Shown here: piece after piece, positions 1-64,000 of the stretch
Layout: every line of letters begins with the position of its first letter
Position numbering within the stretch: the first letter of the stretch is position 1
Assembly: GCA_964433325.1 (NCBI GenBank)
Contig: CAYSPY010000005.1
Span: 15,953-79,952 of the forward strand
DNA length: 64,000 nt
Source: an uncultured Candidatus Peribacteria bacterium
GTDB lineage: Bacteria; Patescibacteriota; Gracilibacteria; Peribacterales; Peribacteraceae
Direction: 5' to 3'
The notes under the pieces: model-generated
The model's database searches: none
What the model was told of the DNA's origin: nothing
The model's input: only the letters and a program-made list of their open reading frames with translations
Translations under genes and position numbers: made by a program

Positions 1-1042
1 TCAATTGCGCATCAGCATCATCCAAAAGAGAGCGCGCTGCTTTTACACGGCGTCCGTTCGATTGAATAGCAATGTCAGCTTGAATGGTTGCATCTAAATC
101 ACTGACGGCGCTCGATGCGGACTGGATAGTACGAGTTGCGATACGTGCCATGTCCTCCTCCGTAGATGACACCTGTTCTTCGATATCCATTGTCAGTTCA
201 CTCGCGACAGAAGCTGCACTGCTTACATCGTCAAATACCGACTCCAGCACTTCGTTATCCTGATCACCCTCTTTCACATCCGAGATCGCTGCACTATGCG
301 CGATCAGCGTTGTTTCAAGGCTAACGGAAATATCTGCAGCAGACTCAGGATCTTCTTGTGCAAGCTTGTTGATATGCCTCTTTGCAACAGAGACATGACG
401 ATCAAGGGATTCTTCGATAGCTGCCCAATGAGCGGATGTCAGTTCTTTACGAGCAATCAATCGCTCTGCCTCGGCCAAGCGACGTTTTACACAATTTGAT
501 GCCCACTCCGCTCTACCAGCTGTCGTCACCGTTACCATCGCACGAGCTGGCTCCATCACATTCACTTTCACGGGATAAAGAGTATCACCAGGTACTGCTT
601 CTGTGGCAGCAAGCGCGACGCTATTACCGAGCACTAGCACAACACAGAAAGCTGCAATACCTCTAAATACTCCGCCTCGCGTCAAAAACGCGAGGTTTTC
701 GAAGAATCTATCAAGCATAGGCACTGCGGGCTCGGATTGGAACGACCGATGGGGATGCGCTTGCACGAACTGGGCCAAGCGGAATCTCGCTTCTTCCTGT
801 TCTTCTGGGCGCAGATGATCCCCCGGTAGGGACTCTGCTGGTAGGTGCATATGCTCCTGTAGACGGAGATCTACCTCCTCTCTTACAGAAATCTTACCGA
901 TTGCAAAATTTTGGACTCTTTTGCGACATTCATGATGTTCCTCACGAGACAGATGTGTAAAACAAGCGTCCCGAATGAGCTGTCCCAAGTGCTCATCCTC
1001 ACCTTGCCCAAATACAGGCAATGGATCCTCTGGGCCGTCCAT
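1..1042 (-). CDS. Partial (3' end off window) membrane-anchored anti-sigma-like protein immediately downstream of the ECF sigma gene
   Basis: Hand translation of the minus strand from ATG at 1042 gives MDGPEDPLPVFGQGEDEHLGQLIRDACFTHLSREEHHECRKRV.., then a hydrophobic segment (GIAAFCVVLVLGNSVALAA), then a long helical acidic region. It stays open to position 1. It starts 21 nt after the sigma stop (a TTG at 1060 is an alternative start). It is not in the ORF track because it is truncated by the window edge. Confidence 0.55.
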   Translation of the reverse strand, partial: MDGPEDPLPVFGQGEDEHLGQLIRDACFTHLSREEHHECRKRVQNFAIGKISVREEVDLRLQEHMHLPAESLPGDHLRPEEQEEARFRLAQFVQAHPHRSFQSEPAVPMLDRFFENLAFLTRGGVFRGIAAFCVVLVLGNSVALAATEAVPGDTLYPVKVNVMEPARAMVTVTTAGRAEWASNCVKRRLAEAERLIARKELTSAHWAAIEESLDRHVSVAKRHINKLAQEDPESAADISVSLETTLIAHSAAISDVKEGDQDNEVLESVFDDVSSAASVASELTMDIEEQVSSTEEDMARIATRTIQSASSAVSDLDATIQADIAIQSNGRRVKAARSLLDDADAQL

Positions 1043-1062
1043 GGAATGATCGTGTGCCAACG

Positions 1063-1575
1063 TTATTTTAATATCACCCTGAGCTTGGATAGTCCACGGT
1101 GCAGGCGCACCGATACGGTGTTAGGTGTTTCTCCCGTAATTTGAGCAATTTCAGCGGGCTCCAGCCCATTGACGTAACGCATTACCAGCACTTCGCGATG
1201 GGAATCATCTAGCTGCTTAAGCGCTTCGACTGCTTGCGCACCATCTAAACGCGCTGCTGCACGAGACATGTCATCATCTGCAATGGCTGGATCAAACCCT
1301 GCCTCCTGCAATTCGTCGAGTGATGCTTCTTTTTTCTTGCGAACGAAGTCAATAATCAAGTTATTGGCAATGCGGTATAAAAGAGCACGGATATTTTCGA
1401 CCTTCTCTCCTTTTCCTAAATATTCCCACGTACGCATAAATGTATCCTGCATCACATCTTTCGCTTTTTCACGGTCAAACAACCGATAGTAGCAATGCCG
1501 GAAGATTGCATCGGAATATGCATCGTATGCCTGGAGAAATTCTTCTTCGAGAGCTGTGGAATGCTTGGATGGCAT
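1063..1575 (-). CDS. ECF-type RNA polymerase sigma-70 family factor
   Basis: 170 aa. Region 2 (DAIFRHCYYRLFDREKAKDVMQDTFMRTWEYL) and region 4 HTH (REVLVMRYVNGLEPAEIAQITGETPNTVSVRLHRGLSKLR) are typical of group 4 sigma factors. Confidence 0.9.
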   Translation of the reverse strand: MPSKHSTALEEEFLQAYDAYSDAIFRHCYYRLFDREKAKDVMQDTFMRTWEYLGKGEKVENIRALLYRIANNLIIDFVRKKKEASLDELQEAGFDPAIADDDMSRAAARLDGAQAVEALKQLDDSHREVLVMRYVNGLEPAEIAQITGETPNTVSVRLHRGLSKLRVILK

Positions 1576-1645
1576 AGGAGCTTTGCATTTTGGCAGATCA
1601 CTACATTTTTGTCACCCAATAAGAAGCTGCAACTACAACAGGATG

Positions 1646-1654
1646 TGGTATAGT
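1646..1654 (+). promoter_or_regulatory. Extended -10 element TGGTATAGT in front of the ROK kinase gene
   Basis: TGnTATAGT ends 7 nt before the ATG at 1662, which implies a leaderless or near-leaderless mRNA. The GTG at 1653 used by the ORF track overlaps this element. Confidence 0.3.
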
Positions 1655-2531
1655 GACCTCAATGACACAATCTCATGTGATTGGCGTGGATTTGGGCGGA
1701 ACCAAGTGTGCACTCGCATTATTTGATGCCAATACGTTCGATATCATCGAAAAAAAGACAATTCCGACCCGCGCCACAGATGGGTTCACGGAGGTCATGA
1801 ATGATGTGATCGCAGCGATCGAAAGTTTGCGAACTCCTGAAACGACTGCAGTAGGCATTGGTGTCCCGGGCTTGGTTCGCCAGCCCGAAGGGTTTTTAAT
1901 CAAAGCGCCAAATATTGCCGATAGCGATAACTTCCCCATCAAACAGATGATGACCGAGAAGCTCGGCATGCCGGTGTTTGTGGGGAACGACGCAAACTGC
2001 TTTGTGCTCGCAGAAGCGCGTCTTGGGAGCGGCAAGGATTATAAAATGGTAATCGGCATTACATTCGGTACAGGTGTTGGTGGCGGACTCGTCATTGATG
2101 GAAAACTTTTTGAAGGAGCACACGGCTACGCTGCAGAAATCGGACACATGCTGATGATGCCGGGCCACCCACCCTATGACGATAAAGAAGATCAGCGTGG
2201 ACGTGTGGAGCAGTTCCTTTCGGGTACGGCGATGGGCAAGCGATGTGAAGCTGCACAAAGCCCGGAAGACTATCTAGAAGGCGCAGTGTGTTCGTTTATG
2301 CAACCGCAGATCTACCGCGAAGTTGCATGGCTCTGTACGACCCTCACTTACATGATGGACCCCGATGTAATTGTCTTTGGTGGGAGTGCAGGACACGCTC
2401 TCCTCAAACACGTGGATCAGATCACCGAAGAATTAAAGAAATGGACCCTGCCCGGCACTCCCTTGCCAGCGATTGTCGCAGCGACCATGAAAGATGCAGG
2501 AGTTGTAGGTGCGGCACTGCTTACGAAGTAA
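1653..2531 (+). CDS. ROK family sugar kinase (glucokinase-like)
   Basis: VIGVDLGGTKCALALFD (N-terminal ATP-binding motif), GNDANCFVLAEA and GTGVGGGLVIDG are ROK signatures. There is no N-terminal HTH, so a kinase rather than a repressor. The true start may be the ATG at 1662. Confidence 0.85.
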   Translation: MTSMTQSHVIGVDLGGTKCALALFDANTFDIIEKKTIPTRATDGFTEVMNDVIAAIESLRTPETTAVGIGVPGLVRQPEGFLIKAPNIADSDNFPIKQMMTEKLGMPVFVGNDANCFVLAEARLGSGKDYKMVIGITFGTGVGGGLVIDGKLFEGAHGYAAEIGHMLMMPGHPPYDDKEDQRGRVEQFLSGTAMGKRCEAAQSPEDYLEGAVCSFMQPQIYREVAWLCTTLTYMMDPDVIVFGGSAGHALLKHVDQITEELKKWTLPGTPLPAIVAATMKDAGVVGAALLTK

Positions 2532-2536
2532 GAGAA

Positions 2537-3928
2537 CTACGCGTGATGAATGTGAAACTTCCCATCTTTATCGATCCTCTCAAACCCGTGTGCGCCAAAA
2601 AAGTCACGTTGAGCTTGTATGAGGTTCTGCGGAAGTTTTTCGGTGCGGTAACTGTCGTAATACCAGAGCGCGGAACTCATCGCAGGGAGTGGAATACCGC
2701 GTAGAGCACCTAAGGCGACTGTATGACGCCATTGAATCTGTCGATCTTTATCGAACCGAGCACGGAGTGCGAGCCCCGCATCGCGGTCTCCTGCAAATGC
2801 TTGTTGATACCACTCAGTCATCGCAGAGCGAATGATGCACCCACCGCGCCAGATGCGGCAGATATCGGATACGTTAAGATTCCATCCTTCTGCCTTGGAT
2901 GCTTCTGTAAGCATCTGCAAACCCTGTGCATAGGCATTAAGCATGGAAAGCTCGAGTGCACTTCGCACATCACCAAGCAATTCTGCTTTATCCACCGGAA
3001 TATCATCTACTTGCAGTGGTGTGGCGGCAGCTTGGGTTACGCGAAATTCTTTTGCAGAGGACATGATGCGTGCATCTACCCCCGCAGTAATCGTCGGAAC
3101 CGAGACTCCATATTCAAATGCAGACTCCGTCGTCCACTTACCAGTCCCCTTCTGCGCAGCTACATCTTTGATCATATCAATAAGATCATTGCCACTTTCT
3201 GGGTCTTTAAGAGTAAAAATATCTGCCGTGATTTCCATCAAAAATCCTTTTAGTTCTGGGCTTTTGCTCCAACTACTAAAGGCTTGAGCGAGCTCTGCAT
3301 TGGTGAACCCACCCAATCGCTTAAGCAGATCATAGGCCTCTGCAATCAACTGCATGACACCGTACTCGATACCGTTATGCACGGTTTTCACGAAATGCCC
3401 CGCACCACCCTCACCGATGTACGTCACACACTTTCCACCTGCACCATCATCTGCCGACATCTTTATAAGGAGTGGCTCGAGCTGACTGTACGCATCTTTA
3501 TCGCCACCGGGCATCATACTTGGCCCATGTAATGCACCTTCTTCGCCACCACTCACTCCCATACCGACAAACTTGATTCCTTTTGCAGATAATTCGCTTA
3601 CTCGACGATTCGTATCCTTATAGAGACTGTTTCCTGCGTCGATAAGGATATCGCCTTGCGACAAATGCGGCAGAAGCTGATCAACCATCTCGTCCACTGC
3701 CTCCCCCGCCTTCACCATGAGCACAATAGCACGTGGGCTTTGCATCGAATGCACAAACTCATCGATTGTTTTGGTAGCAACGAATTCTCCTTCGGCCCCA
3801 TGTGCTGCCATAAACGCATCTGTTTTTTCGGCCGTGCGGTTATAGACAGAAACTCTCGCGCCGTTTCGTGCGGCATTACGAGCAAGGTTGCCGCCCATTG
3901 TTCCGAGTCCGATTAGTCCAATGTTCAT
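2537..3928 (-). CDS. gnd: 6-phosphogluconate dehydrogenase, decarboxylating
   Basis: MNIGLIGLGTMGGNLARNAARNG (Rossmann N-terminus), then full-length collinear similarity to Gnd (..GMGVSGGEEGALHGPSMMPGG.., ..IWRGGCIIRS..). Start trimmed from the ORF-track 3949 to the ATG at 3928. Confidence 0.93.
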   Translation of the reverse strand: MNIGLIGLGTMGGNLARNAARNGARVSVYNRTAEKTDAFMAAHGAEGEFVATKTIDEFVHSMQSPRAIVLMVKAGEAVDEMVDQLLPHLSQGDILIDAGNSLYKDTNRRVSELSAKGIKFVGMGVSGGEEGALHGPSMMPGGDKDAYSQLEPLLIKMSADDGAGGKCVTYIGEGGAGHFVKTVHNGIEYGVMQLIAEAYDLLKRLGGFTNAELAQAFSSWSKSPELKGFLMEITADIFTLKDPESGNDLIDMIKDVAAQKGTGKWTTESAFEYGVSVPTITAGVDARIMSSAKEFRVTQAAATPLQVDDIPVDKAELLGDVRSALELSMLNAYAQGLQMLTEASKAEGWNLNVSDICRIWRGGCIIRSAMTEWYQQAFAGDRDAGLALRARFDKDRQIQWRHTVALGALRGIPLPAMSSALWYYDSYRTEKLPQNLIQAQRDFFGAHGFERIDKDGKFHIHHA

Positions 3929-3990
3929 ACAATGAATAAGGAAATTCACTGACTAGCTTATAGTGGGCATTGTGATAATAATAGTCATTG

Positions 3991-4383
3991 ATGCTTACGG
4001 ATTTACCTGCCGATGAACATGATGAACGGCCGTTAATGGAAGTATACCGATCATTTCACCCTTCCCATTGCGGCCTTGTCCAATATTCCGAGGACATCCG
4101 AGAACTGCTGATTCAAGTACGAGAAAAATCAACGAAAAAAACATTAGAGTTCATTCAAGAATTGACCCGAGCAAGAATGCGCACTCAAAAAATAATTCGT
4201 GATGCGATCAAACAGAGCTTGGGTGATGAAGTTGAAGACAATCGAGTGCTGGATGCTCAAATCATGTTCGGCGAATTTGACGGAAGCAGCATTGAACAAC
4301 TTAAAAAATCGGAAATCATTCAAAGAATGCTCGAGGAACGAAGGGATTTAATCCTTCGCATCACCGATTATATTAACTCTTAA
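3991..4383 (+). CDS. Hypothetical protein (about 130 aa, helical, charged)
   Basis: The only long ORF in this gap, with somewhat lower GC. No recognisable motif. Confidence 0.5.
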   Translation: MLTDLPADEHDERPLMEVYRSFHPSHCGLVQYSEDIRELLIQVREKSTKKTLEFIQELTRARMRTQKIIRDAIKQSLGDEVEDNRVLDAQIMFGEFDGSSIEQLKKSEIIQRMLEERRDLILRITDYINS

Positions 4384-4388
4384 AACTT

Positions 4389-5045
4389 CTAAGCCTTCTT
4401 TCCCTTTGTAGACACTTTCTCCCAGTCTTCCATAAATTTCTTGAGGCCGCTGTCGGTCAATGGGTGCTTCGCAAGTTTCTCGAATACGTCGTACGGCATG
4501 GTGCAAATATGTGCACCAAGACGTGCAGATTCCACAACGTGCATGGGGTGACGTACCGATGCGACCAATACTTCCGTCTTAAAGTTGTAATTGCTCCACA
4601 CATCCAAAATATCGGAAATCAGCTGCATACCATTCTCGCCAATATCATCAAGACGACCAATGAACGGGCTAATAATCGATGCACCCGCCTTTGCTGCAAG
4701 AATCGCCTGCGGTACAGAGAATACCAGGGTGACGTTGGTACGAATCTTTTTTGATGCAAAATAGGAAACGGCCTTGAGACCTTCTGTGGTCATCGGAACT
4801 TTCACAACGATATTTTTGTGCCACTTGGCGTACTCTGTCCCCTGCTTCTTCATTCCTTCGAAATCTGTTGCTGTGACTTGTGCACTCACATTCGGTGCGT
4901 ATTTACACATTTCCAATACCGTCTTCTTAAAATCCTTTCCTTCTTTTGCAACAAGTGATGGATTAGTTGTCACACCGTCGAGTACACCGAGTGCAGCTGC
5001 GAGCTTTACTTGTTCGACGTTGGCAGTATCAAGAAAGAATTTCAT
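4389..5045 (-). CDS. tal: Transaldolase / fructose-6-phosphate aldolase family (short type 3B)
   Basis: MKFFLDTANVEQVKLAAALGVLDGVTTNPSL and ..VVKVPMTTEGLKA.. (Schiff-base Lys context) are typical of short transaldolases. Start trimmed to the ATG at 5045. Confidence 0.9.
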   Translation of the reverse strand: MKFFLDTANVEQVKLAAALGVLDGVTTNPSLVAKEGKDFKKTVLEMCKYAPNVSAQVTATDFEGMKKQGTEYAKWHKNIVVKVPMTTEGLKAVSYFASKKIRTNVTLVFSVPQAILAAKAGASIISPFIGRLDDIGENGMQLISDILDVWSNYNFKTEVLVASVRHPMHVVESARLGAHICTMPYDVFEKLAKHPLTDSGLKKFMEDWEKVSTKGKKA

Positions 5046-5166
5046 GGGAATGTGTTGGGAAAACTCCTTGATTGTACTCCTGCATATTCTCCGTCGCACG
5101 ATTATTCCCCGACAGTTCTCTTGCTTTCATACGTCTTACCATCGACGATAGCTTCTCCACCCTCTT

Positions 5167-5955
5167 ATGAAACAACTTCCATTCACCATCGGTCTTGTTG
5201 GATTACTCCTCCTAACTGCGTGCAACGACCCAGAAACAGTCATCCGCGCACCAGTTGACCCCTACATATCCTCATCGGCTGCTACGGAGCCAGATACAGC
5301 ACCGGGTACAACAATCGAGCCAGCTGGTGAAACCCCTGCATCTTCCAAGCCTGCGCAAGCAGCAGCCCCAACAAATGAACCCACTCCTGGGTCCATTCGC
5401 ATTGAGATGCCATTTGCACCACAGGCCCCAACAGGAAGTTGGGATCCACCATATGATGAAGCATGTGAAGAAGCATCACTCATTATCGTGCATCACTACT
5501 TAGAATCCACAGCGCTCAATAACAGCATTATGGATAGCGATATCAAATCGATGGTCGCACACGAAACATCAAAAGGCTTACCCATCGACATTGATATGTT
5601 CCAGTTGGCAGATGTCGCGCGCGACCTGTATGGATACGACGCAGAGGTATTAGAGGGAGCAGATGTATCGATTGCACGTATCGAACAGGAACTCGCAAAA
5701 GGAAATCCTGTGATTGTGCCTCTTGCTGGCCAAGATATCGGCAACCCGTATTACAGCGGCGACGGTCCTCCGTATCACGTTCTTGTGATTGTGGGCTACA
5801 ACAGCACGCAGTTCATTACGCACGACGTGGGAACCAAGCGCGGCGAGAACTACGTCTATAAAAAAGATGTGATTATGAGCGCGATTCATGACTGGAACGG
5901 CAGTGTGGATACGATTAGGTCTGGACCGCGCAGGTTGTTGATTGTGACGAAGTAA
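5167..5955 (+). CDS. Lipoprotein with peptidase C39-like (papain-fold) domain
   Basis: Lipobox LLLLTAC at the N-terminus, a Pro/Ala/Thr linker, then FAPQAPTGSWDPPYDEACEEASLIIVHHYL ... HVLVIVGY ... HD, resembling C39_2-type domains. Confidence 0.65.
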   Translation: MKQLPFTIGLVGLLLLTACNDPETVIRAPVDPYISSSAATEPDTAPGTTIEPAGETPASSKPAQAAAPTNEPTPGSIRIEMPFAPQAPTGSWDPPYDEACEEASLIIVHHYLESTALNNSIMDSDIKSMVAHETSKGLPIDIDMFQLADVARDLYGYDAEVLEGADVSIARIEQELAKGNPVIVPLAGQDIGNPYYSGDGPPYHVLVIVGYNSTQFITHDVGTKRGENYVYKKDVIMSAIHDWNGSVDTIRSGPRRLLIVTK

Positions 5956-6288
5956 TTAAAACAATCGTCCCCCCATCACCGCTTCGCTATCGGGCTTAAT
6001 GAGAATCACTTCCCCATTCTCATCCGGAACGCCCAGCGTGAGTACTTCGGACATAAACGGACCAATCTGACGTGGGGGAAAATTTGTGACGCACAAAACT
6101 TGTCGCCCTATTAAATCCTCTTTCGTGTAGTGCACAGTAATTTGAGCTGATGAACGCTTAATACCAATCACTGAGCCAAAATCGATGGTCAGCTTATATG
6201 CAGGCTTACGTGCCTCGGGGAAATCTTCCGCATTGATAATGCGGCCGACGTGAATCTCTAGGTTGTGGAAATCTTCGATAGTTGCCAT
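5956..6288 (-). CDS. csaA: tRNA-binding domain protein (CsaA/EMAP-fold)
   Basis: MATIEDFHNLEIHVGRIINAEDFPEARKPAYKLTIDFG...GRQVLCVTNFPPRQIGPFMSEVLTLGV matches the CsaA / Trbp111 OB-fold family. Start trimmed to the ATG at 6288. Confidence 0.8.
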   Translation of the reverse strand: MATIEDFHNLEIHVGRIINAEDFPEARKPAYKLTIDFGSVIGIKRSSAQITVHYTKEDLIGRQVLCVTNFPPRQIGPFMSEVLTLGVPDENGEVILIKPDSEAVMGGRLF

Positions 6289-6347
6289 GTTTCCAGAATA
6301 CAGCGAATACGGCATACTGCCACTGAACTTCTTGCCCCCGCCTTTGT

Positions 6348-8648
6348 ATGACCCGTCCTTCGTTATCTACCCTCTCTGGCTCCATCCCCGCTTCTGCAAA
6401 ACGTGTGTTGGAATCGGTAAAACCAGGAAAGCGAGAATGGATCGGTCCCGATCAAGCAGCAGAGCTGACTGCGGATGAAAAAAAGGCGTATGAAGCTGCA
6501 CACACCATCATGGCACATTTGTGCGTGCGTGCTCCAACCGCTCATAGCTCTGGTCACCCAGGCGGACCGCTATCATCATTCACCTTTGCCTATAGCCTAA
6601 GCAAACGACGTGACCCACACACCGACCAACCACTACGTATTAGTGCAGGACACTTGAGTCTACTTTCGTATGGACTCCAGTGGATGTTTGGCCGAAGTGC
6701 AGATGACGAGCGATTGAAAAACCCTCAAGCAATTATCGAGACCTTCCGCATTCCTTCGGGGCTCCCCGGACACGTGGAAGCGGGAATTGGTGATATTCCA
6801 TTTGGCACAGGCCCACTGGGGAAAGGCGTGAGCCACGGTGTTGGCACTGCCTTTGGCCTTAAGTATCAGAATAAAAAAGGAACAGTCGACGTACTACTTG
6901 CAGATGGTGATAGCCAAGAAGGCCAGGTAATGGAAGCGATGCGCGTCGCATCACACTTACAACTCGATAACCTTGTCGTCCACGGTGACTGGAACGATAT
7001 TCAACTTTCTGACTTGCCCACAAAAACTGCAGCAACAGATATGGCATCCATTGCAGAAGCTGCTGGCTGGAGCGTGATTGAAGTACAAGACGGAAATGAC
7101 CCCGCACAAGTAAAAGCAGCACAAGATGTTGCGGACTCCTGGATTGGCAAAGGTCACCCAATCTTCATCTGTTATTACACGACCATGGGTAACGGTGTGT
7201 CGTTTATGGAGGAAGGGTCAAACACCGGTGCAAAAAACTATCATGGTTCCCCACTCAGTAAAGAAGAACATGATAAAGCGATTACTGAGCTCCCCGATTT
7301 CGAAGAAGCGACTAAAGCGTACGAGAACTACAGAATTGCAGAACAACAGAGATATATGTCAGCAAAGCCAACTGAGACTGATGTCATAATTGATTGGACC
7401 GTGCCAAAAGGATTTAAACGAACGATCTTTACCGATAAGGCAGCAGCGCGGAAGGAATTCGGCGCAACATATACAAAAGAATTGATGAAGCATGACCGTC
7501 GCATTGTTGTGCTCCATGCGGACCTCGCTGGTTCTGGTGGGTTCGATAAGGTTCACAAAGATTTCCCTGACCGGGTGATCAACGTAGGAGTTGCCGAAGC
7601 AAACATGTACATGATGGCCGCAGGAATGCGCCAAACAGGGTTACTCCCACTCACGTATACCTTTGCAGCGTTTGCAACCAACGAAGCACGTGCAAATGCG
7701 CGCTTGATTGATATTAACTGTGGCCACACACGTTGCGGCGTCATTCATGATGGAACACACGCTGGGTTAAGCGTTGGTGAAGATGGCGAGACTCATCAGG
7801 AACAAAACTATCTGAATATTCCCTTCCATCATTCACAAGTCTGGATGCCCGGTGACGCAAACCAGAGTGGTGCGATGGCCGAGAAAGCGATGGAGATTAT
7901 CGCCGAAGGTCACCAGAGCGTATTTATTTTCTCTCCGCGCAGCGATCATCCACAAATTAAAACTCCATCTGGCGATGTGCTTTATGGGGCTGATTACGTC
8001 TACGACGGGAAAATTGATTTGGTCCGCGGAAAAGGAAACATGGAAGATCAGATTACAATTCTTGCAACAGGGAGCTGCATCCATGCAGCAATCGAAGCTG
8101 CAGATCAATTAAAGAACGTTCGCGTGCTCAACGTGTCTTCTATTCGCCCCATAGATGCATCTGCCGTTATTCAAGCAGCACTCGAGACAATCCACTTGAT
8201 CGTTGTCGAAGACCACAACACCGAAGGAGGCCTCGCAACGCAAGTTGCCGATATCATCGCGGACTTCCAACTCCCCTGCAGCCTCCGCAGGCTGGGGCTT
8301 AACCATTACTTCCCATCTGGCAAAGCAGAAGACCTCATGTTCTTTGCGGGGCTCGATACCGATAGCATTATCGACGCTGTACAGGATGAACTGAAGACCG
8401 AAGTAACCGGTGGCGAAGATTCCTTTGTGTCCTCGCTCTACATGTTGATGCAACACCTAGGAACCAGCAGATTCCGTGATTCAGCGGAGCCGTTTGTCCA
8501 AAAAGTGATTGAAGAAGAGGAATACCTAGAAATGCTGCGTAGTTTTTGGAACAAGCGCACAGTCCCCCTTTCAAAATTGCCAACCAATAAGGAACTACGA
8601 AGTCGATTAGGTGCAGCAACCAACGAATTGCCCGAAGGGATGATGTAA
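6348..8648 (+). CDS. tkt: Transketolase (single-chain, with a C-terminal extension of about 95 aa)
   Basis: SGHPGGPLSSF (ThDP motif), GDSQEGQVMEAM, ..GVAEANMYMMAAGM.., ..THDGLSVGEDGETHQ.. are collinear with Tkt. At 766 aa it is about 100 aa longer than usual. Confidence 0.92.
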   Translation: MTRPSLSTLSGSIPASAKRVLESVKPGKREWIGPDQAAELTADEKKAYEAAHTIMAHLCVRAPTAHSSGHPGGPLSSFTFAYSLSKRRDPHTDQPLRISAGHLSLLSYGLQWMFGRSADDERLKNPQAIIETFRIPSGLPGHVEAGIGDIPFGTGPLGKGVSHGVGTAFGLKYQNKKGTVDVLLADGDSQEGQVMEAMRVASHLQLDNLVVHGDWNDIQLSDLPTKTAATDMASIAEAAGWSVIEVQDGNDPAQVKAAQDVADSWIGKGHPIFICYYTTMGNGVSFMEEGSNTGAKNYHGSPLSKEEHDKAITELPDFEEATKAYENYRIAEQQRYMSAKPTETDVIIDWTVPKGFKRTIFTDKAAARKEFGATYTKELMKHDRRIVVLHADLAGSGGFDKVHKDFPDRVINVGVAEANMYMMAAGMRQTGLLPLTYTFAAFATNEARANARLIDINCGHTRCGVIHDGTHAGLSVGEDGETHQEQNYLNIPFHHSQVWMPGDANQSGAMAEKAMEIIAEGHQSVFIFSPRSDHPQIKTPSGDVLYGADYVYDGKIDLVRGKGNMEDQITILATGSCIHAAIEAADQLKNVRVLNVSSIRPIDASAVIQAALETIHLIVVEDHNTEGGLATQVADIIADFQLPCSLRRLGLNHYFPSGKAEDLMFFAGLDTDSIIDAVQDELKTEVTGGEDSFVSSLYMLMQHLGTSRFRDSAEPFVQKVIEEEEYLEMLRSFWNKRTVPLSKLPTNKELRSRLGAATNELPEGMM

Positions 8649-8691
8649 ATTCCATCGCCTAGAAGCCATCTTCTTCGCTACAATGCTTGCG

Positions 8692-8781
8692 GAGAGATGG
8701 CTGAGTGGTCGAAAGCGCCTGACTTGAAATCAGGTGAGCCCGCAAGGGTTCCGTGGGTTCGAATCCCACTCTCTCCGCCAT
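8692..8781 (+). tRNA. tRNA-Ser (anticodon UGA), CCA encoded
   Basis: Acceptor GGAGAGA/TCTCTCC, anticodon stem-loop CCTGA-CTTGAAA-TCAGG, long variable arm, T-arm GTGGG-TTCGAAT-CCCAC, 3' GCCA. Confidence 0.9.
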
Positions 8782-8865
8782 AAACACCCTTAAAAAAGAC
8801 CTGCCAAGCGTTTGTAGCAGCAACGTCTTTCGCTATACTTATGGTTCAGTTTTTCCCCTCAACCT

Positions 8866-9933
8866 ATGAATCGCACTCTTCCCCTTATTGCATTTTCTCT
8901 TTTGACACTATCGGCCTGTTCTTTTGGCTCATCCGATCCTGCCGGCACAACTGCTGGTGAGGTCACATCTTCTGCATCGTCGGAGGCAATGCCACCCGAA
9001 ACAAAGAACGTGCTGTACCGTGGAACACTAGAGAAGCAGGGTGTAAGTATTTTTATGGAAGGAACACACAGGCTTCGCCTGGAAGATGGGCGATACGTTT
9101 TGCTTTCCAGTGAAACAGTCGACCTTGGTGAATACATTGGGATGAATGTAGAAGTATTTGGCGCTGTACGCCCAACAGTAGAACAAGGCGGACTCATTAT
9201 GCGTGTGGAGCGTGTGACATCCCTTGAATCTTCATCAAGCTCTTCGTCGAGCGTGTCTTCCTCTACCTTCTGCGGTGGAATCGCTGCATTCAAGTGTCCA
9301 GATGGACAAGAGTGTATTGATGACCCGAACGATAGCTGTGACCCAATGAATGGTGGCGCTGACTGTGGTGGGATTTGTGTAGAGGCTTCATCATCATCCG
9401 AAGAAGTAAGCAGTTCATCTGTAGCCCCAGTAGTACCATCCTCGATTTCTTCGATTGCTTTGATTTCCTCTAAATCATCAGCATCTTCTAAGTCGTCTGT
9501 ATCCTCCGTAGCTGCAGCTCCAACATCCATCCCATCCGACTACCAAGCATCTGGTGAGCTTTCTGCAAAGGCTGCTGTAATGGCGAAGGATAAGATGGAT
9601 GCTTCTAACTGGACACAAGAGTACTGCTCAACCCACATGGGCTTCTGCTTCCCTGTTCACCGCAACTGGTGGTTCAAATCCTTTGGTGCGACATCTTCAA
9701 CATTCTGGCACATCGAAATTGGCCCATCAGAAATGAATAACTTGGGCGAAGGACCACTTACAGTAGATGTAGTAAGCGGCAACACCGCATCTGATGGATC
9801 CGTATCTGTACAAGGAGACACAGTTGTCGGCCTTCGTGCTTGGACAGGTGGTCGCCATATCGAAGTACGCGCCCCAGCTAGCCTAGAAGCTGCAGTTCGC
9901 TACCTCACCGAGCAGATTAAGCCCGCTCAATAA
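8866..9933 (+). CDS. Secreted lipoprotein with Ser-rich linkers and a Cys-rich module; function unknown
   Basis: Signal/lipobox LLTLSAC, poly-Ser linkers, CGGIAAFKCPDGQECIDDPNDSCDPMNGGADCGGIC, and a Trp-rich C-terminal domain. The 223-aa ORF on the opposite strand is a mirror artefact. Confidence 0.65.
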   Translation: MNRTLPLIAFSLLTLSACSFGSSDPAGTTAGEVTSSASSEAMPPETKNVLYRGTLEKQGVSIFMEGTHRLRLEDGRYVLLSSETVDLGEYIGMNVEVFGAVRPTVEQGGLIMRVERVTSLESSSSSSSSVSSSTFCGGIAAFKCPDGQECIDDPNDSCDPMNGGADCGGICVEASSSSEEVSSSSVAPVVPSSISSIALISSKSSASSKSSVSSVAAAPTSIPSDYQASGELSAKAAVMAKDKMDASNWTQEYCSTHMGFCFPVHRNWWFKSFGATSSTFWHIEIGPSEMNNLGEGPLTVDVVSGNTASDGSVSVQGDTVVGLRAWTGGRHIEVRAPASLEAAVRYLTEQIKPAQ

Positions 9934-9982
9934 GCGAACATTAGCCCTAGAAGCTGAAAGCTAGAAGCTATAAGCTCCTCGT

Positions 9983-10510
9983 ATGCCCTCATTCGCCTAC
10001 GTCGCCCGCACGTCCGAAGGAACGCTCGAACAAGGTTCCATAGAAGCGTTGTCCGTGGAAAAAGCACGTGCGGAGTTACATAAGCGCGGGCTAACGATCG
10101 AGGAGCTCGATGGTGATGATACGGCGGCTTTTAACGAAGCCCCGCTTTGGACCTCAACCGATGCAACACCTATGCGATCGGTAAAGTCTACGACAGTACA
10201 TACGAATGTGGCTGACCCGTCGTACATCCCCCTTACACAAACACTACGTCTGTTTGCTGGGTGGCTCATGGCGTGGTACGGCATTATTTACTTAGCCGGA
10301 AGGTATCGCGCTGATGGACGACTCCCATGGGACATTCCCGCAATTCAAGGATTATCGGAATCTCCATTAGTTTTGCGTTTTGCATTCGCAGTCTTTCTAT
10401 TTTTACTGTTGAGCGACATTCAAAAATGGACAGGGAAAGGATCACTGAAGGCTGTGATGCTGGGAATAGTCGGATTCATTACATTCGTGCTATTTTACTT
10501 AAACGTTTAA
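9983..10510 (+). CDS. Small membrane protein with a GspF/PilC-like N-terminal motif
   Basis: MPSFAYVARTSEGTLEQGSIEALSVEKARAELHKRGLTIEEL resembles the extreme N-terminus of type II secretion / type IV pilus platform proteins. The C-terminal half has 3 hydrophobic segments. Confidence 0.55.
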   Translation: MPSFAYVARTSEGTLEQGSIEALSVEKARAELHKRGLTIEELDGDDTAAFNEAPLWTSTDATPMRSVKSTTVHTNVADPSYIPLTQTLRLFAGWLMAWYGIIYLAGRYRADGRLPWDIPAIQGLSESPLVLRFAFAVFLFLLLSDIQKWTGKGSLKAVMLGIVGFITFVLFYLNV

Positions 10511-10515
10511 CACAC

Positions 10516-10541
10516 AAAAAACGCGGACCGGAGCCCGCGTT
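10516..10541. terminator. Bidirectional hairpin between convergent genes
   Basis: AAAAAACGCGG-accggagc-CCGCGTT. On the minus strand it is followed by TTTTTT, on the plus strand by CCTTGATTT. Confidence 0.5.
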
Positions 10542-10557
10542 CCTTGATTTCAAGATA

Positions 10558-11244
10558 TTACAGTCCCAACTGCTTTCGGATTTCATCCGCTTGTGATTGC
10601 TCGGTCTGCTTCGCTTGTGTCTGTACGTACATAGACTGCAAGTCTTTCCAATCGTCGCTGTGCTTCTGTTCTAGCTTCATCAGCTGCAACAAGTGCTTAG
10701 GCGAGAGTTCGCTGAACTTGCGTCGCTCTTCTTCCAAAATTTTTGCGAGCTCATCTACCTGGAACTGGCTGAGCTTTGGAATAGCCTGAATAATGCGCCA
10801 CTTTTCGTCGCGTGTAAGGGAGATACTCCCGCGGAGCAACGCCAAGAACAGCTGCTCATCAAAGGTTGTCTGCGGGTGAGCTGGAACAACCACGTTCTCG
10901 TTTGTAAGTGAAATGGCGATAGACCCAAAACGATAATTACCTACTTCGCCAAGTACGCGGATATCTTCGTCATCGTATCCCATTTCCTTTGTGGCAACTA
11001 CACCTGCTGGAGGTGGTGGAGGGCCCTGATCCTGTGCTGGAGGAGCACCAGAACCATCATCGCCCATACCGGATCCATCGTCTCCCATACCGGCTCCGCC
11101 GCCCATAGGCTGTGCGCCCATGGAAGCAGGAGGCATTGGCGGGGTCGCAAATACTTGTGTTGGGTCAAGTCCATCGGCAGGAACATCGTCGCCAGGACGT
11201 GGTGGTGGGACCGGTGTTCCTTGTGTGGTCTGATCGTCAGCCAT
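10558..11244 (-). CDS. Hypothetical protein with Pro/Gly-rich N-terminus (GMGDDGSG repeat) and helical C-terminal domain
   Basis: 228-aa ORF with a clear coding-like C-terminal half (..LALLRGSISLTRDEKWRIIQAIPKLSQFQVDELAKILEEERRKF..). No known family recognised. Confidence 0.6.
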   Translation of the reverse strand: MADDQTTQGTPVPPPRPGDDVPADGLDPTQVFATPPMPPASMGAQPMGGGAGMGDDGSGMGDDGSGAPPAQDQGPPPPPAGVVATKEMGYDDEDIRVLGEVGNYRFGSIAISLTNENVVVPAHPQTTFDEQLFLALLRGSISLTRDEKWRIIQAIPKLSQFQVDELAKILEEERRKFSELSPKHLLQLMKLEQKHSDDWKDLQSMYVQTQAKQTEQSQADEIRKQLGL

Positions 11245-11331
11245 GAGAAAAATGGGGAATTCACTCCTAGTTTAGGAGGTCTAGAAGCGGGAAACAACGG
11301 GAAATGAATGATTATGCTGACTTCATGCATT

Positions 11332-11360
11332 AAAAAACGGACAGCATCCCTGCTGTCCGT
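11332..11360 (-). terminator. Rho-independent terminator downstream of the CPBP protease gene
   Basis: Minus strand reads ACGGACAGC-aggga-GCTGTCCGT followed by TTTTTT, 16 nt after the stop at 11376. Confidence 0.6.
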
Positions 11361-11375
11361 GAAAGGTTTCCCACT

Positions 11376-12272
11376 TCACTCCCGATCCCTGGAGCATTTG
11401 CGCGCAATGTACCGCACAATATCGAATTCCAAGTCGTAGATGACATGGATCGCAATGGCAGTCCAAAGCCCATGGTGCAATGTGGCGTAGATCATCACAA
11501 ACCCAACGACCCATGAGTTTACATAGCCAATCGGCCCTTGGTATTTGTGACCGTCACGAAATGCAGCATTTGCAGCGACCATCCCATAAACAATCATCCG
11601 CGGATGATCACCATAGAAAATGTCGGAGAAAAATCCGATCGTCACGAAGTTCACGACTGGGATAATCAAGTAGTCGTAGAACCAATGCATGGGATTGCTG
11701 TGCATGAACGTCCAATGCCCTGCATACAACCCCATAATTCCAATGATAAGCCCGACACATAGACACACGAAGCGACCAGCTACCGGCCCTTCTGTGGTAG
11801 ACATGTAGATCAGAAATCCACCAATTCCACAGATCACGAGAAGAACTGGCAGTGTCATCAGCATGGCAATCAGTTCGTTCGAAAACCAAATTGCAATCAT
11901 CGATGTGCAGACGAAGACGCACCGGAACCCGAATTCTTCCCACAAACCTGCAAGCAGGCTCGTGACCATGCCCTTAGCGAGCAACTCTTCATCGTAGCGA
12001 CTCGCAACGACAGACAAACCACTCAGACTTGCCATAACGCTGGCATAGAGCATGAGTGGCCAAAAATTCAGAATCTTGGCAACGCTTGTCATCTCCATGT
12101 ACGGGAAATTGAAAAACTCAGGGCTGACCCACTCTGCCACCAGCAGCACAAGTGATGTCCCAATAAGGGCCACAATTGCTTGCGTCTGGTAATCAAAGAG
12201 TGATTCCGTATGCCTCATCTCTTTCTCGCCATGGCTCAAGACAATTACATCATCCATCTGCTGCAACGACAT
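11376..12272 (-). CDS. CPBP family intramembrane glutamic endopeptidase (CAAX protease-like)
   Basis: Polytopic membrane protein with LWEEFGFRCVF (EExxFR motif) and a later AIAIHVIYD histidine motif. Confidence 0.72.
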   Translation of the reverse strand: MSLQQMDDVIVLSHGEKEMRHTESLFDYQTQAIVALIGTSLVLLVAEWVSPEFFNFPYMEMTSVAKILNFWPLMLYASVMASLSGLSVVASRYDEELLAKGMVTSLLAGLWEEFGFRCVFVCTSMIAIWFSNELIAMLMTLPVLLVICGIGGFLIYMSTTEGPVAGRFVCLCVGLIIGIMGLYAGHWTFMHSNPMHWFYDYLIIPVVNFVTIGFFSDIFYGDHPRMIVYGMVAANAAFRDGHKYQGPIGYVNSWVVGFVMIYATLHHGLWTAIAIHVIYDLEFDIVRYIARKCSRDRE

Positions 12273-12374
12273 GTCGCAAACCCCTTTCTAGAACAGTGAA
12301 GTGTGAAAGAACGCATGTTGTTGCCAACATTAAATATATAATGGAACTTTTATTATTTATTGTCAATTTCTAGT

Positions 12375-14417
12375 TTACGCTGATTTCCCCGCACTAATTC
12401 CAAGCATCCGTTCCGCAGCTTGCCTGGCTTTAACCACTAGTTCAGGCTGGAACAAGTGTGGAAACTGGAATTCAGGGAGTCCACTCTGGCGGGTTCCGAA
12501 AAGCTCACCCGGACCGCGAAGCTTCAAATCAATTTCCGCCAATTGAAAACCGGAATCGAAATCTTCCATCGCTTTGAGTCGTGGGGACTTCGCTTGTTCG
12601 GGCGTTGTGGTAAATAGGAAGCAATAACTCTGGTGATCGCTACGACCAACGCGTCCACGGAACTGGTGGAGCTGTGCTAGGCCAAAACGTTCTGCGCCCT
12701 CAATAATCATGATGGTGCTGTTAGGTACATCAATGCCAACTTCGATCACCGATGTTGAAACGAGGATGTTGTATTGCTTATCTTTAAATTCACGCAGGAT
12801 TGATTCTTTTTCTACCGGCGTCATTTTACCGTGGAGCATCGCGATCTTTCTGTGAGGGAATCCTTCTCGCAAACGCTTTACTTCCTGCTCGACGCTTTTT
12901 ACTTCTTTGATCTCCTCTGCTTCGGAACCAGTAATGAGTGGGCAAACAACAAATGTTTGTCGGCCTTCGGTGATTTGTTGATCAATAAATAACTCAACGG
13001 TCTTTCGATCGTTTGGGGAAACCACTTTTGTTTTAATCACCTTACGATTACCGGGTTTCTCCAGGAGTACTGATAAATCGTGATCGCCATACGCTGTGAG
13101 AGCGAGTGTTCGTGGAATAGGTGTCGCTGTCATCGCCAAAAAGTGTGGCATGCCTTTATCTTTGAGCCTCGCACGTTGATTCACACCAAAGCGATGCTGT
13201 TCGTCGACAATCACAAGTTTGAGATTCTTAAATTGCACAGTGTCTTCAATGAGCGCATGTGTCCCAATGACCATATCAACTCTGCCGTCGATCAACCCCT
13301 GTTTGATCGCAAGAGATTCCGATGCAACGGTAGAACCTGTAAGTAGTGCAACATTCGGCAAGCGGAAGTCCTGTCCCCTGCCCTCTTTGTGTAAATAATC
13401 GTGGAGCGTAAGGAGTAACCGCGACACGTTTTCCGCATGCTGGCGTGCGAGTACTTCGGTTGGGACCATCAACGCACTCTGCGCCCCGTGGCGATGCACA
13501 GTTGCCATCACGGCAGTTGCCACCAGAGTTTTTCCTGAACCCACATCTCCCTCGAGCAGTCGCGACATCGGCACATCTTTTTCCATATCGCGAAGAATTT
13601 CGTAGATAGCGATTTTTTGGCTCCCCGTAGGCGTAAATTTGAGTGACGCGAAAAAACTTTTAATAAGTTCGACATCCATGGGGATTATCAGACGTTCTTG
13701 ATGCTCCCCCTGCCATTCTTTTTTCCGTTCGAGCGCATCCATTTGCACGTCGTACATTTCTTCAAATGCCATGCGATGTTGCGCACGTTCAACATCCTCG
13801 GGCTTTTCTGGGAAGTGCAAAGCCCTCACTGATTCTGTCCGTGTCATCAACCCTTCTTCTTCTAAGATTCTTTCGGGCAATGTTTCGGGCAGTAGATTGA
13901 TCGCTTCTTTTATGAGCACCATCTTTTCGCGCAGCCAATGCGTACTGATGATGTCATGCTGCGGATACACGGGAACCAATCGCCCGGCGTGGACGAGTGG
14001 GCGTGAGCCAGCAATTTCGAATTGTGGGCTTTGGAATTGGAGTTTGTAGCCTTTCTCAGTCAGCTTTCCGGTGAGCACAACCTCACTCCTATCGGGGAGC
14101 ATGCGTTTAATATGGGGCTGGTTAAACCAAATCACTTCTGCAGTCCCCCCCTCGGTATCGGTGAATACTGTCTGCACTATAAATTTCCCACCACGAATAC
14201 GCGTCATCTTCATTTCCCCAATCGCCCCACGGACCGATGCTTTTTGCCCTAGTGGAACATCTGCCAAGGTAACGATGTTACTAAGGTCTTCGTGCAACCT
14301 AGGGAGATATGCGAGCAAATCCCCTACTGTTTTAAGGCCCATAGAATCCAGTGCATCGATATGGTCCTTCGTGGAACGAAGAACCTTTTCTAGCGGCGTT
14401 TTAAGCGTCATCGCCAT
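12375..14417 (-). CDS. recG: ATP-dependent DNA helicase RecG
   Basis: 680 aa. N-terminal wedge/OB region, then DVGSGKT (Walker A), VVDEQHRFGV (DEQH box), TATPIPRTL and HQFRGRVGR motifs. Confidence 0.93.
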   Translation of the reverse strand: MAMTLKTPLEKVLRSTKDHIDALDSMGLKTVGDLLAYLPRLHEDLSNIVTLADVPLGQKASVRGAIGEMKMTRIRGGKFIVQTVFTDTEGGTAEVIWFNQPHIKRMLPDRSEVVLTGKLTEKGYKLQFQSPQFEIAGSRPLVHAGRLVPVYPQHDIISTHWLREKMVLIKEAINLLPETLPERILEEEGLMTRTESVRALHFPEKPEDVERAQHRMAFEEMYDVQMDALERKKEWQGEHQERLIIPMDVELIKSFFASLKFTPTGSQKIAIYEILRDMEKDVPMSRLLEGDVGSGKTLVATAVMATVHRHGAQSALMVPTEVLARQHAENVSRLLLTLHDYLHKEGRGQDFRLPNVALLTGSTVASESLAIKQGLIDGRVDMVIGTHALIEDTVQFKNLKLVIVDEQHRFGVNQRARLKDKGMPHFLAMTATPIPRTLALTAYGDHDLSVLLEKPGNRKVIKTKVVSPNDRKTVELFIDQQITEGRQTFVVCPLITGSEAEEIKEVKSVEQEVKRLREGFPHRKIAMLHGKMTPVEKESILREFKDKQYNILVSTSVIEVGIDVPNSTIMIIEGAERFGLAQLHQFRGRVGRSDHQSYCFLFTTTPEQAKSPRLKAMEDFDSGFQLAEIDLKLRGPGELFGTRQSGLPEFQFPHLFQPELVVKARQAAERMLGISAGKSA

Positions 14418-14425
14418 GTAGCGAT

Positions 14426-14434
14426 ACTATAACA
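14426..14434 (-). promoter_or_regulatory. Extended -10 element TGTTATAGT upstream of recG
   Basis: Minus strand reads ..TTTGTTATAGTatcgctacATG, so the -10 ends 8 nt before the recG ATG. This is the same layout as other genes in the window. Confidence 0.35.
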
Positions 14435-14460
14435 AAGTGGATGGTCGTACACCATTTATG

Positions 14461-14494
14461 AAAAAAGATCCGGTAGCCACGAGGTGGCTACCGG
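14461..14494 (-). terminator. Rho-independent terminator about 120 nt downstream of miaA
   Basis: Minus strand reads CCGGTAGCCAC-ctc-GTGGCTACCGG followed by ATCTTTTTT. Confidence 0.65.
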
Positions 14495-14612
14495 ACCGGG
14501 CGTTGTAATGGGACGACAAGGTCCCCTCGAAGCTCCCAGCTCCTCCTTGTCATCCTCAAACGCTCTGATGCGAGTATGCCCCTCTTTGAGACTTCATCAA
14601 GATAAATATCTT

Positions 14613-15545
14613 TTACATTGCTAATGCATCGATCCACAAAATTCTTTCATCGGGCTCCCACCATGTCATCTGCCTTTTTGCATACTGTCGCGTCTTTGCG
14701 GCAATCACATCTTCCAGCGCTCTTGGATCCCGATCTTCGGACGATAGCCACTGCATAATTTCGCGGTAGCCGTGGCTCTTCATCCCGGGGTCAGCAACCG
14801 TATATCCTTTATCAAGCAGACCCTCTACTTCTTCGATCCAACCGGACTTGAGTAACTGATGTGTACGCTCATCAATGCGCTTGGTAAGCGTCTCACGTGG
14901 CCAGTACATCCCGAACTGAAGTATGTCGTAGGGGGGTGGAATCGTTTTTTTGAGCTCGGAAGGTTTATGTCCGGTCATTTCGTACAGCTCCATCGCGCGC
15001 ACAACGTATCGCTTATTCTGCTTTTCAAATGACTTCGCAGTAACGGGATCGATTTCTACCAGTTTGTCATAGAGCGTCCATCCATCGTCTTTGTCCCACT
15101 CGGCTTCCAACTTTTCACGAATTGCTGGGTCTGCTGGTGGGAGTGGATCAAGCCCGTCGACCACTGCAGAGATGTACAGCATCGAACCACCAACCAGAAT
15201 TGGCACAACACCGCGCGCATGACAATCATCAATCACCTTTGTCGCCATCTCTTTATACTGTGCGATGGTGACATCCTCATGCGGGTCGATGACACCGAAC
15301 AAATGATGCGGAATTCCCTTTTTCTCTTCCTCTGTTATTTTCGCCGTTCCGATGTTAAGAAACTTGTACAACTGACGAGAATCGCCATTAAGAATCTCAG
15401 CTTTTTTTAGGTGATCCGCTAGCTCGATCGAAAAGCCTGTTTTACCACTGGCAGTTGGTCCCAGCACTACGATGAGTGGCTTACTGGAGCGCTCAACAAG
15501 ATCATCTACGAGTTGCTGCCAATGGAGACCTTCGATCTTCTTCAT
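14613..15545 (-). CDS. miaA: tRNA dimethylallyltransferase
   Basis: LIVVLGPTASGKT P-loop, ..IPHHLFGVIDP.., ..VGGSMLYISAV.., C-terminal ..AKRQMTWW.. Start trimmed to the ATG at 15545 (MKKIEGL..). Confidence 0.92.
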   Translation of the reverse strand: MKKIEGLHWQQLVDDLVERSSKPLIVVLGPTASGKTGFSIELADHLKKAEILNGDSRQLYKFLNIGTAKITEEEKKGIPHHLFGVIDPHEDVTIAQYKEMATKVIDDCHARGVVPILVGGSMLYISAVVDGLDPLPPADPAIREKLEAEWDKDDGWTLYDKLVEIDPVTAKSFEKQNKRYVVRAMELYEMTGHKPSELKKTIPPPYDILQFGMYWPRETLTKRIDERTHQLLKSGWIEEVEGLLDKGYTVADPGMKSHGYREIMQWLSSEDRDPRALEDVIAAKTRQYAKRQMTWWEPDERILWIDALAM

Positions 15546-15656
15546 GTGTTCATCGACATTACACCATATTCGTATGGCGCTGCATACTGCGCGAAACGGC
15601 AAAATCGGGCTATAATAAAAGCGAACAGATTCAAATTTCCTGAATTCTGCATTCTC

Positions 15657-15674
15657 AATTCTCCATTCTCAATT
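15657..15674 (+). promoter_or_regulatory. 18-nt motif AATTCTCCATTCTCAATT upstream of clpP, also found upstream of thrS
   Basis: Exact 18-mer 53 nt upstream of the clpP ATG. Its reverse complement lies at 60249-60266, 50 nt upstream of the minus-strand thrS ATG, so both have the same orientation relative to the gene. Confidence 0.4.
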
Positions 15675-15726
15675 CCGTATGCATCCATCCATTCAATCCA
15701 TTTCTTCGCAGATCAACCGTGGTCAC

Positions 15727-16317
15727 ATGACCCCCATGAACTTCGTCGTCCCCACCGTTATTGAAAAAACACAGTTCGGTGAGCGCGTATACGACATCTA
15801 CTCTCGCTTGATGGAAGAGCGCATCATTTTCCTTGGAACAGGTATTAACGATGATGTTGCTAATACCATCATTGCTCAGCTGCTCTTTTTGGAAAAAGAA
15901 GACGCAAAGAAAGATATTACGATGTACGTGAACTCCCCTGGTGGACAGGTGACATCCACTCTTGCGATGTACGACACAATGCAGCATGTTAAGCCTGACG
16001 TTTCCACGGTATGTTTGGGCATGGCTGCTTCTGGTGGTGCAATCATTTTGATGGGTGGAGCAAAGGGTAAGCGTTTTGCCCTTAAGCACAGTGAAATTAT
16101 GATTCACCAACCACTTGGTGGAACAGAAGGACAAGCAACTGACATTGCGATCCATGCGGAGCACATTGTTGGTATGAAGAACATGCTGAACGAAATGATT
16201 GCCGAGCATTCCGGCCAGAAGATCGAAAAGGTGAAGCAAGATACAGAGCGCGATAAGTTCATGAGCTCTAAGGAAGCACTTGCCTACGGACTTATCGATA
16301 AGATCATTGGCGGGTAA
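15727..16317 (+). CDS. clpP: ATP-dependent Clp protease proteolytic subunit
   Basis: [30 protein letters not shown].., catalytic Ser context GMAASGGA, His context MIHQPLGG. Start trimmed to the ATG at 15727. Confidence 0.93.
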
Positions 16318-16340
16318 TTATTCCTCTTGATTCCTAAAAA

Positions 16341-16372
16341 GCAGACACATCGAAATATCTGTCTGCTTTTTT
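16341..16372 (+). terminator. Rho-independent terminator after clpP
   Basis: GCAGACA-catcgaaatatc-TGTCTGC followed by TTTTTT. It is preceded by AAAAA, so it may act in both directions. Confidence 0.7.
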
Positions 16373-16400
16373 ATTTCTGTCTCAACAAGATACGAACATT

Positions 16401-16433
16401 AAAAAAAACGGACCGCCTGTGCGTGCGATCCGT
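16401..16433 (-). terminator. Rho-independent terminator after the Cys-rich-tail membrane protein gene
   Basis: Minus strand reads ACGGATCGC-acgcacag-GCGGTCCGT (one G-U pair) followed by TTTTTTTT. Confidence 0.65.
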
Positions 16434-16456
16434 CTCTTACCTAACGCGAATGTGAA

Positions 16457-17041
16457 TTACTTCCTCTTCGCTACCGGCTTCTTCTTTGGCATTGGCTTCT
16501 TTGTTGCAACAGGTACTACAGGCGCACTCTTTGCGACTGGTGACTTTGTTGGCATTGGTCGTGACATTGGCATAGGCATTGGCTTGTCGCCGCAGTTACA
16601 GTTAGCCATGCCGCATGCACAACCTACTGCACATCCTGTACCGCAGGAAGATTTTTTAAGAACCATCAGGAGAACAATGATCCAGATAAGAGCGTTGGTC
16701 GCTGCAGGCATTGTGTCACCGAGGGAAATTCCGCTGATTGCAGACTTAAGCAGAGTCCCAGCTGGAATAGATGCCAACGCAATTGCAGATGCGTAGGCAG
16801 CAGTCTCGAGGAAGACACCGAACGCAAGGAGCAATCCGCCAAGAATCATTGCAGCAGGCAGAACATAGCCCCAGACAAGACCGATTGGCTCAAGAACTCC
16901 AAGCCCGCGGCTTACCTGTTCGGCAAAAAGTGGATCTTGGTAGTGCGCGAAACCAACGAACGCGAGCGACAGACCGAAACCGATCCGTGCGAACATTCGT
17001 GCCGCAGCCTTTGGGCTACCATGTGGAAGAGAACAGCACAT
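16457..17041 (-). CDS. Integral membrane protein (DoxX-like topology) with Cys-rich and Lys/Pro-rich C-terminal tail
   Basis: Four hydrophobic segments, then SSCGTGCAVGCACGMANCNCGDKPMPMPMSRPMPTKSPVAK...KKKPVAKRK. Start uncertain: ATG at 17041 or 16996; the ORF track extends to 17131. Confidence 0.55.
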   Translation of the reverse strand: MCCSLPHGSPKAAARMFARIGFGLSLAFVGFAHYQDPLFAEQVSRGLGVLEPIGLVWGYVLPAAMILGGLLLAFGVFLETAAYASAIALASIPAGTLLKSAISGISLGDTMPAATNALIWIIVLLMVLKKSSCGTGCAVGCACGMANCNCGDKPMPMPMSRPMPTKSPVAKSAPVVPVATKKPMPKKKPVAKRK

Positions 17042-17251
17042 AAAATTCTGAAGGAAGAAATGGAAAGTGGAATGTAGTGTGCAACAACTGTGTTCATTCC
17101 TCAACGGTTGAATGTGTAGATGCTCTTGCAACGAATGAAGAAGAGTTACGAGATAAGGCTATGAGAACACGATCTTCGAAGTAGCAAAAACATTCCTATG
17201 ACCGTCGAACCACGTAGCTCACAGCTATGTTTTCCGCTATGCTCTGCGCCA

Positions 17252-18379
17252 ATGTTTGAACTCCTTGCCACCACTCCATCGGGCCGACGCGGTCGCATTC
17301 ATACCATGCACGGCGTGATTGAAACACCTGTGTTCTTCCCGGTAGGAACAGCAGGGGCGATGCGTGGGATTCTGCTGGATGATATTAAAACATTGGGGTC
17401 CGATGTACTCCTCTGCAATACGTATCACTTACATCTACAACCAAACGAAGATGTAATCGAAGAAGCAGGAGGTCTGCATAAATTTATCGGATGGGACGGA
17501 CCGATCCTTACCGACTCTGGTGGATTCCAAGTTTTCTCGCTCGAAGGAATTCGAAAGATGCACGAGCATGGCGTGGAGTTCCAATCACACATCGATGGAT
17601 CGAAACATTTCTTGGGCCCAGAAGAAGCCATGCGCATTCAGCACAAACTAGGCAGCGACATCATCATGTGCTTCGACGAGTGCCCACCATCAACCGCGCC
17701 GAGAGCAAAACAAATTGAGGCAGTGGATAGAACACTGCGCTGGGCGAAGGAATGTAAGAATTGGCATGAAGAATTGAAGATGCAGAAGAGTCAGACGAAT
17801 CAGAGGAAAACCTCCTCTACATCTTCATCTTCTGATTCCTCTGAATCCTCTCCGTTACTCTTCGGTATCGTCCAGGGCGGACTTGAACAGGACTTGCGAC
17901 GAAAGTGCGCCGAAGAATTAATTGCTATCGGGTTTGATGGATACGCAGTAGGAGGACTCGCCGTTGGTGAAACAGAAAAAGAAATGTACGACGTGCTCGA
18001 TTATGTGTGCCCAGTACTCCCCGAAGATAAGCCACGCTATTTGATGGGCGTGGGGAAAATTACGCAGCATCGCGAAGCAGTAAAACGCGGCATCGATTTA
18101 TTTGATTGCGTGCTGCCCATGCGCGAAGCACGTCACGGTAAATTATATTTGAGCGATGGAACAGATATCCGCATTCGCAATGCGCAATACACGCACGACC
18201 ATTCCCCTATCGACTTGGGTTCAACTTCGAGTCTCAGCAAAAAACATACGAAGAGTTACCTGAGCCACTTGTTCCGCATTGGTGAGCGCAGTGCCGAAAC
18301 CATCGCCTGCATGCAGAACATGGCAGTGACCTTGGAAGCAATGAAGAAATTACGTGAGGAAATAGAAGCTCATACATAA
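17252..18379 (+). CDS. tgt: Queuine tRNA-ribosyltransferase (tRNA-guanine transglycosylase) with a Ser-rich insertion
   Basis: TPVFFPVGTAGAM, LTDSGGFQVFS, FGIVQGG, GYAVGGLAVGE, YLMGVG and the zinc-site region are collinear with Tgt. Start trimmed to the ATG at 17252. An extra ..KMQKSQTNQRKTSSTSSSSDSSESS.. segment is present. Confidence 0.92.
   Translation: MFELLATTPSGRRGRIHTMHGVIETPVFFPVGTAGAMRGILLDDIKTLGSDVLLCNTYHLHLQPNEDVIEEAGGLHKFIGWDGPILTDSGGFQVFSLEGIRKMHEHGVEFQSHIDGSKHFLGPEEAMRIQHKLGSDIIMCFDECPPSTAPRAKQIEAVDRTLRWAKECKNWHEELKMQKSQTNQRKTSSTSSSSDSSESSPLLFGIVQGGLEQDLRRKCAEELIAIGFDGYAVGGLAVGETEKEMYDVLDYVCPVLPEDKPRYLMGVGKITQHREAVKRGIDLFDCVLPMREARHGKLYLSDGTDIRIRNAQYTHDHSPIDLGSTSSLSKKHTKSYLSHLFRIGERSAETIACMQNMAVTLEAMKKLREEIEAHT
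17776..17851 (+). repeat. Copy of a word-repeat palindromic element lying in frame inside tgt
   Basis: GAAGATGCAGAAGAGTCAGACGAA (17776-17799) matches 55533-55556 at 22/24. TTCCTCTGAATCCTCT (17836-17851) matches 55585-55600 at 16/16. TACATCTTCA is also shared. Confidence 0.6.
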
Positions 18380-18718
18380 AAAAGAGGAGCGCCGGCCACC
18401 GGGGCTCCTCATTATGACTAACATCCTGTCAGTCTGCACCTATCAGCATCTTGCTGATCACTTCTTGCTGGTCCTTGCCAGCGATTAAATAGGACCACCC
18501 TGCTCTGCCAATTGGCAACCGGTTATCGCTCTATACAAAGGAGCGATACCTTCAGGAAGGTATCCACGTATCGCAGTGCATTCTTAGTACTATGCAAAAA
18601 ACTGCGTTTAACGGTTATGCAAAGAACACCGTGATGTTCTGGCACAAAACTGTAGAACGAACGTATACACAAAAAAAGATCGTCTGTACCATTAACAGTA
18701 ACAGTCAATCGAAACCAA

Positions 18719-19033
18719 TTAGGCTTTGATACCCGTGACCTCAATCTCTGTGTAATTCTGTCTGTGACCCAAGAGTCTCATGTAACGCTTGCGGCGGCGC
18801 ATTTTAAAGACGCGGATTTTAGCGTCGCGACCATGCTTGAGCACTTTTACCTCAACAGATGCACCGTCGACTGTTGGGATACCAACAACGACATCACCAC
18901 CATCCTTTGATACCAAGAAAACGTTCGAAAACGTCAACGTAGCGCCTTCCTGAGCATCCTGAAGCTGCACATGAAGCTTGTCCCCAACGGAGACTTTTTC
19001 CTGGAAGCCGGCGATATCAACAATGGCAAACAT
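18719..19033 (-). CDS. rplU: 50S ribosomal protein L21
   Basis: MFAIVDIAGFQEKVSVGDKL...VKVLKHGRDAKIRVFKMRRRKRYMRLLGHRQNYTEIEVTGI is a typical L21. Confidence 0.93.
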   Translation of the reverse strand: MFAIVDIAGFQEKVSVGDKLHVQLQDAQEGATLTFSNVFLVSKDGGDVVVGIPTVDGASVEVKVLKHGRDAKIRVFKMRRRKRYMRLLGHRQNYTEIEVTGIKA

Positions 19034-19484
19034 CAGTAAAACGCGGAAAGCTGGGGGAATCTACAGAAGATCAGGACTCTGCGCAAGCAATTTTAGGCAT
19101 AGTCCTGGCAAATAGGGGAATTTATCGAGACCCCGAAAAACCGCTTCGTCCACTATATATTGGTCATAACAGCAGGTAATGGCCGTCTTCAAAGGCAGAA
19201 CTACCCCCATCTAGGTATGCCTACCGCACATTTCGATGCTCACACCCACCGGCGCACGTTTCTGCCCAAACGATTCCGTTTTATCCGATTACGCCCCGTT
19301 CTCGATATTTCGGACGAAACAGGACTACATCCATCAAGAATTGCCCTGCAACGACATGCCCAAGCGATGAATCACACTACACCCAGAAGGAATGGGGCCG
19401 AAGCACAAGAACTAGCGTGGGCAACTGCAAGGCGCTTATATGGCCATTCGGGCTCCTAAAATACGTATCTCCCACCCGGAGATT

Positions 19485-19513
19485 GAAGGCCCGTACTGAC
19501 GGGCCTTCTTTAT
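19485..19513 (+). terminator. Plus-strand rho-independent terminator with no annotated plus-strand gene upstream
   Basis: GAAGGCCCG-tactga-CGGGCCTTC followed by TTTAT. It lies upstream of the -10 element of the next gene, so it terminates a separate upstream transcript. Confidence 0.6.
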
Positions 19514-19528
19514 AAAATGTCTAAAATA

Positions 19529-19537
19529 TGCTACAAT
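19529..19537 (+). promoter_or_regulatory. Extended -10 element TGCTACAAT
   Basis: Perfect TGnTAnAAT 4 nt before the ATG at 19542 and 19 nt before the ATG at 19557. An identical 9-mer is at 47524-47532. Confidence 0.4.
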
Positions 19538-19541
19538 ACTA

Positions 19542-20921
19542 ATGAAAACACACACCATGTCTCCGCTCAACTTTATCTCCCCTTGGCTTGCCCAGTTAAA
19601 GGACGAACGCCCTCATTTTAAGCTCGAAAAAGACACCGATTGTGATATTGCTGTCGTAGGAGCGGGCATCGCAGGAGTGTCGACGGTGTACCAACTCCTC
19701 AAACATACCGATGCATCCGTTATGCTGATTGATGCCGGACGTATCGCCCACGGTGCTACGGGCCGCAATGCAGGACAAGTTACAAACTGCTTTGAGCGTC
19801 CTTTTGGAAGTATTATCGAGGAATTTGGAGTAGATATGGCACGCGAAGGACACATGGCGGTGGAATCCGCATGGGGGATCCTCAATGATATTCAACAGGA
19901 CTGTGCGCTCACTACCCCACTTTATCGTTGTACGGGGTATACGGGCATCGTGAAACCCCAGGAACTAATCGAGTATTTGGAAGAGCAAAAGATCTACGCA
20001 GATGCTGGGCTTAAACCTGAACCTATTCTTGTCAGTGAAAGCGCGGACATTATGAAAGATATCCCCGCAGAGCTGCATGGACTTGCTACGCTCCTTCCCC
20101 ATTCCATGGTATTAAAAACTCTGGATACGGATGATACTGAATTTATTGCATCCGCAACAGGCCCTATTGGCTGTACCAACAGCGCCCTTTTATGCGAAGA
20201 ACTGGTGATGTGGATGAAAGCACATTTTAAAGATCGCTTAATTGTCGCTGAACATTTGCCTGTCACATCGGTAACTCTTAGTGCAAATAGTGCAGTGCTT
20301 ACAACACAAGGGCCAACTGTGAATGCGAAGCGTGTTGTGCTCTGTACCAATGGATTTGAAAACTTCACGATTAAAAACTTACATGGCCCAGAGATTGATA
20401 CAAGTTTCCACGCAACGGTGCTTGGAAAAATTGCGTATATGACAGGGTACTTGGACGAAGCAGGGCAAGATGCTGCAGCAATCTCCTATAACAACAGCAG
20501 TGATGTTGAGGGCAATCCGTACTACTACCTCACGCGTCGTCCGTTCGAACATTCCAAGCATGGCAGGCGAACACTCCTCTGTATGGGTGGCCCTGAGCGC
20601 GATTTGCCAAATGACGCGATGTATGACCCAAACGTCGATTCACCATCGGACATTACTCATGAGCTCGATTCATTCGTGCGACAAATTTATAATGTGACAC
20701 CCGAAACGTTCGTGCGCACATTCGTATGGCAGGGCCTGATGGGACACACGCCAAATAGGCTCCGCCGTGTCGGATTTGAGCCAAAGAATAATGTGCTGCT
20801 GTATAACCTTGGTTGTAACGGTGTTGGCATTCTCCCATCAATCTATGGTGGCAAGCGCATTATGCAATTAATAAGAGGAGCCAAACTGAAGCCATCAATT
20901 TTTGACCCGATTGACGGGTAA
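19542..20921 (+). CDS. FAD-dependent oxidoreductase (DAO / glycine-D-amino-acid oxidase superfamily)
   Basis: DIAVVGAGIAGVSTVYQL dinucleotide-binding motif at the N-terminus, about 455 aa. Start may be the second ATG at 19557. Confidence 0.8.
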   Translation: MKTHTMSPLNFISPWLAQLKDERPHFKLEKDTDCDIAVVGAGIAGVSTVYQLLKHTDASVMLIDAGRIAHGATGRNAGQVTNCFERPFGSIIEEFGVDMAREGHMAVESAWGILNDIQQDCALTTPLYRCTGYTGIVKPQELIEYLEEQKIYADAGLKPEPILVSESADIMKDIPAELHGLATLLPHSMVLKTLDTDDTEFIASATGPIGCTNSALLCEELVMWMKAHFKDRLIVAEHLPVTSVTLSANSAVLTTQGPTVNAKRVVLCTNGFENFTIKNLHGPEIDTSFHATVLGKIAYMTGYLDEAGQDAAAISYNNSSDVEGNPYYYLTRRPFEHSKHGRRTLLCMGGPERDLPNDAMYDPNVDSPSDITHELDSFVRQIYNVTPETFVRTFVWQGLMGHTPNRLRRVGFEPKNNVLLYNLGCNGVGILPSIYGGKRIMQLIRGAKLKPSIFDPIDG

Positions 20922-20985
20922 TAGGCGAAACTTTTCGACGTAAAATAGCAACGAACCGTTTTCATTCTGCTACGCTCTCTTTCAG

Positions 20986-22350
20986 ATGAAGCTCATCATT
21001 CCATTTTTGAGTATCGCATTGTCACTGTCGCACGTTGCGATACCCATCACCTACGCAAAATCTGAGCCATTCCCCGACATGACCAACTCTTGGTACGCAT
21101 ACCAAGAGGCTGCAGAGGAACTACGCGAACGCGGTGTAATGGAGGGAGACCCAACCGGAAACTTTCGCCCCCGTGACCCTATTAACCGTGCTGAGTTTTT
21201 AAAAATCGTGTTTAAAGGCCGCTCCAGTAATGACCCCGTGAGTGGCGACTGTTTCCCCGACGTCCCTCAGGATGCGTGGTATGCGCCCTACATATGCGCT
21301 GCAGCGCGTCGTGACATTGTGAAGGGCTACCCTGACGGCACATTTAAGCCAGATCAACCCGTGAACTTTGCCGAAGCGATGAAGATGCTCCTACTGGCAT
21401 ATGACGGACATGTAGGAACTACGCGAAAAGGGCAAGAATGGTATGAGCCCTACACGCAAGAATTCGATAAACCGGGCATTCTGCGCCGCAGCAGCTATGT
21501 CCCATGGGAACCGCTCAACCGCGAACGCGCGGCAGACATGCTGCTACGATTTTTAAACTATCAGGAAGACCGTACTATCCCCAACCTTTCGCCTGGTTGT
21601 GGCAAAGCAAAAAGCGATGCAGATACGACTATTTCGGTCGACGGCGTTGATCGCTCTTATTTACTGACAACACCGGCACGTTACGTGATTCACGACCCGT
21701 GGCCGTTAATTGTCGCCTTCCACGGTAGAACGAATTCCAATGAACAAGTGCGAAAATATTTCGGGCTCGATAAAGAAACAGATGAATACTTTATCGCCTA
21801 CCCTGCCGCCATCGCCAAAGACAACGGCACATTCACCTGGTCCGACCCGGGCGACAAACTTTCGACGCTGCACGACGTCGCGTTTTTTGATGCGATTGTG
21901 AAAGAGCTTGGCGATACCTACTGCATCGACCTGAATAGAATTTATACCGTGGGCCACTCACTTGGTGCATGGATGGCTAATAGCGTCGCCTGTGCACGCG
22001 GTGGCGTTGTCCGCGCCTCTGCCACAGTCGGCGGTTCGTCGATGATTGCCCCATGCACAGGCCCAAGCGCAGCAATGATTATGAATAACCCAGCAGACAC
22101 TCTCTCCCCTGCTTCAGGGGCAAAGGCTACGCGTGATCTGCGGATACAGAGCAATAAATGCTCAACTGAAAGCGCCCCCATCGCTCCGCAGTCGCTCCTC
22201 TGCCAAAAATATAGTGAATGCGATGGCGGAAACGATGTGTATTGGTGTCCGCACGAAATCAATTCAGGCCGTAACGGAACCAACTACCCGCACATATGGC
22301 CGGATGGAACGGCAAAGGCGATGGTGGAGTTTTTTGAAAATCTTGAGTAA
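20986..22350 (+). CDS. Secreted SLH-domain protein fused to an alpha/beta-hydrolase (PHB-depolymerase/esterase family) domain
   Basis: Signal peptide, then two SLH-like repeats (FPDMTNSWYAYQEAAEELRERGVMEGDPTGNFRPRDPINRAEF; FPDVPQDAWYAPYICAAARRDIVKGYPDGTFKPDQPVNFAEA). These are followed by PLIVAFHGRTNS and the nucleophile elbow GHSLG. Confidence 0.8.
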   Translation: MKLIIPFLSIALSLSHVAIPITYAKSEPFPDMTNSWYAYQEAAEELRERGVMEGDPTGNFRPRDPINRAEFLKIVFKGRSSNDPVSGDCFPDVPQDAWYAPYICAAARRDIVKGYPDGTFKPDQPVNFAEAMKMLLLAYDGHVGTTRKGQEWYEPYTQEFDKPGILRRSSYVPWEPLNRERAADMLLRFLNYQEDRTIPNLSPGCGKAKSDADTTISVDGVDRSYLLTTPARYVIHDPWPLIVAFHGRTNSNEQVRKYFGLDKETDEYFIAYPAAIAKDNGTFTWSDPGDKLSTLHDVAFFDAIVKELGDTYCIDLNRIYTVGHSLGAWMANSVACARGGVVRASATVGGSSMIAPCTGPSAAMIMNNPADTLSPASGAKATRDLRIQSNKCSTESAPIAPQSLLCQKYSECDGGNDVYWCPHEINSGRNGTNYPHIWPDGTAKAMVEFFENLE

Positions 22351-22540
22351 AAGCTTACTTTTAGCGTGTGTGCCCGTAGTTGCTATTTTAAAGAAATAGA
22401 TCACAATAACACACCGATCTTTCAATCACCTGCGGGCACAAATTTGTGGCTATGGCGCGACGTGGAATGGTTCCATGTTGATATGGTCGTAGACACAAAT
22501 GTTTTGCCTGCCAACCTCGTTCCCCCAAGGAGAACCCAGC

Positions 22541-23287
22541 ATGCAGTCGATTTTTAACGAAGGTCTGATCAGCCTCATTATGGCACTCATGGGTATTGCA
22601 AGCGCCGCTTTCAAAGCCTTCAAATTCGTACAAGAAGGAGAACAGGGCTGTAAGCTCCGCTTCGGAAAAGTCATCCGGAACAAGAAGGGCGAACCGATCA
22701 TCATTCAACCCGGGTTCGCCCTGCTGATCCCATGGGTCGAAACGCTCAAGCGCCGGCATGTCCGACAGCAAACCCAGCGCTTCGATCAACAGGAAATCTT
22801 CATTACCGATGATCTGGTATTCATTGTCAGTGCGATCGTGCGATTTCGAGTCGTGAATATCTACAAAGCACTCTTCGAAGTCGATTATCTCGACAGCAGC
22901 ATCAACGATCGCTGCATGGGCTTGCTCCGAGATATCCTGCAGATGAAGACTCATGTGGACATCCGCGAAACCGAAGCTATTTCCAAGGAACTCCTGACAA
23001 AAATGAAGCAGATGGAAGAGGAATGGGGCGTTGAATTCTTAGACGCGCGTCTCACATCTTGTGCCCCCAGCGAGAACTCAGCTGCGATTCTCGGCGTCAA
23101 ACTGAGTGCAAAGATGCGAACCGAAGCCGCAATCACGGCTGCTAAGCAGATGGAGATCAAGGTAACGGACGCACCCGGCCTGCTCGCAGCCATCGTCGGA
23201 ATTCCGGTGATCACCAACGCGTCGCTGGATCAACAAGTGTTTCATGCGGGCAATGCCAAGGCCGTCGAAACACCCACCGAAGAGTAA
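22541..23287 (+). CDS. SPFH/Band 7 (stomatin-prohibitin-like) membrane protein
   Basis: N-terminal TM, then VQEGEQGCKLRFGKV..IIQPGFALLIPWVETLKRRHVRQQT..ITDDLVFIVSAIVRFRV, typical of SPFH domains. AAGGAGA Shine-Dalgarno 8 nt before the ATG at 22541. Confidence 0.85.
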   Translation: MQSIFNEGLISLIMALMGIASAAFKAFKFVQEGEQGCKLRFGKVIRNKKGEPIIIQPGFALLIPWVETLKRRHVRQQTQRFDQQEIFITDDLVFIVSAIVRFRVVNIYKALFEVDYLDSSINDRCMGLLRDILQMKTHVDIRETEAISKELLTKMKQMEEEWGVEFLDARLTSCAPSENSAAILGVKLSAKMRTEAAITAAKQMEIKVTDAPGLLAAIVGIPVITNASLDQQVFHAGNAKAVETPTEE

Positions 23288-23308
23288 GCAAAGCATTGGA
23301 ACATCCTT

Positions 23309-23343
23309 GGCGACATCGAATCTTCGATGTCGCCACTTTTTTA
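23309..23343 (+). terminator. Rho-independent terminator after the SPFH gene
   Basis: GGCGACATCGA-atct-TCGATGTCGCC followed by ACTTTTTTATT. Confidence 0.7.
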
Positions 23344-23378
23344 TTCTCACTTGTGGTCAGATGCTTCAGAAAAATCTG

Positions 23379-23387
23379 TGATAGAAT
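23379..23387 (+). promoter_or_regulatory. Extended -10 element TGATAGAAT
   Basis: Ends 7 nt before the ATG at 23395 (leaderless layout). Confidence 0.35.
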
Positions 23388-23394
23388 CGAACGT

Positions 23395-23910
23395 ATGAAT
23401 CTTTATTCTCAGAAAGACCCCGCCTATAAGACTCGGACACTCGGCAAAAGCACCTTAAATGTTGAGGGCTATGGCTGTTTTCTTTGTAGCATCGCCACTT
23501 TGTACCAAAAGAGTCCCACAGAATTGCTAGGAGTTACCGAAGCATTCGATGCAGACGGTATTCTTAATTCAGGAATCCTCGCACAATCCTGCGGTGGGTC
23601 CGCAGGTGCAAAAGTAACTGATGCCCCGGAGGGTTGGTGCATTGCACAAACAGATCACTACGCATCAAAAGGTTTCACCCAACATTTTTTCTGTGTGAAT
23701 GTACAAACCAAAGAGCAGATTGATCCTCTCGCATTCCCTGCAGTTATCCAGCCGCTCACATTCGCCATTCAATCGTATCGACCATTTACAAATGTCGCAC
23801 TCAAGTCTGGGGCTGCACCCGAGCCAGCAAAAAAGGCCGATAAACCAGCTGCCCCAAAGAAAGCAGCTGACCGCGCTGCAGATCGAAAGAATAAGAGGCT
23901 TCAGAAGTAA
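23395..23910 (+). CDS. Hypothetical protein, possible papain-fold cysteine peptidase with Lys/Ala/Pro-rich tail
   Basis: YSQKDPAYKTRTLGKSTLNVEGYGCFLCSIATLY resembles the Q..D....G....GC.. nucleophile region of C39-like/CHAP-like hydrolases, and a later His (TDHYASKGFTQHFF) is present. The tail is PEPAKKADKPAAPKKAADRAADRKNKR. Confidence 0.5.
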   Translation: MNLYSQKDPAYKTRTLGKSTLNVEGYGCFLCSIATLYQKSPTELLGVTEAFDADGILNSGILAQSCGGSAGAKVTDAPEGWCIAQTDHYASKGFTQHFFCVNVQTKEQIDPLAFPAVIQPLTFAIQSYRPFTNVALKSGAAPEPAKKADKPAAPKKAADRAADRKNKRLQK

Positions 23911-23937
23911 GATCTAGATTTTACTCCAGATGAATTT

Positions 23938-24567
23938 ATGAACTCAGAACCTCATTTCAAGAATACAGAACAGCTCGAAGAACTCCTTAAAGAAATCCCA
24001 AAACTTGCTCTGAATATAGTGAAAGCAGATGAAGGAAAAATGTATCGACATACGCTTTTAAATCTTGGCATCCTTAATAGGACGTATGAATTAACTGAAA
24101 CTGGAATATGGGCAATTCAAAAAAAGCGGCCTCATACTGGCGCTTCAATGCTCCGCTCTCTCATCGAAACACTGGGACTTGCTCACTATGCTTGGAAACA
24201 AACTAAAAACGACAACAAAAATGAGGTCTTCGAAAAATTACATAAGATGCTTTTTGGATCACGTGAAAAGGGAGCAGAAATTGAAGCAGTTAACATTTTG
24301 ACATGCATTGATGGTGCAACAACGATGTTTCCGCATCTTCGCGAAAGCTACGATCAATGCTCTGAGCTGGTACATCCGAATTCTGGAAGTCTATTCCACT
24401 TCATGAAAGCAAATCCCGAAAAGGGAGAGGGTGCTGTAGAAGTAATAATCCCTTTCTACGATTTTAAGGAAGAAGATGGCGTAAAGTTGTTAAATCAAAT
24501 TGGCGAGTGCTGTCACCATACAATTCGTCTCTGTAAAGAATTATCCGAAAAATTGAGATCCTTATAG
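23938..24567 (+). CDS. Hypothetical helical protein in an AT-rich segment abutting tRNA-Gln
   Basis: 209-aa ORF whose GC is visibly lower (estimated high 30s %) than its neighbours. It ends 7 nt from the 3' end of tRNA-Gln. No family recognised with certainty. Confidence 0.6.
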   Translation: MNSEPHFKNTEQLEELLKEIPKLALNIVKADEGKMYRHTLLNLGILNRTYELTETGIWAIQKKRPHTGASMLRSLIETLGLAHYAWKQTKNDNKNEVFEKLHKMLFGSREKGAEIEAVNILTCIDGATTMFPHLRESYDQCSELVHPNSGSLFHFMKANPEKGEGAVEVIIPFYDFKEEDGVKLLNQIGECCHHTIRLCKELSEKLRSL

Positions 24568-24573
24568 AAAGAA

Positions 24574-24648
24574 TGGCTGGGGAGCATGGATTCGAACCAT
24601 GGAATGGGGGCTTCAAAGGCCCCTGCCTTACCACTTGGCGACTCCCCA
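24574..24648 (-). tRNA. tRNA-Gln (anticodon UUG), CCA encoded
   Basis: Minus strand reads TGGGGAG-TC-GCCAAGTGGTAAGGC-A-GGGGC-CTTTGAA-GCCCC-CATTC-CATGG-TTCGAAT-CCATG-CTCCCCA-G-CCA. Confidence 0.9.
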
Positions 24649-24790
24649 AGGCTGCGCAAAGAGTACGCGAAAAATGGACGAATGCGAAGGTTGTTTTATG
24701 CGTAAATAGTCTATACTGCTTGGCCCAGTGCTATTTTACAGCATCGGCTGATTCAGGTACGAAACCCAAAAACCCGAAAGGACCATTCCC

Positions 24791-25342
24791 ATGACTGCGA
24801 CAATGACCCCGAATGTTTCAACGACGAGCATTGCCGAACCGGACCTGCAAAATGCAATGAACCGCGGAATTGTGCAGCTTGAGGAGCATCTGTTTCAATT
24901 CTGGGACCCTGGCTTGTCTCTTTCCAATCTACTGGCCCTACCGGTCGTACAAGAAGGGGGACTGATTGAGTACTGCAGGATCCCTCTTGAGCAACACGCG
25001 AAATGGACTATGACCGAACGAAAGCCTCAAGAAAGACTTCTGCGCACGCTTGTGCCAGGGTCGCGAAGCTGCACACGGAAAGAGCAAGAGCCCCTGCTCT
25101 TAAACAAAACCCATGCGGGGATCGCAGTAGTAACTACATTCCTCATCCTGGATGCACTATCGACAGGTCAAACGTGCTACATGCACGATAGCTTTGTGCG
25201 GTGTCCGGAGTGCCTCCTCGAAGGAGGTTTCCATACCACCGTCGGCAGAGAGTATGACGGGCCAATCCGACTAGACTTCGCATGGAGCGATCGCTATTAC
25301 CAAGAACTCGGCATCGCGGTGTTGGAAGATCAACCTGAATAA
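24791..25342 (+). CDS. Hypothetical protein (183 aa)
   Basis: The only long ORF in the gap, followed by a terminator. No recognisable motif. Confidence 0.5.
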   Translation: MTATMTPNVSTTSIAEPDLQNAMNRGIVQLEEHLFQFWDPGLSLSNLLALPVVQEGGLIEYCRIPLEQHAKWTMTERKPQERLLRTLVPGSRSCTRKEQEPLLLNKTHAGIAVVTTFLILDALSTGQTCYMHDSFVRCPECLLEGGFHTTVGREYDGPIRLDFAWSDRYYQELGIAVLEDQPE

Positions 25343-25370
25343 GCCAATGCACGACGCAATGGAAACACAC

Positions 25371-25403
25371 GACCTGTTCGCCCTTTGGGAGCAGGTCTTT
25401 TTT
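25371..25403 (+). terminator. Rho-independent terminator
   Basis: GACCTG-ttcgccctttgggag-CAGGTC followed by TTTTTTAT. Confidence 0.55.
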
Positions 25404-25414
25404 ATATATAAAGA

Positions 25415-26260
25415 TTATGCGCTCACCATCCTCACAGCCCTAAACAAATTCTGAACAAGCGCCGCCACGGTCACCGGGCCCGTTCCCCCTTTGATCGGCG
25501 TTACCATCGATGCCCGTTCCATCACGGATTCCACATCGACATCTCCGTCCATTTTGCCCGTACCCGCATTAAACTTCATGCCGACATTCACGACAACCGC
25601 ACCCTTCTTTACCATATCGCCTGTAATAAGGTTTGGTACGCCAGACGCACCTACGACAACGTCACCCATGCGTGTCATCAATTCTAAATTCTGCGTCGTT
25701 TCATTGCATACAATCTGCGTAGCCTTATCGTTGCCCAGCATTATTTTAAGCATGCCACCAACCATGCCATCACCAACAATTGTCACAATCTTCCCTCGCA
25801 CGTCTACCTCGTGATATTGGAGCATCTTCATCACTGCATACGGAGTTGGCGGGAGTATTTGCCCTTTGCGTTTTTCGGAAAGGAAAATCCCCCGCTGCCC
25901 ATGCCCAAGCACATCGATATCCTTCGTCGGATCAATCCAATCACGAACTTCCTGGAGTCGTAATTGTAAGTGTGGTGGCAATGGAAGCTGGAGCATGTAA
26001 CCACCAATTTCCGGCCGTTGATTCAATTCATCCATTTCTGCCTTCAATACTTCGGGTGAAGCAGATTCATCCAGCGCATGGTGCTCAAGTGTCATCTGGG
26101 TGATTCTGTTTGCCGTTTGTGTGAGCTGAGTCACATAACTATTACTTTCTTTGCGACCACCAACTTGCACTACTGCTAATGTAGATTCTCGCTGCTCCTG
26201 CTCTAGTGGAGCGAGAATCGCTTCTACAACAGGCTTGCCAGTTATCAATACAGCGGACAT
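25415..26260 (-). CDS. folD: Bifunctional methylenetetrahydrofolate dehydrogenase / methenyl-THF cyclohydrolase
   Basis: ..YVTQLTQTA.., ..PPTPYAVMKML.., GKIVTIVGDGMVGGM, ..VVNVGM.., ..VTPIKGGTGPVTVAALVQN.. are collinear with FolD. Confidence 0.92.
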   Translation of the reverse strand: MSAVLITGKPVVEAILAPLEQEQRESTLAVVQVGGRKESNSYVTQLTQTANRITQMTLEHHALDESASPEVLKAEMDELNQRPEIGGYMLQLPLPPHLQLRLQEVRDWIDPTKDIDVLGHGQRGIFLSEKRKGQILPPTPYAVMKMLQYHEVDVRGKIVTIVGDGMVGGMLKIMLGNDKATQIVCNETTQNLELMTRMGDVVVGASGVPNLITGDMVKKGAVVVNVGMKFNAGTGKMDGDVDVESVMERASMVTPIKGGTGPVTVAALVQNLFRAVRMVSA

Positions 26261-26303
26261 AAGAGAGTATCGTAGAACATTTCACTCCTAATGCAATATG
26301 TGA

Positions 26304-26984
26304 CTAGAGCGAAAATGCTTGTTGAATCTCCTCCCACAACTTCTGCCTCGACTCTTTGTTGTAGTGCGACCACTCATCATCCCCTGCTTGTAGGACGGGT
26401 AGAGGAGAAAACACGTGCCAACCGTTTGCAGAAAATAACTGAACAGCCTCATTGTTCTTCATAAATGCGTGATTCTTATGCAGCTCGTTCGGCATATGAT
26501 CGGGCGGGTAGAGCACGATCCCCTTTCGTTTCACATGCGATAAACGACCAATGAGCTTTTTCCATGATTCCTTCACAATATCAAAAGACACTCGTTCTTG
26601 ATGTTCAAAGACATTACTGATCGGCCAAAACATCGAAGGATATGGAGAGCCATCACTGCAACGCGCAGTTGTGTAAGTACAGAAGCAATCGGGGAACGGC
26701 GTCCACAAAAATACATCTTGCGCTGTTGGGTCAATACGCTCGTAGGTAAAATTCCTTTCGAACGAAACACTTGGGTATTCCTTTTCGAACTCCTTCCGCG
26801 ATTTTTTGCACACATCTGATGCAAAAAGTGTTTCTTTATCTTCTGGGTGGAGCTCAAACGATTCCCTGCTGAGCAAGCGCAAAATACCATCCGTACGCAT
26901 ATTGCTGACAGACACGCCTTTATACATACCTGCCCCACTAAAAGGAGCCCCAAAGAGCACACAGTTCGCAAAGGCATAGATCAT
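26304..26984 (-). CDS. Hypothetical protein (226 aa), translationally coupled to pth
   Basis: ATGA start/stop overlap with pth at 26981-26984. Trp/Phe/His-rich globular-looking sequence, no family recognised. Confidence 0.6.
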   Translation of the reverse strand: MIYAFANCVLFGAPFSGAGMYKGVSVSNMRTDGILRLLSRESFELHPEDKETLFASDVCKKSRKEFEKEYPSVSFERNFTYERIDPTAQDVFLWTPFPDCFCTYTTARCSDGSPYPSMFWPISNVFEHQERVSFDIVKESWKKLIGRLSHVKRKGIVLYPPDHMPNELHKNHAFMKNNEAVQLFSANGWHVFSPLPVLQAGDDEWSHYNKESRQKLWEEIQQAFSL

Positions 26985-27538
26985 GATTTTTCCATCGACC
27001 CCATCACATATTCCCGAATCATGTCGGGCACTTTACCGACTGCTTCCTCTAAGACCTTTTCTTCATCCTCTGTAAACCTGCTAAGCACCCATGTCGCTAA
27101 ATCTCCTTTTTCGGGCTTGGGGCCAATGCCAATACGAATACGTGGCCAGGCCTCTCCGTAGACATCCACAATCGACTTAAGGCCGTTATGCGTACCAGGT
27201 CCACCACTTAACCTAAAACGCGGGAGGCCAAGTGGAATATCAATATCATCACAGAGCACTAGCACCTGCGTAGCCGGGTCTAATTTATAAAACGTGACAA
27301 TCTTTCGTACTGCATCGCCCGATAAGTTCATATAGGTCTGCGGCTTTACGAGTAGTACAGGCGCAACACCCACGCGAGCATCTTGTACGTGTGCATCAAA
27401 TTTCTGCATATCCTTCCACTCCCCTTCCCCAAACTCACGCGACAAGCGGTCGATTGCTATCCACCCTGCATTGTGCCTGGTTCGCTCGTAGGACTTACCA
27501 TGGTTCCCAAGGCCGACGATGACGAGCAGTGGCTTCAT
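26981..27538 (-). CDS. pth: Peptidyl-tRNA hydrolase
   Basis: MKPLLVIVGLGNHGKSYERTRHNAGWIAIDRL.. and ..GTHNGLKSI.. motifs. Start trimmed to the ATG at 27538. Confidence 0.92.
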   Translation of the reverse strand: MKPLLVIVGLGNHGKSYERTRHNAGWIAIDRLSREFGEGEWKDMQKFDAHVQDARVGVAPVLLVKPQTYMNLSGDAVRKIVTFYKLDPATQVLVLCDDIDIPLGLPRFRLSGGPGTHNGLKSIVDVYGEAWPRIRIGIGPKPEKGDLATWVLSRFTEDEEKVLEEAVGKVPDMIREYVMGSMEKS

Positions 27539-27573
27539 TGACGAGCACATTCTACCACGTAGACTACAAAGCC

Positions 27574-27741
27574 ATGACGGAATTTTCACCACTTGATCAA
27601 GATAATCGTGATGCATTATACGAACGTGCTAAGCAAGTACTCATCAATGCAGCGATTGCAGGAGATGTTGTACGACGTGCAGCGCAGAAAGTAATGGATG
27701 CATCTACTCAAAAAACTGATCGCATTGAAGAGCCTCAGTAA
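27574..27741 (+). CDS. Possible small protein (55 aa)
   Basis: MTEFSPLDQDNRDALYERAKQVLINAAIAGDVVRRAAQKVMDAS... is helical-looking and fills an otherwise empty gap. Evidence is weak. Confidence 0.3.
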   Translation: MTEFSPLDQDNRDALYERAKQVLINAAIAGDVVRRAAQKVMDASTQKTDRIEEPQ

Positions 27742-27747
27742 AGTACT

Positions 27748-28152
27748 TTACAACCCATCAATCCCCTTCTTAAGTGCGAACACTGCACGATCAGCTTCTG
27801 CAGTATTCACCTGTGCCCCTGTTTGATGTGCCAAATGATTACGAAGCTTGTGTGCATCCCACACACTTTGTAGGTTTTTAAATCGTGGTCCTGCTTTTTT
27901 TAATTTATCAGCCACTGACCCTGTGTACCCAAGTTCTGTGAGTGCGAGGTCTAACACCTTGTCTGCCTCTAACACTTTACGAACAGGGTCCTGTAATTGC
28001 TCCACATGATTCCATGCATTCATCACGCGCTGCTTACTTGCACCAACAAGTCCCCTTTTACGCGTCATGCGCCATACACCAAGCATCACGACGCACGCGA
28101 CAATCACTAAGCCAAGAATAAAAAAGAAAGGTGTCATATTATTCATCATCAT
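27748..28152 (-). CDS. Single-pass membrane protein, function unknown
   Basis: N-terminal TM (FFFILGLVIVACVVMLGVW) followed by a helical domain. It overlaps the upstream gene's stop by 14 nt if the first ATG is used. Confidence 0.6.
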   Translation of the reverse strand: MMMNNMTPFFFILGLVIVACVVMLGVWRMTRKRGLVGASKQRVMNAWNHVEQLQDPVRKVLEADKVLDLALTELGYTGSVADKLKKAGPRFKNLQSVWDAHKLRNHLAHQTGAQVNTAEADRAVFALKKGIDGL

Positions 28153-28741
28153 CTTCGCCGTTCGCCTTCAGTTCATTTAATTGAATGCGTTCGGCAATAA
28201 GCGTGGCGAGCATTTCTTGCACCTGCTTGGAATCTTTCAGGTTCTTCTTATGTAAGTAGCCTTCCATATTCTGCAGAATCAATACTTCGATTTTTTTAGG
28301 CTGACTCACGCTTTCCAGGCTTACGGCTTGCCCTGTTGAAATTTTTTCGACGCTGATAGTGCCGTAACGAAGCAGTGTCCCTAATACTCCCTCGATTTCG
28401 TAACTCACACCTTGTAAGTCGCTATACAAAATGCGCGATGATTCACGATGGAACCAGCCATGCCATGCAATATCAATAATTCCTTGGTCGGTAATAAGCC
28501 ATGCATCTAAGAAGTAATCGAAGAAATTGCGCAGCCACCAAATACATAACACCAATTCGACAATACCAAAAACCGTCACCATGCCGCGCGCATGATTGAT
28601 CCAGAGTAAGAAAGCAACTGCGGCAATCCAAATAGTTGGCCACACAAGTGCACGAAACCCAAGCAACCAGTGTTTATGCACCGCGCATTTAAGCGTTTCA
28701 TCTTCTTCGAGGTGCTTACTGAACAACCACGCGGAAAGCAT
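28139..28741 (-). CDS. Membrane protein with bacterial PH-like (YdbT/bPH_2-type) domain
   Basis: Two TM helices (VWPTIWIAAVAFLLW, VTVFGIVELVLCIWW), then a beta-rich domain (ILYSDLQGVSYEIEGVLGTLLRYGTISVEK). This arrangement is typical of bPH-domain proteins. Confidence 0.6.
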   Translation of the reverse strand: MLSAWLFSKHLEEDETLKCAVHKHWLLGFRALVWPTIWIAAVAFLLWINHARGMVTVFGIVELVLCIWWLRNFFDYFLDAWLITDQGIIDIAWHGWFHRESSRILYSDLQGVSYEIEGVLGTLLRYGTISVEKISTGQAVSLESVSQPKKIEVLILQNMEGYLHKKNLKDSKQVQEMLATLIAERIQLNELKANGEDDDE

Positions 28742-28847
28742 GACGAAATTGTACTACACCTCATCTACATAAGGAATGCTGAGCTTGCCTCGGCGGAGTC
28801 CCGACGAAGCGTTAGCGAAGCGGGACGGAGTCGGGTAGAGTGTCCCC

Positions 28848-29483
28848 ATGTCAGCCAAGGCACAAAAGCAACACGGACTGCTGTTCCATATCCTCGATGT
28901 CGTCTTCAACATCGTGGTGATTGTGGCGATTGTCACAGGCATTCGCACATTTTTGGTATCACCGTTCCAAGTAGAAGGAAGCTCGATGACTGACACGCTA
29001 GAAGACAACGAATATATCGTCATCAATAAGCTGGGCTACTACATTGGTAACCCCAATCGTGGGGACATCGTGGTATTCCGCCCACCAAACGAACAGAAGA
29101 AGTATTACGTGAAGCGCATTATCGGGCTCCCAGGCGATACAGTAATCATCCGTGACGGCCTCGTCTTTGTGCAAGCAGCAGGGACCGACGTCCCCGTTAG
29201 ATTAGATGAACCCTATTTAGATGATCGCAATGCAGGCAAAACCTTCCGTCACCCACCAGGGAGTGGTGATATGGGGGAAGATCGTTATGAAGTCCCCGCA
29301 GATCACTACTTTGTCTTAGGAGATAACCGCCAAGGCAGCCTAGACTCACGTAGCTTTACCCTACCCGATGGATCTAGCCAGCCATTTGTGCCAACGCATA
29401 GCCTAAGTGGGAAGGTGTGGTTTGTTGCCCTGCCCGTAAGCAAAATCCATGCATTTGGAGAACAGGAATATGATTTCGAATGA
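28848..29483 (+). CDS. lepB: Signal peptidase I
   Basis: TM anchor, catalytic Ser motif EGSSMTDTL, GDIVVF, YVKRIIGLPGD (Lys box), YFVLGDNRQGSLDSR. Confidence 0.9.
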   Translation: MSAKAQKQHGLLFHILDVVFNIVVIVAIVTGIRTFLVSPFQVEGSSMTDTLEDNEYIVINKLGYYIGNPNRGDIVVFRPPNEQKKYYVKRIIGLPGDTVIIRDGLVFVQAAGTDVPVRLDEPYLDDRNAGKTFRHPPGSGDMGEDRYEVPADHYFVLGDNRQGSLDSRSFTLPDGSSQPFVPTHSLSGKVWFVALPVSKIHAFGEQEYDFE

Positions 29484-29658
29484 AAAAAGAAAAATGAATA
29501 AAGAAAAATTCCCACAGAGATTCCCCCTTTCCCATCCTTTATTCTTCTTTCTTCATTATTCATTCCTCTTTTCGATGTCAAATTCTCTTGCGCTTAGCCT
29601 TAAACGGCCTACACTGGGGTTATCCCCGGGCGGGGTTTTTTACTAAGGAAACAACCTT

Positions 29659-29850
29659 ATGAACGCTATCACTACCTTCATCAACGAATCCCTCGAAGAA
29701 CTACGCCATGTCCGCTGGCCAACACGCCAGCAGGCAATCAGATTGTCGATCATCGTGATCGGCTTCTGCTTGGTTACAGCTGCCTTCTTCGGCGCTGTGG
29801 ACTTCATCTTGGCAGAAATCACAAAAATGGCACTCGATTTAGCTTCCTGA
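29659..29850 (+). CDS. secE: Preprotein translocase subunit SecE
   Basis: 63 aa. ..ESLEELRHVRWPTRQQAIRLSIIVIGFCLVTAAFFGAVDFIL.. is a typical SecE. It sits immediately upstream of nusG, the conserved order. Confidence 0.85.
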   Translation: MNAITTFINESLEELRHVRWPTRQQAIRLSIIVIGFCLVTAAFFGAVDFILAEITKMALDLAS

Positions 29851-29868
29851 TCTCTTCTCTTTCTCCTC

Positions 29869-30414
29869 ATGGCAAAACAAGATCCAAATGCGGGACGTAA
29901 CTGGTACGTCGTCCATACCTACGCAGGGTACGAAGATGCAGTTGCAGCTTCACTTAAGCAGCGCGTAGAAAGTTTTGGAATGCAGGATTATATCTTTGAC
30001 GTTGTGGTCCCTAAAGAGAAGCAGCTCACGTTTAAGAAGGGTGAACCAACAGAAGAAGAAAAGAAGCTCTTCCCTGGCTACGTGCTGGTGGATATGAGCG
30101 TTACAGATGAATCATGGTACTTGGTGCGAAACACGCCTAACGTGACTGGGTTCGTTGGCTCCGGAAATATTCCAGTGCCTGTTACTCCAGAAGAGTTCGG
30201 TGTCATCCAGCGCCGCGTTGGTGAGCAGGAAGCGAAATTCAAGAGCGACTTCCAGGTGGGAGACCTTGTTGTTATCGCTGATGGTCCATTTAAGAACTAT
30301 GAAGGTTCTGTGGATAGCGTCGATGTTGATAAGGGCAAGCTCACAGTTCTCGTGCTTATCTTCGATCGTGAAACTCCAGTAGAACTCGACTTCACTCAGG
30401 TGAAGAAGAAATAG
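29869..30414 (+). CDS. nusG: Transcription termination/antitermination factor NusG
   Basis: NWYVVHTYAGYEDAV.. NGN domain and C-terminal KOW (GDLVVIADGPFKNYEGSVDSVD). Confidence 0.93.
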   Translation: MAKQDPNAGRNWYVVHTYAGYEDAVAASLKQRVESFGMQDYIFDVVVPKEKQLTFKKGEPTEEEKKLFPGYVLVDMSVTDESWYLVRNTPNVTGFVGSGNIPVPVTPEEFGVIQRRVGEQEAKFKSDFQVGDLVVIADGPFKNYEGSVDSVDVDKGKLTVLVLIFDRETPVELDFTQVKKK

Positions 30415-30426
30415 TAGACTAGGTGT

Positions 30427-30759
30427 ATGGATGCTTTTTCTCTTCCTCCAGATCTGCCTTCGCATTTTGAGGAGTACGAAATGTATCAGCAGCTGCGAAA
30501 TGCTATCGATACCTATACTACTGAACAGGAAAGTGTGCATCGAACGCTGTTTCTTGCTGCACGATCATTTTGGAGTGACGTACATACAATCTGTACCTTG
30601 TATAGTGAAAATGCGCCAGATAAACAGCCTGCAATCGCTCTACTGAAAGAGGCAGTTCACACTCTTCCATTGGACAGCATGGATCGTGAACAGATTGTAG
30701 AAACAATTGAGGAGATGGATTCGTGGGGAGCGCCATTCGAAGATGACGACGATTATTAG
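30427..30759 (+). CDS. Hypothetical acidic protein (110 aa)
   Basis: ORF directly after nusG. Its 3' end overlaps the 3' end of the convergent murJ by 4 nt. No motif recognised. Confidence 0.5.
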   Translation: MDAFSLPPDLPSHFEEYEMYQQLRNAIDTYTTEQESVHRTLFLAARSFWSDVHTICTLYSENAPDKQPAIALLKEAVHTLPLDSMDREQIVETIEEMDSWGAPFEDDDDY

Positions 30760-32060
30760 ATATTCTTTTCGGTGCGAAGCATAATGAATAGGCCTGCCAG
30801 CTGGAGCACCTGCCCCGCTGTAAAGCCAGCAGCCAATGCATAAACGCCCATTGATGGAACAAGTACCCATGACACTACTATTGCTGTGACTCCGTTGAGT
30901 ACACTAAAGACAGCGGGCGTTGTTGTTCGGTGGAGCGCGTAAAACGATCGCAGTAATAAGTGATTAAGGCTTTCAAATGGAATGGCTATTGCATAAACCA
31001 GCAGTGCCATACCAAATACCGGGAGCACATCTTGTAAATGGACTAGGTGCGCCGCAACAGGCGCAAGGAAGACTAACGCAATAGCCCCAGGAATCGTGAG
31101 TGCGAGCACCGTCATAATCCCCTTCTTTAAATAGATTCCAAACCGCTGCCATTCTTTTTTGGCAGCAGCATTACTAAGAAGTGGGAATGCTGATTGCGCG
31201 AGCGCGATACCAACCACTCCGACAAGCACGGATTCAAAGTTACGCGCATTGGCATTGATCGTGACTGAACCTGCATCCAGACCCGATGCGAGCGCATCGA
31301 AGAACAAAAGCTGAAACTGTAATGCACCCAGCGCTGCCATGCGTGGTAACATCAACCATCCCATTTTTTTAAGATCCGGATGCCACAATACTGGCTGAAT
31401 ACGAAACCCTGCATGAAGAGCGCCAGCTAAACGCACAATCACGTAGATCACTGCACCTGCGACTGTTCCAATCATCGGGGCATATTGCCCATACGATGGC
31501 TCTAGGAAAAACGTCCCAGTAATAGTGCCCAACGTATAAAGAACTGGCGTAATACCGTAGACCCAATATTTTTGAACAGTGATGAGATACTGGCCAAGCG
31601 CATTACCCAGAACGAATAGAAAGTTTGTAAAGAGGGCGAGACGACCAAATTGAATATATAAATCGAGATCCGCCCCAGTAAACCCAACCATCTTTGGGGC
31701 AATCCACGGGAAAATATATGCAAGAATAAGGGCAAGAAAACCAAACGCTAAACTCCCTGCGGAAATAACACTCGAGAGTAAATTTGATGTTTCATCATGG
31801 TCATCGTGTGCTTTGTACTGTGCAAGCAGCGGAACCAGTACGGTGCTAATTCCTGCCATAATCGTTATCTGAAATAAAAGATCAGACAGGCGGAAACTAG
31901 AGATATATACGTCAACAGTTGAAAGACCCGGATACGTGCGATTGAGCATGTTGTCGCGAATAAGCCCCGCGAGAGATGCTGCAAACTGCGTAACAGCAAG
32001 GACAAATGCGCCACCGATGAGACGATTCTGAGAAAGAGATGAACGGATAAAATGAAGCAC
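30756..32060 (-). CDS. murJ: Lipid II flippase MurJ (MviN/MOP family)
   Basis: 434-aa polytopic protein. The N-terminus ..AASLAGLIRDNMLNRTYPGLSTVDVYISSFRLSDLLFQI.. matches the MurJ signature region. Confidence 0.87.
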   Translation of the reverse strand: MLHFIRSSLSQNRLIGGAFVLAVTQFAASLAGLIRDNMLNRTYPGLSTVDVYISSFRLSDLLFQITIMAGISTVLVPLLAQYKAHDDHDETSNLLSSVISAGSLAFGFLALILAYIFPWIAPKMVGFTGADLDLYIQFGRLALFTNFLFVLGNALGQYLITVQKYWVYGITPVLYTLGTITGTFFLEPSYGQYAPMIGTVAGAVIYVIVRLAGALHAGFRIQPVLWHPDLKKMGWLMLPRMAALGALQFQLLFFDALASGLDAGSVTINANARNFESVLVGVVGIALAQSAFPLLSNAAAKKEWQRFGIYLKKGIMTVLALTIPGAIALVFLAPVAAHLVHLQDVLPVFGMALLVYAIAIPFESLNHLLLRSFYALHRTTTPAVFSVLNGVTAIVVSWVLVPSMGVYALAAGFTAGQVLQLAGLFIMLRTEKNI

Positions 32061-32191
32061 CTAATTATAATAGCATGATTCTTTTAAATATCCGTTTTCC
32101 GCTACCCGCTAACCGTCGAGCGACGGAAAACTGATGACGGATAGCGGAGTTGTCGTCCAACATCATTCACGCGGTGCTAGAGTGTTTGCCT

Positions 32192-33571
32192 ATGTCCAAC
32201 CGCCACACATTCGCACGAGTCTCTGTTTCGGCACTCATTGCCATCCTGGGACTCTCTATTAGCATGCTTACATTCGCCGAAGAAAGCAGCTCATCGTCTT
32301 CCGCTGAGCCCTGGGTCTCGTCAACTTCTTCTACATCATCATCCGTGTCATCCATTGCAGGATTTGGAACAGTAACAATTGAACAAAAAAACTCATCTGC
32401 ACAGCAAGCCTTTGGTAGCTGGACACTGCTGACACCTTCACAGCAAAACGGAAGTGGATCCGCTGTGTCGTGGACACAAGGGAATATGGCCGCAGGAACG
32501 TACACACTCATTGTCACTCCCCCTAAAGGCGTTACAACATCCATTCGCTCGTATCTTGGCACAGAACAAGCGGAATACGTTCAACGACCACAACTCACCT
32601 TTAAACTGGAAGACGGCCAAAGCATTCGTATCGTTGTAAACTACACACTTACACGTACGGGTGATATTTCGGTACAGAGTGACCCCGCAGGGATTGAATT
32701 TACAATCACTGGCCCAAACAGCTTTACCGAAAAGGGAATTACCCCGGATTCATTTACGGGAGTATCCGAAGGTCAGTACAGCGTTCAATTCGGGACAGTC
32801 GCTGGGTGCAACACTCCGGCCAGAATGAGTCAGCAACTTGTTGAAGGAGGCAGGGCATCATTCTCTGTCACGATCGCTTGTGCCGAAGCAGATAAAATCC
32901 GTAAGCGTGAAGAAACGAAAGATGACAAATTCGTTGTCATTAGTGTCGATGGTGCAGATGTAAAACTACGCGATGTTCCACAGAACGCATGGTTTTCAAC
33001 GTACGTCTTTGATGCTGCACGACGCGGGGTGATTTCTGGCTATAAAGATGAAGCGGGTGTTCCTACTGGCGCTTTCGGCCCAAGTAATTCCGTTACCATT
33101 GCAGAGCTCGCGAAAATGGCACACAGACTCGCTGGCATTGGCGAAGAATCGTTCGGTGGAAAGAATCCCGAAAACCCAGCAGCGGTTGGTCAATGGTTCT
33201 CACCATTCATTGCATCTGCAGAAAGCCGTGGATGGACAATTTATAAAGATGCAACAGTGGACCCACTCCGCCCAGCAACACGCAGCGAAGTAGTGATCAC
33301 GTTCCTACAAGTGCTTGATGTACCACTCAAATGGCAGAAGGGTGATTTGTTTGATGATGTGACGGTACGTACACGCTTTGCCAATGCGATCGAAACTGCC
33401 GCACGTGATGGCGTGATTGATGGCCTAAAAGATGAAAAGGGTAACTCCCTCCATAAGTTCGACCCAGAAGGTGCTGTCAACCGCGCGGAGATCAGCAAAA
33501 TCATCAACAAGGTCTTCGACGAGTACAAAGGCACTATCAAGTCGAGCTCGTCTTCTCAGAAGCGCAGCTGA
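32192..33571 (+). CDS. Secreted protein with PEGA-like beta domain(s) and C-terminal SLH repeats
   Basis: Signal peptide and a Ser-rich linker, then ISVQSDPAGIEFTITGPNSF..GQYSVQF (PEGA-like). SLH-like repeats follow (VPQNAWFSTYVFDAARRGVISGYKDEAG..; FDDVTVRTRFANAIETAARDGVIDGLKDEKG..NRAEISKIINKV). Start trimmed to the ATG at 32192. Confidence 0.8.
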   Translation: MSNRHTFARVSVSALIAILGLSISMLTFAEESSSSSSAEPWVSSTSSTSSSVSSIAGFGTVTIEQKNSSAQQAFGSWTLLTPSQQNGSGSAVSWTQGNMAAGTYTLIVTPPKGVTTSIRSYLGTEQAEYVQRPQLTFKLEDGQSIRIVVNYTLTRTGDISVQSDPAGIEFTITGPNSFTEKGITPDSFTGVSEGQYSVQFGTVAGCNTPARMSQQLVEGGRASFSVTIACAEADKIRKREETKDDKFVVISVDGADVKLRDVPQNAWFSTYVFDAARRGVISGYKDEAGVPTGAFGPSNSVTIAELAKMAHRLAGIGEESFGGKNPENPAAVGQWFSPFIASAESRGWTIYKDATVDPLRPATRSEVVITFLQVLDVPLKWQKGDLFDDVTVRTRFANAIETAARDGVIDGLKDEKGNSLHKFDPEGAVNRAEISKIINKVFDEYKGTIKSSSSSQKRS

Positions 33572-34830
33572 TCCGAGAGCTTTGTGACAGAACCTGCCCC
33601 CATCGTAATCACAACGTCACCACTCTCCATACGTGTGCGAAGTAACTCGAGTGTTGCATCTAGCCCACGCCCATTGATGCATTCGATGTTGCTGTCACGT
33701 GCGATGTCACGCACAAATGCATCAACATCAACGGATTCATGTTCAATATCACTACGAGCATTGTAGACATCAGGGACAACGACAATGTGCGCATCACTAA
33801 ACGCATGAGTGAAATCGCCGTAGAGCTTAAGAGTGCGATCGTGTGTATGAGGTTGGAATACGCAGACAATGCGACGACTTGGGTATGCTTCGCGCATTGC
33901 CTGCAGCGTTGCACGAATTTCTGCCGGATGATGAGCATAATCATCAATCACTGTCACACCATTGGCGAGTTCGCCTTTTACTTCCATACGTCGCCATGTC
34001 CCCGAAAAAGTTTTAAGGCTGTCTTCGGCAACCTGCATATCAATCCCCAAATGAGCAGCGAGTGCTAATACTAAGCGCGCATTTTGGCGCATGTGTGCAC
34101 CAGGCACACCAAGTTCACTCACAATCCTCGTATCTGCATCAATCATGATACGACCCGATGCCTCTGCCACAGCTTTACTATCTGGATCATTCCCGTGAAT
34201 GATTGCAGGAGCGTCTTGTGGTAATCGCTTTAGGAATGTAATGAAGGCATTGCGGTAATCATCGATAGACGAGAACGAATCGAAGTGATCACCATCAACA
34301 GTCGTCATCAACACAATATCGGGTGTGAGGTAATGGAACGATTTTCGATATTCACAGGCTTCGACAATAAAAATATCACTGTTACCTTTACGCCAGTTTC
34401 GTCCATCTAATTCTTTCATGCGTGTGCCTATAACAACGGACGGATCTTTTCCTGCATCAATCAAAAGCTTTGCAGCCATAGCTGTGGTGCTTGATTTACC
34501 ATGCGTGCCACACACCGCAATCACGCGAGCATCGTGTGTCAGCTCCCCAAGCGCGTGGAAGTACGACTGCATGGGAATATTGAATGCTCGTGCACGTGTA
34601 CGTTCGGGACTATCTGCAGGAACCGCTTCTGAATAGACAAACAAGTCGCAATCAGAAGGAACATGAGACCCATCTTGGTTTAATGAAATATGCGCACCTT
34701 GTTCACGTAAATCTTGAAGCAACGGACTATCACTGCGATCACTGCCATAAACTTCATTTCCTTTCTGCATCTGCAATGCTGCATATGCACTTAGCCCAAT
34801 ACCGCCGATGCCGCTGCAATAGATTTTCAT
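33556..34830 (-). CDS. murC: UDP-N-acetylmuramate--L-alanine ligase
   Basis: MKIYCSGIGGIGLSAYA.., VCGTHGKSSTTAM (P-loop), ..DDYAHHPAEI.. Start trimmed to the ATG at 34830. The 3' end overlaps the convergent SLH gene by 16 nt. Confidence 0.92.
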   Translation of the reverse strand: MKIYCSGIGGIGLSAYAALQMQKGNEVYGSDRSDSPLLQDLREQGAHISLNQDGSHVPSDCDLFVYSEAVPADSPERTRARAFNIPMQSYFHALGELTHDARVIAVCGTHGKSSTTAMAAKLLIDAGKDPSVVIGTRMKELDGRNWRKGNSDIFIVEACEYRKSFHYLTPDIVLMTTVDGDHFDSFSSIDDYRNAFITFLKRLPQDAPAIIHGNDPDSKAVAEASGRIMIDADTRIVSELGVPGAHMRQNARLVLALAAHLGIDMQVAEDSLKTFSGTWRRMEVKGELANGVTVIDDYAHHPAEIRATLQAMREAYPSRRIVCVFQPHTHDRTLKLYGDFTHAFSDAHIVVVPDVYNARSDIEHESVDVDAFVRDIARDSNIECINGRGLDATLELLRTRMESGDVVITMGAGSVTKLSDQLRF

Positions 34831-34924
34831 GATAAAAGATTCAAGTGATCCAGATGATTCGTAGGGTCCGGATGAAATGGAAGAGTGTATAGTATACACG
34901 AACATCTGAGTTCTTCTATTGTCC

Positions 34925-35380
34925 ATGCCCTCCCAATCAGACATCCAACCCATCAGCAAGCAGCTGACGATCGTTATCGGCCTTACGGTCGTGGGGTTTA
35001 TGGCATTCGGACTCGCACTATCGTTTTACCGAAACATCTTATTTGAAAAGACACTCCAAGACATTCAGGCACAAAATGACCGCATCGCGCTAGAAATTCA
35101 AAAGGGATACAGAGACCTAGAGTATTACCGTTCCACGCAGTACAAAGACAAATTTGCCAAGGAAAACCTAAACCGCATCAATGCAGGGGAACATTTAGTA
35201 CTACTAAATGAACCACCTATTGATGACAGCACAGCAGCAACATCAGTCGACGATATCTTGGATAAAGCACGACATGAGGCCGCATTTGAAGAATATCTGC
35301 GCCAGTTGCCCGTATGGGAACACTGGAAAATGTATATGTTCCACAAAGAAACCGTCGAAGAATTGAAGAAAACGTTATAA
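34925..35380 (+). CDS. Septum formation initiator-like protein (FtsB/DivIC family)
   Basis: N-terminal TM, then a coiled coil (LQDIQAQNDRIALEIQKGYRDLEYYRS) and ..KFAKENLNRINAGEHLVLL.., typical of FtsB/DivIC. It is divergent from murC. Confidence 0.62.
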   Translation: MPSQSDIQPISKQLTIVIGLTVVGFMAFGLALSFYRNILFEKTLQDIQAQNDRIALEIQKGYRDLEYYRSTQYKDKFAKENLNRINAGEHLVLLNEPPIDDSTAATSVDDILDKARHEAAFEEYLRQLPVWEHWKMYMFHKETVEELKKTL

Positions 35381-35396
35381 GAAAGTGTATTCGTCC

Positions 35397-35424
35397 TTGC
35401 GCCAAATTGGTTCATCGGTAGAAT
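35397..35424 (+). promoter_or_regulatory. Putative sigma-70 promoter for the initiator tRNA
   Basis: TTGCGC, 16 nt, TAGAAT. The -10 ends 13 nt before the tRNA 5' end. Confidence 0.4.
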
Positions 35425-35436
35425 TCCTGCACTTTG

Positions 35437-35514
<78 letters not shown>

Positions 35515-35556
35515 ATCAAAGTACCCTAAAAACGTCGTTTTGCTTGTAATTTAGGC

Positions 35557-35584
35557 TTGCAAGACGCAGATATATCGTTAAAAT
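35557..35584 (+). promoter_or_regulatory. Putative sigma-70 promoter for rpmA
   Basis: TTGCAA, 16 nt, TAAAAT. The -10 ends 9 nt before the rpmA ATG, and no Shine-Dalgarno sequence is visible. Confidence 0.45.
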
Positions 35585-35593
35585 CCCCCCACT

Positions 35594-35878
35594 ATGGCAC
35601 ACAAGAAAGCAGGAGGAACCACCACCAACGGCCGAGACTCAGAAGCGAAACGCCGTGGCGTAAAGCGCTTTGGTGGCCAAACGGTCGAATCCGGCGAGGT
35701 TTTGGTACGCCAGAAGGGTTACTGGTATCGCCCTGGCAACAACGTGCACGTAGGCAAGGATTGGACAATTCATGCATCTACTGCCGGCAAGGTTGCATTC
35801 AGCCGCAAGAAGTTCACGTCCTTCACCGGCTCCCGCAAGTGGGCAACGGTCATCCACATCGAGCCAACTGCTAAATAA
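35594..35878 (+). CDS. rpmA: 50S ribosomal protein L27
   Basis: [56 protein letters not shown]...G.V.F is a canonical L27. Confidence 0.95.
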
Positions 35879-35920
35879 ATTAGAAGTGAATTATGTGATT
35901 GTATCCTCTACTATTTCGTC

Positions 35921-36607
35921 ATGTCTGAATTAGGCGGATCTGAATCGTTCGCACCGGGGGAAGATGGTGGTGGTGTAAGTGAAGCAGCACGCGAACAAGC
36001 GGCACAAAGGTTTGCAGCCAGCCAACAAGCTGCGGCCCAACAGCAAAAAGATGAAAAGAAAGCGAAGAAACGCGATGACGGAGTTGCGCAGATGATTGTT
36101 CAGTTCCTTAGCGATTTACAACGAACACACTTAGCAACACTCATTGCCCGCTTAATCGCACGCGATTGTCCGTCGACGTTTGTCCTCGCAATCTTGTCGC
36201 TCATTAATGATGGATGCAAAGCTGCAGTGGAAGACTATTTGCGCGAAAAGCAGATCGACCCAGCGTCGACAGCGGTTGACCATGCACTTATCCCAACCGA
36301 TGGTGCTCTCACAGATATTGCGAACGAGCAGCTTGCTGCATGGATTGTACGCATGGACCTGACACTCCAGACCGATCAAGATAATGTTCTAAAGGCGCTG
36401 ATTGTTGATGACCAGAATATCGATGGCACAGTGCTTCAGCTGACCTCCTTTGTGTTACAGGAATTTTTGAAGACACATGGAAAAGAAGTTCCCTTTGAGC
36501 AATTGCAGCAGCTTGCTGCGGGTGTACTTCAAACTCTCTTTACGCCTCACATGCATGCACGCATGCAGAATAGACTGAGTGATGAAAAAGAAAATGATGA
36601 GGAATAG
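35921..36607 (+). CDS. Hypothetical protein (228 aa; Gln/Ala-rich N-terminus, helical body, acidic tail)
   Basis: Long ORF with coding-like composition. No family recognised. Confidence 0.6.
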   Translation: MSELGGSESFAPGEDGGGVSEAAREQAAQRFAASQQAAAQQQKDEKKAKKRDDGVAQMIVQFLSDLQRTHLATLIARLIARDCPSTFVLAILSLINDGCKAAVEDYLREKQIDPASTAVDHALIPTDGALTDIANEQLAAWIVRMDLTLQTDQDNVLKALIVDDQNIDGTVLQLTSFVLQEFLKTHGKEVPFEQLQQLAAGVLQTLFTPHMHARMQNRLSDEKENDEE

Positions 36608-36669
36608 AGCCTTCCCCTTACACCCCCATGGTGCGCGGAATCCATCTACGAAACGATAATGATGTGGTT

Positions 36670-36777
36670 CCGGGCGGGTTTCCCGCCGCCACGGCTGGTG
36701 GGGGCCTGCGGAGGAGCGGCTTGGCGGCGGTGGGTTTTTCTTTGTGACTTTCTTTTGTGCGGCAGACAAAAGAAAGT
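36670..36777 (+). repeat. Structured intergenic element, copy A
   Basis: CCGGGCGG, then stem CCGCCGCC (36683-36690) / GGCGGCGG (36723-36730) enclosing a 32-nt G-rich loop ACGGCTGGTGGGGGCCTGCGGAGGAGCGGCTT. A T-run follows, then a second hairpin ACTTTCTTTTGT-gcggcag-ACAAAAGAAAGT. Copy B is at 60315-60421. Confidence 0.75.
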
Positions 36778-36792
36778 TGATTGTCAGCTGAA

Positions 36793-38607
36793 TTACCTCT
36801 TTAACACACTCAAAAACGCTTCCTGGCTCAAATTCACTTTGCCCATCTGTTTCATACGCTTCTTCCCCTTCTTCTGCTTATCCAGCAGTTTATTCTTACG
36901 TGAGACGTCACCTCCGTACAAATACCCCGTCACATCTTTGCGCATAGCTCCAATTGTTTCACGTGCGACAACCTTGCCACCAATCGCTGCTTGAATCGAG
37001 ATTTCAAACATTGCACGGGGAATCGACTCTTTTAGTTTTTTACAGACAATTTCCCCGACCGCATGTGCTTCGCTGCGGTGCACAATAGTGGAAAGTGCTT
37101 CTGCAGGTTCACCAAGCAGCAGAATCTGTAACTTCACCAAATCCCCTGCTTTGTACCCCAGTGGTTCATAGCTCATCGAGCCATACCCTTCTGTTGACGA
37201 TTTCAGTTTATCGAAGAAGTCGAGCACGATTGCCTGGAGCGGCACATCAAACCGAAGCAGCGATGTGCCCGCATCCAGATATTCCAGCGTGTGATAAACC
37301 CCACGACGCTCCTGCACCATTGTCATGACGGTCCCTACATCTTCACTGCGACACACCACTTCCAACTGAACCCATGGTTCACGCACTTCGTCGATGTAGG
37401 TTGGGTCTGGGAAGTCCGCTGGGTTACTGATGCGAGCAACATTCGGCTCATCGTGTTTAAGCAGACTAGAGCGAACAATGCTCGCTGCCTGCTTAACAGT
37501 GAGTTTTACTTCGTACATTACGCTCGGCGCGGTAACGATCAGGTCACAGTTATACTCACGCTCCAATCGTTCTTGGATAATGTCTAAGTGTAGGAGGCCC
37601 AAGAATCCACAGCGAAACCCGTTTCCGAGTGCGGCGTTGCGTTCGGGCTCGATGCTGAGCGCTGCATCATTGAGCGAGAGTTTCTCGAGTGCATCACGCA
37701 GATCGGGGTACTGATCGGCTTCGCTTGGGTACAAACCCGCGAACACCATCGGCTGAACCTGCTTATAGCCAGGCAGTGGCGCTAAATCCGGCCGAGAACC
37801 AACGGTATCACCCACCCGCACCTGTCGGACATCCTTCAAACCCGTAACGATGTACCCAATCTGACCTTCTTCGAGTGCGTCATCGGGAATAAATTTCGGC
37901 GAGAAGAACCCAACCTCGAGGAGTGGGAATTGCGTTTGAGTTCCAAGGAAGTGCGCATTCATCCCCTTCTTCAACTTCCCTTCCATCACGCGCACGTATG
38001 CAACTACTCCACGATACGGATCGACTGCGGCATCAAAAATAAGGGCGCGCGTATTTCCTTCTACCTTTGGACGATTTGGCGCAGGAATGCGCTCGATGAC
38101 TGCCTGCAATACTTCGTCTACTCCCCTACCATCTTTCGCGGAAATCTTGAGGATATCCTCTTTTTTACACCCAAGAAGCTTTACAACTTCCTCGCTCACA
38201 CGTTCGGGGTCTGCCGCGGGGAGGTCAATTTTATTCAGAACCGGGATAATCGTTAAATCATGTTCCATTGCCATCATCAGCACTGCGAGGGTTTGCGCTT
38301 GAATGCCCTGTGACGCATCGATGAGCAATACCGCCCCTTCGCATGCTGCAAGTGATCGGCTTACTTCGTAGCGAAAGTCGGTGTGGCCAGGTGTATCAAT
38401 CAGGTTGAACTGCACGCCTTTGTATTCCATGCGTACCGGTGTCAGCTTGATGGTAATGCCGCGTTCGCGTTCCAACTCCATCATGTCGAGGGTCTGTTCT
38501 TTCATTTCGCGCTTTTGCAGCGTTCCAGTCATCTCAATCATACGATCGGACAAGGTCGACTTGCCATGATCGATATGCGCGATGATGCAAAAATTGCGAA
38601 TGTCCAT
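36793..38607 (-). CDS. lepA: Elongation factor 4 (LepA)
   Basis: MDIRNFCIIAHIDHGKSTLSDR.., DTPGHTDF, NKIDL, and the LepA-specific C-terminal domain (..GKKRMKQMGKVNLSQEAF..). Start trimmed to the ATG at 38607. Confidence 0.95.
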   Translation of the reverse strand: MDIRNFCIIAHIDHGKSTLSDRMIEMTGTLQKREMKEQTLDMMELERERGITIKLTPVRMEYKGVQFNLIDTPGHTDFRYEVSRSLAACEGAVLLIDASQGIQAQTLAVLMMAMEHDLTIIPVLNKIDLPAADPERVSEEVVKLLGCKKEDILKISAKDGRGVDEVLQAVIERIPAPNRPKVEGNTRALIFDAAVDPYRGVVAYVRVMEGKLKKGMNAHFLGTQTQFPLLEVGFFSPKFIPDDALEEGQIGYIVTGLKDVRQVRVGDTVGSRPDLAPLPGYKQVQPMVFAGLYPSEADQYPDLRDALEKLSLNDAALSIEPERNAALGNGFRCGFLGLLHLDIIQERLEREYNCDLIVTAPSVMYEVKLTVKQAASIVRSSLLKHDEPNVARISNPADFPDPTYIDEVREPWVQLEVVCRSEDVGTVMTMVQERRGVYHTLEYLDAGTSLLRFDVPLQAIVLDFFDKLKSSTEGYGSMSYEPLGYKAGDLVKLQILLLGEPAEALSTIVHRSEAHAVGEIVCKKLKESIPRAMFEISIQAAIGGKVVARETIGAMRKDVTGYLYGGDVSRKNKLLDKQKKGKKRMKQMGKVNLSQEAFLSVLKR

Positions 38608-38681
38608 GCCGGAGCATCCTAGTGAAAAACAGCTGATAATGCCAGAACCAGCCTCCTTTTTGTACTTTTGAGAACATCCAC

Positions 38682-41579
38682 CTATTTTCGACTGCCTTTC
38701 ATCGTTTCGACTGACGGAGCAATAGTTACAGCAGCTTTGGGGTGCATACGACTCCACTCCAAAAAATTCATCTGGGACGTCCCCCCGACATCCGCAACAG
38801 CCTGAATTTCGTGTTTAAGCCCAGCAATTTCTCGTGCGGTCTGGTATCGATGTACACGAACAATCCACTGTGAAGGATCTGGCCCTTTACATTCAATACA
38901 GGTCATCGTGAGAATATTCAGACGGTAATGTGACCGCTTGTCCCACGCAGGCAGCACCTCTTGCAACAGCACAATATCTGCATGACCCGCAGCTTGTTCT
39001 TGTTGCAGCGGAGCCTGGAAAGCTTTCTGTAGCAGAATATATGGCCATTCATCGGGCATCTTATGGTCGCGGAAATCGCGAACCGCTTCGGGGTCTATCT
39101 GGAGCGACGCATATAGATGCTGACGAGGGACGGGGAACATTTGGGCCTCTACAGGTAAGACCTTTTTATAAGGTGAGACCGTTTCAGATTCCTGTCGCAC
39201 TGCATCGGTAAATCGGTCGCGGATCTTCATCATTTCCTCTCTAGTTACTTCCTGCCCCGTCGCAATGCGCTGACGAAGTTCAGCAAACAACAAGTTAATG
39301 TCATGATCCGGCGGCAGAGCTAATGCAGCAGCTTCTGCTGCCGCCATCAAGGAACGCTTATAAAAATGTGAGCGCATGTCGACAATCTTCCCATCTGGTG
39401 TAAAAAGAGAGGAGAACAGCACATTTTTCACATCGTGTGTGATTTTTTCATGCTTCACTAAGCTTGTCATATTACGTGCGAGCACGGCGCGTTCAGCCTT
39501 GCCTTCTGTCCTTGCCTGCAAAATATCGTCACGTTCGGCTAAGCGTGTAATTTCGGCTGCAATTCCCTTCTGTGCTTTTGATGTGAGTGTCGAATGATCT
39601 TTTTCCCCAATCCATTCCTTCTTGTTATAAATACCCAGATGACGAAATACAGCGGTATCTCGTGCAATTTTATCAGTCATTGTGCGGTACGTTTTCCACG
39701 CAGCGACCAATTGAACATCTTCAGGATTTTTGGATGAACTAAAGGAATCAATATATGCCTTAGCCTTTCCCTGGGACGTGGAACGATCATCTTCCATCCG
39801 TTTCAGCGCGCTATCGGGTGACTCATCGATATCGTCAGCGGTTGCCCAATGGAGTAAATCGAGAGACTTCGCATCAACTAAGACGTCACGAGCCTCCAAC
39901 ATCGCCCCGATTTCTCTTTCCAACTGAGCCGCAAACTGAACATTCGCCGCATACATAAATGCCTGACGATCGGACCATGCACCTGTATCCGCCTTTTCCA
40001 ACTGAAACAACTTGCGTGCAAGTGGATTCCATTCGACCGCAATCGCGTGATCCACCTGCGCATTCCAATCGCTCATGCCATTCATTTTTTCGCGTGCCAA
40101 TGATGGCCGCGATCCCTTTCTGGATCGGAGGGTAAGTAATTGCTGCGATAAATACGAGAACGCGTCACGCTCTGGGTGTACCTGCATGCCGGGAATTCCT
40201 ACTTCACCAAGAAGGAATTTAGAACTATCCAGAATACTTCCACCCGATGTGACATCGAGAATATCATTCGCTGCACCTTTTACCGGACCGTCAGGAATAG
40301 ATTCGTCGATATTGGTCACAAGACGATCAATGAGATGTGATAGTCCGAATGCAATCAGCAATGCTGCCGTAAATTGAATAACCGGATTTTTGGGCAGACG
40401 TGCCAAACTTGCTAAACGTGTGCGTGAAAGAATGTTTGCAGACATCTCAAGCATGGCGCCGCTCGCAGCACTTGTTGCCATGTACGATGCAAACATCATG
40501 CTCGCTTTCAGTTTATTATCACTCTGGTGGACGTACATCATGTAGAGCATCACGGTGACCGGGCTTTCCACTGCGAACATATTCTTCCAAAATTCCCTAC
40601 CGACTGGTGATTTGTCCACACTCCGTAAAACCGCAGACAACGCAGGGGCTTTGGATCCAATCATCTTGCTTGCACCCTCATACCCCGCGAGCATTTTTGC
40701 ACGAAGTGAAGAATCCAATGAGCGCATCCATTCGGGTGCACGGACAACAGACTTGCCGAATTTAAGAGTTTCCCCACCTTCTTCCGCCACTTCCTGAGCT
40801 ACAATACCCAAATAGAGCAGAGCTTTTGACGGTTCTTTTTCGGGCTTTTTACGTACCGCCCCTTCGTACACGCGGCGCTGCATTAAAAAGGACCCAATAG
40901 TTCTGAGGGCATTTGCACGATCTTCTGCAGTTAGTCCCTTTTCCCAGCCGACAGTAGGGTACAGCTCTGCATCACGCATATTGAGCAGCGATAGATTGAA
41001 AACGCTATCGATCAACTGATATTGGCGCATCTGGAGGGATCGATACTTCATTTGCAAGTCAGGTGCATCACCCGGCGCTTCTGGCAACGGAGCAGCCAGT
41101 GCTTCTACAACCGACGCAAACCCTTCCTGCGACCCGGAAATGCCCAATTCTTTTTCGAGCACGGGTAAAAATTTTGCAGCTTCAGGATCTTTCATCAGCG
41201 TTGAAAGTGTTGTTCTAGCAGTCTCCGTACAATCACGTTCATACACATCAAGCTCTGTAATCAGAGTCTCTGCAACCGAATCAATGAGGGACATCTCCTC
41301 TGCAGAAAATGTTAGCATGAACTTCTCAGTTCGATCAGTAAACAATGTGACATTTTGCTGTAGCACTCTCTGGCGTTCCTGTAATGCCTCATCTGCTCCT
41401 TCGGGAAGCATAAAAAGAGGATGCTGTTCGTACACAAGAACAGAATGAAGACGATCAATTTTCCCAGTTAATGCCGCTTCCTTTTGCTCTTTTAGTGTAG
41501 TGAGCGCTTTGCGCTCGCTCTCGAACTCTCCGAAAGTCCGGGTGCGGGGTGCGCCGGCGTTTGGTTTTTCGGATGCCAT
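38682..41579 (-). CDS. Large ORFan protein (965 aa), mostly helical, with a hydrophobic cluster around residues 335-416
   Basis: Uninterrupted 2.9-kb ORF, 12 nt after the upstream ORF. Hydrophobic segments are VTVMLYMMYV, MMFASYMATSAASGAMLEM and VIQFTAALLIAFGLSHLI. No catalytic or NTP-binding motif recognised. Confidence 0.8.
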   Translation of the reverse strand: MASEKPNAGAPRTRTFGEFESERKALTTLKEQKEAALTGKIDRLHSVLVYEQHPLFMLPEGADEALQERQRVLQQNVTLFTDRTEKFMLTFSAEEMSLIDSVAETLITELDVYERDCTETARTTLSTLMKDPEAAKFLPVLEKELGISGSQEGFASVVEALAAPLPEAPGDAPDLQMKYRSLQMRQYQLIDSVFNLSLLNMRDAELYPTVGWEKGLTAEDRANALRTIGSFLMQRRVYEGAVRKKPEKEPSKALLYLGIVAQEVAEEGGETLKFGKSVVRAPEWMRSLDSSLRAKMLAGYEGASKMIGSKAPALSAVLRSVDKSPVGREFWKNMFAVESPVTVMLYMMYVHQSDNKLKASMMFASYMATSAASGAMLEMSANILSRTRLASLARLPKNPVIQFTAALLIAFGLSHLIDRLVTNIDESIPDGPVKGAANDILDVTSGGSILDSSKFLLGEVGIPGMQVHPERDAFSYLSQQLLTLRSRKGSRPSLAREKMNGMSDWNAQVDHAIAVEWNPLARKLFQLEKADTGAWSDRQAFMYAANVQFAAQLEREIGAMLEARDVLVDAKSLDLLHWATADDIDESPDSALKRMEDDRSTSQGKAKAYIDSFSSSKNPEDVQLVAAWKTYRTMTDKIARDTAVFRHLGIYNKKEWIGEKDHSTLTSKAQKGIAAEITRLAERDDILQARTEGKAERAVLARNMTSLVKHEKITHDVKNVLFSSLFTPDGKIVDMRSHFYKRSLMAAAEAAALALPPDHDINLLFAELRQRIATGQEVTREEMMKIRDRFTDAVRQESETVSPYKKVLPVEAQMFPVPRQHLYASLQIDPEAVRDFRDHKMPDEWPYILLQKAFQAPLQQEQAAGHADIVLLQEVLPAWDKRSHYRLNILTMTCIECKGPDPSQWIVRVHRYQTAREIAGLKHEIQAVADVGGTSQMNFLEWSRMHPKAAVTIAPSVETMKGSRK

Positions 41580-41591
41580 AGAGTTGTATCG

Positions 41592-43862
41592 TTATTTTTT
41601 ACCTTTCACACTGGAGTTTGGGTCAGATCCTGGTGTTTTGTTAGGATCACCAGTTGTTGGGTCTACATTTGCATCAACTCCTGCTTGGGCACCAGCACCA
41701 ACAGTAGCATTAGGGCTCGCATCTCCTACTGTTTTGGCAGCACGGCGCTGCAACGCTTCAACGTGACTGACGGCCTTCGCGATATCGGCATCGTTATACC
41801 CGGCACCCTTCAAAGCTTTACGAAGGGCATCCGAGTCTTCCGTCGCCGGGCCAAGAATTCGGGCAACGTCACGAATATCGCTATATCTGGTCTTAAGAGC
41901 CTTTGCCATGTTCGATAATTCACGAGCAGGAACCGACTGAACAATCGCTTTTGCATTACGAACCATACGACCACCTTCAAGTGGCCAATGGAAACGACGA
42001 CCGAGACGATCATATTCACCCAAAATTTTTGTTACCTCTTGCTGAGCGGCCATAATTTTCTCGTCCGTAACTCCCATCGGCAAATTAAACTTTGTACGAA
42101 TCTCCGAAATTCCCATTTTGCTAAACTTCTCCAATGCTGTGACGTTCATGGTTGTATACCCGCGAATCGCGAGTGACGTCCCTGTTACTGCAACGCCGGC
42201 TACTCCGCTGATCGCAAGAATCGACATTGGAATTCCGAGTTCGGGGAAGTTCGTGACAAACGATACCCAACGATTCCACCAATGACCCAAGGCATCGACA
42301 CCGGATTCTGCCAAGTATTCACGCACGTTCATGAGCTCACGCTGGAACTCTTCGTTGTACCCGAGTTCTTTCAGTTCCTTTTCGACTGTTTCCGTATCAC
42401 TAGTAGCTAGGTTCACGAGCCTGCGCATAACGCGCAGCTGTAACTCAATTGCCAATTTAGATTCACCGTATTTATCCAGAAGTGCCACGGCTTTGTACGC
42501 AAGTAGCAAATCCCCACCTCTCGTTTCCATCAGGTAATACATATCAAATGCATCACGTGCACTCATTTTCTTGCTGACAATTAACTCATTCAACTTCGCT
42601 GTGATGAGCTTATTCGTTGCATCCTCGGGTTCCATGCTCATAAATGTGACACGCGACAAACGGTCGACCGTCTCCTGCTTAGACACACCGTCACATACAC
42701 CCATAATCATGCGCTTTTGTGATTCGTTAAAGTTTTGGATAAAGGCAGGAAGGCGCTCGATACTCATCTTATCTGCCTCAAAACCGCGGAAAAACTTAAT
42801 CACTTCCGCTGCATCTTTCCGAAAGACTCCACGCTCTTCTTCGGTTCCGCCACTCAATTTTTCCAAAGGAGCAAGCATCACCTCAGCCATTCGGTCTGGC
42901 AGCATGTCTTTGTCCAAAAAGAGATTCTTGGCAAAGCTACGCATGTCGGGCAAGTTTCCGTTGAGCAGCCCTTTGGCATTCACTGCAACTTCCTCCACGA
43001 GTGTTCCCAGGACAGAACCTTGCGCACAGCAATCGAGTGCTTCGGCAATGGTCATGTTAGAGATCTTCTTATCTTTCGCATTCAAATCTGCATATTGCTG
43101 AATCGTATCTTGGTACTTAGCCATATAGCCGGCAAGAAACCGAACAGAATCGATTGTTTCTTGGGGCCAAGGTGCGCCATCGGGCATTGCAAACCCTGCG
43201 GCTTCCAGTAAACGGGTACATGGCTCGGCATTCGCACCTGCATTAACGCATGGAAGCAAATAATCCATACTTAAACGTAAACGAACTGCTGCCATCACAA
43301 TTTCAGTTGTCTGAGGAGCAAGCTCACGCGGAGAATCCTTCAAACCTGTAGCTTTCTGAACGTCATATTGTAGTGGGAGCATTTTCTCGGTGACACGGAC
43401 CGATTGCTCTTCGATCTCACGCGTTTTCACGTATTTAGCCAAATATTCAGGGAGGGGAGAACCTGAAGGCTTTCTCCCTTTATGCATATGTTCATAAATA
43501 TCACGCTCATCAACGTACTTTGCAACTGTCCGTAGAACAGTTGCCTGCTGTACTGGGGAAAGGGCCATTTTTTTATCCACAAAGGCTAGCGGCGCAAGGA
43601 GCCCCTTCGCTGTTTGCATCCGCATCTCAGAAAGAGCCATATACCTGCGGGTCAATTCAAATTGAAGGACATCACCTTTGGAAACAGATGCTTGAGGAAG
43701 TGAAAGATCTGCTCGTACCAAATCCATCATCTGTCGCCAGCTCTCTTTATCTGGGACATCCAGTGCATCGGCAACGTCCGAAGAGCGCTGCACGAATGCC
43801 GGGAGAACTTCCGGTTGCTTTGGCCGTTCGACACTGGATTTTGGTTTTTCTGGAGGAGCCAT
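41592..43862 (-). CDS. Large ORFan protein (756 aa), helical, with a bilobed hydrophobic segment around residues 528-566
   Basis: Uninterrupted 2.3-kb ORF. WWNRWVSFVTNFPELGIPMSILAISGVAGVAVTGTSLAI is flanked by long charged helical regions. The tail is Gly/Ala/Asp/Pro-rich and basic. Confidence 0.8.
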   Translation of the reverse strand: MAPPEKPKSSVERPKQPEVLPAFVQRSSDVADALDVPDKESWRQMMDLVRADLSLPQASVSKGDVLQFELTRRYMALSEMRMQTAKGLLAPLAFVDKKMALSPVQQATVLRTVAKYVDERDIYEHMHKGRKPSGSPLPEYLAKYVKTREIEEQSVRVTEKMLPLQYDVQKATGLKDSPRELAPQTTEIVMAAVRLRLSMDYLLPCVNAGANAEPCTRLLEAAGFAMPDGAPWPQETIDSVRFLAGYMAKYQDTIQQYADLNAKDKKISNMTIAEALDCCAQGSVLGTLVEEVAVNAKGLLNGNLPDMRSFAKNLFLDKDMLPDRMAEVMLAPLEKLSGGTEEERGVFRKDAAEVIKFFRGFEADKMSIERLPAFIQNFNESQKRMIMGVCDGVSKQETVDRLSRVTFMSMEPEDATNKLITAKLNELIVSKKMSARDAFDMYYLMETRGGDLLLAYKAVALLDKYGESKLAIELQLRVMRRLVNLATSDTETVEKELKELGYNEEFQRELMNVREYLAESGVDALGHWWNRWVSFVTNFPELGIPMSILAISGVAGVAVTGTSLAIRGYTTMNVTALEKFSKMGISEIRTKFNLPMGVTDEKIMAAQQEVTKILGEYDRLGRRFHWPLEGGRMVRNAKAIVQSVPARELSNMAKALKTRYSDIRDVARILGPATEDSDALRKALKGAGYNDADIAKAVSHVEALQRRAAKTVGDASPNATVGAGAQAGVDANVDPTTGDPNKTPGSDPNSSVKGKK

Positions 43863-43873
43863 AAGATGAAAGG

Positions 43874-44524
43874 TTATCCGCCCATTTCGAGCCCCTTAAG
43901 AATCATATCAGCCTCCTGCAGACTTGGGATCTCGGTAGGAACCGGCGCTGCGGGGGGTGGGGCAGGCATTTCTGGAATATTCATTCCTTCAAGTGCATTT
44001 CCAATCCCCTCTTTGGCTGTTTCTGCGGCTCCTGTCGCCATATCTGCAGCCTGTCCGGCCACCTCGCCTGCGGCCTCTGTTGCCTTGGATACCGCATTGC
44101 CAGTCATGTAGGACGTAAGCCAATCACGAAGCCTACCAACAACAACTGTCCCCGCACCCGTGTAATACATGGCGGCAACACCCGCGAGTGTTAGTACGAC
44201 ACCAGTCGCAATGTACGGATGTGCTTCAATAGCCCCCCATACACGTCGTGGGACATACGTAACGTAATCCCACAGAGTCCACCTCTTTTTCGCTTCTGCC
44301 TCTTGGCGATATAGAGCCAAATCCTCAATAAGATTATCAACGTCGCCATTAAGAGTCGGGTCATACTCTTTCAAGCTACGAACCAGCTTCTCCTTTTCAT
44401 CGGTCACCTGCACTAGTTCGTCTAACCGTTCCAGTTGGTATCCTCGCTCATTCAAACGGTCGAGGTATCCCTGCATCTTATCTGGTGCGCGTACGAATGG
44501 CCGCTCAAATACGGATTTGATCAT
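43874..44524 (-). CDS. ORFan protein (216 aa) with central hydrophobic hairpin
   Basis: Coiled-coil-like N-terminus, YIATGVVLTLAGVAAMYYTGAGTVVVG, then an Ala/Gly/Glu-rich and Pro-rich tail. It starts 2 nt after the upstream stop. Confidence 0.7.
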   Translation of the reverse strand: MIKSVFERPFVRAPDKMQGYLDRLNERGYQLERLDELVQVTDEKEKLVRSLKEYDPTLNGDVDNLIEDLALYRQEAEAKKRWTLWDYVTYVPRRVWGAIEAHPYIATGVVLTLAGVAAMYYTGAGTVVVGRLRDWLTSYMTGNAVSKATEAAGEVAGQAADMATGAAETAKEGIGNALEGMNIPEMPAPPPAAPVPTEIPSLQEADMILKGLEMGG

Positions 44525-44526
44525 AC

Positions 44527-44934
44527 TTATACGTGGGTAGCAGAAAGATTGATGGTCAGGAGCTCATGACGAATAACCGTGAGCGTTGCGAGCGCTTCAA
44601 TATCTTCGTCTTTGGAAATCTCACTAAGAAGTGTGGCAATGAATGCAGCAACTCCTCGTGCACCTATCGTGAAATACAATTCCTTCTGCACATCTGGTCC
44701 AATGTGTTCAAAAGAAATTTTATCGGGAGATTCTCCTGCCGAAATTTGATCGAGAATCGTTTTTACACCCGGGTGGAACTTAAAATCCGCGAGCGAGATA
44801 CGCATGCGTATCTGCCGCAAGGATTCATAACAGTCGAGTGTTTCACTTTGAACAGTCCACCCCTCACGGAGAGACTCCGGAACCGCTTGAAACAAAGATT
44901 GTTCGTCCGCGGTTAGAAAAATAGTGTTATTCAT
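44527..44934 (-). CDS. Small acidic ORFan protein (135 aa), first of four ORFan genes
   Basis: Soluble-looking and acidic. It starts 14 nt after the pyruvyl-transferase gene. No family recognised. Confidence 0.65.
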   Translation of the reverse strand: MNNTIFLTADEQSLFQAVPESLREGWTVQSETLDCYESLRQIRMRISLADFKFHPGVKTILDQISAGESPDKISFEHIGPDVQKELYFTIGARGVAAFIATLLSEISKDEDIEALATLTVIRHELLTINLSATHV

Positions 44935-44948
44935 TGCTTCCCATCATA

Positions 44949-45932
44949 TCACGAATGCACATCAGACTCAATTAGACGCAGTGCAGAAGAAAGACTAAGC
45001 CGCCCATGTTCAACCATGGAACAGAGTTGGGGCACATTTGCCTTTCCACTGTTAATCAGCTGTTGCAACTCATACATCTTATCTCCTTTACCCTGTGGGA
45101 CGATGTCTATTTCGATTCCAGAAGCAAGAGCTGCAAGTGCACCATGGAAACGCTGCGATAACACAATCGCACTCGTGCCGACTCCCTTTAATAACTCTCG
45201 GAGTGTTCTGGCGGGAATAATTGTTGCAGGGAGGCCAAGCTCACGCTGCAGACGATTAGCGATAGCCTGCTCACCCGCATCATCTGGCTGCATCAAGAGA
45301 ATTTGTAGATGATGGATATATGGACGCATGCGAAGCAGTGAAATTGCACTCTGCATAAAGGCATCAGAGGAATTTGCGCGTGGAATTAATGTGCATACAT
45401 TTTTTGTTCCATGAACGACTTTTTGCTTTTCCATAACGGAAAATACTGGGTCAAATGTTTGAATAATTTCTGTACTCAATCCCCAAGAAGCTACCCGCTC
45501 ATACGATGCAGTGTCTCGTACGGATATATACCGAGCGTGACGTGCAACAAAGCGTGCAAGACGCTCCCCTACCTTTGTTTTATATGGCCCCATCCCTTGG
45601 AATGCGAGAAAGACTGGCTTACGAAGAAAGAATGCAAGACCAGCGTGCCAAGCCCATAAAAAACAGGCTTTTACGGATTCTACATCAGTAAAAAGTGATC
45701 CACCGCCAAATACCACCGCATCACAGCCGCGGTACGCAGTGATCGTCTTACGCCATCCTCCTTGCCTCAATGAATGTAGGCCAAAGGGTAAGCGTGGCAA
45801 TTCATGCTGCGCTTTAGGAGATGCAGAAAGCACAGTCCAGGTAACTTCCGGGAAAGCATCCAAGAAATAATCGCGCAGAGCTTCGTCTCCTAAGTTATCG
45901 ACGCCGTAGTTCCCGATCAGCACACATTTCAT
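44949..45932 (-). CDS. Polysaccharide pyruvyl transferase family protein (CsaB-like)
   Basis: MKCVLIGNYGVDNLGDEALRDYFLDAF.., ..VVFGGGSLFTD.., ..SQRFHGALAA.. match the PS_pyruv_trans family to which CsaB belongs. Confidence 0.8.
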   Translation of the reverse strand: MKCVLIGNYGVDNLGDEALRDYFLDAFPEVTWTVLSASPKAQHELPRLPFGLHSLRQGGWRKTITAYRGCDAVVFGGGSLFTDVESVKACFLWAWHAGLAFFLRKPVFLAFQGMGPYKTKVGERLARFVARHARYISVRDTASYERVASWGLSTEIIQTFDPVFSVMEKQKVVHGTKNVCTLIPRANSSDAFMQSAISLLRMRPYIHHLQILLMQPDDAGEQAIANRLQRELGLPATIIPARTLRELLKGVGTSAIVLSQRFHGALAALASGIEIDIVPQGKGDKMYELQQLINSGKANVPQLCSMVEHGRLSLSSALRLIESDVHS

Positions 45933-45938
45933 AAGAGC

Positions 45939-45947
45939 ACTATAGCA
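45939..45947 (-). promoter_or_regulatory. Extended -10 element TGCTATAGT in front of the pyruvyl-transferase/ORFan operon
   Basis: Minus strand reads ..ATTGCTATAGTgctcttATG, so the -10 ends 6 nt before the ATG (leaderless layout). Confidence 0.4.
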
Positions 45948-46001
45948 ATAGGCCAGCAGAAAAATCGCTTACGTCCGTATCTATAAACGCTGTGTTGTAT
46001 G

Positions 46002-46535
46002 TTACTCAGCTGGCTTTTCCTCTGTTGGCGCTTCGGCCGTTGTTGCCTCTGCAACTGGAGCTTCGACAGTCTGAACCACTGCTGGAGCCTCTTCTACTGG
46101 AGCTTCGATGATCTGTGCCTCCTGCTCGGCTACCTGTGCCTCTGTAACAGGCTCTGCAACTGCAACCGCGAATTCACCTTCTGTCGTAAAGCGCTCGCTT
46201 AGGCGGGCAGATTTACCACTGCGCCCACGGAGGAAGAATAGTTTTGCGCGGCGAACGTTGGCAACCTTCTTCACTTCTACCTTTTCAATGGATGGGGAGT
46301 GCAAGGGGAAGACTTTCTCGACACCAATACCAGACACAACACGGCGAACCGTAAAGGATGCATCTGTTGGAACATGGCCGTTATGCACGGAAATAACCAA
46401 CCCTTCGAAAATTTGCACACGCTCTTTGCCACCTTCCTGGATTTTCTCGTGCACACGCACGGTATAGCCAGGTTTCACAGAAGGAACCGGGCGGGCAAAC
46501 GGGGCAGCCAATGCATGCAAAATGTGCTTGGTCAT
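46002..46535 (-). CDS. rplS: 50S ribosomal protein L19 with an acidic C-terminal extension of about 55 aa
   Basis: PGYTVRVHEKIQEGGKERVQIFEGLVISVHNG...FTVRRVVSGIGVEKVFPLHSPSIEKVEV..VRRAKLFFLR is a canonical L19. The tail is EGEFAVAVAEPVTEAQVAEQEAQIIEAPVEEAPAVV... Confidence 0.93.
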   Translation of the reverse strand: MTKHILHALAAPFARPVPSVKPGYTVRVHEKIQEGGKERVQIFEGLVISVHNGHVPTDASFTVRRVVSGIGVEKVFPLHSPSIEKVEVKKVANVRRAKLFFLRGRSGKSARLSERFTTEGEFAVAVAEPVTEAQVAEQEAQIIEAPVEEAPAVVQTVEAPVAEATTAEAPTEEKPAE

Positions 46536-46611
46536 AACGGAGTAGCGGCAGCCTACAGACGAGAGAACCTTCTGTAAAGGGGTTTCTAGTGTAAAGAATG
46601 GAGAGAACGAA

Positions 46612-46693
46612 GGTAATCGGTAATCGGTAATCGGAATGGCATGATAAATAGAGCTCGAGGGATCTTAAATCCCCGTTTACCGATTACCGATCC
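46612..46693. repeat. Long hairpin built from GGTAATC words
   Basis: GGTAATCGGTAATCGGTAATCGG (three tandem 7-mers) pairs with ..TTACCGATTACCGATCC at 46673-46693. There is an inner hairpin GGGATcttaaATCCC. It abuts the stop codon of the HTH regulator gene. Confidence 0.7.
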
Positions 46694-47284
46694 CTACTTC
46701 CCCTTTGCCTCATCAATCTTGTCCTGAATGGTATTAAGAACAATCAAATGGCGTGGATCATTGAGGATTTCCTGGACAAACCTGTCTTTAAGACTCAAGC
46801 GATAGAGGAAGTCTGCCTCCGAGAAAATCGAGTATTTTACGTATTTAAGGTTAGGATCCTGTGCCAAAAGTGCCTCCAGCACCTCTTTTTTCACATCACC
46901 AACAAGCAAAAGATCTACTTTGCTCTCGGTTCCACAGAGGTTTCCAGCCAAGAGGACCAATTCTACTCCATTAATAGCCTTTAAACTGGCTACGAATGGG
47001 CTTTCACCCTGTACAGCCTTGCTAAAGAGATTCCGTAAATCAGCGTAAAGCGGGAAATCGACATCAATACGGTAATACTTCTTGCGGTTCTTGTGGCGTG
47101 CCTTAACCAGTCCTACTCGGCGGAGGTTTTCGAGTTCGCGGCGGATGGAGTTGATTTGTTCGTTCAGCAGACGGGTAAGTTCACGAATGAAATATTCCTC
47201 CTCGGGGTGGAGAAGAAAAGTGGAAAGTAATTTGACCCGGGTCTGTGAGCTAAACAGAGCTTTAAGAACTGATGCGGATGACAT
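46694..47284 (-). CDS. Winged-helix (ArsR/MarR-like) transcriptional regulator with C-terminal domain
   Basis: ..LFSSQTRVKLLSTFLLHPEEEYFIRELTRLLNEQINSIRRELENLRRVGLVKARHKNRKKYYRI.. is a classical wHTH. It is divergent from the TrbL-like gene. Confidence 0.7.
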   Translation of the reverse strand: MSSASVLKALFSSQTRVKLLSTFLLHPEEEYFIRELTRLLNEQINSIRRELENLRRVGLVKARHKNRKKYYRIDVDFPLYADLRNLFSKAVQGESPFVASLKAINGVELVLLAGNLCGTESKVDLLLVGDVKKEVLEALLAQDPNLKYVKYSIFSEADFLYRLSLKDRFVQEILNDPRHLIVLNTIQDKIDEAKGK

Positions 47285-47345
47285 ATGTTCACAAACAGTA
47301 TTCAGGATTAATGCAATAGTGCAAGAAAAGTGAACAAACTTGAGT

Positions 47346-47438
47346 ACACAATTTATACTCTCGTTTTTTGGCTTAAAGTAAACAAATTAATAGGTTTAAA
47401 TCACTTACACTAAAATTTGTTGAACACAATTTATACTC
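47346..47438. promoter_or_regulatory. Two direct copies of a 15-mer ACACAATTTATACTC (candidate operator sites)
   Basis: Exact copies at 47346-47360 and 47424-47438, 78 bp apart. They sit in the AT-rich 254-bp gap between the divergent regulator and the membrane-protein gene. Confidence 0.5.
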
Positions 47439-47523
47439 GCATAAATTCCAGATTAGTGTTGTAACAATATTTTGAAGGTATGGGAATAGAGCCGAGTTCA
47501 GAATTGAGTAAAACGCCCAAAAA

Positions 47524-47532
47524 TGCTACAAT
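47524..47532 (+). promoter_or_regulatory. Extended -10 element TGCTACAAT
   Basis: Ends 6 nt before the ATG at 47539, which is ideal spacing for a leaderless mRNA. It is identical to the 9-mer at 19529-19537. Confidence 0.45.
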
Positions 47533-47538
47533 ATCTAG

Positions 47539-49302
47539 ATGTATTCACGCACGACCTCCTTCGTTCGATCAGCCCTCGGCACTGTCCTCTTGTTGGCTCC
47601 GATGGCAGCTCATGCCCAGGCAAATTTCAATGGAAATATTCAACAGACGTTCGGTCTCATCATTCAAACTGCGATTGAGACACTTAACCTTTTAACGTGG
47701 GTCGTGTTTATTTTCTTAAACCAACTCCTCGATCCATTGGTCATTTTCAACAATGGTGCAATGTCCCCCATGTTGAATGAGATTTGGCAGCTCTCACGAA
47801 ATATTATGAACGTCGCATTCGCCCTCGTATTGATTGGCGCTGCGATCTATACAGTGGTTACTGCAAAAAAAGACTTCGTGGCATCGAACATGAAAAAGTT
47901 CGTCATGGCCGTGGTGCTCGTCAACTTCTCGTGGTTTGTCCCAATGGTTATCTTGGACGTTGCGAACGTTGCAGCCACAACAGTGTTTAACCTCCCCTCT
48001 GTATTAGGACAAAATAACGTCTGTAAGTTTCGAACAGCAACGAAGCCACCAGGAACTGCAGCGGCTAACTGCCAGGCAGTCCCTGCTCCAAACCCTGTCC
48101 CCCCCGGGCATATTCCACAATTCGACTGTGACTGCATCATGGCAGTTGATGCAGCATTTTTCGTCTCACAAAATCAGCTAGGACAATTCCCCGCTGCTCA
48201 AGGCTGGGCATGTTACTTGGGACAAACAATGTGTGTGCATCTGCAGCCATTGAATGGTAATAACATTGCACCGCATTCCTACATTCTAAATGGATTAATT
48301 CTGAATCATGCACGCTTAGCTGGTGTTGCATCGTTGCCCCCTGCGGTGAATGGACCCGCCGTTTCTGCGCTCATCATGTACTTTTTGCAAATGGGAGTAC
48401 TCCTTGTTATCCATATCGCATTATTCTTCCCACTTGCAGCGATGGCACTCGCCTTTGCCATTCGCATTCCTGTGCTCTGGTTTACGATTGCCTTCATGCC
48501 GTTCTGGATTCTAACACTGCTACCACTTGGTAGTATTTTTGGCGATTACCCAAAGCAACTAGGTGACTATTTCTTAAAAGCAGCATTCCTCCCCGCCATT
48601 TGTGGCGTACCCCTCACGATCGGATTTATTATGATCAACGCAGGGCAGCAAGCCGCAACATTCGGCAATTTGCAGCAAATTGGATTCCGTCTTACGAATA
48701 ACATCAGCGATTTCTTTGAATTGCTCTGGCTGATTATGTGCTTGGGTATTTTCTATATGGGCACGTTCTCTGTGCTCAAGAAATACGGTGGCGTGATGGC
48801 AAAGGGTGCCGAAGCGATTGAAGGTGCTGGTAAGAGCTTGGGGTCAATGGCAATGCAAGCACCATTACATGCGATTCCAATGCCGATTCCAGGAGGAGGA
48901 AGTCTTCTGAACTTCATGAAAACTCATAGCCCTGCCGCCCTCCAAGCACAGTTCAATGCAGGCGTAGCAAACAATACGCCATTGTCACAAATGTTCTCAC
49001 CGCAGAATCAGCAGAATCAGCAAACATTACAAGCTACAGCTCAGGCTAATAAGAATAATGTCGCTCACATGACAACACTCGACACACATATACAAGCGTT
49101 GACGGCTGCCGTGACACAAGCCGACAAAGACAGGGCAATGCAAAACATAAGCACTCACATGGGCGGTGTGGCAATAAACGCCGGAAATGTGAAGACGCAG
49201 CTACAGGCATACACTCAGCAGCTCAATCTTGCGGGTGCAGGAACAGGTGCGGCTAAAACTGAATTTGGCAATTTGCAAGCAAGAGTAAACACTTTGCCGT
49301 AA
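47539..49302 (+). CDS. Signal-peptide polytopic membrane protein with TrbL/VirB6-like topology and a Gln/Asn/Ala-rich tail
   Basis: Signal peptide ..LLLAPMAAHAQA and about 7 hydrophobic helices. A loop of about 110 aa carries 7 Cys, and the C-terminal tail of about 170 aa is low-complexity or coiled coil. The family assignment rests on topology only. Confidence 0.8.
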   Translation: MYSRTTSFVRSALGTVLLLAPMAAHAQANFNGNIQQTFGLIIQTAIETLNLLTWVVFIFLNQLLDPLVIFNNGAMSPMLNEIWQLSRNIMNVAFALVLIGAAIYTVVTAKKDFVASNMKKFVMAVVLVNFSWFVPMVILDVANVAATTVFNLPSVLGQNNVCKFRTATKPPGTAAANCQAVPAPNPVPPGHIPQFDCDCIMAVDAAFFVSQNQLGQFPAAQGWACYLGQTMCVHLQPLNGNNIAPHSYILNGLILNHARLAGVASLPPAVNGPAVSALIMYFLQMGVLLVIHIALFFPLAAMALAFAIRIPVLWFTIAFMPFWILTLLPLGSIFGDYPKQLGDYFLKAAFLPAICGVPLTIGFIMINAGQQAATFGNLQQIGFRLTNNISDFFELLWLIMCLGIFYMGTFSVLKKYGGVMAKGAEAIEGAGKSLGSMAMQAPLHAIPMPIPGGGSLLNFMKTHSPAALQAQFNAGVANNTPLSQMFSPQNQQNQQTLQATAQANKNNVAHMTTLDTHIQALTAAVTQADKDRAMQNISTHMGGVAINAGNVKTQLQAYTQQLNLAGAGTGAAKTEFGNLQARVNTLP

Positions 49303-49310
49303 AACCTTAC

Positions 49311-50459
49311 ATGTCATCTTCTTCTCCAAAGCAGGCTTTCACCGTCTCCGGCTCACCCTTGGAGCAAGAACAGACGAATGCACGACAACAGCGAAGCAGG
49401 CTGGAGGCAAATTTATCGACAACTCCTATTAATCAGGCTCGTTTCTTAGGTACGCACCCTCAAAAGGCAGCAGAGATTGTCCGCCTACGTACCATGAGTG
49501 CCCCTCAGCGCATGCAAGAAGTACGCGACACTTATGCAGAATCTTTAAACGAATCGCTGCCTAGGCTACGAAGCGGTTTTGCAGAAGCAAACCGCAATGC
49601 GCAGAATGCAGACCCAAGTGATACACAAGAATCACCACTCGAGCATATTAACGCCATTGCTCAAGCAATCATTAAACCTCCAAAAGGTGCTGCACCCGCA
49701 GGTACACACCGATATTTGACGGAGTATGACCTAAACTACCGACAAATCGAGGCTGACCAAAGCTACCTTCGCACATTGGCTGGCACACGTAGTGACTTGC
49801 AGGCCGACCTTTTGCAGCTCGACCGTGCGCTGGGGGAATTGATGTATAAAGACCCCCGTTACGGTATTCGCCAACTGGAAAAGCGCCACGAGGAAGATAA
49901 TGTGGATGGAAAGATTTATAAAGCTCTACAGGGCGGTCTATTCGTTGCAGCAGCATTTGCAGCTGTGCTTGGGCTCGGCGTAGGCATTGCTCAACGAAAA
50001 CTAAGTGCCGCGACGCTTATGTATGCCGGTGTTGCTCTACTCGCCTACCCTGGCGTATGGGATCAGCTGTTTTCAGGAAAGGATAAGATCATGGTAAAAG
50101 AAATTAACGGATCACTGAATGACCCTCTCTTTAAATCAATCCGCAAGAAATACAACGTACAAGGGCGTGTATGGGCTAATTACGCACGAAACACCTTACA
50201 GGAACCATCTTCAACCAAGTCACTGATCTCAGCCCTCAAATCGAACAATCTACACTCCAAGGGGTCCCCCGAACTCGAACAGCAGATTAAAGAGTACGTA
50301 CAATCCATGGGTGGCAGCAAAGATGATAAAGCGAATATGCAACGCATGATTGACGACGAACAGTTCGTTGATTTCGCACAAATCCTTTTAACACTCCACA
50401 ACGAAGATGCGCAGGCGATTGCGTACGATTACATCAAGACAGGCGGTGGCACACTGTAA
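49311..50459 (+). CDS. ORFan protein (382 aa) with central bilobed hydrophobic segment
   Basis: Starts 8 nt after the previous gene. Helical N-terminal domain, then GLFVAAAFAAVLGLGVGIAQRKLSAATLMYAGVALLAYPGVW, then a helical C-terminal domain. Confidence 0.7.
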   Translation: MSSSSPKQAFTVSGSPLEQEQTNARQQRSRLEANLSTTPINQARFLGTHPQKAAEIVRLRTMSAPQRMQEVRDTYAESLNESLPRLRSGFAEANRNAQNADPSDTQESPLEHINAIAQAIIKPPKGAAPAGTHRYLTEYDLNYRQIEADQSYLRTLAGTRSDLQADLLQLDRALGELMYKDPRYGIRQLEKRHEEDNVDGKIYKALQGGLFVAAAFAAVLGLGVGIAQRKLSAATLMYAGVALLAYPGVWDQLFSGKDKIMVKEINGSLNDPLFKSIRKKYNVQGRVWANYARNTLQEPSSTKSLISALKSNNLHSKGSPELEQQIKEYVQSMGGSKDDKANMQRMIDDEQFVDFAQILLTLHNEDAQAIAYDYIKTGGGTL

Positions 50460-50460
50460 C

Positions 50461-52683
50461 TTAGGCCTCCTTCTTCTTAAACTCTTTGTGATACGCCTCT
50501 AGGATATCGCCGACTTCAAGGGAAATAGTACTATCGACGCGCATACCACATTCGGTATCGGCCTTGGCTTCTTTGATATCATTATCCACTTTGCGCAGGC
50601 TAAGGATACGGCCCGTCCCCACTACTTCACGCTCTTCACCACGCAGCAAGCGGAAGGGCACGCGCTTAATAACACCATCAGTCACACGACCACCAATAAT
50701 CTGCTCACTCTTTTGCTTAAGGAATACGCCCTTTACTTCCAGGTGTCCCAGTACTTTTTCTTCTTCTTCGGGGATAAGGAGACCTTCAAGTAATCCTGTT
50801 ACATCATCGAGTAGGGTGTAGATCACATCATATTTGCGCACATCAACCCCTTCACGCTCAGCAGTGCGCTCAACTGCAGCGGGGACTTGCGACCGGAAGG
50901 CCATCACGAATGCCGAGCTTGCCGATGCCATCATCACATCACTTTCTGAAACTGCACCGATAGCGGAGTGAATCACCTTTACTTGTACTTTTTCTGTTTC
51001 CTGACGCGAAAGAGAGAACTGCAATGCTTCGAGAGACCCTTGCGTATCAGCCTTCAGGACAATCTTTAGCTGCTGAAGCTTTCCTTCGTGGAGCATGCTT
51101 ACAAGATCACCAAGGCCACGCTTAGGCTGTGCACTCGCTTGTTCTAGAATTTGCTTAAGAAGATCACGTGCTTCGCGCTCGGATGCCACTACCTGCAGCA
51201 GATCACCCACCTGTGGCACTCCACCAAACCCGGATACTCGAACAGCACCAGAAGGAAGGACTGCGTCGAGACGTTTGCCAGATGCATCATTCATTGAACG
51301 CACTTTCCCCACTGTGTGCCCACAAATAAACGCATCCCCTGCTTTGAGCGTACCCGTTGCAACAATAATGCTGGCGAGAGCTCCAAGGGATGGGTCTAAG
51401 TGACTTTCAATCACTGTCCCAACCGCGCTGCGGTTTGGGTTGGCCTTCAATTCAGTAATTTCTGCAATCAAGAGAATCTGGTCCAAAAGCTCTGGAATCC
51501 CCTGCTTTGTGACTGCTGAAGTTGCAATAAACGGTACGGAGCCACCCCAGTCTTCGGGCTGCAGTCCAAGAGCTGCCATCTCTCCTTTCACCTTTTCGAT
51601 ATTGGCATTTGGGCGATCAACCTTATTCAGAGCAACAATAATAGGAACACCTGCTTCTTTTGCATGGTTCACCGCCTCTACCGTTGTTTCCTTAGGACCT
51701 TCTTCTGCAGACACAACAATAATGACAATGTCTGTCACCTGCGCCCCACGTGCACGCATAGCCGTAAATGCTTCGTGACCAGGGGTGTCCAGGAACGTGA
51801 TCTGCTTGCCAGAATGTGTTACCTGATACGCACCAATGTGCTGTGTAATACCACCGGATTCGCGCGATACAACATCGGTCTTACGAATCGTATCAAGAAT
51901 AGAAGTTTTTCCATGGTCGACGTGTCCCATCACAATAACGATTGGTGGGCGAACAGAAAGGTTCTCCGCATCGTCCTTTACCATTTCTGCGAGGTTTCGG
52001 CTGATGAGATGTTCGGCCTTTGCGGCTTCCTGCTCACGCTCCACACCTACTCCAAGCTCTGCGGCAATAATCGCCGCTGTGTCGTAGTCAATCGACTGTG
52101 TGATAGTAACAAGAATACCGTTCTTCATGAGCGTCTGAATAACCTGCGGCACTTGCACACCAGTCTTCTCAGCAAATTCTTTAACGGTAATAGTTGATGG
52201 CAATGCCACTGTGCCAGACTTCTTTTTGATCTGCTGTTGTTCGCGTGGCTCGGCCTTGCGTTTCGCTGCAAGGTGAGCAGCATCCTGCTGCTCCTTCAAC
52301 TTCTCCTCTTTTTCTTCTTTTGTGAGCTCTTGAATTTGGCGCTGCACAGCAGCTTTTGGCACATCATCAAGCGTGAGCTTACGAAGCACATTCAACGTAT
52401 CGGGAACCTTCGGCTCTGCAGGTGATGCAACCTGCTTTTCTGCAGCCTCCCCGTTTTCCCCCTCTTCATCGCCACCTTCCATATCATCCATCAGCAAGCC
52501 CTGAATGGCTGTCATGTCGATCGTCAGATTGTGCTTACGCGCAACGAAACGAATGACACCCTGCGCCAAATTATCGGGAATTTCACGGTCTGTTGGCTTG
52601 ATGCCGAAGTCGACCTCAGTCAACTCCTTACGAAGTTGCTGCCCAGTCATACCCAATGCTTTTGCGACCTGCACGAGGCGCAT
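50461..52683 (-). CDS. infB: Translation initiation factor IF-2
   Basis: MGHVDHGKTSILD, DTPGHEAF and NKVD G-domain motifs with collinear IF-2 C-terminal domains. 740 aa. Confidence 0.95.
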   Translation of the reverse strand: MRLVQVAKALGMTGQQLRKELTEVDFGIKPTDREIPDNLAQGVIRFVARKHNLTIDMTAIQGLLMDDMEGGDEEGENGEAAEKQVASPAEPKVPDTLNVLRKLTLDDVPKAAVQRQIQELTKEEKEEKLKEQQDAAHLAAKRKAEPREQQQIKKKSGTVALPSTITVKEFAEKTGVQVPQVIQTLMKNGILVTITQSIDYDTAAIIAAELGVGVEREQEAAKAEHLISRNLAEMVKDDAENLSVRPPIVIVMGHVDHGKTSILDTIRKTDVVSRESGGITQHIGAYQVTHSGKQITFLDTPGHEAFTAMRARGAQVTDIVIIVVSAEEGPKETTVEAVNHAKEAGVPIIVALNKVDRPNANIEKVKGEMAALGLQPEDWGGSVPFIATSAVTKQGIPELLDQILLIAEITELKANPNRSAVGTVIESHLDPSLGALASIIVATGTLKAGDAFICGHTVGKVRSMNDASGKRLDAVLPSGAVRVSGFGGVPQVGDLLQVVASEREARDLLKQILEQASAQPKRGLGDLVSMLHEGKLQQLKIVLKADTQGSLEALQFSLSRQETEKVQVKVIHSAIGAVSESDVMMASASSAFVMAFRSQVPAAVERTAEREGVDVRKYDVIYTLLDDVTGLLEGLLIPEEEEKVLGHLEVKGVFLKQKSEQIIGGRVTDGVIKRVPFRLLRGEEREVVGTGRILSLRKVDNDIKEAKADTECGMRVDSTISLEVGDILEAYHKEFKKKEA

Positions 52684-52819
52684 AGATACGTGAAAAGATG
52701 ATAAGCACCAGAACTATAGCATAATAAATGACTGATTGTCATCATTACGGCAATCTAGCTAGTCAGCTTCTCAACTTCTTAGCTTCCTAGCCAGCTAACT
52801 AGCTTACTAGCTGACCAGC

Positions 52820-54112
52820 TTACTTCGTCAAATCCCCAATAATATCGCGACTTGGGGCAGCTGCTGGTGCTTGAGGAATATCTTTCGGCGCTGCGGTGGG
52901 AGTGGCAGGGACAGGGGCTGCTGCGGGTTTTGAGACGCGATCGTTATCTTCTTGGCGCTGCTTTTGCATTGCCTCTTTAAGCGTACGAATGCACTCCAAC
53001 ACTTGCAGCTGGAAGTTATCAAAGCTCGATACTTTAAAACCAGATGCACGTGCATGGCCGCCTCCACCGAATGTGCGAGCGGACAATTGCGACACATCCA
53101 CCGCTGGGGAAGAACGCATGCTTGCCTTGAGCCCTCCTTCTTCGAGTTCGGTAAAGAGTACGTAGACATCAGCATCGGGAATGGTCGAAATAAGCTCATC
53201 CAAAATGCCATGAGTTTCTTTGCTGGTTGCTTCCATCTCTGCCAAGTCTTCCTTGCTAATCGCCGACCACACAATGCGTGCTGTACTATCAATTTGAATG
53301 CGATTAAGAGCACGGCCCCAAATGCGCAGCGTTGAAAGCGGCTTTGTTTTATAGACGTGCTGAATAATCTCCTGCTGTCTCGCCCCCTTTTCGAGGAGCT
53401 CTGCTGCAACCTCCAGTGATCGTGGCGTTGTATTGGGGTTCTGGAAGCTGCGGGTATCAGTAATAAGACCGGTCAGGAGCAACGTCGCCATGTCGGCCGT
53501 AATCTTATCTTTAAACGACGGAACTTGCGTAAACCAGCTGTAGAGCACTTCGGTCGCACTCGCAGCTGTTGGGTCGATCAGCTGTAACTGCCCATGCAGG
53601 GTGTTACTGATGTGATGGTCAATATTGAGAATCGGCACACTGGAAAAGAGGTCCAAGTGGTCTTTGTAGAACGAACCAAGCAAGGCAAGATCGGCCGTAT
53701 CCACCACCACGATAAGATCCCAACCGTACCCTCCTTCGCTCAGCATAATCTGCTGTTGCTTAATTTGCCCCTTTTTGGGCATCACGATGATATTCACTTT
53801 GTTGTCTTCAACGGTGTAGCGAAGCTTATCGACTTCGACTCCGTCATCCAGGTTAATAGTGACAATAAAGTCCTTATTGTCGCTAATCTGCTCATCGAGC
53901 TTTTCAAACCCTGGCAGGAACTTAAGTGCTTCTGGTTTGGTATCAGGGCAAATAACTGTCACATCCTTCCCCATCGCCGTGAACATCTGATAACAGGCAA
54001 GAGCGCTGCTGAGTCCATCGGGGTCCACATTGGCATGTGGGATGATGAGCAGCTTTTGATGCTGCTCGATCAGACTGGTTGCTGCCTGTAAGGACTGGGG
54101 AGATAGACTCAT
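52820..54112 (-). CDS. DHH/DHHA1 family phosphoesterase (NrnA-like) with Pro/Ala-rich C-terminal tail
   Basis: IIPHANVDPDGLSSALA, NIDHHISN (DHH), GGGHARASGF (DHHA1). Confidence 0.85.
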   Translation of the reverse strand: MSLSPQSLQAATSLIEQHQKLLIIPHANVDPDGLSSALACYQMFTAMGKDVTVICPDTKPEALKFLPGFEKLDEQISDNKDFIVTINLDDGVEVDKLRYTVEDNKVNIIVMPKKGQIKQQQIMLSEGGYGWDLIVVVDTADLALLGSFYKDHLDLFSSVPILNIDHHISNTLHGQLQLIDPTAASATEVLYSWFTQVPSFKDKITADMATLLLTGLITDTRSFQNPNTTPRSLEVAAELLEKGARQQEIIQHVYKTKPLSTLRIWGRALNRIQIDSTARIVWSAISKEDLAEMEATSKETHGILDELISTIPDADVYVLFTELEEGGLKASMRSSPAVDVSQLSARTFGGGGHARASGFKVSSFDNFQLQVLECIRTLKEAMQKQRQEDNDRVSKPAAAPVPATPTAAPKDIPQAPAAAPSRDIIGDLTK

Positions 54113-54254
54113 CGTGTTAACGTATTATTGTAACATATTATTGATTATTTGGCAATAATATTCTATAGATGTCAATTAGCCGTATTCGGCGATTCTCTAA
54201 ATAAAAGAGGGCAGCATAGCGCTCCCTTCTAATATTGGCAAGAAGTGATGGTAT

Positions 54255-54331
54255 TGGTCGGGACGACAGGACTTGAACCTGCGGCCTCATGCCCCCCAGG
54301 CATGCGCTCTAGCCAACTGAGCTACGTCCCG
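54255..54331 (-). tRNA. tRNA-Pro (anticodon GGG), CCA encoded
   Basis: Minus strand reads CGGGACG-TA-GCTCAGTTGGCTAGAGC-G-CATGC-CTGGGGG-GCATG-AGGCC-GCAGG-TTCAAGT-CCTGT-CGTCCCG-A-CCA. Confidence 0.9.
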
Positions 54332-54380
54332 AAGCCGGCGCAGTATAGCGAAGCAAATGGACACCTGATACAGTCTTTTT

Positions 54381-54638
54381 ATGAGCGAACTTGATGATTC
54401 GATCAAACAGATATTGGATAGAAACGCGCGCGTCGAACAGGATAAAGCCTGGGAAACAAGCTGGGTCCGCAGGCTCTTTATTGCGTTCATCACCTACCTG
54501 ACGGCCTGCCTGTTCTTGTGGCTGATAAACACGCAAAACCCTCACATCAATGCCTTAGTCCCGACCGGCGGCTACCTTCTCTCAACACTCTCACTCCCCT
54601 GGCTGAAGTCTACGTGGTTACGCAGGCGCACACCTTAA
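54381..54638 (+). CDS. Small two-TM membrane protein (85 aa)
   Basis: Charged N-terminus followed by two hydrophobic helices. It fills the gap next to tRNA-Pro. No family recognised. Confidence 0.45.
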   Translation: MSELDDSIKQILDRNARVEQDKAWETSWVRRLFIAFITYLTACLFLWLINTQNPHINALVPTGGYLLSTLSLPWLKSTWLRRRTP

Positions 54639-55468
54639 GCGCGTGCCTGTCGTTTCATGGTGCGGCGATGCAGCGCTGCACAGTAACCAGATGTCGTAAG
54701 GAGCACTAAGACATCAGCTGTTGGCCCTGCATGAGGCAAATGTGGCACAGAGGAAATCGATGAGCTTGCACCCGCGGCAATAACAGCGCCACTGAGCGCT
54801 CCTGCAGGTTTCGAAATCGAACTAGAAGATGTGCTTCCGCTACTCCCCTGCCCCGCAGCAATAGCCCGGCGACGCTCTTCCATTAAGCGAAGCTGCGCAC
54901 GCCAGCGCTCTTCTGCAGCATCGGAACCCGGTACATCAGCAATCAGACTGCCTGATTCACCCCATACTCGTGCGGCCAGCTGACGGTTCCATTCTTTTGT
55001 ATCGGTAAGGAAGCCTGCAATGCCAAGGAGCAGGAGTAGACCTGCCAAGAGGGCAATGCGCGACTGGCGCTGACGGATAACCACCAGACTAAACCAGAGG
55101 AGCAGTGCAAAAATCAGTGCAACGGGAATCAGCGTCCCCTTCCAGGTCACCCAATCCTGTACACCAGCAAATGCTGGCCACATGCCCGCGGCAAGGTCGG
55201 ATGCAAGCCATACGAGAAGCAATGCAGCAGGGGCAAAGTGCAGCATGCGGAAGGGGTAATCGGCACGCCGCGCTTTAAACAATGGGTACAACGAAAAGGG
55301 ATACGCAATGGCTGCAATGAACGCGAGTGCCCACGGCCACCATGCAACGGTAACGGGCGGCAAGAATGCACATAATAAGCCCGTCAGAACTGTTACCAGC
55401 CCGAGCAGAAACAGGAGCCACGTCTCGGTATTGTGCTTAAGCGGCATAGGAGGCACATGGTCCATCAA
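54635..55468 (-). CDS. Polytopic membrane protein with Ser-rich C-terminal region, function unknown
   Basis: 277-aa ORF with 5-6 hydrophobic helices rich in Trp, Leu and Ala. Confidence 0.6.
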   Translation of the reverse strand: MMDHVPPMPLKHNTETWLLFLLGLVTVLTGLLCAFLPPVTVAWWPWALAFIAAIAYPFSLYPLFKARRADYPFRMLHFAPAALLLVWLASDLAAGMWPAFAGVQDWVTWKGTLIPVALIFALLLWFSLVVIRQRQSRIALLAGLLLLLGIAGFLTDTKEWNRQLAARVWGESGSLIADVPGSDAAEERWRAQLRLMEERRRAIAAGQGSSGSTSSSSISKPAGALSGAVIAAGASSSISSVPHLPHAGPTADVLVLLTTSGYCAALHRRTMKRQARA

Positions 55469-55518
55469 TGTGACTTTTCTGTCAATTTTCAGGGGTACAA
55501 CAATTGTTCAGGGTAAAA

Positions 55519-55620
55519 ATGAGGAGGAATCAGAAGATGCAGAAGGGTCAGAAGAAAAGAGGGAAATGGCTCTGATTAAGAAACTTCCTCTGAATCCTCT
55601 GCATCTTCTACATCTTCACT
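55519..55620. repeat. Intergenic palindromic word-repeat element, related to the insertion in tgt
   Basis: Left arm GAGGAGGAATCAGAAGATGCAGAAGGGTCAGAAGAA and right arm CTTCCTCTGAATCCTCTGCATCTTCTACATCTTC are imperfectly complementary. It shares a 24-mer (22/24) and a 16-mer (16/16) with 17776-17851. Confidence 0.65.
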
Positions 55621-56533
55621 AGAACCACTTCTTCCACATGAAATACACAATAAAGATGACAAGAATCCCACCCATCGATCCGCCAATAATCTCGAACGCG
55701 AGCGGATTATCTTGTAGTGGCAACGGAACGTTCATACCGTAGAAGCTGGCAATAAAGGTAAGCGGAACCATTGTCACCGAGAAAATCGTGAGCAGGCGGA
55801 TAATTTCATTGGTGCGATGCGTCAGCCACGATTCATGAGTCTCCTGCAAGACATCGCTCATTTCCTTGGCGGTATCAAGCAGTGACCACTGGCGCTCAAT
55901 GGCGTCGGAAACGTCATCAAAGTAAATGCGTAGATCTTCGGGGATAAGCGCACGGCTACGGTGTTGCAATTGTGCAACCACTGTTCGTTGTGGGAAGAGA
56001 ATACTGCGCATGGTAATGATATTGCGCTTTAAACTCAGAATGCTTCGCAAAATCTTCTTTTGACGCTCTTCATTCTCGAAGAGTTCCACCTCCATACGAC
56101 GCAGGTCTTTCATGAGCGACTCAATAAGGGGGAACCCTTGATCGAACAGAAGATCGAGTAGCTTATACAGAAAAAAGCCTGACCCACGATCAAAGTATTC
56201 ATCACGCTTCTTTTCTGATGCTTCCAAATTCTTTCGCAATTGATTCAATGCGCCAGACTTATCATCCGAAAAGGTGACAATAAAATCGCTGCCAAGAAAC
56301 ACATTGATATCTTCTTTAATCACTTTCGACCCTGGTTTCACTGGTACGTGGAACACACCGAACAAATAGGATTCATATTCCTCAATTTTCGGACGTTCGT
56401 TTTCACTTAAACAGTCTTCGATATCCAGCGCATGAAACCCAAATCGCTTTTGCAATTCTATGAGCTCGTCTTCATCGGTATGCACTAAGTGATACCACGT
56501 AATACCATGAGATGTCAGGCTGCGAAGCGGCAT
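55619..56533 (-). CDS. corA: Magnesium/cobalt transporter CorA
   Basis: C-terminal two TM helices with the FYGMNV signature. The N-terminal cytoplasmic domain is collinear with CorA. Confidence 0.9.
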   Translation of the reverse strand: MPLRSLTSHGITWYHLVHTDEDELIELQKRFGFHALDIEDCLSENERPKIEEYESYLFGVFHVPVKPGSKVIKEDINVFLGSDFIVTFSDDKSGALNQLRKNLEASEKKRDEYFDRGSGFFLYKLLDLLFDQGFPLIESLMKDLRRMEVELFENEERQKKILRSILSLKRNIITMRSILFPQRTVVAQLQHRSRALIPEDLRIYFDDVSDAIERQWSLLDTAKEMSDVLQETHESWLTHRTNEIIRLLTIFSVTMVPLTFIASFYGMNVPLPLQDNPLAFEIIGGSMGGILVIFIVYFMWKKWF

Positions 56534-56565
56534 GGGAAAGTAAAGAAAGCCCGCTTCGAACGCTT

Positions 56566-56973
56566 TTACCTGTTCTTGCGCTTAGGCAGGTATTTAGAAC
56601 GTGGATCTTTTGGTGACGTTACAGGAACAACTTCGTAATACTTAGCACGATAGCCACGGACCTGGGCATAGACATACAGCACTAACACTGCCAACCAGAA
56701 ACCCCAAAGGGCACGCATTGCGAGAAACTGGATGTTCTCGACTCTCGACACTGTTAGAAGAATGCCTGTGAGACCAAACCATGCAGAAGCCGATGACCAT
56801 GAACGACTGAGCTTACGCAGTTGCTGGTTTTGGAGTCTTTTGCGCCAGAACGAAATTGCAACTGCAGCAACAACAAGGAGTACGCATACGGCAATCACAA
56901 GCATTACCTTTGGGTTGTCGTAATGAGCATTGCCCGGGTTTGGCCAGAAGAGGTACACAAAGAGGTTTTTCAT
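56566..56973 (-). CDS. Membrane protein (135 aa), function unknown
   Basis: Three hydrophobic helices. Its start overlaps the end of the upstream gene by 4 nt. Confidence 0.55.
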   Translation of the reverse strand: MKNLFVYLFWPNPGNAHYDNPKVMLVIAVCVLLVVAAVAISFWRKRLQNQQLRKLSRSWSSASAWFGLTGILLTVSRVENIQFLAMRALWGFWLAVLVLYVYAQVRGYRAKYYEVVPVTSPKDPRSKYLPKRKNR

Positions 56974-57332
56974 ACAGAGGGGGTGGAATCGTCTTCAGCA
57001 GCTTCGATTAATTCATCAAGCTCTTCATCGGACGTTTCTTCAAGGATAGCATCTGGGGCAATAGCGCGCAGCATTCGTTCTGTTTCACGCTCCTTTACCG
57101 TTCGTGCTGGGCGAATAAGCAAATACAGCAAAAATCCTGCAAGCGGCAAACACCCAACAAGAAGAACACAGAAAAACTGATACCAGAATGACCGTGTGCG
57201 AAGCAAAATGTCGCGCAGCGTAAAGAGGAGTAGATACACCAGTACCACTGCACATACAACAATCAGAAGTTGCAGAATCTGCACAGGACCCGCTGGGATA
57301 ATGCCGGCGAAGGAATCGAGCGAGAAAGGCAC
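56970..57332 (-). CDS. Small membrane protein resembling the PLD-nuclease N-terminal (PLDc_N) family, with acidic tail
   Basis: ..FWYQFFCVLLVGCLPLAGFLLYLLIRP.. matches the W....P..G...YL..R pattern of PLDc_N two-TM proteins. Confidence 0.55.
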   Translation of the reverse strand: MPFSLDSFAGIIPAGPVQILQLLIVVCAVVLVYLLLFTLRDILLRTRSFWYQFFCVLLVGCLPLAGFLLYLLIRPARTVKERETERMLRAIAPDAILEETSDEELDELIEAAEDDSTPSV

Positions 57333-57365
57333 GAGTGAAACAAAGGAAACCGATCACTACCACTC

Positions 57366-58295
57366 TTACAAATGCGGATGGCGTCGGCGGTGAACGGTAA
57401 CGTACACGAGGGTCCCCAGGAGCGCTAGTATCGAAAGTAGCTGACTGAAGCGCAGTTCGAAGGATTCAAATGGCAGCATTGGGCGAACAAACAGATATAA
57501 CGCACACAAAAAAGTCGTCGCGATTTCGTACCCAACTACCATGCGCTGCGGCATACGAATTTCAAATGCTGCAAATCCTCCCAGGCTCAAAAAGAGAAGG
57601 ATTAACAATAGGAGATCCAGCTGCGTGGCAAATACGGGAATACCGAAGTCGCCACGGAAGGATTCGAAAATAAATGTCCCGATGGTCGCAAGAATAATTC
57701 CCACCATGGTCTCCGCGCCTGCCCTACGTGCATGCTTACGCACAATCAGTAGTAAGAAGGTAATCGTAAAGAAGAATAACGCGTAATAGAGCTGTACAGG
57801 GTGAATAGGCACAGCGAAACGAACGTTAAACGCGTCGTAGGTTACACCCCAGAACATATCGGTGGGGCGACCATAGGCCTGGCCCGCAAAGAACTTCCCC
57901 AGCCAGTCGAAGGACATGCCAAAGGTAAAGGTTGGGAACAGTACATCTAACCACTGTAAGAATGTTGTGCGCGATGTGTGGCGCGTGACATACAGCGTGA
58001 CTGCAATTCCCACCGCCATACCAAGGAAACTGAAGTGCCCATCATGCATGTACAGAAACCTAAATGGATCATCTGGCTTTAGGTACACACGATACTGCTC
58101 GATGACTGCAAAGATTCGTCCGCCAATAATAGCTGCGACGGTGTACCACACGGCATGGTCGCGAAATGGTTGCAGCGACAACCCTGCGCTCTGCGCGAGG
58201 CGAAAGAAAAATTCAGCCGACATCCACACAGCAATGAGCGTGAAAACCAAGTGTGTCCAAACAATGAAGGGGCCGAACTGGAAGGCGTCGAACAT
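57366..58295 (-). CDS. lgt: Prolipoprotein diacylglyceryl transferase
   Basis: Polytopic. ..GGRIFAV.., ..QAYGRPTDMFWGV.., ..PIHPVQLYYALFFF.. correspond to Lgt signature regions. Confidence 0.82.
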   Translation of the reverse strand: MFDAFQFGPFIVWTHLVFTLIAVWMSAEFFFRLAQSAGLSLQPFRDHAVWYTVAAIIGGRIFAVIEQYRVYLKPDDPFRFLYMHDGHFSFLGMAVGIAVTLYVTRHTSRTTFLQWLDVLFPTFTFGMSFDWLGKFFAGQAYGRPTDMFWGVTYDAFNVRFAVPIHPVQLYYALFFFTITFLLLIVRKHARRAGAETMVGIILATIGTFIFESFRGDFGIPVFATQLDLLLLILLFLSLGGFAAFEIRMPQRMVVGYEIATTFLCALYLFVRPMLPFESFELRFSQLLSILALLGTLVYVTVHRRRHPHL

Positions 58296-58321
58296 ACGAG
58301 AAGAATACTAGAATATTGGGA

Positions 58322-58379
58322 ATTAGAATAATAGGACCTGTGTATGACTCCTATTATTCTAATATTCTAATATTCTAAT
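58322..58379. repeat. Perfect 15-bp inverted repeat plus three tandem ATTCTAAT 8-mers
   Basis: ATTAGAATAATAGGA (58322-58336) and TCCTATTATTCTAAT (58349-58363) flank a 12-nt loop. ATTCTAAT repeats three times at 58356-58379. It lies between the thrS stop and the lgt start. Confidence 0.75.
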
Positions 58380-58396
58380 TTCTACTACTCACCCTC

Positions 58397-60199
58397 TCAT
58401 CCAATCGAGTGCTCCAATTTGCGCTGTGCGACATCGTTTGTCACCGACGCAATGAATTCATCGAACTTCACCGCCACCTGATTCTTGGTGCGAATGTTTC
58501 GTACGGTAACCGTTCCCTCTTCGATTTCTTTATCGCCGATCACAAGGAGGTACGGAATGCGCTGAGTTTCACCTTCACGAATACGCTTACCCAGTGATTC
58601 AGTGGAGTTCATGTATTCAATACGAATCCCCTTCTCCATCAATTTCGCCCCAAGGCTTGCAGCATGCTCTTCGTGACCGCTCGCAACAGGGAGGACAGCG
58701 GCCTGGATAGGACTCACCCAGAGTGGGAAGTGCCCTGCGTGGTGCTCAATGAATGTCGAAAGGAAACGCTCCAGAGAGCCCATGATCGCACAGTGAATCA
58801 TCACAATGCGCTCTTTCTCCCCTGCTTCATTCATACAGAACAAATCGAATCGCTCTGGCATGTTGATATCTAACTGAATGGTCGCAACCTGCCACTCACG
58901 TCCAATGGAATCGACAGCGATAAAATCTACCTTTGGTCCGTAGAAGGCAGCTTCGCCCGGTGCTTCGATATACGCAATCCCACGATCTTTCGCAATGCCA
59001 CGGATGGCATCTTCGGCCCCCTGCCATAATTCGCGCGTTCCGAGATATTTTTCGAAATGCTCTGGGTCGTGCAGGGACAAGCGAACTTTGAGCGCGCCAA
59101 AGCCCGTCGTCTTGTAGAAAATATCGATAATGTCCCAGACACGAAGGAATTCATCCTCTACTTGGCTCTGGCGACAGAATACGTGTGCGTCATCCTGTGT
59201 AATGGAACGAACACGGGAAAGACCATGGAGCTCCCCTGTCTGCTCGTCGCGGTAGACCATGGTTGTTTCTGCGTAGCGCTGTGGCAGATCTTTGTAACTG
59301 CGTGGGAGGTGATTGTAGATCTGCGTGTGATGCGGGCAGTTCATCGGCTTCATCGCAAATTCGTGCTCGTCACGTGTTTGAATGCGGAACAAGTCATCTT
59401 TGAACTTTGCCCAGTGACCAGATGTTTCGTAGAGTTCTTTCTTGGTGATGTGTGGAATAGTGACACGCTGATAGCCACGAGCCTCGCGTAGTTCCCAGAC
59501 AAAACCATCCAGAAGATGACGCATGAGTGTTCCACGTGGTGTCCAGAGCGGTAGACCTGGCCCTACAAGGTCACTGAAGGTAAAGAGATCCATTTCTTTC
59601 CCGATCTTACGATGATCGCGCTTACGAGCCTCTTCCATCTGCTTAAGGTACGCATCAAGCTCTTCTTTGGACCCAAACGCTGCGACGTAGATACGACTGA
59701 GCTGCTCGCGCTTTGCATCGCCACGCCAGTACGCACCAGCAAGCGTCATCAACTTGAATCCGTCGACAGGGATCTCTTTGGTTGTATCGGTGTGGCCGCC
59801 GCGACAGAGGTCTGTAAACGTATCTTTGCCATCGGGGCCAACGTTGACGTAATGCGTGACCATCTTCACATTTTCATTCTTTTCCAAGTCTTGAATCAGT
59901 TCGACTTTGAATGGCTGCTCTTTACCTTTCCAAAAGGCAATTGCATCCTTTACCGAGAGCTCATCACACCTAAATGTCTGGGCCTGGTGGATGATCTTCT
60001 TCATCTCCTTTTCGATCGCTGGGAAGTCAGCATCAGAAATTGGCTTACTAAAGAGGAAATCGTAATAACAACCCGTTTCAATCGGTGGACCGATGGTCAC
60101 CTTGGTATCGGGCCAGAGTTTCATCACTGCCTGTGCCAGTACGTGCGCCAGGCTGTGGCGCATTTTGGCTAAGTCGTCGAGGTTTGCGTAATCGGCCAT
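58397..60199 (-). CDS. thrS: Threonine--tRNA ligase (lacks the N-terminal TGS domain)
   Basis: ..MRHSLAHVLAQAVMKLWP.. (editing-domain HxxxH), class II motifs (..FRDEQ.., ..GAFYGPKVD..) and the C-terminal anticodon-binding domain. 600 aa. Confidence 0.95.
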   Translation of the reverse strand: MADYANLDDLAKMRHSLAHVLAQAVMKLWPDTKVTIGPPIETGCYYDFLFSKPISDADFPAIEKEMKKIIHQAQTFRCDELSVKDAIAFWKGKEQPFKVELIQDLEKNENVKMVTHYVNVGPDGKDTFTDLCRGGHTDTTKEIPVDGFKLMTLAGAYWRGDAKREQLSRIYVAAFGSKEELDAYLKQMEEARKRDHRKIGKEMDLFTFSDLVGPGLPLWTPRGTLMRHLLDGFVWELREARGYQRVTIPHITKKELYETSGHWAKFKDDLFRIQTRDEHEFAMKPMNCPHHTQIYNHLPRSYKDLPQRYAETTMVYRDEQTGELHGLSRVRSITQDDAHVFCRQSQVEDEFLRVWDIIDIFYKTTGFGALKVRLSLHDPEHFEKYLGTRELWQGAEDAIRGIAKDRGIAYIEAPGEAAFYGPKVDFIAVDSIGREWQVATIQLDINMPERFDLFCMNEAGEKERIVMIHCAIMGSLERFLSTFIEHHAGHFPLWVSPIQAAVLPVASGHEEHAASLGAKLMEKGIRIEYMNSTESLGKRIREGETQRIPYLLVIGDKEIEEGTVTVRNIRTKNQVAVKFDEFIASVTNDVAQRKLEHSIG

Positions 60200-60248
60200 T
60201 TATACTGAGTAAGGTCGAAGTATGGCTGAATGATAATGGAAAATTGAG

Positions 60249-60266
60249 AATTGAGAATGGAGAATT
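60249..60266 (-). promoter_or_regulatory. Second copy of the 18-nt motif AATTCTCCATTCTCAATT (read on the minus strand) upstream of thrS
   Basis: Plus strand AATTGAGAATGGAGAATT is the exact reverse complement of 15657-15674. It lies 50 nt upstream of the thrS ATG. Confidence 0.4.
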
Positions 60267-60314
60267 AAGAATTACACCTCCGTTAGGTCGATCTCATGAC
60301 GAGAAAAGCATGCA

Positions 60315-60421
60315 CCGGGCGGCGTCCCCGTCGCCACGGCTGGTGGGGGCCCGCGGAGGAGCGGCTTGGCGACGGTGTCCTTTTCTTTCGCCATTTCTTT
60401 TGGACACGCAAAAGAAATGGC
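60315..60421 (+). repeat. Structured intergenic element, copy B
   Basis: CCGGGCGG, then stem CCGTCGCC (60328-60335) / GGCGACGG (60368-60375) enclosing the same 32-nt loop (31/32 identical to copy A). A T-rich run follows, then the hairpin GCCATTTCTTTTG-gacacg-CAAAAGAAATGGC. The stem differs from copy A by a compensatory C:G to T:A change. Confidence 0.75.
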
Positions 60422-60445
60422 ATGTTCTCTCGCAACTTTTATATA

Positions 60446-61852
60446 TCACGCTAATTTTAATTCACCTTCCAATGCCCGAATTTCGCGGAGCAACTGCGGG
60501 TCATTGAGCTGACGTGACTCCATTTTGGCCATCGCATTCATCACTGTGGTGTGATCGCGACCAGAGAAAAGTTCGCCGATACGCACGTAGCTGAGACGCA
60601 GGTATTTCTTACAGAGGAACATCGCGATCTGGCGTGGAATCAAGATTTCGCGCACACGTGACTGCCCCAGCATGTCTGCTGTGGAGACGGAGTAGTAGCG
60701 ACTGACGGATTCCATCACATCTTGGAAAGTCGTGTTTCTGGCTGCCACACTTTCAAATCCTGGTGTTTCCTCGCGCTCATGTGGGTCCTTGTTCAACTTC
60801 CGCATAATTTCGGCAATGCTCTTTACCGTCGGCATGCGCTGCTCGAGTTCATACTGCGCAACCGCCTGCATCAAGATGCCTTCAAGTTCGCGAATATGCT
60901 TGGTCGCATGCTCTGCGATAAACTGGAGCACCACCATATCCATAAAGATTTCATACTCTTTTGCTTTCTCGACCAAAATCGCTAAGCGTGTTTCATAGTC
61001 TGGCAGCGAGACATCGGCAATCATGCCGCGCTCGAAGCGAGATACCAGGCGATCTTCTAGTTGTAACTCTTGTGGAGGACGATCAGCCGAAAGGATGATC
61101 TGCTTCCGTTCCTCGTAGAGCGTATTAAAGGTATAGAAAAATTCTTCCTGCGTGCGCTCCTTATTTGCGAGGAACTGAACGTCATCGATAATAAGCACAT
61201 CGACACTGCGATACCTGCGACGGAATTGCTCCCACTTCTGGTTCATCACAGTTTCAATCACTTGGTTGGCAAAGTCTTCGGCGGTCGTATACACAACCGT
61301 CGATTTTGGCATCTGCTTGAGGATTGCGTTCCCTGTGGCCTGCAAAAGATGAGTTTTCCCAAGGCCCACTCCACCGTACAAAAAGAGCGGATTATATTTT
61401 CCACCTGGCTGCATCGCGACAGCTTGGCACGCTGCGTAGGCCAAGCGATTATTAGAACCCACCACAAAACTTTCCAGGGAGTAGCGAGGGTTCAGGATTT
61501 TGCTGACGATACCTTCCGCCAATTTAACTTCCTGCTTACCGGGTAGCTTTCGCTTTTTTTCTTCGGGGAAAGCTTCCAGCAAATCAAACGTGCGGGACCT
61601 ATCATCTTTCAATCCCCCATCCACCTTATAGACGATTTGAGTGATGGTTGGGTCCATCTCCTGGGCTACCTGCAACGTGACAGCGCGGTAATGCTCCATG
61701 TGCCAGTTAAGGGACATCGGGAGTGGCAGACCAATCATGAGCGTTCCTCCTTCACGATTTAAAATAGCAGTGTCCTTAAACCACGTGATGAACTGGCTGT
61801 GTGGGATTTGGTTCTTGAGCACCCCAAGCATTTGGAGCCACGTACTTCTCAT
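60446..61852 (-). CDS. dnaA: Chromosomal replication initiator protein DnaA
   Basis: GGVGLGKTHL (Walker A), LIIDDVQF, the sensor motifs, and the C-terminal DNA-binding domain (..RQIAMFLCKKY.. ..GRDHTTVMNA..). The ATG at 61852 (MRSTWLQML..) aligns best with known N-termini. The ORF track extends to 61894, overlapping the upstream gene. Confidence 0.93.
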   Translation of the reverse strand: MRSTWLQMLGVLKNQIPHSQFITWFKDTAILNREGGTLMIGLPLPMSLNWHMEHYRAVTLQVAQEMDPTITQIVYKVDGGLKDDRSRTFDLLEAFPEEKKRKLPGKQEVKLAEGIVSKILNPRYSLESFVVGSNNRLAYAACQAVAMQPGGKYNPLFLYGGVGLGKTHLLQATGNAILKQMPKSTVVYTTAEDFANQVIETVMNQKWEQFRRRYRSVDVLIIDDVQFLANKERTQEEFFYTFNTLYEERKQIILSADRPPQELQLEDRLVSRFERGMIADVSLPDYETRLAILVEKAKEYEIFMDMVVLQFIAEHATKHIRELEGILMQAVAQYELEQRMPTVKSIAEIMRKLNKDPHEREETPGFESVAARNTTFQDVMESVSRYYSVSTADMLGQSRVREILIPRQIAMFLCKKYLRLSYVRIGELFSGRDHTTVMNAMAKMESRQLNDPQLLREIRALEGELKLA

Positions 61853-61868
61853 GCCTGCGGCAGCCTGA

Positions 61869-62981
61869 TCAGGAGAAGAGACGGAAGACGTCATAAAATG
61901 TAACGAGGAGGATCAACAGCAACATCGCGACAAATCCGACGGTGTTGGCAATTACTTCGAAGCGGCGTGTACCTGGGCGAATGAAAAGCTCAGAGAGTAC
62001 AAAGAGGAGACGCCCCCCATCAAGCGCAGGGAACGGCAGAATGTTTAAGACTGCAAGACTCAAGCTAAGGAGTGCCACCAAACGGAGATACACCATGAAC
62101 CCCTCCTGCACCGATGCGTAGGTAATCTGCGCGATGCCAACGATACCCGTGACGCCTTCGGGCACTGTTCCGCGCTGTGCGAGGGACGAAAAGAGTTTGG
62201 CAATTCCAAGTACTGTCTGCGATGTCACCACTCTCGTCTCGCGAACTGCAAGCACTGTGGCCTCTAAAATAGTATGCGGTGCTGCGGAAAGCTCCACGGG
62301 AATCGGTCGCAGGTAGACACCTGTCTTTCCTTCTTCCACACGTACTGTGTGATCCGCTGTTTCCACTGCTTCTGGTGACTGACGCACAGTGTACGTCACA
62401 GATCTTTTTCCTTCTTGCAGACGAACAACATCAGATGGCTCCTTCACTTCAATTCCATCAACAGAGACTAAGATACTACCCTTAGGGATGCCTGCCTCCT
62501 GTGCACTACCACCAGTAAGCACATCATCGACAAGAACTCCGAGGGTTAGGTGAATTTCTCCACGGCTTGCAGCAGCCTGCATGTCTTCGAGCGTTAGATA
62601 CGTTGGAATCCACTTACCCACCGAAAACCCGAACACGAAAATGCAGAATGCAAGCAGGAAGTTCATTCCCACACCCGCAACAAGAATAGCGCTCCTCCAG
62701 GTAATAGATGCACTCGTGAAACTTCCTTTTGCATTCCTCTCTTTTTCATCAGAAGGATTCTCTCCTTTTAAACGAACAAACCCACCAAATGGAATCCAGT
62801 TAAGCGTGAAGTCTGTCCCCTTCCATTTAAAGATTGTAACAATCTTTGGTGGCAAGCCGAAGCCAAATTCTTCGACTGTCACTCCTGCTTTTCGCGCAAC
62901 CAGGAAGTGCCCGAGCTCGTGAATAATCACGAGACCCGTGATGAGCAAAAAAAACGCGATTGCAGAAATGAGGACAGTCAT
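61869..62981 (-). CDS. M50 family site-2 protease (RseP-like) with PDZ domain
   Basis: HELGHFLVARKAGV (HExxH) in the first TM, a central PDZ-like region, and the NILPFPALDGG motif. Start trimmed to the ATG at 62981. Confidence 0.85.
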   Translation of the reverse strand: MTVLISAIAFFLLITGLVIIHELGHFLVARKAGVTVEEFGFGLPPKIVTIFKWKGTDFTLNWIPFGGFVRLKGENPSDEKERNAKGSFTSASITWRSAILVAGVGMNFLLAFCIFVFGFSVGKWIPTYLTLEDMQAAASRGEIHLTLGVLVDDVLTGGSAQEAGIPKGSILVSVDGIEVKEPSDVVRLQEGKRSVTYTVRQSPEAVETADHTVRVEEGKTGVYLRPIPVELSAAPHTILEATVLAVRETRVVTSQTVLGIAKLFSSLAQRGTVPEGVTGIVGIAQITYASVQEGFMVYLRLVALLSLSLAVLNILPFPALDGGRLLFVLSELFIRPGTRRFEVIANTVGFVAMLLLILLVTFYDVFRLFS

Positions 62982-63181
62982 GGGATCGGTATCGTAACGG
63001 TCACTGTGGAAAACGGAAAACTTTTCCACACACTTCGAGTTGCGACTCACGCGTTGCTCACCTGCTGTCGACAATTGAATAGAAAACTCTTCATGGCGAT
63101 CACATGATGTATTCGCACTATGGAATATCTGTGATGCTACTGCGAAGAACGACTAACAATAAGTTTAAAAAGTGATACGCG

Positions 63182-63826
63182 TTATCCAAGTGCAATGGTG
63201 ATTGCATCCACACGTGTCACTCCCGCTTTTTTCAATACCTGAGCGCATGAATCAAGTGTACTAATGGTTGTCGCTACATCATCGACAAGGAGGACGTGCG
63301 TGGGGACTGAATGATGCACGAATGAAAACGCATCGTGCATCGCCACTCTCCTCTCGGCCCCACTTCTCCATGCTTGGTGACCGGTGGGGCGAACGCGTCT
63401 GAGTACTTGCTCGAGTGGAACATGGACTTCGCGTGCGAGCGACTCGGCTAACAATGCAGACTGATCAAACCCTCGCCAGAACTTGCGCGACCAATGCAGT
63501 GGGACCCATGTGATGACAATTGGATCTCGCACAGGCAGAAGTGAATATGCACGCATCAGTAATGCCACTAGCTCCTCACTTAGCGCTGTGACTCGCTGAT
63601 ACTTGTAACGCTGGATAGCAGTCTTAAGGAGGGGTGACGCGTGATACGACGCACCAGTTGCAAGAGTGTCTACGTGCATGATGCCAATGCTCCGTAGACG
63701 ATCTGTTCGCAGGATGAGCGGCTGACATGCATCTAAGTCCGCCCGTTCAGCATCACTTATCCATGTTGTAGCGGACCTACTAAGGGATCGACGAGGAAAG
63801 AGGAGATCGAGTACAGACTGCAACAT
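63182..63826 (-). CDS. comF: ComF family phosphoribosyltransferase-domain protein
   Basis: C-terminal PRTase motif VLLVDDVATTISTL and the overall ComFC-like length and layout. Confidence 0.78.
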   Translation of the reverse strand: MLQSVLDLLFPRRSLSRSATTWISDAERADLDACQPLILRTDRLRSIGIMHVDTLATGASYHASPLLKTAIQRYKYQRVTALSEELVALLMRAYSLLPVRDPIVITWVPLHWSRKFWRGFDQSALLAESLAREVHVPLEQVLRRVRPTGHQAWRSGAERRVAMHDAFSFVHHSVPTHVLLVDDVATTISTLDSCAQVLKKAGVTRVDAITIALG

Positions 63827-63913
63827 GTCCGCATTCTCGCTCTCTATTGGGCAAATAGGAAGCTACAGCGAAATCCCTATAGATGAACGATGCTTTTTTG
63901 TATCTATATCCTC

Positions 63914-63935
63914 AAAAACCCGGTTCTTTCCGGGT
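63914..63935 (-). terminator. Rho-independent terminator downstream of tRNA-Val
   Basis: Minus strand reads ACCCGG-aaagaa-CCGGGT followed by TTTTT. Confidence 0.55.
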
Positions 63936-63947
63936 GCAGAACAGAAG

Positions 63948-64000
63948 TGGTGGGCAATACTGGACTTGAACCAGTGACCTTCACAATGTCAATGTGACGC
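63948..64000 (-). tRNA. tRNA-Val (anticodon GAC), 5' part beyond window edge
   Basis: Minus strand reads ..TCACA-TTGACAT-TGTGA-AGGTC-ACTGG-TTCAAGT-CCAGT-ATTGCCC-A-CCA. Only the anticodon arm to the 3' end is inside the window. Confidence 0.8.

What the first reader, a model, noticed from the sequence alone, without database searches (positions are those of the whole stretch)
17771..17860. Palindromic word-repeat element apparently inserted in frame into tgt (analogous to Rickettsia palindromic elements)
Compared with canonical Tgt, the segment between RWA and LFGI is about 16-20 residues longer. It encodes a hydrophilic Ser-rich peptide (..ELKMQKSQTNQRKTSSTSSSSDSSESS..).

The DNA encoding it shares a 24-mer (22/24: GAAGATGCAGAAGAGTCAGACGAA) and an exact 16-mer (TTCCTCTGAATCCTCT) with the intergenic hairpin element at 55519-55620. 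The words TACATCTTCA and TCTGATT are also shared.

The same selfish or structural DNA element therefore appears to exist both between genes and inside an essential gene without breaking the frame. That behaviour is known for RPEs in Rickettsia.
Basis: partly seen in the sequence, partly recalled or inferred. Interest (0 to 1): 0.6.

Follow-up and report, generated by a model that had tools for sequence, protein, structure and literature searches.

The report
Word-built hairpin repeat inside tgt
A surface loop of the tRNA-modifying enzyme Tgt in this Peribacteria (CPR) genome carries, in frame, a hairpin built from repeated 9-letter DNA words; the same words form hairpins at gene ends elsewhere in the genome, and relatives carry hairpins at the same spot spelled in their own genome's words.

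Summary
Window 17776-17851, inside tgt, is an imperfect hairpin. Its first arm is GAAGATGCA-GAAGAGTCA-GACGAATCA-GAGGAA, followed by a 4-nt loop and a second arm of the reverse-complement words. The element after the corA stop (55524-55617) is built the same way.

Both belong to a family of 23 arms (5 hairpins) of the 9-nt word GARGAWNCA in this 1.26-Mb Peribacteraceae genome. Shuffles of the window give 0 matches.

It is not a discrete RPE-like mobile element, and it is not a recent insertion.
- Copies share only the words, not a full-length consensus.
- Copy number changes in 9-nt steps between species.
- Most sites are orthologous in congeners.
- No Y1 (RAYT) transposase and no target-site duplication were found.

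The Tgt loop is an old hot spot. Of 57 Peribacteria Tgt loops, 25 are expanded and 16 are strong hairpins. In five genomes tested, the loop uses that genome's own dispersed word family. The hairpins are more stable than the encoded peptides require.

Best reading: a lineage-specific class of minisatellite-armed palindromes. They mostly sit at gene 3' ends, are terminator-like, and are remodelled by slippage and template switching. They are tolerated in frame in a disordered surface loop. I found no description of this in the literature I searched.

The parts
17198..18379 (+). tgt (queuine tRNA-ribosyltransferase), 393 aa. It is the host gene of the in-frame element.
   Evidence: ORF. It matches Z. 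mobilis Tgt structures at E 3e-101. The catalytic Asp residues are conserved: D106, D160 and D303 are invariant in alignment A1.
17776..17808 (+). Arm 1 of the tgt hairpin: GAAGATGCA GAAGAGTCA GACGAATCA GAGGAA (9-nt words GARGAWNCA). It is read in the +1 frame as KMQKSQTNQRK.
   Evidence: (D4). The model shows this peptide as an extension of helix 169-205.
17809..17812 (+). 4-nt loop (AACC) of the tgt hairpin.
17813..17851 (+). Arm 2 of the tgt hairpin: reverse-complement words (TCCTCTACATCTTCATCTTCTGATTCCTCTGAATCCTCT). It is read as SSTSSSSDSSESS.
   Evidence: Residues 208-215 have pLDDT below 50.
55524..55556 (+). Arm 1 of the intergenic hairpin at the corA 3' end: GAGGAATCA GAAGATGCA GAAGGGTCA GAAGAA.
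   Evidence: (I15).
55557..55584 (.). Loop of the intergenic hairpin (28 nt).
55585..55617 (-). Arm 2 of the intergenic hairpin. On the minus (corA) strand it reads GAAGATGTA GAAGATGCA GAGGATTCA GAGGAA and begins 2 nt after the corA stop. On that strand the hairpin is followed by a TTTTT run.
55619..56533 (-). corA-like magnesium transporter gene. Its stop codon abuts the intergenic hairpin.
   Evidence: GMN motif and C-terminal tail.

Best explanation
The tgt insert is one copy of a Peribacteraceae-specific class of repeats. Each repeat is a short tandem array of a degenerate 7-9-nt word, alone or followed by an inverted array, so that a long imperfect hairpin forms.

In this genome the commonest word is GARGAWNCA. 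Because the unit is 9 nt and has no stop codon in most frames, arrays can grow, shrink and sit inside ORFs without breaking the frame.

Shown:
- The family is dispersed in the genome.
- It occurs both after stop codons and in frame in Tgt. Single arrays also lie in a FemAB-like protein, a DsbD/thioredoxin-like protein, DnaX, and the tails of ribosomal proteins S17 and L22.
- Word number changes in 9-nt steps between species at orthologous sites.
- The Tgt loop site is occupied in many lineages, by hairpins that use each genome's own word family.
- The palindromy is stronger than the peptide sequences require.

Inferred:
- The arrays turn over by replication slippage.
- Complementarity between arms is restored by intra-hairpin template switching.
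- Copies exchange sequence, or are replaced, within a genome. This may be favoured by the absence of MutS.
- Intergenic copies act as transcript-end hairpins (terminator or 3' stabiliser).
- The tgt copy has no role for the enzyme. It persists because it falls in a disordered surface loop, where the purine arm reads as a basic helix extension and the pyrimidine arm as a Ser-rich linker.
For: Family and chance.
- 23 arms, including 5 hairpins, in G000.
- 36 pattern hits against 0-1 for the reversed control.
- 0.00 expected in shuffles of the window.

Anatomy. Clean copies in G004 and G024 have 4-5 words, a loop, and 4-5 reverse-complement words. All 24 GAR-type hairpins I inspected have the purine arm first.

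Context. By my own gene calls, intergenic copies start 1-9 nt after stop codons. 13 of about 17 intergenic word hairpins of all families abut a stop codon. A T-run follows the ftsQ-like 3' hairpin in G001 and in G006 contig C77, and TTTTT follows the corA hairpin.

Behaviour like a variable-number tandem repeat, in frame. The FemAB-like site has 0 words in G003, 4 in G000, 7 in G001 and a hairpin in G004. The S17 tail varies by 24-27 nt.

Vertical inheritance. Every site for which both G001 flanks were found is filled in G001. One site is filled in G000, G001 and G006 contig C77 but empty in G003 and G006 contig C12, with no target-site duplication.

Tgt loop.
- Of 57 distinct loops, 20 are minimal, 25 are expanded and 16 are hairpins (dG -26 to -51 kcal/mol, z -3 to -8).
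- The loop's words match that genome's own family in G000 and G004, G024, G019, and G005 and G007.
- Word spectra agree: G000 uses TCA/GCA and G024 uses TCC/ACC, and each tgt loop follows its genome.
- On synonymous-codon resampling, z is -2.5 to -5.8.

Surface loop. In the AlphaFold2 model (mean pLDDT 85.8) confidence drops to 57-61 over residues 201-220.

Distribution. GAR-type arrays occur in 8 of 12 sampled Peribacteraceae genomes (up to 135 hits). The 109 genomes from other families of the class have 0-4 hits.

Permissive background. The MutS_V domain is absent in 12 of 13 Peribacteraceae genomes. No Y1/RAYT transposase is present.
Against: - No direct evidence of slippage within a population. 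Only assembled contigs were available, and they showed no polymorphism.
- No RNA data exist, so the terminator role is inferred only from position and T-runs. Several copies lack a T-run.
- In-situ evolution alone does not explain why dispersed copies within a genome share one word variant (49 of 49 words end in A in G000; 47 of 49 end in C in G024). It also does not explain why G019 and L041 carry unrelated word families at the same loop. Some inter-copy exchange, or real insertion, is needed, and its mechanism is unknown.
- MutS is absent from repeat-poor genomes too (G041, G063, G105).
- Some coding arms read in the E-D-S frame may be ordinary acidic low-complexity sequence. The GyrB acidic loop is ancestral, and only G000 and G001 spell it in these words.
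Confidence: 0.6

Rival explanations
1. A discrete selfish mobile element (MITE- or RPE-like) transposed into tgt. Each lineage's own family has independently invaded the same permissive loop, perhaps by targeting existing hairpins.
For: - Dispersed, genome-specific families with strongly differing copy numbers between congeners.
- Family-specific arm polarity: 24 of 24 GAR-type hairpins have the purine arm first, and the four ACGAANNA hairpins read from coordinates have the T-rich arm first.
- Unrelated word families sit at the same Tgt loop. G019 has a GGTAGG hairpin next to a decayed KMQK-type remnant. L041 has GGTACCAAG words in a subgroup whose relatives have short loops.
- Two subfamilies (NCA and NCC) coexist in G075 and G115.
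Against: - Copies share only 9-nt words, in variable number and order.
- No terminal inverted repeats beyond the arms, and no target-site duplication at the one filled/empty site examined.
- No Y1/RAYT transposase.
- Every G000 site that could be checked is orthologously filled in G001.
- Size changes come in single-word steps.
Confidence: 0.17
2. A selected RNA structure inside the tgt mRNA, such as a processing, stability or translational-pausing hairpin. It would be conserved as a structure while its sequence drifts.
For: - 16 of 57 orthologues keep a strong hairpin at the same codon position despite different sequences.
- The hairpins are more stable than the peptides require.
Against: - 20 of 57 orthologues have no insert. 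The closest relative, G001, has only one arm (dG -3.8).
- The G000 copy itself is partly decayed (z -2.5).
- The sequences follow genome-wide families that mostly lie outside genes.
- No Rfam family matches.
Confidence: 0.1
3. Ordinary low-complexity coding sequence: a basic plus Ser-rich disordered linker. Its resemblance to the intergenic element would come from composition and codon bias.
For: - The loop is hypervariable and disordered.
- E/D/S-rich stretches in GyrB, DnaX and ribosomal-protein tails use the same words.
Against: - The same words form non-coding hairpins right after stop codons.
- They are read in at least three different frames.
- Shuffles give 0 matches.
- Synonymous resampling rejects a peptide-only origin.
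- Relatives use 8-nt words, which have no constant reading frame.
Confidence: 0.08
4. The words are recognition sequences for a trans-acting system whose specificity differs between genomes, for example DNA-uptake-sequence-like dialects or an array-binding protein. That system would drive the words into all tolerant sites.
For: - Genome-specific dialects occur at orthologous addresses, both as inverted pairs at gene ends and in tolerant coding loops.
- The variable positions are nearly uniform within a genome.
Against: - At least eight unrelated word families coexist in G000.
- There are tens of copies, not hundreds or thousands.
- Tandem arrays are not a feature of known uptake sequences.
- No candidate receptor was identified.
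Confidence: 0.05

Closest known systems
Rickettsia palindromic elements (RPE)
   Same: Palindromic repeats found both between genes and in frame inside housekeeping genes, where they add a surface peptide without destroying function (RPE description from PMC10969869).
   Different: - RPEs are about 150 bp, fall into families with a conserved full-length sequence, and encode a conserved peptide.
- Here copies share only 9-nt words, in variable number and order.
- Copies are read in several frames.
- They change length word by word.
- They are old at their sites.
REP / BIME / REPIN elements and terminator-like repeats such as SPRITE
   Same: Species-specific imperfect palindromes dispersed at gene 3' ends. 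They are thought to act as terminators or mRNA stabilisers.
   Different: - No RAYT (Y1) transposase.
- No GTAG/CGTC head.
- Arms are tandem arrays of a short word, not a unique palindrome.
- They occur in frame in ORFs.
Cyanobacterial STRR heptamer arrays and mycobacterial MIRU-type interspersed tandem repeats (from general knowledge)
   Same: Short tandem word arrays dispersed at many loci, lineage-specific, mostly at gene junctions, with variable copy number.
   Different: - Here the arrays are typically paired with an inverted array to give a hairpin.
- Several word families coexist in one genome.
- They are found inside conserved enzymes.
Quasipalindrome template-switch mutagenesis and slipped-strand mispairing (mechanism, from general knowledge)
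   Same: It explains the growth and shrinkage of arrays, and how an imperfect palindrome is kept complementary without selection.
   Different: It is a mutational mechanism, not an element family. It does not by itself explain why dispersed loci share the same words.
DNA uptake sequences (DUS/USS dialects; from general knowledge)
   Same: Genome-specific short words found as inverted pairs at terminators and in tolerant coding regions. Dialects differ between related species.
   Different: - Uptake sequences are single 10-12-mers present in hundreds to thousands of copies, with one dialect per genome.
- Here there are tandem arrays, tens of copies and many families.

Membership tests
Rickettsia palindromic element (RPE) | Palindromic DNA able to form a hairpin | tested here: met
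Rickettsia palindromic element (RPE) | In-frame presence inside a conserved ORF, in a surface region, without disrupting the protein | tested here: met
   The ORF is intact and the catalytic residues are conserved. The insert has low pLDDT at the periphery of the model.
Rickettsia palindromic element (RPE) | Element of about 100-150 bp with a conserved full-length consensus and a conserved encoded peptide across copies | tested here: not met
   Copies share only 9-nt words. The number, order and reading frame of the words vary.
REP/REPIN | Associated RAYT (Y1 transposase) gene in the genome | tested here: not met
   PF01797 is absent from G000. The control genomes were positive.
REP/REPIN | Short extragenic imperfect palindrome with a conserved GTAG/CGTC head | tested here: not met
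   The arms begin with GARGA words and no such head is present. The definition is from the abstract of PMC3733652.
MITE | Defined ends with target-site duplication at filled-versus-empty sites | tested here: inconclusive
   Only one filled/empty site was examined (ftsQ-like 3' end). It showed no target-site duplication.
MITE | A parent insertion sequence or transposase with matching terminal repeats | not tested
   Only Y1 transposases were searched.
Minisatellite / variable-number tandem repeat | Tandem array of a short unit whose copy number differs between related genomes in whole units | tested here: met
   The FemAB-like site has 0, 4 or 7 words. The S17 tail and the Tgt loop also vary.
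Intrinsic (rho-independent) terminator | Hairpin immediately 3' of a gene followed by a U-tract | tested here: inconclusive
   Intergenic copies hug stop codons. A T-run follows in some but not all. No RNA data are available. The tgt copy has no T-run.
Rfam RNA families | Match at the gathering score | tested here: not met
   Only sub-threshold chance hits.
Bacterial Tgt (queuine tRNA-ribosyltransferase) | Catalytic aspartates (Z. mobilis D102, D156, D280) | tested here: met
Bacterial Tgt (queuine tRNA-ribosyltransferase) | Zinc site CxCxxC...H (Z. mobilis C318, C320, C323, H349) | tested here: not met
   Replaced by SxSxxS...Q in all Peribacteria orthologues. Outgroups keep the site.

The most novel reading that the evidence does not exclude
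Peribacteraceae genomes keep 'addresses' (gene 3' ends and a few permissive protein loops such as the Tgt loop) that are repeatedly rewritten with lineage-specific short words arranged as hairpins. This would imply an undescribed homogenising or homing mechanism: hairpin-targeted gene conversion, an unknown mobilising enzyme, or a word-recognising factor. It would be a new class of bacterial repeat that also acts as a steady source of in-frame peptide insertions in conserved enzymes.
Probability: 0.3. Interest if true: 0.75.

Novelty: new variant of a known kind. Interest (0 to 1): 0.6.

Why it matters
- Genome dynamics. CPR genomes are small and gene-dense and are generally thought to be poor in repeats. 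A lineage-wide system of word-built hairpins that marks gene ends and leaks into coding sequence would be a new piece of CPR genome biology.
- Gene boundaries. The hairpins are a likely clue to how these organisms end or stabilise transcripts.
- Protein evolution. The case shows how DNA-level palindromes create disordered inserts in conserved enzymes (Tgt, PheT, FemAB-like). It is a natural example parallel to the Rickettsia RPEs but with different mechanics.
- Practical points. These repeats break metagenome assemblies, since contigs end at them. They inflate apparent protein 'insertions'. They could also serve as strain markers.

Tried and rejected
- Gapless inverted-repeat census of the genome. 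It was too strict for word hairpins with periodic mismatches and returned only 10 hits.
- Census by folding energy alone in 100-nt windows. It did not discriminate at 50% GC (438 loci). It became useful only after requiring periodic arms.
- GyrB as a second test of the 'own words' rule. The acidic loop is ancestral and is not spelled in the genome's own words in G019 or G004, so this test did not support the rule. It shows that some coding arms read in the E-D-S frame may be ordinary acidic sequence.
- Reads. Only Logan contigs were available, and they showed no polymorphism in the element. No RNA runs were found.
- Rfam: nothing above threshold.
- PARCEL elements (PMC2996958). These are 25-residue amphipathic repeats, a different thing.
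- The Peribacteria genome paper (PMC4736985) does not mention such repeats.
- The PheT insert checked against solved structures. The alignments start after the insert, so its size (about 14 residues) is only roughly supported.

Full report
**1. The observation**

The window lies in a 1.26-Mb, 14-contig genome. Public records of its closest relatives are labelled Candidatus Peribacteria, Peribacteraceae or Peregrinibacteria, which belong to the CPR.

tgt is window 17198-18379 (+), 393 aa. It matches Zymomonas mobilis Tgt structures at E about 1e-101. In that alignment the stretch between RWA and LFGI has 37 residues here, against 18 in Z. mobilis.

The extra DNA reads as follows:
- arm 1, 17776-17808: GAAGATGCA GAAGAGTCA GACGAATCA GAGGAA
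- loop: AACC
- arm 2, 17813-17851: TCCTCTACATCTTCATCTTCTGATTCCTCTGAATCCTCT

Arm 1 is three and a half copies of a 9-nt word. Arm 2 is made of the reverse-complement words. The segment folds as a hairpin: DNA -17.3 kcal/mol with z -3.0, and RNA -26.6 kcal/mol.

The element at 55524-55617 begins 2 nt from the corA stop codon and is built in the same way. The pattern GARGAWNCA x 2.7, at up to 2 mismatches, hits only these two loci in the window: 7 hits, against 0.00 in 100 shuffles. The exact 16-mer is likewise non-random.

**2. A genome-wide family**

A scan of the whole genome for three or more consecutive GARGAWNCA words found 23 arms. Five pairs form hairpins:
- C2:19367-19470
- C3:169727-169829
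- C3:170797-170881
- tgt
- the corA 3' end

A sixth hairpin uses a TTA word variant (C4:67082).

By my own crude gene calls (1,045 genes, 88% coding), the intergenic copies start 1-9 nt after stop codons.

Single arrays lie inside ORFs and are read in at least three frames:
- acidic EDSEDAEDS in GyrB and a DsbD/thioredoxin-like protein;
- Ser-rich SSESSESS (the antisense reading) in DnaX, a FemAB-like protein, an M23 peptidase, and the C-terminal tails of L22 and S17;
- basic KMQKTQRIQ, the frame also used by tgt arm 1.

So the repeated unit is defined at the DNA level, not the peptide level.

**3. Other word families in the same genome**

I folded the genome in 100-nt windows and kept single hairpins whose two arms are periodic with the same period. 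This gave 20 loci belonging to at least eight word families. Examples are GGAAGTAA (8 nt, five loci), CAGATNT (7 nt), GGAGAAT (7 nt), GGGTAnnTT (9 nt), an AGCT-word hairpin at window 52749-52829, and ACAGAATA (8 nt).

A GCGGATA (7 nt) hairpin lies in frame inside PheT. 13 of about 17 intergenic word hairpins abut a stop codon within 21 nt.

Family A has a 9-nt period and no stops in most frames. Family B (GGAAGTAA) meets TAA in every frame. That fits selection filtering which families can survive inside genes. This last point is inference.

**4. The Tgt loop in relatives**

I extracted the loop from 57 distinct Tgt orthologues.
- 20 have a minimal loop of 11-16 residues after the WAxxCK anchor, for example KEHEKLKGKKTSPL.
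- 25 are expanded to 24-45 residues.
- 16 fold as strong hairpins, with dG -26 to -51 kcal/mol and z -3 to -8.

The words differ between genomes:

| Locus (genome) | Words in the Tgt loop |
|---|---|
| L005 (G004) | GAAGAT type |
| L007 (G024), L064, L052 | GARGARNCC |
| L012 (G019) | GGTAGG / CCTACC |
| L041 | GGTACCAAG |
| L056 | GACTCCAAA |
| L004 (G002) | CGAAGCT |
| L009, L010 (G005, G007) | tandem 8-nt ACGAANNA |

Whole-genome pattern searches showed that each of these is that genome's own dispersed family. Reversed-pattern controls were about 0.

| Pattern | Hits by genome |
|---|---|
| GARGAWNCA | G000 36, G001 45, G004 63; 0-1 in G005, G007, G024, G017, G019 |
| GARGARNCC | G024 75, G017 16, G000 0 |
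| AACCTACCY | G019 35, all others 0 |
| ACGAANNA | G005 45, G007 54 |

In every case the tgt-loop coordinates are among the hits.

Word spectra agree with this. In G000 the third triplet is TCA (27) or GCA (19), and all 49 words end in A. In G024 it is TCC (23), ACC (18) or GCC (6). Each tgt loop follows its own genome.

I resampled synonymous codons while keeping each peptide fixed. The observed hairpins are more stable than the peptide demands: z -2.5 in G000, -5.8 in G004, -5.5 in G024, -3.7 in G019 and -4.7 in L056.

**5. The same rule at intergenic addresses**

Downstream of corA, a hairpin starts at the stop codon in several genomes:
- G000, with GAAGAT words;
- G006, with AAAGATTCA-type words;
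- G007, with TGTCAAA words;
- G003 and G002, with other hairpins.

Downstream of a yidC-like gene, G000 has a single array (C3:179808) and G024 has a full hairpin in G024's words (L094). After clpP, G004 has a word hairpin (L087). G000 has a canonical terminator there, preceded by TTCCTCTTGATTCCT, which looks like a decayed pyrimidine arm.

**6. Mode of evolution**

I ran an 'empty-site' BLAST, using the joined flanks of 14 G000 elements against five congeners, and then aligned the hits.

Every G000 site for which both flanks were found in G001 is also filled in G001.

One site, the ftsQ-like 3' end, is filled in G000, G001 and G006 contig C77 but empty in G003 and G006 contig C12. There is no target-site duplication. 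In G001 and G006-C77 a T-run follows the hairpin, as in an intrinsic terminator.

In the FemAB-like ORF, G003 has 0 words, G000 has 4, G001 has 7, and G004 has a hairpin. The S17 tail varies by 24-27 nt.

The elements are therefore mostly inherited vertically. They behave as 9-nt minisatellites, and they are occasionally lost.

In G002 the Tgt arms appear to have been rebuilt around a conserved central CGA(G)AAAAAGAA by amplification of a local TCGAAG motif. This comes from my reading and points to remodelling in situ.

In-situ change alone does not explain the uniformity of words within a genome. It also does not explain unrelated families at the same loop: G019 has a GGTAGG hairpin next to a decayed MMQKEKLQK remnant, and L041 has an insert in a subgroup whose relatives have short loops. 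Some exchange between copies, or true insertion, must also occur.

All 24 GAR-type hairpins I inspected have the purine arm first. The four ACGAANNA hairpins I could read from coordinates have the T-rich arm first. So polarity is specific to each family.

**7. Distribution and background**

GAR-type 9-nt arrays occur in 8 of 12 sampled Peribacteraceae genomes, with up to 135 hits in G075. The 109 genomes from 32 other families of the same class have 0-4 hits.

G075 and G115 hold both the NCA and NCC subfamilies. Each listed array is internally homogeneous.

No Y1/RAYT transposase is present in G000. The MutS_V domain is absent from 12 of 13 Peribacteraceae genomes, while 11 of 14 control genomes were positive. 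That is a permissive background for repeat instability and for recombination between diverged copies. But MutS is also absent from repeat-poor genomes, so its absence is not sufficient.

**8. Structure**

An AlphaFold2 model built from a 32-sequence alignment has mean pLDDT 85.8 and pTM 0.85.
- Helix 169-205 runs on through the basic arm-1 peptide.
- Residues 208-215 (Ser-rich) have pLDDT below 50.
- Strand 220-225 (LFGIVQ) resumes the barrel.

The insert is a helix extension plus a disordered linker in the position of the canonical helix-to-strand loop. I did not test how close it lies to the tRNA or to the dimer interface.

**9. Comparison with known systems**

It works like an RPE in one respect: a palindromic repeat tolerated in frame in housekeeping proteins (PMC10969869). 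It fails the defining RPE feature of a conserved full-length element and peptide.

It resembles REP/BIME elements and terminator-like repeats in position and species specificity. It lacks RAYT and the GTAG/CGTC head.

It resembles STRR or MIRU-type dispersed tandem arrays in being built from words (general knowledge). It adds the inverted arm and the occupancy of coding sequence.

Neither the Peribacteria genome paper nor my other searches describe it. No Rfam family matches.

**10. Verdict**

The 'RPE-like insertion' label is only partly right.

I rate it a new variant of a known kind: dispersed palindromic or minisatellite repeats. The unexplained feature is that the same addresses carry different words in different genomes.

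The evidence has clear limits. All genomes are metagenome-assembled. There is no transcript or population data. The gene calls are my own crude ones. The mechanism is inferred.

Noticed in passing
window 18197-18214 and 18305-18325 (Tgt residues about 341-346 and 373): All four zinc ligands of bacterial Tgt (Z. mobilis C318, C320, C323, H349) are replaced by Ser, Ser, Ser and Gln. The same holds in every Peribacteria orthologue aligned, while a Lentisphaeraceae and a Paceibacterota outgroup keep CxCxxC...H. The catalytic aspartates are conserved, so this looks like a lineage-wide zinc-less Tgt.
   Followed up: partly
G000 contig C8:18692-18778 (outside the window): A second in-frame word hairpin lies in a housekeeping enzyme. 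PheT (phenylalanyl-tRNA synthetase beta subunit) carries a hairpin of 7-nt GCGGATA/GGAAAGC words that encodes about KTESGKRKATSKKADRDPLSAIRFS, just before the conserved VTPP motif (RNA dG -37.5 kcal/mol).
   Followed up: partly
window 52749-52829; window 15640-15674 and 60235-60269: Other word-built hairpins or arms of different families lie in the window. One is an AGCT-word (8-nt) hairpin at a gene 3' end. The others are GAGAATT/GGAGAAT (7-nt) words, which recur as hairpins at C3:175730 and C7:35427.
   Followed up: partly
whole genome G000 and 12 relatives: The MutS_V domain (PF00488) is not detectable in 12 of 13 Peribacteraceae genomes searched. The single hit, in G001, is at a contig end.
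   Followed up: no
G001 contigs C1 and C98; G006 contigs C12 and C77: The two flanks of one G000 element (C4:5403-5456) lie on different G001 contigs, so assemblies appear to break at these repeats. The G006 bin holds two versions of the ftsQ-like locus, one filled and one empty, which suggests two strains in one bin.
   Followed up: no
window 16318-16372: After the clpP stop there is a short TTCCTCTTGATTCCT stretch that looks like a decayed pyrimidine arm. It is followed by a canonical terminator (hairpin plus T-run). In G004 the same site has a full word hairpin.
   Followed up: partly
window 9465-9497: An acidic coding stretch (DDLEDADDLEE on the minus strand) is 82% similar to arm 2 of the corA element. 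It is probably ordinary acidic low-complexity sequence, or a diverged single array.
   Followed up: no

Follow-up and report, generated by a model that had tools for sequence, protein, structure and literature searches.

The four genes that lie upstream of lepA in a Candidatus Peribacteria (CPR) genome are best interpreted, at a probability of roughly 40%, as an accessory module of three components, namely a soluble protein (A), a bitopic membrane protein (B) and a giant all-α protein, with a role in recognition or conflict. The genes were found in a stretch of 64,000 nucleotides, hereafter the window, and our best guess of their function is a membrane-tethered complex whose swappable specificity part serves inter-organism conflict or recognition. 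The proposed role is suggested by two features, the turnover pattern of the cassette among relatives and the shuffling of modules within the giants.

All four genes are encoded on the minus strand: A (44527..44934, 135 aa), B (43874..44524, 216 aa), C (41592..43862, 756 aa, hereafter C756) and D (38682..41579, 965 aa, hereafter D965), as given in the list of open reading frames. The first-pass annotation had placed four co-directional ORFs, 2–14 nt apart, after a CsaB-like pyruvyl transferase and ahead of lepA, and both the coordinates and the position proved exact. The gaps measure 14 nt between the CsaB-like gene and A, 2 nt between A and B, 11 nt between B and C, and 12 nt between C and D. 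The upstream flank of the cassette site encodes a CsaB-like polysaccharide pyruvyl transferase (44949..45932, minus strand) that matches PS_pyruv_trans (Pfam PF04230, E = 2.4e-25) and scores under the NCBIfam CsaB equivalog cut-off. The downstream flank is lepA (EF4; 36793..38607, minus strand), whose true start, ATG 38607, lies 74 nt past the D stop. Inside the CsaB end lies a match to the sigma-70 consensus (TTGAGT-17-TATGAT, extended TG; 44943..44971, minus strand) that stops 9 nt before the A ATG. It is a possible internal promoter that statistics do not support; promoter-like sites in the region are no commoner than in shuffled sequence (14 versus 12.5 ± 4.3). No terminator-like sites were found between the genes, and the module is probably co-transcribed with its neighbours. 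A–D are real genes, since the ORFs are kept in relatives and pN lies far below pS for A (0.15 versus 0.79) and B (0.21 versus 0.76) in comparison with the closest relative. Both are under purifying selection, and C changes faster than either.

To place the cassette in its genomic setting, we surveyed the CsaB–lepA interval in 45 relatives in which both flanks are present; the CsaB flank is retained in about 45 loci, most loci having been found via lepA, which biases the apparent site fidelity. The interval is empty (42–185 nt) in 15 of the 45. In ten it spans 1.2–1.5 kb and holds A together with a second gene of about 230–320 aa (B-family in seven), and in 20 it reaches 3.9–8.7 kb. Nineteen relatives have a long cassette with one giant ORF (A in 16; a B-family gene detected in 14), and a single one, L005, carries A, B and two giants, as in the window. 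The order A–B–giant is found in 14 lepA-centred loci and also in L081, L083, L084, L087 and L088, with lepA directly following the giant in related loci. The same triad occurs between pdxS/pdxT and lepA with no CsaB (L012), and after a release-factor gene with neither CsaB nor lepA (L090). Because the triad is present in these two other contexts, A–B–giant is a self-contained module, and because it is present there without CsaB, the CsaB-like gene lies outside it. Altogether, the order is kept in about 25 genomes and three genomic contexts, which supports the first-pass suggestion of a functionally linked, undescribed, membrane-associated set without a recognisable catalytic domain. So far, the module is restricted to Peribacteria-like (CPR) genomes. 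The three-component nature of the unit, with C and D as an apparently split giant, the polymorphism of the cassette site and the large size of the A family had all escaped the first-pass annotation.

The giants themselves are mosaics of one of two alternative N-modules of ~650–730 aa and interchangeable C-terminal modules. Thus, an L030-type N-module is joined to an L009-type tail in the L087 giant, while a C-type N-module is combined with an L008-type tail in L088 and with an L031-type tail in L081. The cassette types also depart from the chromosome on which they reside. The window's A shares 25–26% identity with A of its closest relatives, though their lepA sequences are 89–91% identical, and 53–56% identity with A of L009, L054 and L043, where lepA identity is 75–81%. 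In Mantel tests, which rest on one backbone gene with saturated divergence and are thus a coarse gauge of incongruence, rho was 0.52 for A versus B (p = 0.0005) and 0.12 for A versus lepA (p = 0.06). A and B vary in step with one another and with the type of N-module but not with the chromosome backbone, so that cassette types are either exchanged or anciently polymorphic. Part of the divergence may reflect ordinary fast evolution of non-core CPR genes, since CsaB is also only 40–55% identical between relatives. Close relatives swap, shorten or lose the cassette.

A mobile element or prophage remnant was considered and rejected. No integrase was found at the cassette, a repeat search of its flanks detected no repeats, and its GC content equals that of the flanks. 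PHROGs gave no match, and no relatives of A or C were present on IMG/VR viral contigs.

The first-pass annotation had recognised no catalytic, nucleotide-binding or known-family motif in the four products, and this held throughout our searches: Pfam, NCBIfam, PADLOC and PHROGs returned no significant family for A, B, C or D, profile comparisons with Pfam and the PDB gave no match for any of them, and a motif scan found no Walker A, HExxH or similar motif. In related loci, Pfam was likewise silent on 14 giants, which together span about 20,000 aa, and three further giants from related contigs had no precomputed Pfam match. The label “ORFan”, in turn, is nearly right for C, with about ten relatives, and for D, with one (in L005), and wrong for A (398 clusters) and B (28 members). 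The early analogy to membrane-remodelling scaffolds (dynamin-like, ESCRT-III/PspA, BAR or flotillin) was abandoned, as no dynamin, ESCRT-III or BAR family was detected in Pfam or NCBIfam and the proteins contain no Walker A/G1 motif; PspC reached E = 0.17 (NCBIfam), and a FAM92/BAR-like match in the L005 homologue of D stayed below threshold (E = 0.014).

A, which is small and acidic (pI 4.8) as originally described, is the conserved soluble core component and forms a stand-alone single-domain family. The family comprises 398 clusters at 50% identity that reach E ≤ 1e-3, with a length of 127–145 aa in nearly all of the 150 clusters listed. Among the related loci it has 31 members. E11, E31, R45, G91 and R122 are near-invariant in the family. 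AlphaFold2 modelled A with confidence (pLDDT 87.5, pTM 0.82) as a mostly helical fold of a two-strand hairpin and six helices. A Foldseek search with this model found no match in the PDB (best E = 0.95, TM at most 0.26) or in BFVD; as predicted, the fold of A is without known relative.

The B family has 28 members among the loci, collected with an iterated HMM. At its N-terminus, B has a coiled-coil-like helix. A basic juxtamembrane region, which closes with a conserved H-P motif, leads to the single hydrophobic helix, and beyond this come a tail rich in Ala, Gly, Glu and Pro and, at the C-terminus, a 'IPSLQEADMILKGLE' peptide; in giant-less cassettes, B bears an extra C-terminal domain of ~75 aa. 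According to hydropathy and alignment, the hydrophobic stretch of the window's B (residues ~101–129, AHPYIATGVVLTLAGVAAMYYTGAGTVVV; 44138..44224, minus strand) is a single segment and no hairpin. The helix measures ~22–27 aa, is conserved, and is strongly TM-like in most members of the family, while in B216 of the window and its closest type-mates it is only marginal by an approximate TM free-energy test. In most members, the N-flank carries 3–6 K/R against 0–2 on the C-flank, implying a predicted N-in/C-out orientation. B is predicted to be a bitopic membrane anchor, least certainly in the window's own cassette type, owing to the marginal helix of B216 and its type-mates. In its helical cytoplasmic N-domain, basic juxtamembrane region, one TM helix, low-complexity linker and sometimes small C-terminal domain, B resembles the architecture of bitopic signal-transducing anchors with a Pro/Ala-rich linker on the outside, such as RodZ and anti-sigma factors. 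However, sequence comparison did not link it to the RodZ, anti-sigma or TonB/TolA families; it is accompanied by neither a sigma factor nor an HTH partner, and the acidic A lacks any DNA-binding signature.

Judging from alignments, C756 represents the “C-type” N-module of the giant, which in this genome has a gene to itself. Over its whole length it matches residues 1 to ~700–740 of the giants in L009, L054, L081, L043, L088 and L012 (29–47% identity), and it also aligns with stretches inside the L084 and L005 giants. The protein is predicted to be all-α, with 34 helices and a disordered low-complexity C-terminal tail, and its AlphaFold2 model consists of helices throughout, at a pLDDT of only 50.5. 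Nine C-type N-modules share 24 invariant positions, mostly L/P/G/F and mostly structural. Since the N-module has no conserved catalytic residues, the giants are most likely scaffolds or binders rather than enzymes. A Gly/Ala/Thr-rich hydrophobic segment of C756 preceded by a Trp-rich stretch (residues 541–566; 42165..42242, minus strand; KD 1.9, approximate dG +1.5) may be membrane-associated, though it is no conserved canonical TM helix; the orthologous segments in L054, L084 and L012 are short or carry D, K, E or R.

D is a rare, separately encoded variable giant. The one relative that could be detected is encoded by the fourth L005 gene (27% identity across residues 230–798), and D itself, used as the query, matched nothing in 5.8 billion clusters, GTDB genomes or metagenomes. 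Residues 210–324 of D are weakly similar to residues 95–209 of C (profile comparison, E = 0.0025). In the alignment with the L005 homologue, the best-conserved region covers residues ~323–421 (40317..40613, minus strand), is moderately hydrophobic and follows the pattern 'KSPVG..FW...ESP.TV.L...Y.H.SD.K.KA ... P.PV...T.ALL.AF'. No 19-residue window of D has an approximate dG below 2, leaving no TM-competent 19-mer. The “hydrophobic hairpins” initially described in B, C and D did not withstand this analysis: B has one helix, the C segment is marginal and charged in orthologues, and D has no segment that passes as TM. It is extremely improbable that C and D are the halves of one giant gene broken by mutation or assembly error, and hence a pseudogene. 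Although all but one of the related cassettes have a single giant ORF at this position, L005 shares the two-gene arrangement with both ORFs intact (929 and 1041 aa) and a fourth protein homologous to D. The ORFs of C and D are both long and uninterrupted, D has its own ATG 12 nt after the C stop, and C756 closes with a low-complexity tail, shortly after the alignment of the C-type N-modules with one another breaks off.

In the arrangement that we propose, the soluble, acidic 135-aa A and the cytoplasmic part of B would combine into a constant base on the inner side of the membrane, with B providing a cytoplasmic coiled-coil N-terminus, one TM helix and an outside Ala/Gly/Pro-rich tail. This A/B base would dock the conserved N-module of the giant, through contacts that we infer from linkage and co-variation, and the shuffled C-terminal modules would supply a strain-specific binding or recognition surface. 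In the window genome, the giant would be split into C756, the N-module alone, and D965, the separately encoded variable part that here takes the place of the shuffled modules. The assembly would act in inter-organism conflict or recognition, with the host cell of a presumed symbiont, phages or other Peribacteria as candidate partners. Against a conflict role, no secretion signal and no toxin, immunity, nuclease or ATPase domain was found, and the cassette lies outside any recognisable defence or mobile island. A more specific version, in which an undescribed, recombination-shuffled recognition or conflict system of episymbiotic Peribacteria would use an A adaptor and a B anchor to present interchangeable helical giants, which would set strain-specific contacts with host cells, phages or kin, is offered tentatively, as a possibility with the odds against it.

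Several other roles could be considered for such a module. Anti-phage defence or abortive infection, with B sensing envelope perturbation and the cytoplasmic giants acting as sensors or effectors, would account for the defence-like turnover, and we consider it unlikely. Presence/absence polymorphism, the decoupling of cassette types from the backbone, and the pairing of a membrane-anchored component with large variable proteins agree with such a role, as do two independent sub-threshold AbiEii matches in the same region of C756 and of the L009 giant. These matches, however, are confined to the non-catalytic helical part of the profile (positions 138–204 of 238). PADLOC returned no significant model for A–D (best AbiEii, E = 0.0053, with no stretch passing alone; LmuB, E = 0.026), and the roughly 20,000 aa of giants contain no nuclease, ATPase, NTase, SIR2/TIR or protease domain. 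C as a HEPN RNase was rejected, given that in the Rx4-6H strings of C756, RDIYEH (120–125) and RLGRRFH (619–625), neither R nor H is conserved among the nine C-type N-modules. The neighbours of the module are housekeeping rather than defence genes. A role apart from conflict, as a dispensable membrane-tethered α-helical scaffold for the envelope or cell shape, perhaps linked to CsaB-dependent modification of cell-wall polymers, appears quite unlikely. All-α giants without catalytic residues, an Ala/Pro-rich tail of the B anchor that could span the cell wall, the frequent adjacency of CsaB and co-directional packing with housekeeping genes without intervening terminators are consistent with it. 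Yet 15 related genomes have no module and ten only the short A-plus-one-gene form, the module exists without CsaB, and module shuffling and type exchange are unexpected for a structural housekeeping scaffold.

The first-pass annotation had also likened the set to a chaperone with its translocators and to Inc-type effectors. In that case A would be a chaperone for secreted effectors or translocators (B, C and D) that insert into host membranes, as in T3SS/T4SS sets or chlamydial Inc, which we judge decidedly unlikely. The likeness to T3SS class I chaperone–effector pairs and Inc proteins lies in a small acidic protein beside large, fast-evolving helical proteins with internal hydrophobic segments and no Sec signals, and Peribacteria have been regarded as symbionts with an investment in the cell surface and in large exported proteins (PMC4736985). 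The size and pI of A fit a secretion chaperone, but its predicted fold is not the α/β chaperone fold, and the confident model matches no T3SS/T4SS chaperone or other PDB chain; the only flagellar chaperone entry, 5xef, appeared at noise level (E = 3.6, TM 0.23), and this assignment of A was rejected. The Inc analogy fails on the hydrophobic segments, none of which is a bilobed hairpin of ~40–60 aa: B has a single helix, C a marginal segment of ~21–26 aa, and D none. Moreover, the charge bias of B is that of a resident N-in/C-out membrane protein, no secretion-system gene adjoins the module in any of the contexts examined, and neither the window nor the related loci examined contain a T3SS gene.

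The recognition or conflict module that we favour shares several traits with polymorphic toxin systems (Rhs/CDI/LXG-type). A constant N-terminal part is joined to recombining C-terminal modules (in L081, L087, L088, L012, L009 and others), small conserved accessory genes lie upstream, and the content is strain-specific, with types exchanged independently of the chromosome. In contrast to these systems, no toxin domain was found (Pfam for C, D and 14 related giants; PDB profiles for C and D), no immunity gene follows, with lepA coming 74 nt after D, and the locus has neither a linked secretion system nor RHS/YD, LXG, PT-TG or filamentous-haemagglutinin repeats. The variable parts are helical and 400–1800 aa long, compared with a toxin tip of ~100–300 aa. 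The VARTIG module of Thermococcales is lineage-restricted and hypervariable, with the C-terminal part of its large protein shuffled between genomes; its organisation is PTS-like, and roles in conflict or self/non-self recognition have been proposed (Makarova et al. 2021, PMC8416519). Common to both is a lineage-restricted module centred on a large protein with C-terminal recombination. However, VARTIG is built of immunoglobulin domains and found in archaea, whereas the giants described here are all-α with no known domain and are accompanied by a conserved soluble A and an anchor B at a fixed site upstream of lepA. In function, the module could conceivably parallel polymorphic toxin systems or VARTIG, with parts that are all new, an equation that we regard as doubtful.

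CPR bacteria account for a large share of bacterial diversity, and to our knowledge their interactions with other cells are largely unknown. The locus is a defined, repeatedly sampled three-component module that bears the signature of an interaction or conflict system, in that it is gained and lost, its types are exchanged and its domains shuffled, and that has no recognisable part despite this conflict-type evolutionary signature. A makes a good target for structure determination, being compact, conserved, represented by about 400 clusters at 50% identity and confidently modelled, with nothing alike solved. If the module is only a dispensable scaffold, it would still mark the region upstream of lepA as a hot spot of recombination in this class. 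If, on the other hand, it mediates recognition of host, phage or kin, it would give new molecular access to CPR symbiosis and to the diversity of strains in communities of groundwater and soil.

The first-pass annotation had described four consecutive minus-strand ORFs ahead of lepA, and the ORF listing returned each of them at exactly the same positions: A (44527–44934, 135 aa), B (43874–44524, 216 aa; B216), C (41592–43862, 756 aa; C756) and D (38682–41579, 965 aa; D965). A lies 14 nt from the upstream gene, and the gaps between the four are 2 nt (A–B), 11 nt (B–C) and 12 nt (C–D). That upstream gene encodes a polysaccharide pyruvyl transferase (Pfam PF04230, E = 2.4e-25) scoring below the NCBIfam CsaB equivalog cut-off; it is preceded by rplS, and lepA follows downstream of D. 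The true start of lepA is a conserved ATG at 38607 (MDIRNFCIIAHIDHGKST); the mechanically called lepA ORF (36793–38757, minus strand) reaches a GTG at 38757 and overlaps the end of D965. GC content is even throughout the region, no flanking repeats were found around the gene set, and promoter- and terminator-like sites did not exceed their frequency in shuffled sequence, with none between the four genes. The pI is 4.8 for the acidic A and 4.7 for B, with C and D close to neutral. None of the four proteins contains a Walker A, HExxH or comparable motif. As had been claimed, none belongs to a recognisable family: Pfam, NCBIfam, PADLOC, PHROGs and PDB profiles gave no significant match. Proteins identical to A and C are present in the protein collection, and the sequencing runs SRR14271365 and SRR22388202 contain near-identical contigs.

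Scanning one genome per GTDB species for lepA yielded ~70 Candidatus Peribacteria/Peribacteraceae loci (Peregrinibacteria, CPR) with lepA identities to that of the window of up to 91%, and the window proteins were compared with these loci by tblastn; related loci and contigs carry handles between L001 and L090. The winged-helix protein, rplS, CsaB and lepA are kept as flanks across loci. Among the 45 relatives retaining both CsaB and lepA, the interval between the two is empty in 15 (42–185 nt); in 10 (1.2–1.5 kb) it holds A and a second gene of ~230–320 aa, which belongs to the B family in 7. Another 19 loci (3.9–8.7 kb) carry one giant ORF of 886–2495 aa, with A present in 16 and a B-family gene detected in 14, and a single locus, L005 (7.1 kb), has four genes as in the window (135, 232, 929 and 1041 aa). 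The window’s C and D are the giant in two-gene form. Protein look-ups and a metagenome scan added further cassettes in L081, L083, L084, L087 and L088. The A–B–giant triad also sits between pdxS/pdxT and lepA in L012, and in L090 it follows a release-factor gene ahead of sugar-nucleotide genes, with neither CsaB nor lepA. Because the triad recurs in these other settings, we regard it as a self-contained module; conservation of the gene set, suggested earlier as a check, thus extends to three genomic contexts.

Gene A has 31 members among the related loci, and a word-seeded search found 14. When 1.84 billion representatives were searched exhaustively with a profile, 398 clusters scored E ≤ 1e-3, of which 314 reached E ≤ 1e-10. 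Of the 150 clusters listed, nearly all are stand-alone proteins of 127–145 aa without domain fusions. Residues E11, E31, R45, G91 and R122 are 94–100% conserved in 136 representatives, whose median identity to the window’s A is 33%. The AlphaFold2 model, built from 14 sequences, is confident (pLDDT 87.5, pTM 0.82) and shows a two-strand hairpin with six helices. Foldseek found no match to it in the PDB (best E = 0.95, TM at most 0.26) or in BFVD, so the chaperone fold that had been considered was not recovered. The A profile gave only noise against PDB sequences, as did a permissive Pfam scan of 65 diverse members, in which the matches were singletons.

The B family comprises 28 members by iterated HMM search. 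Their alignment begins with a variable N-terminus, followed by a coiled-coil-like helix and a basic stretch (‘PEKKGLFRRAW...(K/R)HP’); a single hydrophobic helix comes next, and the tail is rich in Ala, Gly, Glu and Pro. In most members the hydrophobic helix is TM-competent, at roughly −2 to +2 kcal/mol by a simple free-energy sum, the values being approximate; it is marginal in B216, as in L009, L054 and L043, the closest type-mates. Lysine and arginine residues number 3–6 on the N-flank of the helix versus 0–2 on the C-flank, a bias that, by the positive-inside rule, points to an N-in/C-out topology for this predicted membrane anchor. Of the 10 short cassettes lacking a giant, 7 encode a B protein (L001, 9128–9952; L006, 8911–9876; L044, 8997–9932; L045, 1466–2377; L059, 3361–4173; also L002 and L003) that is longer by a C-terminal domain of ~75 aa. 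This domain is globular, bears the motif ‘YIYGDKIYSMEELPQL...RIFPY.NARVTAEQAL’, and has no Pfam match and no relationship to any giant segment.

All-versus-all comparison revealed the giants to be mosaics in which one of two alternative N-terminal modules (N-modules, ~650–730 aa) is joined to interchangeable C-terminal modules, or tails. The C-type N-module occurs in the window, L009, L054, L081, L043, L088, L012, L084 and L005, and the L030-type in L030, L067, L035, L062, L046, L056, L048, L087 and L090. Tails cross between backgrounds: in the L087 giant the N-module is of L030 type and the tail of L009 type, and C-type N-modules are joined to an L008-type tail in L088 and to an L031-type tail in L081. 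Residues 1 to ~700 of C756 align with the N-modules and are followed by a disordered tail. Nine C-type N-modules share 24 invariant positions, mostly L, P, G or F, a pattern that speaks for a scaffold and against an enzyme. D965 has a single relative among the lepA-centred loci, the fourth protein of L005 (27% identity, tblastn); none was found among 5.8 billion clusters by word-seeded search or in GTDB genomes, and the alignment of D with its L005 counterpart retrieved nothing from JGI metagenomes. The description ‘ORFan’ therefore suits D and very nearly C, and does not hold for A and B, given the sizes of their families.

No Pfam domain was detected in 14 giants from related loci (~20,000 aa), three further giants had no precomputed Pfam match, and C- and D-family profiles matched nothing meaningful in the PDB. 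The AlphaFold2 model of C756, based on one homologue, is poor (pLDDT 50.5, pTM 0.29) and shows only that the protein is all-helical. Profile–profile comparison of the C and D families gave E = 0.0025 over ~100 columns, which is suggestive only; the L030-type N-module showed no similarity to the C-type or to D. A clearly TM-competent segment is limited to some giants (L030, L067, L008 and L072). The hydrophobic segment of C756 is marginal (+1.5, approximate) and contains charged residues in orthologues, and the core of D965 is conserved and moderately hydrophobic yet offers no TM-competent window. Two independent, sub-threshold AbiEii matches fell on C756 residues 416–454 (window 42501–42617; PADLOC, E = 0.0053) and on the homologous region of the L009 giant (residues 423–487; L009 7098–7292; Pfam, E = 0.0025). 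Both are confined to the helical C-terminal portion of the profile, which is non-catalytic, and probably reflect helical composition noise, although the signal recurs. A HEPN reading of C was dropped, the two Rx4-6H strings in C756 not being conserved.

The closest cassette relative, on Logan contigs L085 and L086, shares 78% amino-acid identity in A, 68.5% in B, 65% in CsaB and 38% over the first ~300 aa of C. Since dS is saturated even at this distance, only pN and pS are given (A, 0.15 vs 0.79; B, 0.21 vs 0.76); judged from these values, A and B are under purifying selection. The window’s A is only 25–26% identical to that of the genomes most alike in lepA (89–91%) and 53–56% identical to that of genomes whose lepA is just 75–81% identical. 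The distance matrix of A correlates with that of B (Mantel rho 0.52, p = 0.0005) and barely with that of lepA (rho 0.12, p = 0.06). By these comparisons, cassette type does not track the genomic backbone. The pattern would fit either homologous recombination in conserved flanks, swapping cassettes and giant modules, or long-lived allelic types. No relatives of A or C were found on IMG/VR viral contigs.

Several neighbouring genes deserve mention in their own right. The CsaB-like pyruvyl transferase (44949–45932, minus strand) is 40–55% identical in all relatives regardless of lepA identity (70–91%); it evolves fast and may itself be part of the variable zone. Ribosomal protein L19 (46002–46535, minus strand, 177 aa) bears a ~55-aa acidic, Ala/Glu/Pro/Thr-rich C-terminal extension. 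Beside rplS, a 196-aa winged-helix-like protein (46694–47284, minus strand) has only sub-threshold Pfam HTH matches and is 94–95% identical in the closest relatives, above lepA (89–91%), as would befit a very constrained, unclassified regulator. Divergent from it are a multi-pass membrane protein of 587 aa that starts with a signal-like segment (47539–49302, plus strand) and, directly after, a 382-aa protein (49311–50459, plus strand). The former is conserved in ~39 Peribacteria loci (29–59% identity), the partner gene adjoins it in annotated contigs, and neither has a Pfam or NCBIfam match; the two constitute a further envelope gene pair that is conserved and undescribed. An acidic 228-aa protein encoded downstream of lepA and on the strand opposite to it (35921–36607, plus strand) is conserved in ~60 related loci and has no family assignment.

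Polymorphic toxin systems and VARTIG of Thermococcales are what the module most resembles in organisational logic. VARTIG, like the Peribacteria module, is restricted to one lineage, is shuffled by recombination and is of unknown function (PMC8416519); its Ig domains are missing from the module. Membership of the polymorphic toxin systems is contradicted by the lack of both a toxin domain and an immunity gene. The Peribacter genome paper reports large, strain-variable, often Cys-rich extracellular proteins and does not describe the module (PMC4736985); unlike those proteins, C and D are Cys-poor and have no signal peptides. A limited literature search found no earlier description. Having neither a known homologue nor a fold or system assignment, the module is formally of a new kind. 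Lineage-specific genes without assignment are common in CPR genomes.

That C and D are the halves of a split pseudogene can hardly be credited: L005 has the same split with both ORFs intact, so the boundary is the true gene arrangement and not an error. The first-pass annotation had seen hydrophobic hairpins within long helical proteins and likened the set to chaperones or Inc-type effectors. Its underlying observation is real and largely correct, apart from the hairpins, which resolve into a single helix in B, a marginal segment in C and none that is TM-competent in D. As the fold and hairpin tests fail and secretion genes are absent nearby, the chaperone or effector interpretation is decidedly unlikely. 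A dispensable structural scaffold, quite unlikely in our judgement, would leave the shuffling unexplained, and a defence system is an unlikely assignment for genes with no defence domain.

What is established is a conserved three-component module with mosaic, all-alpha giants and polymorphism in both presence and type. We tentatively favour, at a probability of about 0.4 for the reading as a whole, a constant base bearing shuffled modules and acting in conflict or recognition. The base, which docks the conserved N-module, would consist of A together with the part of B in the cytoplasm, and the shuffled C-terminal modules, represented by D in the window, would confer strain-specific binding. 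The signature of turnover would suit a role in conflict with, or recognition of, host cells, phages or kin.
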